Shown piece by piece: positions 1 to 64,000 of a stretch of 64,000 nucleotides of DNA; within the stretch, counting starts at the first letter, position 1, and the number at the start of each line of letters is the position of its first letter. The stretch comes from Blastocystis sp. Blastoise (lineage: Eukaryota > Protista > Bigyra: Opalinata), in contig JBBPEB010000004.1 in assembly GCA_039096225.1 (NCBI GenBank), forward strand, positions 310,001 through 374,000. The letters are read 5' to 3'. The position numbers and the translations under genes were made by a program. The notes under the pieces are model-generated. The model did not search any database and had not been told where the DNA came from. It saw only the letters and a list, made by a program, of their open reading frames with translations.

Positions 1-186
<186 letters not shown>

Positions 187-243
187 CTTATGATATATAT
201 ATATATTATATATGAATAATACCACTAATATATCTATATAAAG

Positions 244-970
244 TGAGAAAGTGACTCAAAAACATAGAATTCGTGGTGATATTAACGTGTTATTATTAGG
301 AGACCCAGGTACAGCTAAATCACAATTCTTAAAATATGCTGAAAAAACATCACCAAGAGCTGTGTATATATAATAATTATTTAATTTATATAGATATAAA
401 TAGTTTTTATTTATTTAAATATTTTCTTTACATTCTATTATTATTATACTTATTATTATTATATTATTATTAATATTTTAATATTTATTGTTGTTATTAT
501 TATTAACTATATACTTATTATTAATCATATACTTATTATATACTATAGATATACAACAGGTAAGGGTGCTTCAGCAGTAGGTTTGACTGCTTCTGTACAT
601 CGTGATCAGATAACTAGAGAATGGACATTAGAAGGAGGAGCCTTAGTATTAGCAGATAGAGGTGTATGTTTAATTGATGAATTTGATAAAATGAATGATA
701 ATGATCGTGTATCTATACATGAAGCTATGGAACAACAATCTATCTCTATATCAAAAGCTGGTATTGTAGCTAGTTTACAAGCTCGTTGTTCTGTTATTGC
801 AGCTGCTAATCCTAAATTTGGTCGTTATGATGCTACTAAAACATTTAGTGAAAATGTAGAATTAACGGATCCTATATTATCTCGTTTTGATGTTCTTTGC
901 GTATTACAAGATATCGTCGATCCCATTGAAGATGAAAGACTTGCTTGTATATTGATATTTTTTTTATTTG

Positions 971-1003
<33 letters not shown>

Positions 1004-2239
1004 TATAATTTTTTATTCTATTATATATATATATATATATTATTTATTATAAATATATATATAGATTTTGTTATTGAAAATCATCAACGTTCTCATCCTT
1101 CTTCAAATCCTGAAACTGACCAATCAGAACGAACTGTAGATAGTGAAGGCATACCTTTAATATCTCAAGTATATATATATATATATTATTATTATTATTA
1201 TTATTTATTTATTTATAACGTAAATTATATATATATATATTATTAATATATTATTATATATATATTTTATTAATATATTATTATATATAGGATTTACTTC
1301 GTAAATATATAGTATATGCACGTAGTCGTGTGAATCCTGCCTTAGAAGGTATCGATCAAAATAAAATATCTAAAGTGTATATATATATTATATATATATA
1401 TTATATATATAATATATATATAATATATATATATTTATTATATCTATTATATCTATTATATATAATATATATTATATATATATATTATATTATTTCTAGT
1501 TATGCAGAGCTTCGTCAGGAGTCTATACAGGCAGGGGGTATACCTATTGCAGTGCGTCATATTGAATCGATTATTCGTATGGCTGAAGCACATGCTAGAA
1601 TGTTTTTAAGGTATAGAATCAACATAATAATTATATATTTTTAATAATAAAAAATTATAAACAAATTGAATAACATGATAAGCTATATATAATAAACATA
1701 ATAAACAATAATAATAATATTATATAGAGATCATGTTAATGATGAAGATATAGATGTTGCTTTAGCTACGTTATTAGATTCCTTTATTAATGCTCAAAAA
1801 CATAGTGTTAAATCAGCTTTAAGAAAATCATTTCAAAAATATATTATTGCTGCTGATGATAATAATGATCTTATTATGTATATGTTCATATTATTATTTT
1901 ATTATAATATATAATAATATTATTATTTAATATTCTTTACTATATCATGCAACTTCTATATGATTCTATCTATCGATTCTTGTTTATTATTATTTCTTTA
2001 GGCATTGTTTACAACAACTTATTTCTGAATATATACAAATATATCATATTACACATGATGATACTCTTCCAGATATCGTTGAAATTCCTATAAAAGAATT
2101 AGAAGAAAGAGCTAGAACTATGGAAATTACTTCTGTAAATTCATTCTTAAATAGTGATTTATTTAGACTTCGTGGATTCCAGTTATCTTCAGATAATCAA
2201 AAGATTATTCGTCATTTTGAAAATGTAAATACGAATTAA
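244..2239 (+). CDS. MCM2: DNA replication licensing factor MCM2, 3' portion (multi-exon; 5' part lies upstream of the window)
   Basis: Spliced exons give [23 protein letters not shown] (Walker A), [45 protein letters not shown] arginine finger and [23 protein letters not shown]; stop TAA at 2237-2239. Confidence 0.95.
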
Positions 2240-2585
2240 TTTTTTTATTTACCTATATTTGTATTGAATCATTCATGAACATTTTATATATATATATATT
2301 TTTTTACTTGTAATAATAATTAGAATTTTGTTTTATTTAGTTTTCATTAAAAAAAAAAAAAGAAATATTAATGAACGATGATAGTTAAATTTACAAAAAA
2401 AAAAAAATTAAAAAATTAAAAAAACAAAACACAAATTTAGTATACAATGCAGAATATAATATTATATAGCAAAGATCATTATAAAAAAATTATCATATAA
2501 ATTTTAATTATATAAATAATAATATATATAATTAAAAGAATAAAAATTATTCAAAAGATAAAAAAGTTACAATAATGTTTTAAAT

Positions 2586-4063
2586 TTACTTGGTAACTTC
2601 ATAGAAAGCTTTAGCAATGTATTCAACATTATGAGTATTGACACCAGCCATAGAAATACGACCATTATCAGTTAAATAGATATGATAATCTTTTCTGACT
2701 TTAAGAACTTGTTCCTTAGTAAGACCAGTAAAAGCAAACATACCAATTTGAGAAGTAATATGAGACCAATCTTTCTTAGAACCATTCTTCTTTAAGTTTT
2801 CAACAAGAAGAGATCTCATAGAAATAATACGAGAAGCCATTTGACCACATTCTTTATACCATTGAGCCTTAAGTTTAGGATCACCTAAAACTTGTTCAAC
2901 AATACGAGCACCATAAAGTGGGGGATTAGACCATAAAGTACGAGCAGCAATCTTTAATTGAGAAGTAACTTTCTTTTGTTCTTCAGCAGATTCACATACA
3001 ACAGAAGCACAACCACATCTTTCTCCATATAAACCAAAGTTCTTAGCAAAAGATTGAGCAAGAGTAACAGTATGACCTTGAGAAACAAAATAACGAATAG
3101 CCCAAGCATCACCTTCCATATTACCAGAAGCAAATCCTTGATAAGCACAATCAAAGATTATATAATGATTCTTAGCTTTAATAGCATCAGATATCTTCAT
3201 CCAATCTTCATGGCTAGGATCAACACCTGTAAAGAATATTATATATTATTATTTTTTTATATATTAATAAAAATAATATATATATAAAGGTTAAAAAATA
3301 ATAATAATAATAAATAATAAGAATAATATCATACCTGTAGGATTATGAGCACAAGCATGGAATAAGAAAGCAGAACCATTAGGAGCAGATTTAATAGAAG
3401 ATAAAATAGAATTAAGATCTAATTTTTGAGTCTTAGGATCAAGATATTGATAAGAAGGAGTTTCTAAACCAGCAGCCTTGAAAACACCAAAGTGATTAGG
3501 CCAAGTAGGAAGAGGAATATAAACCTTAGAAAGAACATTATTTTGTTTAAAGAAATCACCAAGAAGACGAAGAGAACCAGTACCAGAAAGAGCTTGGCAG
3601 GTAGCAATTCTGTTTTCCTTAAAAGCAGGAGATTCTTCACCATAAGCAAAACCAGCAGCTAATTTATTGAAGTTAGCAAGACCTTGAATAGGAGGATATT
3701 CATGATCCATCTTACCAGCTATCTTCTTTTCAGCTTCTAATACAGAAGGAAGAACAACAGGTTTACCATTATCATCTCTGTAAGCACCAACACCAAGAGA
3801 AATCTTTCTAGGATCAGTATCAGCCTTAAATTGTTCATTAAGACCAAGAATGGCATCAGGAGGAGCTTGAGTGATCTATAGAAATCATTATTAATATCAT
3901 CTACTCATTCTTAATTTTGATAAACTCAATAATATATAAAAATACCTTAGACCATTGACCAGTAGCAAAAGTACGGGCAAGGCAGACAGATTTAATAGTA
4001 TTCTTAGTAATAAACTCTATAAGTATAAGAAAATAAACTATGTTCACACATACTAGAGAGCAT
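2586..4063 (-). CDS. GOT2: Aspartate aminotransferase, mitochondrial type (4 exons)
   Basis: APPDAILGL, GVGAYRDDNGKP, QALSGTGSLRL, HACAHNPTG, QSFAKNFGLYGER (PLP lysine), GRISMAG. The N-terminus MLSKFITKNTIKSVCLARTFAT looks like an organellar presequence. Confidence 0.95.
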
Positions 4064-4665
4064 TTTGTGAATAAAAGAACAAAACTTTTATGTATTGTTA
4101 TTAAAAGAGAAATAGATTTTGGTAAAAATTCTCTGTTTATGGATAAAGAGGTATAATCATAAAAATGATCTATATTCTTTTTATGAGTTTATGCTACTAT
4201 ATATATTTCTTCGTTTCTCTTTGTACCATTTATCGTTTATTGACCCTATTGATATTTGAATTTCTCTTTATTTCCACCAAGTTCCATGTTGAAATGGGAA
4301 ACTCTTAGAAATGTGTATCTTCTTTCAGTTTCCCGCGATTTATCAAATCAATCAATATTTATTTCTTTTTATTGGATATTTATTGTTAAACTTTCGTTGA
4401 TTACCAATCAGAATATAGAATTAAGAAAATTATATAAATCATTGGTCATCACTAAAATTATTGTAAATAGTATCATTTATGAAATCATGATTAACTGAAA
4501 AATTCTATTATTATTTTTCAGTCTGTTCTTTCTTATTCTGAAATTATTGACCGCAAAAATACGGACATTTCGATAATTGAGAAAGTTTCGTTTTTCTTGT
4601 GTTTTCTTTAGGAGTAAATATTTTTTTTTCTTCTTTCCTATTACTGGATTATTCTATTTATATAA

Positions 4666-7315
4666 ATGTTGAGTATGAATAAATTTATGAAAGAGAAAGT
4701 ATACAGAATAATATATATAAGTATTCACCTTTCATTCTATAGTTTAGTGGTATCGAGCAAGACTTTTCAAGCTTGTTATGGCTCTTAGTTCTTTATATAT
4801 GCCAAGTATTTTGAATAACACATAAATAATTATCTTTTATTAGGGCTTACCTATTGGAATAGCTAATTCTGTATCAATGCTCATACAACAAGAACATGCT
4901 AGTCTTACAGATCAAGCTATTTTTGATCTTGTTCATGGGCCTTATTCTCTAAAGATGTTATGGGCACCTATCGTTGATGCTATGTATGTTTTTTTATAAT
5001 TGATTTCTATTATTTATTTTTTTTTATTATAAGGGTTATATCATTGTTTCTAAATTTATATATATCTAGATATGATAAAAATTTTGGTAGAAGAAAGAGT
5101 TGGATTGTACCTCTTCAATTACTTACAGGTAATTTATAGTTTTTTATTTTATAAATTTTATTTTTATTTTTTTTTTTATATATATAGGAACTTTGATGAT
5201 TATGTTTGCTAATGTAATTGAAGATTCTATTTATGTAAATATGGATGTTCAATATTTAACTATGTGCTTTATTGTTTTCTATTTTTTAATTGCTACTCAA
5301 GTATATGTTTATAAATTAGTATTGTTTATATGTTTTTATATACTATATTTATTTTTAAATAGATATAAGTAGAATTATAATTATATATATATATATATAT
5401 ATAGGATGTAGCTGTAGATGGTTGGGGATTAACGATGTTATCCAATAAGAATAAAGGATTAAGTATTGTCTGTAATAGTATTGGACAAACTATAGGTATT
5501 AATATTGGGTATATATATTATATTATATATATTTTTTTATATATTATATTATATATAGTATTTTATATATATATATTAATAATTAAATATTTATTATTCT
5601 TTATATATAGTTATGGTGTTTTCCTCGGAATGAATAAATCTAGAATTTTATTTAATCATGTTATTGTATATATTTTATTATATATATATTATTATTATAT
5701 GTATATATAATTATTAATATATAAATGAATTCTTATATATATCTATATATTATTATTAATATATAAATGAATTCTTATATATATCTATATATAATTATTA
5801 TTATATAAATGAATTCTTATATATCTATATATATATATTATTATTATTATATAAATGAATTCTTATATAAATATATATAGCCTGCTGTTTCCTTATCTAC
5901 ATTTATAAAATGTTGTGGTCTTTTCTTTTTAATAGTAACTATTTTATTAATGATATTTAAACAAGAAGAAGAATATATTGAAGAATCTATTCCTGGAGTG
6001 ACTGCTATAAATAATACTCTTAATAATAATAATACTCTTAATAATAATACTAATAATAATGAATCTTATTCATCATTAAATAATAATAAAATGGTAAAAC
6101 GAAATTCGCTGTCTTCATCAAGTATTAATAATAATGAATATATTACTAATAATATAAATAATAATACAAATATGAATACTCTTTCTGCTTCAAATTCTAT
6201 TAAATTAAATAAAACTTCATCTGCTTTATTTAATACTATGCCTATTCCTGAGAATGATGAAGATAATCAAACTATATTAGTATCTTCTTCTACAAATACT
6301 TTTGATAAACAACCAAATTCCCTTGGGAATGATCCATCAGATAATTTAATCTATGCAGATCATCATATATCGAAAACACCTCTATTAAGAGAACGAAGTG
6401 TACCTTCCAAAATTAATGAAATTGATATTAAAATTGATACTACTCCTACTGCTAATAATAATAATAATAATAGTGATAATAATAATAATAATTCTTCTCT
6501 TCATCTTATTATACATGCTTATTCTATTATATTCAAAGCATTAAGAAATAATAATGTATATTCATTTTATTATTTATTAGTTTTTGTTTTTTTTTTTTAT
6601 TATTTATTATTTTGTTTTTATTATTATTTATTATTATTATATTTATTATTATATATATAGATTTTAGTTCTTGCTGGCTTGATATTAATTCATCGTTTAG
6701 GAGTCTATCCTTCAGAAGCAGCAAATACATTTAAATTTGTTGAAAAAGGAGGAAATCCAACAACATTATCTTTATTTCCATTTATTATGTTTCCTATAGA
6801 ATTATTTTCTACAGGTATTATTAGTAAAATATGTACAGGTGAACATGTATTAGATTATTGGAGATTTGTTTATTTAGCACGTGTTGGTCTTGTATTTATT
6901 GAAGCTTCTTTTATTCAACATATTCCTGGTATATATATTATTATATTTATTATTATAGTCATTATTATATTTATTATATTCATTATCTAATTATATATAT
7001 ATATAGAAGGTGTATTAGAAAGTTCTCAATTATATTATATATATTTTTTCCTATTTGAAATTATTAAAAAGATACTTATTCAATTCTCTAGCTGTACTAT
7101 GATGGCCTTTTTCACCCAAGTTTCAGATCCTCGTTATGGTGGTATTTATATGACACTTTTCAACACCATTCAGAACTTTTCAGGAACTTTTATCTCTTCT
7201 CCTTCTTTATATCTAGTTGATTTACTTTCTAAAAGACATTGTTATATGTATATTATATATATATCATTATTAACTATATATATTCTTTTTTTATATATCA
7301 TTATTAACTATTTAT

Positions 7316-7354
<39 letters not shown>

Positions 7355-7815
7355 ATGCTTTAAGTGCATACAGTTGTAAAACAAAACAAGAAAATAATAT
7401 GTGTATGACCGACGGAGGTACTTGTGTTACTGAATATGATAGGTATATATATATATATAATAATAATAACTATAATAAATATGAGTATAATATTCAAATT
7501 ATAATCAATATATATTTTTTTAATTTATATAATATATAATTCTATATATATATAGTTATTCTTTACTTTGTTTCTTATCACTCCTCTATGGTATATTCTT
7601 TTATATCGTTGTATCTCCTGAATTCCTCAAGTTACAAGTATATTGTTATTCTATTTATAATATTAACTATATATATATCATGAATTAATATAAAATATGA
7701 ATTATATTTAAAATATTCACTTTATTTATAACATAAATTATATTTATAATATAAACTATATTTATAATATAAACTATATATATAGAAAGTACCAGCTTAT
7801 AAATGGAGGTTTTAG
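4666..7815 (+). CDS. SLC33A1: Acetyl-CoA transporter 1 / AmpG-like MFS transporter with an Asn-rich loop (multi-exon)
   Basis: LYICQGLPIG, PYSLKMLWAPIVDA, FGRRKSWIVPLQ, ATQDVAVDGWGLTMLS, MAFFTQVSDPRYGGIYMTLFNT; stop TAG at 7813-7815. Confidence 0.9.
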
Positions 7816-8655
7816 TTCATAAATGATGAATCTGTTACCACATATATACTTATACTTATATTTCACATTTTTCTTATAAAAAATAATATTTTCTATGATA
7901 TATTATTATTATTCTATTCCTCTTTTTTTTTTCCCTTTACATATATATTGATATGAATAGATATATAGTTATTCATTTATTTATAGTTTGATTTTTCCTT
8001 AATATTTGTTTTTAACAATCTTTTTTTTTTGTTGTTCTGTTCTGTATTGAAATATATATAATATATTTTTTTAATACATAAATAATTATTCATATCTATA
8101 TATATAACTTTCTGTTATGATTTTTTTTTATTTATAAACATTTTTATAATTAGGATAGAAATATATTATTTTTTTCCATTATGTATATATATATATATAA
8201 TCGAATAATATGTTTCTAAACAATTATAATTATGTCTATAACATTACAATAAGTTCATTATAAGTTTATATACTATATTTATTGTTTAATTTTATTGATA
8301 GTAGAATATATTCTACATAAGATTGATTTCATTATTTATATTTATTTTATTTAGATATTAATTCTGAAATGATAATTTTTTGTTTACTTTGTTTTTATTC
8401 TTATTTAGCATTTAGTTATTTTTTTTTAAATATTGTTAACAACAGTGTAAAACACTTTTTTTTATTCTTTATTATATATAAAAATGACAAATGCTACTTA
8501 ATGTGTTAAAATATATCAGAATAACTTTTGAGTTCTTTGAATGACTTTAATTTATAGTATTATAATAATAAAATAAAACAAAATAACTTTAATATATTCA
8601 AAAAGAATAAGAAAATAAAATAAATGAAACAAAAAAAAATGAATATAATTATTCT

Positions 8656-10580
8656 TTATTGTTTAAAGTTTTTGCCACCAACATAAGGATTATAATGAAG
8701 TTCATCTTGAATATTTGTAAGAGGTCCATGACCACATAAAACTACAGTATGAGGATCTAAGATAAATAATTTCTTTTGAATAGAATCAATAATAGATTGA
8801 TGACTAGATAGAATTAGAGTTATAGATATAGAAAAATAATTATAAATATTATATTTATTTTAATATTTATATAATAAAAAAAATTATATTTATTCTTATA
8901 TTTATATAATAAAAAAAATATTATAGAATAATCTCAAATATATAAACTAATAAAAAAATATATATATATAATAAATATACTCTCCTTCTGGTAAATCGGT
9001 TCGTCCAATAGATTGACAGAAAAGAGTATCTCCAGAGAAAAGAAAAGATCCAAATTGAAAGCAGGAACATCCCTTGGTGTGACCTGGAGTATGTATTATT
9101 GAACCCTTTATATATATAGTTATAGTATAGTATAATATATTTGTATTTATATCTTATAGTATATTTATATATTCTATTCTATATGTTAGGTTATATTTAT
9201 ACTTGTCTAGAACCAATAGTAACAGTTTCACCATCTTCAAAAGGAGTAATATTTTGAGGTTTTCTTTGCATCTATAGAATAATAATAATAATATAACTAT
9301 AAAAGAAATATGCTTAATAATGATAATAATAAAATAACTATAAAAATAATAATAATAATAATATAACTACAAAAAAATGATAATAATAATAATATAACTA
9401 TAAAAATAATAATATGATAATAATATAACTATAAAAAAAAATATGCTTAATAATAATAATAATAATAATATACAGTAATATGGAATTTTTTGCAAGCGTC
9501 TTCTAAAGTGTCAATCATATATACATCATTTTTATGAATTCTCATGGGAATATCACCAAATGCTTTTTGAATAGCTCCAGTAGCAGTTATATGATCAAAA
9601 TGACCATGTGTACATAATATCTGTTCTATCTATATAATATTAATTATAATAATATTAATAATATATTTTTTATTCTTGTAATAATAATAATAATAATATA
9701 TATATATACATCACATCCACATTGTTCAACCCCTTTTAATACTTTATAAGCATCAACACCTGGATCTACTAAGGCTCCTTTTAAAGTTTCACTATCCCAA
9801 ATAACATAACAATTTTCTTCTAATTCTCCATTAGGAATCATCATAACTTTTAATATAGGACCAGTAGGCTCACTATCATTACCACAACCACAACCACAAC
9901 CATGTCTTTGACCAACATGACCATGTCCACCACATTGACATTCATGACCTTCTTCATGATTATGACCATGACCACCACATTGACATTCATGACCTTCTTC
10001 ATGATTATGACCATGACCACCACAACAACCTTCTTTACCCTCTCCATGGCCATGTCCACCACAACAACCTTCTTTACCTTCTCCATGTCCACCACAGCAA
10101 CCTTCTTTACCTTCTCCATGATTTCCACATTGACATTCATGACCTTCTTCATGATTATGACCATGTCCATGACCACCACAACAACCTTCTTTACCTTCTC
10201 CATGTCCATGTCCACCACAACAACCTTCTTCATGATTTCCACATTGACATTCATGACCTTCTTCATGATTATGATGTCTGCCACATCCACAATGTTCTTC
10301 ATTATTCTTTTGATCATTTGGACTAGTAGGAATTCCAGTTGGATTATACTAAATGAATATAGTTACTATCATATACATAATTAAATAATAAAACTTACTC
10401 CTATATAAAAATAAATATAATGAAACAAATTTCTATGATTTCTCTAAACATATAATATATACTTCTTCTCATTCCTTGATTTCCACAACCACATGAGAAT
10501 GCTTTTGTTATTTGAAAACCTGTAATAGAGGTCTTAGCAAGAAGAGGTAATGTTCTTTGAATAGTTCTTAATGCAAACAT
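8656..10580 (-). CDS. MBL-fold metallo-hydrolase (glyoxalase II-like, YcbL/GloC type) with presequence and long His/Cys/Gly-rich N-terminal repeat
   Basis: ENCYVIWD..LVDPG, THGHFDHI, HTPGHTKG, FSGDTLFCQSIGRTDLPEG, VLCGHGP. Exon 1 is MFALRTIQRTLPLLAKTS; exon 2 carries GCCGGHGHGEGKE and HNHEEGHECQCG repeats in frame with the catalytic domain. Confidence 0.9.
9885..10305 (-). repeat. Coding tandem repeats encoding a His/Cys/Gly/Glu-rich putative metal-binding tract
   Basis: Repeated CCACATTGACATTCATGACCTTCTTCATGATT and CCACCACAACAACCTTCTTTACC units on the + strand. Confidence 0.9.
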
Positions 10581-11055
10581 ATTGAAAAAAACAATAGATT
10601 CCCTAGAACAAACAATATAAAATATTGTTCGATTCTTTTAATGAAAAAACAGAAAATAATTTCTCTTTAAATTTCCCCCTTTGCTAGCAACATTCGTATT
10701 GTTACAAAAACATTTTTTTTATAAATTTTCTTGGTGTTTAATTTCTTAAATATCTCCTTATCTTATAATCTATAGCTATGATAAAAGTATTGGACTATTC
10801 CTATTTTTCAAAATAGTTGTATATGGTATGTGACTCAAAATGATCATTACGAATTTCTGAACACCAATGAAATTCCATGTAAATACAAATCTAAATAAGC
10901 GAATCTAGAAATATTAAACACAATTTAATAAGAAATGTGTTAGAGCCTAATAATAATATAAGCAAAATAATAAAAGAACTATATGAAGAGAACCATAAAA
11001 TAACAGTGAAGAGAATTAAACTTAAATATTATTCTTCAGAAACATTATAGAAGTA

Positions 11056-11765
11056 TCAATGTTTGCATTGAGTCCATGGAACAGGTTCGATTCCTTCTTT
11101 CCAACTAGCCCAGTTACCTGCAGTGTATAGAAAATCACTCAATCTATTATTTAAATAAGAATAATGAATAATACAATATTTATAGAAAAATTACCTATTG
11201 ATATATGAATAAACGATTTCATCTAATGAAGAATCTAATAAAGACGCCATATGTCTTTCAGCTCGACGACAAATAGTACGACAAACATGAAGATGAGTTG
11301 CGAATTTTCCACCAGACTATACATAATTAAAATGACTCAATTAAAAAAAAGGAATAGTTTTAAATAATATGAATATATATATATATATTAAAAATATACT
11401 ACTAGAACAAAGCAAGGTTTTCGTTCAAATTCATTGTTCATTTCATCTATCCATTCTTCTAATTGTTTAACATGAGTATTTGAGAAAGCAGTCTTTTTAA
11501 TTGTTCTTTCCTTAGAAGTATCTCTAGGAGTTGCAATAGCAGCACAAACATCAAATAAAATATTTTGAACAGTACGAATACGATCTACAAGTATTTTTTC
11601 ATTTTCTGTTGCAAATTCAACAGAGAGTCCAAGGAAACTTCCAAGCTCATCGATATCACCTAAAGCTTCAAATATAGGATGCGTTTTCTCACGTCTCTCT
11701 CCATTATATAAAGACGATGTTCCCTTATCTCCTGTTTTTGTATATATTTTCGGTAGTTCTGTCAT
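11056..11765 (-). CDS. MMAB: Cob(I)alamin adenosyltransferase, PduO/MMAB type (3 exons)
   Basis: KIYTKTGDKGTSSLYNGERREK, ALGDIDEL, HLHVCRTICRRAER, YINRLSDFLY; stop TGA at 11056-11058. Confidence 0.93.
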
Positions 11766-12356
11766 AGAGATTTCAACCTAATAATAAATATATGTAAATA
11801 TTCTATGTATTGATGATAATGACGATAAAAACATTTAAAAATGTTAAGCAACACAAAAATGCAGAAATTTCTCAGAAAAGTTTTCCCTCCAGAATGAATA
11901 AAGACATTTGAAGAAACTGACCATTTCTCCAAAAATAAATATATATAAGAATTGTTATTATTTAGTTTATCTGTCGCTATAAATTTGAAGAGATGGAATA
12001 ACATAGAAAGACAAATCAACACAAATTAATAAGAATCGATACTTCAAGCAACGTTATTAATACTCAATCAAGATAACTCAGGCTTCAAGTATTCTTTTGA
12101 ATATGTATATTAGTTAAATTATTCTAAAAAGAACATAAGAATGAATAAAAAGAATATTTTAATAAAAATAGAAATATTTACGATTATATGTATATGAATG
12201 ACTTGAAAAACAATTTATTTCATAAATTTAGAATTACGTGGGAAAAAGAGGAGCCAAAAGAATAGCTTAAACCATTTATATTAGTGAATACTTTTTTCAA
12301 AGTGAGATTCAATTGATTTTGTTATAGAGTTATTTTTTCAATTGAGTTCTATTGCA

Positions 12357-14936
12357 ATGTCGACTAGTAGTGATTCTGAATATGATTCTGAAGACTATTC
12401 TGATGAATCTGAAACTTTTGATATGAATAATTTCTCTGGTTTAAGTGAAGAACAAAAGGTATGAGTCCATAGATATCATTCAAGTTCGAATAACTTATCT
12501 TTGTAGCCATTATTTATATTTTCTTTCTGTAGAAACTGTTACAAGCAAAAGTGTCGAGTCTACAAAAACAATTCTCAACATTTATAGAGAATCAAACAAA
12601 TCAAAAGGTCTTTTACTGTTAATAATATCATTATTTGTAAATTATCTATAGATTTTGGACGTTCAGGCAGCTATTCCAGGTATCACTGTTCGTCAGGCAG
12701 AAATAGCTATTCGTGGTTGTGGTGATAATGAAGTATACATTGTTTTTTTATATGTTATTCCTATGATTACAATTTTTATTTATCATTTTATGGATATAGA
12801 ATTAATATTTGTATATATATAGTTGTCTGCTATTCAACGATATCAATTAGAAAATGAGTTTCATGATAATGTAAATGCTATGGCTGATGGATCCCTTGAA
12901 GAAAATTATGAACTTTTAAAAGTATATTATTATTATTTTTTATTTTATAAATATTGTTTTTATTAATAGTTGTTTTTTTTTTATAAATTTATATTTATTT
13001 TTATAAATTTATATTTTTTTTATATTATATAATATTATATTATATAGAAACATGATTTGAAAACTGAGATTCAAGAGATGTTTGCTGAAGTAGATGCTGA
13101 ACATACTGATGATGAAGATGAAGGGTATGGAATAGATGTTAAAGAAACAAAAAAACATAAATATGAACGAGCTACACGATCCACTAAAAGGAGAAAAGAG
13201 TATATATATATAATTATTTCTTAAAATAAGAAATATTCAATATATTGTATGATATATATATAATAATTTTTTATAATAAGAAACATTCAATATATGTATA
13301 TCTATGATTATTTTCAATAGAAATAATGATAAAAGACATAGTCGTTGTCAACGATTACTCCTCAATGATGCACTAGCACAAGTATATACTATTATTATTT
13401 TATTCTATTACTATTTTTATTATTATATTATTATTATTATATTATATTTTATACTATTTTTTTATTATATTAATTAGAATCTATTTATACAATTATATAT
13501 ATATTACCTATACAATCTATATATCATCAAATTGTTGCTAAACATAATATTCATTTTAGTTAGCTCAATTACAACAAAAGAAACAGAAGAAAACATCTCC
13601 AACAACAAATTCTGTATCTTCTTCTGAAAACTCATCTGAAAATAATTCCGTGTCTAAGAATAATGAAATAGTTATCGATTCCACTCACATTTCAGAAGAA
13701 AATAATATATCTGTAAATACAAATATTGATGAATTATCACCTGTATCATCCTCATCTTCATCTTCATCTTCTTCTATTCCTCCTGCTCTTATTAGTATTT
13801 CTCAACCTATATCTCAAATTGATAAAGATAATTCTTTATCTAATGTTCATGACAATATAGAAAGAAAAGAGAATAATATGAATAATAAGGATACTATTAA
13901 TTCTAATAATAATGATAATTCTATAAATATAAATAATAACGATAAATTATCCATATCAAAAGATCAATCAGAATATGTAAATCAATCAATACAATCAGAT
14001 ATATCATTATCTCCTTCTATTTCTCAACCAAAAGAACAAACTCCTATTAAACGATATAATACACGTTCTTCTTCAAAACAACTCTCAATCTCTTCTTTTT
14101 TATCCTCAAATGCAAATAGTATATATATATATATAATTGATTTTGTTTAATTATTATTTTTAATTAATTTTTTTTTTAATAATCCTATTATTCTCTCTAT
14201 ATATATATTTATATATATTTATATTTATTCTCTTCATTTATATATATGATATAACAATATGAATATAACATTTATTGCATAATCTAAAAATATTATATAT
14301 AGTAGCAATAGAATCCAAAGATCAAAATGATTCTTCTAATGAAAAAGAAGATACTTCAAAGAATACTGATTCAATTAATAATACAATAAATGAAAATATA
14401 AATAAACAAATAGAAACACAATCACAATCAATAGATATGAATATAGATCATTTGAATATACAAACAGCTACTTCTGATTATACTGAGTCTGTAAAGAATG
14501 AAGTTGAAATTAAAGATGAAAAGTCTATAGGGAATGAGATTATAAATAATAAAGAAGAAGAAATATTGATTGAAGATACAAAGGATACTAAAAAGAATAA
14601 AAATGACACTAAAATAAAACAATCAAAATCTACAAAACAAAATAAAAATAAAAAAATTAATTATGATGAAGATGAATATATAAGTGAAAATAATGATGAT
14701 AAACAAGATGATGATGAAGATAATTATACAGAAGAAGATTCAAAAATAAAACATAAACGATCTTCTTCTACTAGATCTGGAATAAAATCTATAAAAACAT
14801 GTTCAAATCCTATTTATGTTTCTCCACCTAAAGAACCAATTAGTGTTCTAGTGATTAAACAAGATAAAAATACTATTCCTGAGGTTAGCGAATCAGATCT
14901 TCAGAATCTTGGATGGAGTACTGCAAGAATTAAAGC

Positions 14937-14978
<42 letters not shown>

Positions 14979-15328
14979 TATAGTCTTCTATTATTTGTTT
15001 TTATATTTATTATTAAAATATTTGATATATATAATGTAATATAAACTATATAATATATTTATTAAAATATTTGATATATATATAATAGAATATAAACTAT
15101 ATAATATATATATATATAGTTATTATAATCGTGAACATAATCCCAATGCCTATTATTATCGTTTTAATGATCCAGGTGTTCCTCAAGCTACAGGTCAATG
15201 GAATGATAATGAAAAGAAACTATTTATGCAATTAATTAAGAAAGGAGTAGATTATCAAGTATATATGATTATAGTATTATTATTATTATATATAATTATA
15301 TTATTATTATATATAATTATATTATTAT

Positions 15329-15372
<44 letters not shown>

Positions 15373-16581
15373 GGGTATATTTAGTACTCATATTCCTGGA
15401 CGTGTTGGTTATCAATGTTCAAATTTTTATAGGTATATATATCATATATTATTAGTTTTATTATAATTATATATATTTAATTATTATTTATTATTTTTAA
15501 TTTCTATAAATATATATATATAATAGATTATTAGTAAAAGATGGTGAAATTGTGGATCCTAATTATGTATTTGATGAAAAAGGAAAATTAAAATTTCAAT
15601 TTAGAGATAAAGATGGAAATTGTAAATAAATAATATATTTATGCTTTTATTTATATATATTTATATACAAATAAATATTAATATTAATATTTATATATAT
15701 ATGTATATTTATATATATAGGTACGTTACATAGATCGCGTAAAACAACAAGTATTGAAGTAAAAACAACGGATGGAAAAACAATTAAACGAAAGCCAACT
15801 TCTAAACCTGTATATTTATATATTTATAGTATTGATTATATTTATATTTATAATTATATATTATATTTATAAATTCGTTTATTCTTATAATAAATCTATA
15901 TTATATATAGCGTCAAAGAGTCCGTTATGATTATAATCCTAAAGGAATGGATGATGATTATGATGATGATAAGAATAACAGTGATGAAGATGATGAAGAA
16001 GAAGAAGAAGAAGAAAAACAACAAAAACCAAAATCTGTTCTTCCTGTATACTATATATATTATAATTTTTATTATAATTATCTTTATTATAATTATCTTT
16101 TTTATTATATTTATTATTATATAGGGTTTTATTGATCCTGTAACAATGGAAGAAATTGAACAGCCTGCTATTTCACCTTATGGACATGTTATGGGGTATA
16201 TATATATATTTATATATATATGATAATCATATATATATATTTATATAATAATCATAATAATAATCATTAGCATAATAATCAAATATATATAATAATCATA
16301 ATAATAATCATTAGCATAATAATCAAATATATATAATAATCATAATAATAACATTTATATAGATATTATTCTTGGATGAAAATATTAAATCAAAATCCTA
16401 AAAATACCTGTCCATATACAAAACAAGTATATATAAAAAATAATAAACATAATAATAATTATTTATATAGAAATTAACAAGACGTATGTTAGTAAAATTA
16501 GATGAAGATAATATAGAAGAATATCGTAATAAAATATTAAATTATGATATTAATGCATGCCCATTTATAAATAAAGAATAA
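12357..16581 (+). CDS. Myb/SANT-domain protein with C-terminal U-box/SP-RING-like domain (multi-exon)
   Basis: GQWNDNEKKLFMQLI..WGIFSTHIPGRVGYQCSNFYR (Myb) and FIDPVTMEEIEQPAISPYGHVM..CPYTKQKLT (U-box-like), separated by low-complexity linkers. Confidence 0.8.
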
Positions 16582-17103
16582 TATTATCTTATATTAGTTT
16601 ATTATTTGTATAAGAAAACATGGTTATTCTTATACAATATTCTTTTCAAGTCTTTTCTTATATATTAACCATAATCTATAATCACATATATTCATTCCTT
16701 TTATCTTTTTACAAACCAAATCCTTATAATTTTTTTCTTCTATTGGTTTTTCAATTTCATTTTTTTTATATTCTTATTTTAACTTTTATTCTTAGTCTTC
16801 TCTATTTTTTCATTTCATAAAGTAGCTATTTTATCTATTTTGTTGCTTCTTTATAATTGTCATGTCAACAAATTTATGTATTTCACTAGAATTACACAAT
16901 TATCATATCATATTCTATATAGCCAACACATAAAGTATATTCATATATTTTTAATAACATATAATACAAAGAAACTTATAAAAATAAAAAATGAGTTTTG
17001 AAAATTTCTTATTCACGATTAAAACTATTATTTACCGAATAATTTCTATTAAAACAAAATTATCCATTGTTTTCATTAAAATCTCTTTTATACATACATA
17101 CTC

Positions 17104-18264
17104 ATGAATACTATATATGAATTCGATACAGGACTTTATTCAGATTCTGTAGAATATGTTATAGGTGAAGAACGATGTATATACACGAATGTTGATTGTT
17201 TTATATTATGTTTTATAGGTATTTTTGCAACAGCTACATATCAACTAAATGAGAAAACTCGAAAAAGAGCAGGAAATGTTTTTCTTCATGAAATATGTAA
17301 AACAAATGATAAATATGAAGTAAAACAGTTATATTCATTTGATACTCCTGGTATATTAGACATGAAATGGGATTATCAGAATGAAAATGCAAAAACATTA
17401 GCAATAGCTGATGCTGAAGGGAATTTAAAATTATTAAAATATTCAAATGATCCAGAAGTGAAACTGGAAGAGATTACATCGATAGTCGTAGATACTCCAG
17501 AAGCTATTAATCTTAATTTAGATTGGAATAATAAAGTACAGAAGGATATACCAACTCAATTTGTTTGTTCATTATCTAATGGTAAGGTAGCTACAGTGAA
17601 TTACAAAGAAAGTGAGTTATCTGTAGATCAAATATGGAATGCACATGAATTAGATTATGTTCATTGTCCAGCAGAAGTTTGGTCTGTAAGTTACAATCCA
17701 AATAATACTAATATTATTATATCTGGTGCAGATGATACATATTTAAAGATGTGGGATATACGTGAATATTATAAGAAACCCGTAATGATCAATAAAAGTC
17801 ATACTGCTGGAGTATGTACAAGTACCTGGAATCCAAATATAGATCATTGTTTTGCAACTGGATCTTATGATGGATATATACGTATATTTGATGAAAGAAA
17901 TATAAGATCTCCTTTAATAGAATATGAACATGGAGGTGGTATTTGGAGATTAAAATGGAGATCTTGTCATAATCAGAATAATAATATATATAATGATCAA
18001 TTATGTGTAGCAGGAATGAGAGCTGGTTTTTCTATTGTTGATCTTCAATTAAAGAACTATGAATCTTTATTATCTCAATCAAAAGAAATCAATAATAATA
18101 ATATTAAATTATTATGTAATTATATGAAACAAGGTGGTGAAGAATTAGCTTATGGCGTTGATTGGATTGGAAATACTAAAGATTATAATCCTGAAGAAGC
18201 TATAATTGGTAGTAGTGCTTTCTATAGTCATTTATTACATGTTTGGACATGGAAACAAGAATAA
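17104..18264 (+). CDS. DPH7: WD40 protein, diphthine methylesterase DPH7/WDR85-like
   Basis: SDSVE, ATYQL, GILDMKW, WNAHE..EVW, SGADD, FATGSYD, GGGIWRLKW, LAYGVDW, SAFYSHLLHVW; probable 42-nt intron at 17177-17218. Confidence 0.88.
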   Translation: MNTIYEFDTGLYSDSVEYVIGEERCIYTNVDCFILCFIGIFATATYQLNEKTRKRAGNVFLHEICKTNDKYEVKQLYSFDTPGILDMKWDYQNENAKTLAIADAEGNLKLLKYSNDPEVKLEEITSIVVDTPEAINLNLDWNNKVQKDIPTQFVCSLSNGKVATVNYKESELSVDQIWNAHELDYVHCPAEVWSVSYNPNNTNIIISGADDTYLKMWDIREYYKKPVMINKSHTAGVCTSTWNPNIDHCFATGSYDGYIRIFDERNIRSPLIEYEHGGGIWRLKWRSCHNQNNNIYNDQLCVAGMRAGFSIVDLQLKNYESLLSQSKEINNNNIKLLCNYMKQGGEELAYGVDWIGNTKDYNPEEAIIGSSAFYSHLLHVWTWKQE

Positions 18265-18485
18265 TTTATTTAATTATTTTTATATATATATATATTTTTT
18301 TATGATTTTATAAAGTATTTAAATTTGAATAAATAATACTCTGTTGTTATTTTTATTCTTGAATAATATTTTTTTAATTTATTATTTTAAAACTACTATT
18401 TAAAATATAAACAAAATAAGTATATAAATAATAGAAAAACTAATATGGTACAAAAAAAGAAGAAATAGAAAAAAAACTAAATGAT

Positions 18486-19852
18486 TTATAAAAACTCTTG
18501 AATTACATAAATATAATAAAATTCCATTAAGTAGAATACAATTAATAATAATACTCCAATTATTATCTGCGCAGGACGAATACCCATATTGATTGTAGAT
18601 CCAGATTTATAAGGATGAGGAACAAATAATCGAATATCCTATAGTATTCATATTTTATTGTATGTATATATCATTTGTTTATTATATATATTATTTATAT
18701 TATAAATATTATATATATATTTTGTATATAATATATAAATATTATATATTTTAGATATAATATATAAATATTATATATTTTAGATATAATATATAAATAT
18801 TATATATATATATATGTATATAATATAGATATACATCAGGATCATAATAGATTCCATAATAATAATGAGATTTATTCTCATTTTCAATTAGATCTATTTG
18901 TTGATCTGTAGAAATAAGAATTTGTTTTTTCCTATATCTATATTTAATATTTATAAAAATTAATATATAATCATATATATATTAAATAATAAAATAATAT
19001 ACTTTTCTTACAAAAAATTAAATGATAAAAAGAATTATTAAATAAAAAATGAATATATACTTTGGTATAGAAACCACAATACAGGTAAATATTGTAATAG
19101 TAATAAATAGATAAAAAACAATAGTTAATAAAACAAGAATAAAATTAATTTTATAATCACAAGATTTAGGATCTCCTACATGTATAATACACTATATATA
19201 AATAGATATAGAATAGTTCAAAATATATATGTCAATAATAATATATATTCATACAGTAGTATTATATTTATATAAAGGAAAGAGTACAAAAATCCAGAGA
19301 ATATTTATAGTGATCTCTAAAACATAATTACCACAAATAAAGCTATATATACATAAATAATAGAAAATGAATTACATAAAAATACATGGATAACCAAAAA
19401 TGATGATTTATAGTAGAATAATGTGAATAGTCTAAAACATATTTTGAAATATAGAAAATGATCACTATATAGAATATTTAAAAAGGAATAGACGAAGAAA
19501 AAAATACTTTGAATTAACAAATTTATAATTAAAACGAATATTGGAACAAATAAAGCTATGAGAACAAAAACACACTATTTTATATAATAATAATATTTGA
19601 AAAAATAGCATTTCAATATACCTTTGTTGAGTACTGACTTGCATTTCCATTAATATTCCATGAAATAGCTACTTCTTCAGGTAGTCCTTTTATGCAACAG
19701 AATATGATTGTATGATCAACCAAAATACATAATAATAGCAAATACAAAAAACTATTGAATCAGATTCGTCACATATTATTGAGAAAACAATACCTTAGTG
19801 CTTTATTGAATACTCCTCGATGTAACTGATTTGAATGTGAGTTTGGAAGCAT
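18486..19852 (-). CDS. DUF1648 + DUF5808 membrane protein (bacterial-type), multi-exon
   Basis: LPEEVAISWNINGNASQYSTK follows a TM helix (DUF1648 pattern LP..I..HW...G....). The C-terminal GIYYDPDDIRLFVPHPYKSGSTINMG matches the DUF5808 pattern YYNPDDPRLFVPKR.G.G.T.N.G. Several GT-AG introns; stop at 18486-18488. Confidence 0.75.
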
Positions 19853-20171
19853 ATATTATTCACAACAATGATATAAAACTCAATTATACATTTTCATTTT
19901 TAAATTGATAACGTGAGGAGTCAATTTTTTTTACGAAATAAAAAAATAAAACCGTGGGGATTTATAAGCAAAAAGAACATTAATTTTAATTGGATGAATT
20001 TATTAATGTAAATGAACATTTTCATTAAAAAAAAAAACTTTTCCAGAAAGACTTTTTTGGGGAGGAAGTATCTCTAAAACATAGTTTTCATAAGTCCTTT
20101 TTGACTCTAAAGGTATAGAGAAAAGTGTTTCTCATAGTATTTCTTTGATTCTCTTTTTATTTGATGAGTTT

Positions 20172-20586
20172 CACTAGTAGGCATTTTGTTTTTTAGTAAA
20201 AAAATCTATCTAATGGGTAACCAAAACCTTATCTAAAAAATGGGCTATTTTCTTATCTAACGACAAAAAATCTTCTCTAACCAAAAGCCAGGAAGTTATC
20301 TAACACGTCTGACCCAGCTGGCATCTTTTTTTTTTAAGAGCAGTTTTTGGTGTTTTTCTTTTCTAACACAAGGCAAATATATGTCTATTCACTAGTAGGC
20401 ATTTTGTTTTTAGTAAAAAAATCTATCTATTGGGTAACAAAACCTTATCTAAAAAATGAGCCATTTTTCTTCTCTAACCATATACCAGGAAGTTATCTAA
20501 CACGTCTGACACAGCTGGCATCTTTTTTTTTTAAGAGCAGTTTTTGGTGTTTTTCTTTTCTAACACAAGGCAAATATATGTCTATT
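20172..20586 (+). repeat. Tandem duplication (~200-218 bp) of the CACTA left terminus including the TIR
   Basis: 20172-20389 and 20390-20586 both start CACTAGTAGGCATTTTGTTTTT and end AAGGCAAATATATGTCTATT. Confidence 0.92.
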
Positions 20587-22089
20587 TGTATTTTATCTGC
20601 TCTAAAGGTATCTATATTTTTCTCTAATACACATTTTAAACACATTATCATGTATTTTTAAGATAGAATTTGGGTGCTATTTGTTGGATAAAACCTGTCT
20701 TATTTATTTATTTAATCGTTGTGTGAATGATAATTAAAATTATATTAACAAAAGACAATAAATAATAATATAATAATTAAAACAATAAGAAAAATAAGAA
20801 AAATAAGAAAAATAATAATTATTTTTGTTTGTTTTAACTAAGTGGGAACCATTTTGATGACTATACATATAAAAATAATAGAAATAATAATAATATAGAT
20901 AATAAATTAATATATACCTTGTAATGAAACTTCTAAAGCGACTCCATGAAGAAAAGCCGACACTATAAAAATATATTGAATAAAAAATAATATAATATAG
21001 CAATATACCTTCTCAATCCAAATAGTGTGGACCAGGTAAGACCTCAGAGAACACCCATTATCTTTAGAAAAAAAAAATAGTTAATTTCAAAAAATATTAA
21101 TATAATTAAATACCTTTAGAACCATGAAGTTGTCGACTAGGGAGACCTCCTACAACATCTGAACCTATAGAAGATAATATTAATAAAAAAACTACAACAA
21201 TGGAAAAAAATATACCTTTTATAGCACCGGATTTCGGATCACCTAAACCACACAACTCATGAGTTAACTTTAAAATATGAAGAATAATCAGGACCTATTT
21301 GAAGCTATTTCGACGGACCAGTAAGCCTATATAATATAAAATAGCTAAAGTATATTGTATACATTTTAAAAACTATATAATATAGTTGTAAATCAATTAA
21401 AAAATAAAAATAAATATGTAATTTTTTAGAATTTATTTTAAAAATACATACATGGCCCTAAAAATACAGAAAATCTTTTTTTTTCTATAATAAAAGTCTC
21501 TATAAATTTCTTTATTTCCAGGGGTTATCAAATCTCTAAAATTCTCCTTTTTTCTACTAAAACGTCTATTTGAATGCTAAATTGAGTTATAAATGTATTT
21601 TATATGTATTAAGCTAGATTACTTCATTACAACATGTTTCTAGACTTAAAAGAACAAAAAATTGTTATTTTTAACAGAATGTAATTTCAATTTAAAATAT
21701 TTGTGAGTAATATATATATAATAGTATTTGATTCATAATATAAATATCATAGAGAATAAAAATATATATTTGACATAGTTGTTTATAACGTCATTATTCA
21801 CATTTTACGAACATTTTTATTATAATATTTTTTATTTTAATGGATTGTTGATATTATAAGTAAGTGAATGAATTGAGAAGGTTTGTAAGTTGCTATCAAC
21901 ATAAAATAACAAAATCTAATAAAAAAATAAACAGCATTAATACCTATTCCATTTTATTTTATTCGAAAAGAATTCTTTACAATAATCTCATTCTATAATA
22001 TTTACAAAACAAAATGAATAATATATAATTAAATATAACATAATAGAAGACATATATAAAAGTTAATAGACAATAAAAATATATATATG

Positions 22090-27960
<5,871 letters not shown>

Positions 27961-28195
27961 AATTGAAATAAGTTCAATAGCTATTCTTACATATAATTCT
28001 AATCATAAAACAAGTTGTATCTCATATTCTAAACATATATATATATATATATATATATATCAATGAATAGATATAGATATAGAAACTAATATTCTTATAG
28101 TTTTTGTATATATACTAATAAACTAAAATATAATTATAATTAAACGTATAATAATAAAGATTATAATATATAATAATATATAAACATATATATAC

Positions 28196-28903
28196 TTGAT
28201 TGAGTTCCACATGTTCTAGAAGCAAAGAATATAGATATAGAATAGGTGATTCCAGGAATAAGACCTAATTTATCTGCATAATTCGTTATATTAATATGAG
28301 AACCAACTGGAGTATTATAACTATATAAATAATAATAATAATATATATAATATAAATACCCTCCATAATCTAAGAATAAATGTTTATTAATAAAAACCCA
28401 TAATCCATTATTCGTTTCAAAATCTATAAATTGATCTGTTCTATTCTCATATCTATATATATAATAATAATATTATATAAATATAAAATAATAATATACA
28501 AGAAGAATAGATTTATTTTCATAGTAAATTAATATTTCTTACCAATATATTCTTCTATTGAACTTAATGCATATCCTCCTTTTACATCTGTTAAAGGAAA
28601 ATATGTAGGACTAGAAGATATAAAAAATTATAGAATATATATATATATATAAATATATATATATATAAATATACGAGAAATAGCAACAAAAATTCGAATA
28701 TTATTATCAGCATAATCATTCACTTTATCACATACTGTTTCTACTCTATCTTCTTTTGAATATAAATTTGAATATATATATCTATATTTTATATAAAAAT
28801 AATAAATATAAAAATATATACTTTGGATAATTTGAAGGTTGTTTTGTAATAAAATTATCTGTATAATGAATATTATAATCACGAATACCAACTCATTTCT
28901 CAT
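28196..28903 (-). pseudogene. Captured fibro-slime (PA14-like, PsiA family) domain fragment
   Basis: Exons read VGIRDY..., YFPLTD, QFIDFETNNGLWVFINKHLFLDYGG, ADKLGLIPGITYSISIFFASR. There is an in-frame TGA at 28893-28895 and another stop near 28530. Confidence 0.7.
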
Positions 28904-30212
28904 CTATATATATAATGCATATATTCTATATACAAATATACAAATAAATAAATTCTTATATTAATAATATAATTAAATAGATAAAAATAAATAATTAAAT
29001 ATATATAAATAAACATATATATATACAAACTATTTTACAACTGATATCGTATTTGGTATTTGAAAATATCAGAGAAACCACAAGATTCAAGAATGGAGTA
29101 AGAAATAACTTTTCTATATAATATATAAATTGAAAATATATATAAAATATGAATAGGGTAAATAAAAATCAAATGAATAATTTTGATAGGAAAAGAGAAA
29201 AAAGAGAAATGTGCCAATGCAATATAAAAATAAATAGATACATCTATATACGCTCTATATTGTCTCGACCTGTTGTTTGGAAGAAGTACTGACGAGAATA
29301 ACTGAGAAACCTAAGTGAATTAAAAAAGAAATGTAATAAAATACCTTATAATAAATAAACCAACAAGTCCATGTTATGTACCTTTCTAAAACTAGTCAAG
29401 GAGAATGTCTGAAAGGAAGAGGATATCCAGAATCGAAAACCTATAAGAATGATGTAAAACACTATGATAAATTTTATAAATAAATACTAACACATTATGA
29501 ACACTTCTTAGAAACATCTATAATAACTGTAATCAGTTCTAATTTGTTCATATAAACACAAACTTAAAAAAATATATATGAATTCATAATTCATTTCTAA
29601 TTTTTCAAATTTTATCCTTTCTTAAAAAACCAGAAGTCTGTCTAAATTTTAAAAGTATGTCTAAAAAAAAGGCGAGAACGCTTTGGTGCGTTTTCGTTAT
29701 CTAACGTGACCCAAAAATATATCTAACGCGAAAAACGTGCCTACTAGTGTTTTGATTATATTTTCATAGCCAATACGTTTGAATGAATGTATTCAAACAA
29801 TTAAAAAACAAAATATATATATATATATTTCTAATAGTAATTAATAAAACTCAAAAAAATTAAAAAATAAATAAATAATGGAAAAAAATAAAAAATAAAT
29901 AGATTGATATGAGAAATAGGTATCAATAGAAACTAGTATGTGAAAAATGAAAAAGAAATGACTTTAAGAAATTAAGAAAACATGACATAAAAGAAAATAA
30001 ACACAAAAGGAGAAAACCCTCAAGTTAAAAAAAAAATAATACAAATAGTGTTTATATATTAACTAGTATAAAAATAAATATATATAATAAATAGGAATAT
30101 GAATATAAATACATTTATAATAAGTAAATAACAATATAGTTAAAGAAAAAAAAATTTACAAAAAAGCAATATCAAATAGATTTATAGGATAAATTTATAA
30201 TAAAAAAATCAT

Positions 30213-34851
<4,639 letters not shown>

Positions 34852-35536
34852 ATTAATTTTTCTTTTTCAACAAGATGAGAAGGTTAGATATACGCACACA
34901 AGCTTCTTAAAAAGAAAAAACAAACAACAGATAGAACAGTTTACCAAGAAATCTGTTTGGAGAAAAAAAAGAGAAAAACAAATGATATTTCTGAGAATCT
35001 TTGTTTCTTTACGAGAAAAATGTGAATTTCCCATTCTTTTTTGAATATTCATGAAAAAATGGATATCCCTAGGAACTATCGAGGATTAATGGTTGAGGAA
35101 CACCAACTCTTTATTTGTAATAGAAATAAAAATACAATTTTTGTATTTAAGTTTTTTAAATAATCATGATTCTTATGTAAAAGTAGGGATGAGCAATGAT
35201 TGGGAAAATTATGACTTTAGTCATGAATAAATTGGAATTATGACTATCGACTAGACAAAAAATCAAGGGAAAAGTCATGAACATAAATGAAATTTTAGTC
35301 GACTAAAAATCACGACAATCATGACTTTTCACTGATTATTGACAAAAATATATCTAACAAGTAATACTCACAAAAATGAACACTCAAATCATTGGTGGAG
35401 TGTGTGATGTATCGTCTACAAGCGGTTGCAGTAGTAACAGTGACAGTCCAGAAATTGAAGTAAATGCCGATGCTGAAAAAGTATGTCTCATAAAATAACT
35501 GTAACATATTTTTTATAGAGTGCTAGCCAACAACAA

Positions 35537-41690
<6,154 letters not shown>

Positions 41691-42957
41691 AAAAAATATT
41701 TATAAAACTCGTTTGATTCATTTAGTGACTTAGATATGATTATATATATGATATAAAGAAGGTATTCTTTTGATTTTTCTATGTGTCTTTTCGAAATGTG
41801 AAAATTGTAAAACGATTACAAATAAAATACAGCTCTATAAGATAATTTTCCACTTTGTTATGTTTTTGTTAGCTTGCATTCTTAAATAGCAAACGTAACT
41901 AATAAATAATGTGATATAATTATATAATTCATTGTTTTTTTAGAAATTTATCACTTTTCTATGATTTATTTAGACAATATATTGAAAAGTATGCAGTAAA
42001 TATGTGCTAGTTATCAAAATATAGAGAGAAAACGAATAATCATATATTAGTCATGACTAAAAGACTATGATTGTGACTTTCATAAATAAAAATCGACTAA
42101 AAGTCATTTTTTATGATTAACCGTGAATAACAATCATAAGTCGTGATTTTAGTCATTGCTCATCCCTATGTAAAAGGAATAGAATCGTTTATTATTCTTA
42201 GTAGTTTTTTAATTGTGATTATGATCTTATTCAAATTGTAGTTTACATGAATAGTTTTATAAAGAATAGATAATGAAAGTGTATAAAAAGGTAATTGATG
42301 GAATTGCAATTCGGATTCATTTTTAAAAGGAAATAATTGGTGGTTGTTAAATAAAAAAAATACTTCTTCAAATGATCTAGATGATTCTTGAAACTGCTAA
42401 TAAGCAAAAAGAATGTGAGCATTCTTTATAGATATTATATGTGTTCTAAAATATATATATTTATTGAAATAGTTATATATAGTATGTGATGATTATATAT
42501 ATATATATTAATTTATTAAGAAAATGTAATTCACTATTTTAAAAAATTGTTTTGATATGATTGTTGTATATGTAGAAGAAAGTTTACTAATACGATGAAT
42601 ACAAAAATGATTTTAAATATTTTTTTGTATTTTGTAAATTGAAAAAAAAATAAAAGCAAAATTCTATAATATATATTATATTAATGTTGTTTGTATATAG
42701 GATTTCTAATAAAAAACGAAATTTCTTAAAAAATGATTTTAAACAAAACACTTATTAATGAATATTCACAAAGAATGTAAACAACAATTAAAACAATAAC
42801 GAGAAAGGTTTTTTCTTAAAAAAAAAAATGAAATATCGAAACTATTTGATAATAAGTAATGCAAAAGCAACTTTTAGCAATGAAAAATAATAAGTAAGAA
42901 AGAGATATTAGAATAGTTTATCTAATGAACATAGAACGGTTTGAATAGATACGAAAA

Positions 42958-44427
42958 TTAAAAATCTAAACATCCACAGCAAGTGGCAGGATATTCATTA
43001 GTAAACGCTTTGTTATCTAAACCATAAACATAGAAAGTGAAGTCTTTGTCTTTTCTTGTAGCAATAGCTTTAGTTACTGGAATATAAGAAACAGTAACAC
43101 GTTGTTGAAGTAATCTGCCTTGACTACTTTGAATAAAGTTTTTCGATTGATTAAAGAGTTCAATACAAGCACCATTAATACGTTGATCAGGATGATTCGT
43201 AGGAGGATTCAATAAATAATCTTTTTGTTGACATAATAATTCACCTTGTCCTTTCTTCAATTCTTCAGAAGGCATACCACTTATATCAATAACTCTTTCA
43301 AATACATTATTCTTGAAAACTACAGTTAATTGAACAAAGTTGACAACTCTTCCATGTCCATCACATTTATGACATCTTAATCTACCACTACCTGAACAAT
43401 AGCTACAACGTCTACGACCATTTCCATTACAGAATGAACAACGATTATCTCCATTATGACCACTACCATTACATGTATTACAAAAAGTAGAACCACGACC
43501 ATTACAATTGTCACATACTATACGACCACGTCCTATAGATATAGTATATTAACATAGGTATATAATATATATAATAATATAATAATATAATAATAATAAA
43601 TAATAATATAAAAAAACAATAATAATAATAATAAATAACAACAATAATAAAAATATAATAAATACATACCATTACAATTAAGACAGCTAGAAACAGAGTC
43701 TGTATGAGGAACATGAACTTGTTGAGTTTGATTTATAAAATAATCAGGTCCATTAATAGCTATACTCCAAGGAAGAGGAGCCATACCCATATTAGGAGTA
43801 TCAATCTACAATAAACATATTATGATATATATATGCTATATGTATAAAGTTAAAATAATAAAATATAGTATAAGCACAAAAACATTAAAAAAAGAAACAC
43901 ATTAAAAAAAAAAAATACATTTTGACCTCTATAAGGCTCAGAAGTCCAAGCAGTTGAACGAGTTTCATTGAATGTTTCCCATATAATATAAAAAGCATCA
44001 GAATGATCAGCTGTTTTAATAATCATATTCTTGTAAACGTTCTTTGACCAACAACAGTGAGTATCTACAACTTGAGCAAGAGCACTTCTTAAAGCAGAAT
44101 CAGTAAGAGAATTATCATTTACAGTATTAATTTCTAAACTGGCGCCTAAAACAATATTCACATTAAAACAATAAAAAATAATATTTGATTAAGAGAGATT
44201 CAAATAGGAACAAAATAAAACAAAAAGTTTTTAAATAATAAGCATTAAATACCTTCATTAGCAGTTGGTGGAGGAGGGGCACAAGAATAAGGAGAAGAAG
44301 AGTCGGAAGCAACTCCATAACCTTCAACAGCAATAGGTTTGATAATCTCTACAGGAGGTTCATTTTCAGGAGCAACAGTAGCTTGAGGAATATCACCATA
44401 TGCAGCTGATACTAAAGGAGTATTCAT
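42958..44427 (-). CDS. SSUH2-like protein (CxxCxGxG zinc-finger repeats), 4 exons
   Basis: HCCWSK, WETFNETRSTAW..EPYRGQ, VPHTDSVSSCLNCNG, repeated CxxCxGxG, QQRVTVSYIPVT, FYVYGLDNKAFTNEYPATCCGC. Confidence 0.85.
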
Positions 44428-44967
44428 AGTTTATTAAATGAGAAATAAATGAGAAATATTGAAAAGAAATATGAAAGGAAATGAATATTTAAAACATCAG
44501 ATTCTCATGTATAATCATCGATCACTAAACATATATATTTAGATATTAGCCAATAAACAGGCTAATAAATATAATGGATCAACAGTTTCGCGTCCAGTTT
44601 TATAAATATCATAATTATTGAATAAGTTTTTTGACTGGCTCTTTCTCTTTTCTCTAGTTGATATAAGGAATGCCGTTATAGACAAATAAACAAGTTTTAT
44701 AATATATTAAACACGGAAAAGAACATTGAAGAATAATTCCATAAAGGAGGACAATACAGTAGTCAAGAGAGAAACAAAAATAAAAACAAAAGAGAAAAAA
44801 ATACAATTGAGATACACAAATAGAAATATAATTACGATGAAAACAACTATAGAAACAACAGAAAAACAAACTATGAATAAAAGAAAAAGAAAATAACTGA
44901 CATATTAGAAAGAAAGAAAGAAATGAAGTGAAAATAGAATAGGACATGGTTTTCATAAACAAAACAT

Positions 44968-47093
44968 TTAGAAACAGTTACAACAGCTATGGACCTCATG
45001 TTGAGTTGATTGATACTTCTTAGGATAATTAATGGCGGTAAATGTATTATTTGATCCAACAAGAAGAATAGGAATATGATTGTTATCATAATCAGCAGTA
45101 GCTACAGTAGTTGGAAAATAAACTATTCTACATTTTTGTAAAATTATTTGTGAGTTATTATCAAGAATCATCTATATATAGAATAATGAGTCAATTTCAT
45201 ATGTTAAATATAACTGATAGATATATAATATAGATAATGAAGATATATAATGTTTATATAATTATATATACTATAAATAACTGATAGATAAATAATATAT
45301 AATAATAAAAATATATAAAAATGAAAATATGTACATCCGTAATATTCTCAAGAATCTTTAGACATTGATCTCTCACTATATCAAATTGGATTTCATCCAA
45401 ACATATATGCTTTGATTCTTGACTAGTTAGAGAAAGGATAATATAAATGATAGAGTATTTATTATATTTATAAAATATAATATATATATATGTATATATA
45501 TACGAGAATATAGTTTCTCCTTGAGCTTGTGAAATAATAGAAGTTGATAGAGATGTAGGCTTAATAAAACGTTCTAATGTAACAACACTATATTTCACGT
45601 CCATCTAGGTTATATAGAATACAATTGATTATTTAAATAATAAAAAGTAAATAATAACAATAAAAAAAGAAATTTATATATAGAAAAATAATATATATAT
45701 ATTATTTTTCTATATATATTTAAAAAAGGTATTGCACAAAAATAATTTAAAAATAAAAAATAATAAGTATATATGACTTTAGAGTATTAAAATAAGTATT
45801 ATTTAAACAAAAAATTCTATATATTGATAAAGTATAAAATATAATAATCTAGATACCATTTTTCTACAAGTAATTTTTCCTGTTTGATTACATTGTTTAC
45901 ATATTTCAGTTCCTTTTCCTTTACATTGTTCACAAGGAAGAACTCCATATCCTTTACAATATATACATACTTGATTCCCTTGAATACCATTACAATAAGA
46001 ACATAAAAGACGTTTTGAACCTAAACATTTTCGACATACAAACTTTTTATATCCTATATTGAGATAAATTAAGAATAATATATATATATATTTATATATA
46101 TGTGATAATAGAAATGATAGTTTTGTAATAATTTGTTTTTTTTTAGAAATAATATAATGGTATACAATATATTATAATAGTAATAATAAAAGTCAATATA
46201 ACATTGAATAGTCAATTCTTATACGTAATATAAATATAACATATATATATATATAAATGAAATAATAATTATAAAATAAAGACATACCTTGGCAACTAGA
46301 GCAAGTCTTAATAGTTTCTGTATTAGGTATATCTATTTGAATTGTATGATTATTAAAAGAAGAAGGAGTAGTAATATTAATAGAATATAAAGAAGGAGAA
46401 GGACCATGATATATATCATCTTCCTATATATATATATATTATTATTATTTATGAATATAAGAATAAGAATAATAAGTATATAAATAATTGTAGTTATAAT
46501 AAAATTATCTTGTATTATATAACAATTAAATATTTCGTTAACAACTTAAATATATATATAATATATATATGTACAGGTGTATAAGGAGATAAAGAAATAG
46601 ATTTGGATGGTGAACGTTCTTCTAATAAGAAATCCCAATAAATATGATAAACATCTGCATGATCCAATTATAGAAAAAAATAACTATTATGAAAAAACAT
46701 AAAGAATTGGATGAAATATATATATATATTAAAAAAAAAATAAATATATATTAAAAAAAATATAAAAAAAATATTTAAAATAAAAAATACTCCATCAATA
46801 TGAATTCTAGATAATAATTCATTATCTAAACTAGTATCTGATTGAACATAATTCAAAAGACAAGCATATAAATGATCTAATTCCTCATTCTCAGTTCGTT
46901 TTATTGTTTCTTTAACATCATTCTGAATAGGTTGCGAAGGAAAAAAAGTGACTTGCTCAAGAATCTTACTGTACGAATCTTGTCCTTGAATACAGACTGG
47001 CTGAATAATATCAAACGAAACTTGTCGATTCAAATACGACATTCTGTATGATTTATTATAATAACTACTTCCAATAAGAGGTATAGACTCCAT
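44968..47093 (-). CDS. Divergent SSUH2-like paralog (multi-exon)
   Basis: IIWDFLLEERSP, IPNTETIKTCSSCQG, CxxC repeats, ILQKCRIVYFPTT, LVGSNNTFTAINYP..SCCNCF: the same layout as the neighbouring gene. Confidence 0.75.
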
Positions 47094-47694
47094 CGATATC
47101 AAGTATTAACTAAAAAAATTGAGAAATACAAATGAAAAGAATTAATTTATTTAAGAAAATTTATTCATTTCATTTTTCTTTTATTTTTTTTTTGAATATT
47201 TTGTTTTTAGAATTCGTTAAAAAAACGAATTATGTAGGGACTGACTTTTTCTGTTTTTATTTTGTTTCTCTCTTTCTTGAAACACTATTTCATCTTTTAA
47301 TATAAGTATATATTATTTTCCTTAATAGAATAAGAATTAAATAAAATAATTCTTATAAAAAAAATGAAATTGATTTTATATAAGAACCACTATTGAATTA
47401 AAGATTATTTTTTTTCTAATATTCCTTGAATTGAACTATTTGATAGAGCAAGTAGAGTCACCAATTTAAACCCAAAACATAATAAAATAAAAAATATCAA
47501 ATATATAAATAAAATATATAAAGTAAATACATAAAAAAGAAAATAATTATTTTTCAAATATAGTAAACAATATACTTTGTGATTTCAAACAAAAAAAAAA
47601 AAAACAATAATTAAAATCTAGAAGAATAACTGAATTCACAAATATATATCCTAGACAATATGATTCATGTTAATAATATAAAAATATAACTCAA

Positions 47695-48369
47695 TTATAG
47701 ATCGTCAAAGGCTTCTTCTTCAATATCCCATGCTTTTGATATTATTTGTTGTTTTGATTCTATATTTACAGGAGTAATATCATTCGAAACGTTATTTATA
47801 ACTTTATTCTGATTGTTTAATTTGATGTTTTGAACCTTAACTACTTTTCGTCTATAATATTCAATATACATTTGATTAAAAAAACGTGAGTATTGAATAG
47901 AAATACTTTAGAGTGACAGAAACCTGCTGTTGAATCTCATTCTATAGAATTATTAATAATATAATTTAGAAAAATACAGAATTCAGTATAGGAAAGAACA
48001 TCTCATACTGTTTTTTACCATCCATTACTTGTTTACTAAATACATAAATATATTTCTACAAAGAATTACAGTTTTTCAGAGATAGAAATCGATTTTGTCT
48101 CAATTTCAGGAAACGACGCTATCTCTTTAACTAATGTTTTTAACATTTCTTCTGTAGCCATAGCTAAAATTGGAAAATAACATAAGAAGAAGATGATTTA
48201 GATGTTTTTAAAAGATTAGCAAGTGTATATACCTAAAACCTCAGGAACTTCAGCTTTCATTCGTCCTATATTAGAATTATTTTGCATAATTCTTTTGACT
48301 TTGACCTAGATTATGTTAAAATAAATATTATAAATGTATTACAGCTCGTATATATTTTGATCTTGGCAT
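47695..48369 (-). CDS. Histone-fold protein, NC2alpha/DRAP1 (NF-YC-like) family
   Basis: Spliced: VKVKRIMQNNSNIGRMKAEVPEVLAMATEEMLKTLV; short GT-AG introns; stop at 47695-47697. Confidence 0.7.
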
Positions 48370-48490
48370 AAAAAAATAATGAAAATGCTGTTAATAAAAA
48401 AACAGGATTCTTAGTTAAAAGTCCTCTGTGTTTTAAATCATTTTAATGATTTTCTTTTAAAAAAGTTTTTTAATGAAATATAATGTATTT

Positions 48491-53312
<4,822 letters not shown>

Positions 53313-53763
53313 TGTCTTCTCGTATCTATATACTTTCTATAAACACGTTCTTTAAGTTTATAAGCCGTTTAGAAATAAGAAATTGAAAAGAAATTAATAA
53401 CAAACATTTTCCCAGAATTAAATTTATTTTTTTTTAATAATGATATTCTGTCTTTATTTAACATAGTTCACACATTAAAAATATTTATATTCAATATAGA
53501 TAATCTATCAATTCTATAATTTATGCTTTTTTAACAAAATAACTATTTTTTTGTAACTGATTGAGTTGCTCATCTGCTATAGTGTAATTCTTTCTTTATT
53601 GAAACGATAGTTATCAATCATTTCGTTTCCAAATATAGATTGATAATAAATATTATAAAAGGAAGAGAAATAATACTTTTTTAAAGATAGCTGATTTTTT
53701 TTTGAGACTTTTTCAGTTATTAGATAAGAAAGAGTTATTAATAATTTGAATAATACTGTCAAT

Positions 53764-56390
53764 ATGAATGAAAAGAATTTTAAATTAGCTGAGCAATATA
53801 TACCCAAGACATATGTTTGTCAAGGTCAGGATGCGATCCATAGAAGAGAAAACTTGATGAATGATCTACTTTCTCATCGTAAGATTCCAGAAGTTGGATG
53901 GGATGATCAAACTATTGAATACATTTTGAGTCAATTATCTCTTATGGATAGTAATAATTTTTATGGAAATACTGGTGTTGGAGAGCGAGAAGGTCGAATA
54001 TTAAGTGGAATGGTATTTTAGGTTGATTAAATATGTTTTTAAATGTTTTTTGTTTTGTTTAATAATTATTTGTATATATATATATTATATATATCTAGGT
54101 AGCACGACGTCATTTTTATTTGGCTCATGGAATAGGCCGTGCAGGAGATGTACAAGCATATCAAGTACATTTAAAATAAATTAGTTTTTATGTATTATTT
54201 CATTATATTCACTATAGCCAAAAGCTGCTGGATCTTCTTTAATTGTTCAATTAACTCGAACTTTAGCTATTGATTATCTTCATTTTTATGGTATATAATA
54301 CTTGTTTATTAAGATAGAATAGTTATTTTAATATATATGTATATTATTACATATAATGATAGTTATAAAATAGTATTCTCTATTATTTTTCATAGGATAT
54401 GATAATTTTTAAAATATAATAATATATAATATAATAATATTATATATTTAATATAATAGTATGTATAATAATAATATATATAGGTTTAACAGAGATAAAA
54501 GATTGTTTGGTACTTCCTCTGGCTACAGGAATGTCGATTACTTTAGTTCTATTAACATTAAAGAAATGTAGACCTCAAGCGAAATATGTTATCTGGCCAA
54601 GAGTAGATCAAAAAACATGTTTAAAAGCTATTATTACTGCTGGTATTGTTGATTATATATATATATATATTTTTTATTTGTTTATAATTTATATATGTAT
54701 ATTTATTTATTTAATAAATATCATTATCCTATAATATTATTTATAAATAATTATATTCATTATAAATATCTATATAGGTTTTATTCCTATTGTTGTAGAA
54801 AATATTTTGGTCGGTGACGAACTTCAAACAGATACAGAAGTATATATATATATATATAATATTAAATAGAAAATTATTATAATAACAATTCTCTATCGTA
54901 TTCAATTCTATATATATATATATATATAGACTTATGAATCATTAGTAAATAGTTATGCTCCTGAAGAGGTCGCTTGTATTATGGGGACTACTTCTGTATT
55001 TGCACCGAAAGATCCGGATAATATTAGTTTTATTAGTCAATTAGGAAAAGAAAAGAATATTCCCGTGGTTATTAATAATGCTTATGGCTTACAAGCGACT
55101 TCTACGTGTAAATTAATTAATAAAGTATTGAATTATTTTTATTTTATATAAATATTATAAGTGTATATTGTGTAGATTATAAAAATGATTTTATTATATA
55201 TTTATTATTATATATTATTAAAAATGATTTTATTATATATTTATTATTATATATTATTAAAAATGTTTTTATTATATATTTATTATTATATTATTAAAAA
55301 TGTTTTTATTATATATATATAGTGTATTCAAAACTATCGAGTAGATGCTATTATTTCCTCAACTGATAAGAATCTTATGGTTCCCGTCGGAGGAGCTCTT
55401 ATATATAGTAATAATAAGGAATTTATTAATCAAATCCAAACTCATTATCCAGGTATATAAGAATATTATTTTTATTTAATTTAATTTTTATTATTATTAT
55501 CAATTATTTTTTTTTTTAATTATTTGTTTATTTTATTTTTATTATTAATGTATTTTTATTATTATATTCTTTATTAATATATAATATACGATGAATATAA
55601 ACAGATTTATTAATATTATATATGTATTCAACAACATATATATATAAATAGGTAGAGCTAGTATGAGTCCAGTTTTAGATGTTTTTATTACATTTTTAAC
55701 AGCAGGAAAAAATCAATTAATTGAATTAAGAAAACAAAGAGAAGAACTTTATCCGTATATATATAGTGTTATAAATATATATTAATATATTAATATTCTG
55801 TGATGATTATCTATAGTTATATGTATTCAAAATTAGTTGAAACCGTTAGTTCTATAAATGAATCGATACTTGTTACTCCTAATAATCCTATTTCTATTGG
55901 AATCACATTAGATCATTTACCTGGTGATATCACGAAATTCGGAGGAATGCTATATACACGAGGGGTCTCCGGTATATATTATTATATTATTATTATACTT
56001 ATTATTATGTTTCTTATAATTATATTTATTATTATAATTATTATTATACTTATTATGATATTATTATTATAATTACTATTATTATTATTATTCATATGAT
56101 TATACTTATATTATTCCTATGACTATAACTATATAGGTAGTCGATGTGTAGGAATGAGTGGTAATAAAGTGATTGGTGGCATCACGTTTGAGAATTATGG
56201 TAGTCATTCAAATCATTATCCACATCAATATATGACTGCTGCTTGTGCTATTGGACTGAATAAAAATGATGTTGATGTATTTATAGAGAGATTTTTAAAA
56301 ACTATAAAACAATATAAGAAAGATGAGTTAAAGAAAGAATTAAAGAAAAAGGAACAAACAGATAATACCGAAATAATTCAAGAACAATAA
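53764..56390 (+). CDS. SEPSECS: O-phosphoseryl-tRNA(Sec) selenium transferase
   Basis: PEVGWDD, MDSNNF..GVGEREGR, HGIGRAGD..QPKAAGSS, PLATGM, WPRVDQKTC, NNAYGLQ, STDKNLMVPVGG, YPGRAS, TAACAIG. Confidence 0.96.
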
Positions 56391-56565
56391 AGTTTGCAGA
56401 AATTATCATTATATATACTATTTTTTAGATAATTATTATTGTTCTTATGTATGTAATGTTTTTAAATGTTTTTATTGTTTTTATTGTTTTCTTAAAACTT
56501 ATATATCTACAAACAACGATTTATTAAAATGTTTTTTACAAATTTCAATTCTAACAATTTTTTGT

Positions 56566-57757
56566 TTATAATAAATAATATTCTAGAAATGAGAAGGAAA
56601 AGCATACAATGGAAAACACAGAAAATAAAATAGAGAGTAAGTAAGTGGACTTCTGTATAAAGTAAATAATATATATAAATATGAATATAATAGAATAAAC
56701 AATATACTTGAGATTCTTGTTGATTATCAATAGATATTAGTAAAGGAGAATTCTATAGCATAGAATAATATATAATATGTAATTTTATATAATATTCATT
56801 ATTATTATATACTTTGGTTCCTTTAAGAAGATATTTATCATTTTCTTTAACTAATTGACCATATAAACAAACATCAGTATTTGGCTATTTATATATTATA
56901 TTTATATATTATATTTATTATTATTATTAAAATAATACATAATATATATACATAAAGTGAATATTTTTGAATACATAAATTAGTTGCATGTTTATATATA
57001 GATAAAGAAGAAGGTTTTATTATATTCATATATCTATATATATTTATTAAACTATGAACTAAATTTACACTTTTTATTTTTTTTTAAAGAATTGATATAT
57101 ATAAATATATATATATATATACTTTTCTCTATTAGTATCACAAATAGTTTCATCGTCTTCTTTTTGTAATTTTATTATCGAACAATATTCTGGATCAACA
57201 ATAATTTCTTCTATATTTAAATGTATATATATATTTTAATTATTTTAATGAAAAACAAAATAATATATATATATAATAATTAATATTCATACGTTCATTT
57301 GTTTTAATAATAAACTTTTGAGTTTCAATATGTTCACCCACTATTAAATATATAATATATAATATATATAATATATAATAAATATACAGATTGTTTGGGA
57401 TATATTCACTTTATTTTTTTCGGTATATTCATCTTCAACAACAGTAATAAGAGATTTCGTAATTAAAGAAGATTGTATTTTATTTCCTTTTAAATCACGA
57501 GACATAGTTACACCTTCTACTGATGCATAGATAGGTTGGTTCTTGTTTATATCTTTAATATCTACCATAGCAATTCGTAGAGGTGAATATTTTGATAAGT
57601 CGATAGCTCTAGATTTTTTATAACATATAAGTCCTGTAACACCTAGAATACTTCCCATTAAAGTAAGACTTAGCCAATCGAAAGACATTGGAATTGATGG
57701 AAGAGGATTATTACCATTCATAGATTTTAAAGCTGATACATTCGAGAAAGCATCCAT
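56566..57757 (-). CDS. Two-TM membrane protein, possibly GIDE-domain (MUL1-like without RING)
   Basis: N-terminal TM (LTLMGSILGVTGLICY), YASVEG, DVCLYGQL, and C-terminal TM (YLLSILFSVFSIVCFSF). The family call is tentative. Confidence 0.5.
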
Positions 57758-57853
57758 ATTAATAAAAATAAGTGCAAATAAGTAAGGAAAACAAATATTT
57801 CCTACAAAAATAAAAACAAATTTTTTTTATTTTTTTAAACTCCCTTTATTATT

Positions 57854-58766
57854 ATGGAGACCAACTATAATTTCAGATTTTCTATTAAATTCACATGTAA
57901 ACCAGAGAATCGTGAAAAGTTTCGTATATATCTAAATGCCTTAAAACCTGCCGAGTCTGAAATAGTAAGACTTATTTTGCATTTTGAGAGTGATAATATA
58001 TAAATTCATAGAAAGAATATCAACAAAAGAAAATGCGATTCGTTCAAGCGAAGTGTATGATATATACATTATTGATAGAACTTCATATTGTTGTTTAAAA
58101 TATTATTTATTCGTATAAATGAATATTTCTTTGTCAATTTTTATGGCTAATGGAATAATAACTTTTAGTAAAGGCTAGAAATACATTCGATTCCATTATG
58201 GTTCAATTTAGAAATAGTAGAGTTCAACAAAAATTAGATTATATTATATCTGAGTCAATACTTCCTGATTCTTTCATAAAACAGACAAAAAAAGAATCAA
58301 TTGCATTTAATGGAAATGATTTGAAGCTTTTAGAATATATGGGATTTGTAAAACAAACTGAAAGTAATTATAAAGGTGAAATGATGATTCTACAGGACAA
58401 AGTGTATTATAAGACAATTAGCGTATATTATTTATTTATTTTTTTTATTATTATTATTTATTATTATTATTTATTTATTTATTTATTATATATTATTAAA
58501 ATATATACTTAAAAATATATATATAAATATATGATATATATATTATTATTATATATAGCCCCTAATGTCTCCAGGAATAGAATGTATAAGCTTTTCATTG
58601 GAATGCCAAGAAAATGAAACTGAAGAAACTATTAAACAAATACAATATATTGAAGCATATTTTAAAAAGTATGTTTAAATATACTTATTATTGTAGTATA
58701 TCTATTATTTATATATATAGTATTTTAGATCCAGTACCTCAAACTCTATCCAATTCAATTAAATAA
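57854..58766 (+). CDS. Uncharacterised protein, possibly Mediator subunit Med18 / CYTH-like
   Basis: Spliced ORF of about 170 aa; LLEYMGFVKQTESNYKGEM resembles the Med18 FL..LG....E...KG motif. Confidence 0.45.
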
Positions 58767-59023
58767 TTCTTTTAATACTAATTTTAGCATTCTATTCTAT
58801 ATAGAATATAACAAGAGTTGTGTTATTTCTAATAAAAGATTCAATAATATTTGGTTTTACACACAAAAAAAATTAAGAATAACAAAAATAGATTAAAAAA
58901 TAACAACTATAGTTTATAAGGAGACTCTCTATATATATAAATATCGGTCATAACATATAGAATAATGAAACTCTTTTATTTATTGAAAGAAATGAGATGA
59001 AAGATCTTTATTTTACATTCTAT

Positions 59024-59701
59024 TTATATATCTTTATATAAAAGATCATATTGTGTAACATGTTCTTTTGGAATCGGAGACGTTATAATCACATGGCCAT
59101 ATAAAGCACCTCGATAAATTGTCTATATATAAATATAGAATAATACCTATTTTTAATTGTTAAATATATAATTCTATACATTAATGAGTGTTTTAATTTC
59201 ATACTATACTATTATTTATATAAAATACTCTATACATACTTCAATAAGATCAATAAAATCTTCTTTTGTGTAAAATGCACCTACCCATTTTGAATGATCT
59301 GGTGTTCCTGCATCAATTTTCATATGATGAGCATTAAAAAAGAAGATTGTTGAAGGAATATACGTAATATCAAAATATTGACAATAGAAAGGTACGTCGT
59401 CAACGTCAATAACGTAGATTTGTGCCATTTTTGATAAGAGTCTCTCACATTTAAATAGCTATATTTCATTATAAGATATCAGTGAATTGAAATTAATTGT
59501 ATTTAATGCAAATATACAATGTCATCTTGTTGCATACACACGGGATCTGTGTCTTTTCCAAACCTTAAGACAACTACCTATTCGAGACATGCGATTTATG
59601 ATAAAAATTAAAATAAAAATCAAATATACCTTATCTTCAACGTTACGAATAACAGAATCGATTTCACTTTTTGAAGTCAATTTATTTAGTATATAACTCA
59701 T
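59024..59701 (-). CDS. TXNL4B: Thioredoxin-like spliceosomal protein Dim2/TXNL4B (4 exons)
   Basis: [60 protein letters not shown]. Confidence 0.9.
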
Positions 59702-60271
59702 CAGAATCTATGTTGTTTTATTTATGAATTATTTAATGGAGTGTATTATATATAAAGATAGGATTGAATGAATAAATGTTGATATATTCGTAATAATTAT
59801 GTGTAATTGAGGGAAACACAAAAATATAATCAAAATATATTTTTTATTTTTTATTTTGTTAGTCTATTATTATAAAGAATAGTATTCATTAATAATTTGA
59901 TATTGTATATATATGCGCAACCTCGAAATTAAAGAATCAAGAGAGAATTCTATAAATTTCAGCAATAATGTGAATTTGAAAAACAAAAAGTGTGTTTTTA
60001 CGTTGATTAATCATTTAAATTATTTGTAATGAAATATAAAATATTTTCATGAATAATTTTAGCAAAAATTGTTAAAAATAATTTAAAAAACGTATGTAAT
60101 TTGTGTGAATGAATTCATAATTCAATATTATACATATATATTATCATAAGTATACTCGTGCAATAAAATAAATACAACAACATTGTTTAAAGAATAATGA
60201 ACACAATAAAAAACGGGAAAATAAGAAAAGTATAAAAAAAAAGAATCCTATATATATATATATAATGAATA

Positions 60272-63200
60272 TTATTCATTTAAAGTAGCATTAATATAAT
60301 GTTGTGTGAGTTGTGTATGTAATTCATCAATAAAATATAATAAGTCATCTTTATATATTTCTATTATAGTACCACTGAATGAATCTAATTTATTTCTTGG
60401 TTTTATGGAGTCTATAGCTAACTTGAAAAAATGTGTAAATTGACTATATATAGAAAAGGAATAAAAAATATTATAGATTTATATAGAATATTTTATTATA
60501 TATATATTTTATTATATATAAATATAATACTATTATTATATATATTAATATACTTTAATTTTGTTTCTCCCCATTGACTACAGGGTACTCCAAGAACAGT
60601 ATATGTATTTGTATTACTATTTAATATACATAATATAAAAGGTAATGCAGATCGTCCTGTCCATTTCCCTTGGTTCTTAAATACATTTATTATAAACGAT
60701 GTTAATCGATTTAATATTAATGGCTATTTATATATTATATAGAATTATTAGTATTATTATTAATACTATTATTATATATATCAAATATGTTCAAGTGTAT
60801 TAAATAAATAATAATAAAAAAGAAATAATATTATATATAAATATACTTTAGTAAACATTTCAACATCTTCTTCTGTAATATCATTGACAATAGCATATCT
60901 GAAATGTTCTGAAATATGAATCAGTCTCTTTTCAATAATACTAATCCCAAAACGAACAATAGATTCTTGTTGTATTTGTGCATAATGAATACCTTTTGTT
61001 AATATACTCTCATTTGTTTTACATAATAAGGCATCGTATGCATTATTCCAATTCAATTCCCACTATATATATATGTATTAGTATATTTATTTATTTATTT
61101 ATCATTATATTAATTATCATAATTATTATTATATTATTTATTATATTAATTATTCTATAATTACTTTATAAATATACATATGAATAATAAAAAAAAAATC
61201 ATTATATATATACACTTGAGTCATCTTTATTTAAAGATCTCATTTCTAGTAATGCAGATATACAGTAAACAATATCAGAAGCACATAATAACATCTTATA
61301 ATCTATATATATAAATAAATAATAGTTTTATAGTAGAAAATAAATGTATGCTAGTCTATATATATATTAATAATAACAAATCATAAATATATACCATATC
61401 TTCTACAATAAGAATGATAATAAAAATTATCAAATCCATAATCTTCAAGATTTGAAGATAATAAATAATACAAATCATTCTTTGATTTTTTATTAAAAAA
61501 TGTAAATCTATGAAAATAAAAATATATATATATATATATATAATAAACAATAATAATTATATTTATATATATATACTGTTCTTTACATTTTTTTAAAGGT
61601 ATTCCCATTTTCGCAAATAATGAATATAATTCACTTGCACCTATATATAAATTATATATATAATAGTATATTCTAAAGCAAATAATAATAATGTTATTCT
61701 TCAAATAAATACATAATATAATATAAAATTATAATACTATTATTAATTAATAAAGAATAACATAAAAATAATAATTATTCAATATTAATACTTAATAACT
61801 ATATACCTTGAGAATTCCATGTTCCTAATTTAGAGGCAACATACGAAGAATAATAAAATGAATTGAATAATGACCAATGACGATATAACATTAATTGAGG
61901 CTCTTCAGAAGGAGATATATATCCTATGGATAAATCCATATCTATATAGAAAGTGATCATTATTTAATAGTATATAATATATTTATTTATATTAAAAAAA
62001 AGTAGTTTTAAATAAATGTATATATATATATGAAAAAATAATGATGAAAAAATAATGATGAAAAAAATAAAAATAATAAAAAAAAAAAAACATATCAATA
62101 TAAAATTAAAATAATATATAAATATATACCATTTTCATGATCATTTGTAGATACATTTTTCGCAATAATATCACCTTGAAGACTAATAAGAATGGAATCA
62201 TATGCTTCTCTATTTAATCGTCCATTAATAAATGTATCTGTTAATCCAATAATAGCCATCCATAGCATTTCATTCGTATCATAACTTATTTGACGAGATA
62301 AAGAATAAAACTATATATATATTTATATACAGAATACTAAATATTATTATTATTATATTCATAAACCATATTTATTTTCAAAAAATATACATAATTATCT
62401 TATTAATAAATGCATAAAAATAAATATATCTACATAAATGCATAGAAATAAATATTCATATGAATAATAACTATATATATACAGTTGGAGCAATTGGATA
62501 GGCATAATAAGAATACTCATAATAATGATCAATATCTCGTTTCTTCTTTAATGATTTTCCTTTTTCTGTTTGATGTTTACGTTTAGTTTGATGTGTACTT
62601 GCGTTTTCATCATGTTCTTCTCCATCATCATCATATTCTTCTTCCTCATCTTCTTCATCTTGACCATCATCTTCATCATCTGAATGTTGTTCTAATAATT
62701 CTTGTTGCTCATCAGTTAATAATTCAGGAACATCATCCAAAAGAATAGAACCATCATTTATTACTATAATCTATAAAAATTTCATTCATTTAAAAAAAAA
62801 TCACCCATTTTAAAAAATTATATATACTTGTTTTGGGGATCTTATATTTTCAATACTGATAGGTCTATGTGAGTCAATTACATAACATATAGTATCTTCA
62901 GATAACGTAAGAACAGAACTTAAATCGACAGAACCACCACAATTAAGAAAAATAACAGATCGAAGCTATAGAAATATATATATTTTATAAGTTCAATCAA
63001 TATATACATCCATATTATCTTTAATAATAGTATCATTGGCATGTTTTATATCTTCATAACCCATTACTTGTTTGATTTTATATGCAATATTATCTACTCT
63101 TAATAATGACTATAGAAATACAGTTTATAGAACCATTAAAAGATCAAATACAGTTAATATTCTACAAGCACACAAAGAATCACACACAGAAGAGACAAAA

Positions 63201-63283
63201 ATGAGAATAGAAGAGTCAGAATTCAATCCATTTTTTATGATCTTTGTATAATATGTTGAAAACCTATTTGAATCAATCAGCAT
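60272..63283 (-). CDS. CDC45: Cell division control protein 45 (multi-exon)
   Basis: IFVSSVCDSLCACRIL, FLNCGGSVDL, VIDSHRP, WMAIIGLTD, LYRHWSLFNS, LFAKMGIPL, SDIVYC..LLE. Confidence 0.94.
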
Positions 63284-63504
63284 GCTTCTTCTAATACGCT
63301 TATAATGAAATCACTTTTTTGATTCTAAAGTTGCCAAAGTATTAGGGCGGGCTTTTTATAAAAATTTTTGTATTTTGATAATTGTTTTTATAGTCATTTT
63401 ATAATAATAAACATGATTCCTATTTATTCTTATTTTTTGAAAAATTATCGTGGAAATTCAATAGAATAATAATGAATTGATTTTGAATTATTATTTCAAT
63501 AGAT

Positions 63505-64000
63505 ATGGGTATTTAAGTATATGTATAGGATTATATTAACTATGATCTAGGTGCTTTTGATAAAATTCGTAAAAGAAAGAGAAATCCAAATGCAGGTGTC
63601 GTTACTAACAACGATTCCTCTGATGAGGACAGTAATGTTGTACTCCCTGAACCAAAAAAAGTTAAAGTATGCTAATTATTTTTTATTTTGATTTGCTTGA
63701 ATTTTATGTTTTTCATCAAAATATAGAAAGAAGTTGTATCTGAAACAAAGACGATTAAAGTAAACGAAGATCTGTATGTGGGATAATTTTTATTTATTGA
63801 ATGAAATCATGTTAATACTAATTTTTAATTATATATATTTTTTACATGTTTTATTTTTTTATATGTTTTATTTTTATAGTGCTGTCAAGTCAAATTTAAA
63901 TTCAGAACCTACTCGAAATGCAGGAGATATCACAGCGATTAAGGATGATAATACTGCTTTAGATAGGTATATCTTTTTCTATTTATTAATAAAATTGAGT
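63505..64000 (+). CDS. 5' part of a spliced gene, possibly CWC24/RNF113A-like (runs off the window)
   Basis: MGAFDKIRKRKRNP..SSDEDSNVV..KK..GDITAIKDDNTALDR across GT-AG introns; the diagnostic zinc fingers are not in the window. Confidence 0.4.

Follow-up and report, generated by a model that had tools for sequence, protein, structure and literature searches.

A probable non-autonomous CACTA/CMC transposon family carrying a captured Fibro_Slime-domain gene fragment in Blastocystis sp. 'Blastoise'

The element and its ends

The window analysed here is a stretch of 64,000 nucleotides from the large, AT-rich genome (33 Mb) of Blastocystis sp. 'Blastoise', a tortoise gut isolate. Inspection of the ends and of the target site duplication (TSD) identified positions 20172-29749 as a complete element copy of 9,578 bp, the features of which are given in Table 1. 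The copy is bounded by inverted ends of 12 bp, CACTAGTAGGCA, which are perfect on both sides. This terminal inverted repeat (TIR) is found three times in the window, at 20172 (+), 20390 (+) and 29738-29749 (-), where 0.06 matches would be expected. It has 47 matches in the whole genome, compared with four for a control, and a variant end, CACTGGTAGGCA, is likewise common in the genome, where it occurs as pairs.

Table 1. Features of the element copy and its flanks (positions are those of the window)
Feature	Position	Strand	Basis or remark
Left TSD copy, TTT	20169..20171		Triplet matches right flank
Outer left terminus R1, 218 bp, with TIR 20172-20183 and six TCTAA	20172..20389	+	97-98% identical to the single terminus of L001, L002, L005 and L009
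Inner left terminus R2, with its own TIR 20390-20401 and TCTAA repeats	20390..20586	+	~87% identical to R1
Left arm, family-specific, without recognisable coding content	20587..22663		~96-98% identical (substitutions) to sister copies, 79% to older A' relatives
Acidic orphan ORF, Met at 23471	22935..23471	-	Main exon of NCBI 'hypothetical proteins' in sister copies
2.3-kb segment found in four copies only	23764..26059		Bounded by (ATA)n/(TA)n tracts; absent from the common form
Core common to all family copies and A'	26060..28146	-	Conserved islands and degraded 171-aa frame
Captured Fibro_Slime-domain gene fragment, exons and introns	28147..28976	-	90-98% identical to family-C gene copies (L021-L026)
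Right arm and right terminus, five TCTAA in the last 200 bp, TIR 29738-29749	28977..29749		Repeat counts, TIR match
Right TSD copy, TTT	29750..29752		Triplet matches left flank

The TTT triplet flanks the element on both sides and, on the left, lies outside the outer terminus R1. Perfect 3-bp TSDs accompany 12 of the 13 complete elements examined (11 of the 13 belong to the family of the window element). The duplicated triplets are varied, including TAT, ATA, TTA, ATT, CAA, ACT, AGA and others, and a match by chance is estimated at ~0.035 per element at the given base composition. The short motif TCTAA is present 11 times in 20172-20607 and reaches ~25 per kb in the termini, compared with 2.2 per kb in the interior. 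At the left and right ends alike, all of the terminal repeats read in one direction on the + strand, and these arrays are putative subterminal binding sites. The CACTA-starting 12-bp TIRs, the TTT duplication and the subterminal TCTAA repeats had each been described in the first-pass annotation, and all three are confirmed. CACTA-type TIRs, a 3-bp TSD and subterminal arrays of short repeats, three of the features that mark a CACTA/CMC element, are present together.

The left end is doubled, with an intact TIR in each of two tandem termini. Several sister copies also have a tandem left terminus, and two TIRs are found at the same 217-bp spacing at C5, C8, C16, C21, C23, C29 and C31. The arrangement may result from duplication or from an insertion beside a remnant terminus, and the outer left end would be the one used in transposition.

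Copies of the family in the genome

The family of the window element, termed family A, has at least 17 and roughly 20 copies, the interiors of which are 91-98% identical throughout in BLAST comparisons. Substitution distances have a median of 4.5%, the nearest copy to that of the window lies at 2.6%, and no copies within the family are identical. The common form measures 6.7-7.3 kb and is without the 23764-26059 segment, which is carried by the window copy and by those at C5:702909, C8:1380378 and C14:183860.

Solo matches to the TIR do occur in the genome, e.g., at C16:351650, C24:516860 and C28:439991, and the two ends could in principle be independent insertions or solo termini flanking ordinary host DNA. 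This is refuted, with practically no probability left to it, as the whole interior recurs between the same ends at no fewer than ten loci, and a matching 3-bp TSD of its own flanks each of these insertions. The earlier reading of the locus as a single mobile unit stands: the whole unit is present at at least 17 loci, and the complete copies examined have the same ends and 3-bp TSDs of their own. The region 20172-29749 is most probably one copy of a middle-aged, non-autonomous CACTA/CMC DNA transposon family with a single ancestral gene-fragment capture.

The captured gene fragment and its donor

Approximately 9% of the element, the segment 28147-28976, is a fragment of a multi-copy subtelomeric gene with a Fibro_Slime domain, taken to encode a surface protein of the host, and the introns are retained in it. 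The ORF 28164-28472 (-) matches TIGR02148 with an E-value of 1.9e-8 and 34.6 bits, the curated cut-off being 45 bits. A genome-wide scan with TIGR02148 gave nothing at E 0.001; the exons were searched one by one rather than as a joined protein, and single exons each score low. The matching loci that represent the donor family, family C, lie at 20-111 kb from contig ends in nine of ten cases, and six of these nine were confirmed as gene copies. In these six copies the donor ORFs are open, with pN/pS values of 0.22 and 0.07 compared with ~1 in control frames. For the captured exons, a pN/pS of 0.05 among the gene copies reflects purifying selection, and a value of 1.27 among the transposon copies reflects neutral evolution; five of the transposon copies contain frame-breaking gaps. 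The fragment of the window copy has lost 420 bp internally when compared with the donor and with copy L004.

The direction of transfer has to be considered, as family C is itself repeated at least six to nine times in blocks of 10 to more than 20 kb with ~93% identity, and an old remnant of small size, similar to the transposon core, lies within these blocks. It could be argued that the shared segment of 0.8-1.2 kb moved from the transposon into family C, or that family C is a large mobile element and not a set of host genes. Both are highly improbable. In family C the segment is embedded in an extended series of exons that are open and under selection to its left and right. On the transposon side the homology ends inside introns at both borders. 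The neutral exons and frame-breaking gaps of the transposon copies, together with the strongly subtelomeric position of the family-C copies, also speak for transfer from gene to transposon.

At least 12 copies at different loci contain this fragment and have its left breakpoint in common, and the fragment is missing from the A' copies L013-L016. Since the left breakpoint is common to a diverged relative, L027, and the transposon-borne fragments cluster apart from the six gene copies (support 87/83), the fragment appears to have been captured once, before the family amplified. Both breakpoints fall in AT-rich intron sequence. It is proposed that the fragment entered once, in the family ancestor, as a copy made during repair or by template switching within AT-rich tracts of the introns. 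It would then have multiplied together with the element, and internal deletions would later have shortened it.

The first-pass annotation had suggested capture at the DNA level. This is sustained in so far as an intron-retaining host fragment is present and its selected parents lie elsewhere, but the fragment makes up a small part of the element and appears to have been captured in an ancestor rather than in the window copy. With regard to the definition of Pack-TYPE elements, a fragment of a chromosomal gene with a parent elsewhere has been carried through later transpositions, and TIRs and a TSD are present while a transposase gene is absent. An interior made up for the most part of captured host DNA, frequently drawn from several genes, is not observed, the share traceable to a gene being the ~9% given above.

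Content of the remaining interior

The same annotation had described minus-strand exons by the dozen, derived from two or more unrelated genes. Only the Fibro_Slime segment, with a few exons and their introns, could be traced to a gene, and the NCBI models in sister copies span just 23471-22341 (-) with two to four exons. The search for parental loci of the interior succeeded for this segment, and DNA and protein searches of the organism's own genome gave no second parental gene for the window copy. Pfam and NCBIfam scans of the interior ORFs returned the Fibro_Slime match only.

The interior contains about 20 GC-richer islands. Apart from the captured fragment, these have no relatives outside the family and no frame-specific selection signal. 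Small and highly conserved core islands are located at 26145-26216, 26821-26913 and 27094-27174, and none of the three has a frame-specific pN/pS signal. The region ~27400-28000 is a degraded version of a 171-aa frame that is still open in A' copies. No relatives of this A' frame were found by word search or Atlas search, and its single-sequence fold has a pLDDT of 38. The ORF 21109-21294 in the left arm has no Pfam match.

Two further segments have counterparts outside the family. The stretch 24041-24940 has one homologue, ~80% identical, at C28:177182-178150. The stretch 25869-26233 has a 69% match to an old element-like remnant inside the family-C blocks; it was considered as a second donor gene and rejected, since the family-C counterpart is non-coding and resembles an old transposon remnant. 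A ciliate code, in which TAA and TAG are sense codons, was also considered for the internal stops and rejected, as ORFs then inflate everywhere and the flanking genes fit the standard code.

The diverged relative L027 has a PA14/GLEYA exon that is missing in the window copy (PF07691, 24.6 bits against a cut-off of 24), so that cargo varies within the lineage, while the A' copies are without the Fibro_Slime fragment. The additional exon, the islands, the 80%-identical homologue on C28 and the one real captured fragment would all be compatible with an interior assembled from at least two unrelated host genes by repeated capture and exon shuffling. Such a chimera is nonetheless quite unlikely. 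The own-genome searches yielded no parental locus for any other part of the window copy, the C28 homologue is interrupted by stops in the tested frame, and the conserved islands are without frame-specific selection. Furthermore, the orphan ORFs have no relatives among 5.8 billion proteins or in the Atlas, and the interior is largely common to the older A' relatives, in which the fragment is absent. Beyond the fragment, we infer that the interior is inherited, family-specific orphan sequence, mostly shared with these A' relatives. Older captures could still lie within this remaining ~90%.

Transposase and mobilisation

The largest open frames of the element have no Pfam match, and scanning all six frames of the genome with PF02992 and PF13960 yielded nothing inside it. 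A tblastn search of all family-A copies with the family-B transposase, described below, was also negative. The earlier statement that the element has no recognisable transposase is therefore borne out by each of these searches.

Other elements in the genome provide candidates. The partner elements L008 and L012 have the same 12-bp TIR as family A and are flanked by the TSDs AGA and ATT. Family B encodes a protein of 1,102 aa in two copies that are 99.8% identical, and intervals of 16-29 kb bounded by exact-TIR pairs, at C8:2015452-2031433 and C18:5391-34242, enclose ORFs of 846 aa. The family-B protein resembles Transposase_21/DUF4218 clusters (feature score 0.95). It lies below every Pfam gathering threshold, and DUF4218 is the sole, weak Pfam match in three of its paralogues (E 0.004-0.013). 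Genomic ORFs that carry DUF4218, several of which sit between CACTGGTAGGCA pairs, are homologues of the protein (E 1e-16 to 1e-10). Its model has a beta-beta-beta-alpha-beta core with near-invariant Asp residues (pLDDT 51.5), for which RAG1 and Transib are the best structural matches, albeit weak ones (E 0.015). Four other ORFs in the genome exceed the PF02992 cut-off. Elements with the same 12-bp ends as family A thus probably encode DDE transposases of the CMC/CACTA type, with the qualification that the family-B matches are weak.

Families A and B have no sequence in common beyond the 12-bp TIR. Because this TIR is shared, the elements that encode a transposase are the likely mobilisers of family A, the ends being the single link between them. 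Family A would move by a cut-and-paste mechanism driven in trans, with family B or the 16-29-kb intervals as candidate drivers.

The acidic open reading frame

The acidic ORF is open in most copies and is annotated seven times by NCBI. Its median pairwise dN/dS, which rests on few substitutions, is 0.37-0.40 in frame and 0.70-0.79 in both control frames. Pfam contains nothing that matches the ORF, relatives are absent outside the Blastoise genome, and the C-terminal exons vary between the NCBI gene models. Two runs contain 14-23% of the words of the element. Judging from the dN/dS ratios, the ORF may be modestly constrained, and the element may not be entirely non-coding.

The ORF region is also the part that is best conserved between A and A', with a distance of 7-9% compared with 21-25% in the arms. 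With most copies open, seven annotations and a dN/dS below that of the control frames, it could be supposed that family A encodes a small accessory protein (the acidic ORF 23471-22935 and downstream exons), similar to the second protein of En/Spm, and obtains its DDE transposase from other elements. This is doubtful. The high conservation between A and A' extends into AT-rich non-coding stretches of the same core, where recombination rather than selection may be responsible. In addition, the predicted protein is without a domain or relatives, its C-terminal exons are inconsistent among gene models, and few substitutions underlie the ratio. A wider version of this proposal is a split CACTA system, in which family A would keep a selected accessory protein, the acidic ORF, and borrow the DDE transposase of unrelated elements with just the 12-bp TIR in common, while the lineage would repeatedly capture exons of subtelomeric surface-protein genes (Fibro_Slime in A, PA14 in L027). 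This is speculative and somewhat less likely still. If it were true, the lineage would serve to shuffle exons for a gut protist's variable repertoire of surface proteins.

Comparison with known systems

The dSpm/I elements of maize have CACTA ends, a 3-bp TSD and subterminal arrays of short repeats, and their transposase is supplied in trans; dSpm elements derive from an autonomous partner by internal deletion. The CACTA motif, the 3-bp TSD and the subterminal repeats are common to these elements, to CACTA/CMC elements in general and to family A, for which dependence on a transposase in trans is predicted. In contrast to dSpm, family A shares just the 12-bp TIR with the candidate partners examined, and its TCTAA repeats have a single orientation at both ends.

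In rice and other plants, Pack-MULEs represent another superfamily, in which TIRs are long, TSDs measure 9-10 bp and an element typically holds several fragments. Family A resembles them in the DNA-level capture of an intron-retaining gene fragment, followed by amplification and neutral decay, and chimeric transcripts are possible in both.

Another close parallel is with Pack-CACTA1/2 of Arabidopsis thaliana, which have CACTA termini, a 3-bp TSD, gene fragments and no transposase (Catoni et al. 2019; PMC6379663). These form small multi-copy families mobilised in trans by an autonomous CACTA element, and terminal remnants of ~264 bp and closely spaced direct insertions have been reported (PMC6379663). 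Family A is likewise a small multi-copy family with CACTA-type termini, a 3-bp TSD, a gene fragment and no transposase, and its tandem 218-bp left terminus recalls these remnants and insertions. It differs in that only ~9% of the element is gene-derived, the rest being orphan sequence of the family that includes its own ORF, and in its perfect TIR of 12 bp as opposed to a conserved terminus of 26 bp. The host is a stramenopile gut protist, and mobilisation in trans is here a prediction.

For animal Pack-TIRs, the proposed mechanism is either template switching or gap filling, with short stretches of similarity as the guide (Tan et al. 2021; PMC8277862). As in family A, a non-autonomous TIR element takes up a piece of host DNA at internal breakpoints and subsequently multiplies by transposition, giving multicopy Pack-TIRs. 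In the present host, which is a different one, both breakpoints lie in AT-rich, low-complexity intron sequence, where microhomology is not precisely measurable.

Significance

Gene capture by such elements had been noted at first as described mainly in plants. This overstates the novelty, as capture by TIR elements is documented in animals (PMC8277862). Transposons of Blastocystis have until now been counted only as a genome percentage (PMC10690189). The present analysis shows that Pack-type gene capture, known in plants and animals, extends to a stramenopile protist, within a group, Blastocystis, for which it had not yet been described.

The genome of the tortoise isolate holds a diverse CACTA/CMC population, with autonomous elements of 9 kb, TIR-pair intervals of up to ~29 kb, non-autonomous families of 7 kb and miniature elements of ~97 bp. 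In at least one family, a piece of a host gene has been copied and dispersed to a dozen loci. This piece comes from a multi-copy, subtelomeric family of Fibro_Slime genes under purifying selection, so that capture touches genes that may matter for host interaction. In terms of annotation, the 'hypothetical proteins' of ~200 aa in family-A copies are transposon-borne.

Structure and copy number of the element

The element (20172-29749) is a unit bounded by terminal inverted repeats (TIRs) and target-site duplications (TSDs), without a transposase of its own, that occupies 17 or more loci in the Blastocystis sp. 'Blastoise' assembly (33.3 Mb, 34 contigs). The first-pass annotation had read its CACTA-type 12-bp TIRs, TTT duplication and TCTAA repeats as the borders of a single unit; all of these were found, with TTT on either side. 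The TIR, CACTAGTAGGCA, occurs 47 times in the genome versus 4 times for the reversed control, mostly as +/- pairs spaced 6.6-9.6 kb apart. The density of TCTAA repeats in the termini is about elevenfold that of the interior, and all of them lie in one orientation, on the + strand.

The whole interior recurs at 91-98% identity in ten of 12 fetched TIR-bounded loci (BLAST), the other two being copies of a different family with the same TIR, family B. A genome search identified 17 loci of close copies (family A), typically 6.7-7.3 kb long, and four older relatives (A') that are 70-84% identical. The 3-bp target duplications are perfect and varied in sequence in 12 of 13 complete elements, where the chance of a match is estimated at ~0.035 per element at the local base composition. 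Two independent insertions flanking host DNA are thereby excluded. Family A is not very young, because the median substitution distance among its copies is 4.5% and the nearest copy to that of the window lies at 2.6%.

The left terminus is double, and its 217-bp spacing is also seen in seven other copies. The outer end is without exception the one bordered by the target duplication. Copies with a single terminus are of the outer type, the inner type being confined to the double form, a pattern suggesting that two sub-lineages were combined. In Pack-CACTA elements, DNA acquisition has been linked to remnants of termini and to insertions lying close together (Catoni et al., PMC6379663), features that the tandem left terminus resembles.

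Features of the element in the window
Feature	Position	Strand	Details
12-mer TIR CACTAGTAGGCA	20172, 20390, 29738-29749	+, +, -	3 matches in window versus 0.06 expected
Outer left terminus	20172-20389		218 bp
Inner left terminus	20390-20586		own TIR; 87% identity to outer terminus
Sole long interior ORF	22935-23747	-	acidic protein from Met at 23471
Extra 2.3-kb segment	23764-26059		in four copies, the window's included; (ATA)n/(TA)n tracts at its borders
ORF with Fibro_Slime domain	28164-28472	-	TIGR02148, E 1.9e-8, 34.6 bits
Fibro_Slime fragment in window copy	28147-28651 plus 28653-28976		~420 bp lost relative to full fragment

A captured host gene fragment

The element carries a neutral, intron-bearing piece of a host gene that is itself under selection. 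The TIGR02148 match falls into two stretches, split by an AT-rich in-frame intron. Protein searches of the assembly placed Fibro_Slime exons at about ten further loci outside family A, and for nine of the ten the distance to a contig end is 20-111 kb. Six of these loci were retrieved (L021-L026), and each proved to be a copy of one block, 10 kb to more than 20 kb in length, with ~93% mutual identity. This block codes for a large Fibro_Slime-domain protein of many exons, which is under purifying selection. The block copies are functional genes: their exons form part of a longer open-frame run with pN/pS of 0.22, 0.07 and 0.05 versus ~1 in control frames. The subtelomeric, multi-copy block comprises L021-L026 and L029-L034 (e.g. 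G000:C31:1325705-1345499). The domain model takes its name from Fibrobacter and slime moulds, and the presence and expansion of this domain in Blastocystis deserve a separate look.

The transposon-borne exons evolve neutrally (pN/pS 1.27), with frame-breaking gaps in five copies; the residues encoded by the window copy are identical to those of five of the six gene copies. Homology to the gene ends within AT-rich introns on both sides of the fragment. Within family A, block positions 14498-15742 are complete only in copy L004; the ~420-bp loss is common to most copies, the window's included, and the other side has been lost in two. Local alignment detected no fragment in the A' copies L013-L016. 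A diverged relative, L027 (C28:310.7-317.5 kb), does carry the fragment and has a left breakpoint identical to that of family A, and all transposon-borne fragments cluster together, away from the six gene copies (support 87/83). The common breakpoint and separate grouping point to one old capture, predating the family-A radiation. The earlier claim of gene capture with parental loci elsewhere thus holds for one Fibro_Slime fragment and not for a cargo of dozens of exons from two genes.

L027 (G000:C28:307600-317500) has an A'-type end, CACTATCAGGTC, at L027:3094 and directly adjoins a 764-aa DUF4218-type transposase ORF (1-2292). In addition to its Fibro_Slime fragment it has a PA14/GLEYA exon (6087-6383; PF07691, 24.6 bits versus a cut-off of 24). 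As this exon is missing from the window copy, the lineage varies in its cargo.

The remaining interior

The acidic ORF has no domain in a Pfam scan and no relatives beyond this assembly in a protein search. In sister copies it corresponds to seven NCBI annotations, hypothetical proteins of 194-272 aa, whose models map to 23471-22341 only. Its median dN/dS of 0.37-0.40, versus 0.70-0.79 in control frames, is modest evidence that it is under constraint. Three small islands are ~98% conserved across all 18 copies, and no frame-specific selection was detected in them (pN/pS equal in three frames). A 171-aa frame is open in the A' copies and degraded in family A; a search for relatives found none. 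The dozens of minus-strand exons from at least two unrelated genes reported by the first-pass annotation are therefore unsupported.

Among L013-L016, otherwise 80-90% alike, the 171-aa frame (e.g. L014:1929-2441) is 98-100% identical. L014 is without a stretch of ~70 bp, AT-rich, inside this frame that the other three retain (in-frame in L013). Divergence between A and A' is a mosaic (arms 21-25%, core 7-13%), which suggests recombination between elements.

Part of the extra segment (24041-24940) has one homologue outside the family, at C28:177182-178150 (~80% identity), with stops in the tested frame and a DUF4218-type ORF 4 kb away. Window 25869-26233 matches an old remnant that lies in a non-coding part of the Fibro_Slime gene blocks, and this match runs on across the 26060 boundary. 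These outside matches hint that the long form may have come first and that a deletion between AT-rich tracts gave rise to the common short form.

Of the words sampled from the element, 14% were present in a polyA metatranscriptome run (gut sample) and 23% in a run of the organism's own study. There are hints that the element is transcribed.

Candidate mobilisers and proposed mechanism

The interior had been described as lacking a recognisable transposase, and the profile searches agree: Pfam scans matched no transposase family in any interior ORF, and six-frame scans of the whole genome for PF02992 and PF13960 gave matches elsewhere and none in any family-A copy. Family B is 8.93 kb long; its two fetched copies, L008 and L012, share 99.8% identity and are flanked by the TSDs AGA and ATT. 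It contains a 1,092-codon ORF, annotated as a 1,102-aa protein. Several lines point to a CMC-type DDE transposase, although the protein falls short of the curated Pfam thresholds. Its sole Pfam match, obtained for three paralogues, is to DUF4218; it is weak and falls where this domain is expected. Distant relatives, recovered by profile search among 1.8 billion proteins, likewise show a weak DUF4218. Language-model features group it with Transposase_21/DUF4218 clusters (score 0.95). It is homologous to ~25 long ORFs of the assembly (E 1e-16 to 1e-10), most of them DUF4218 match sites and several lying between pairs of a variant end, CACTGGTAGGCA. An AlphaFold model (pLDDT 51.5) has a beta-beta-beta-alpha-beta core in which strands 1 and 4 are each followed by a near-invariant Asp. 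The top PDB matches of this model, RAG1 and Transib, are weak. Exact-TIR pairs also bound two bigger intervals, on contigs C8 (16 kb) and C18 (28.8 kb), enclosing 846-aa ORFs of the same superfamily.

Because families A and B have nothing but the TIR in common, trans-mobilisation of family A is put forward conditionally: the element would move by cut-and-paste, through a CMC transposase acting in trans on the common 12-bp end, with the TCTAA arrays as putative transposase binding sites. For Pack-type elements, repair or template switching has been proposed as the route of capture (PMC6379663, PMC8277862), and capture here may have taken that route at AT-rich tracts. That TIR elements capture genes is established for plants (PMC6379663) and animals (PMC8277862). 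The element works like Pack-CACTA and largely qualifies as such, except that its interior is not mainly captured host DNA. A Blastocystis genome study reports 5.6-7.5% transposable elements and describes no families (PMC10690189), and no paper on CACTA-type elements in Blastocystis was among the ten best hits of a full-text literature search.

Genome-wide, CACTGGTAGGCA pairs lie 6.5-33 kb apart (e.g. C2:77035..93157, C8:2194228..2215446, C8:599420..613276); the ORFs between them are 831-895 aa long and match DUF4218 weakly. Taken together, these intervals look like a population of CMC elements that are large and autonomous. Inverted pairs of CACTATTAGGCA, 85 bp apart (C8:600098/600183; C15:526190/526275, 562109/562194 and 681252/681337; C16:1331656/1331741), probably represent ~97-bp miniature elements of this superfamily.

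Genomic neighbourhood

The G+C content of the window is ~21% and the standard genetic code is in use, flanking genes, those for an aminotransferase and a WD40 protein among them, reading normally. A hAT transposon lies close to the element (35184-42168). PF05699, the hAT C-terminal dimerisation domain, is matched by its ORF at 40638-41687 (+) with E 1.9e-12; the gene is broken up by long (ATT)n tracts.
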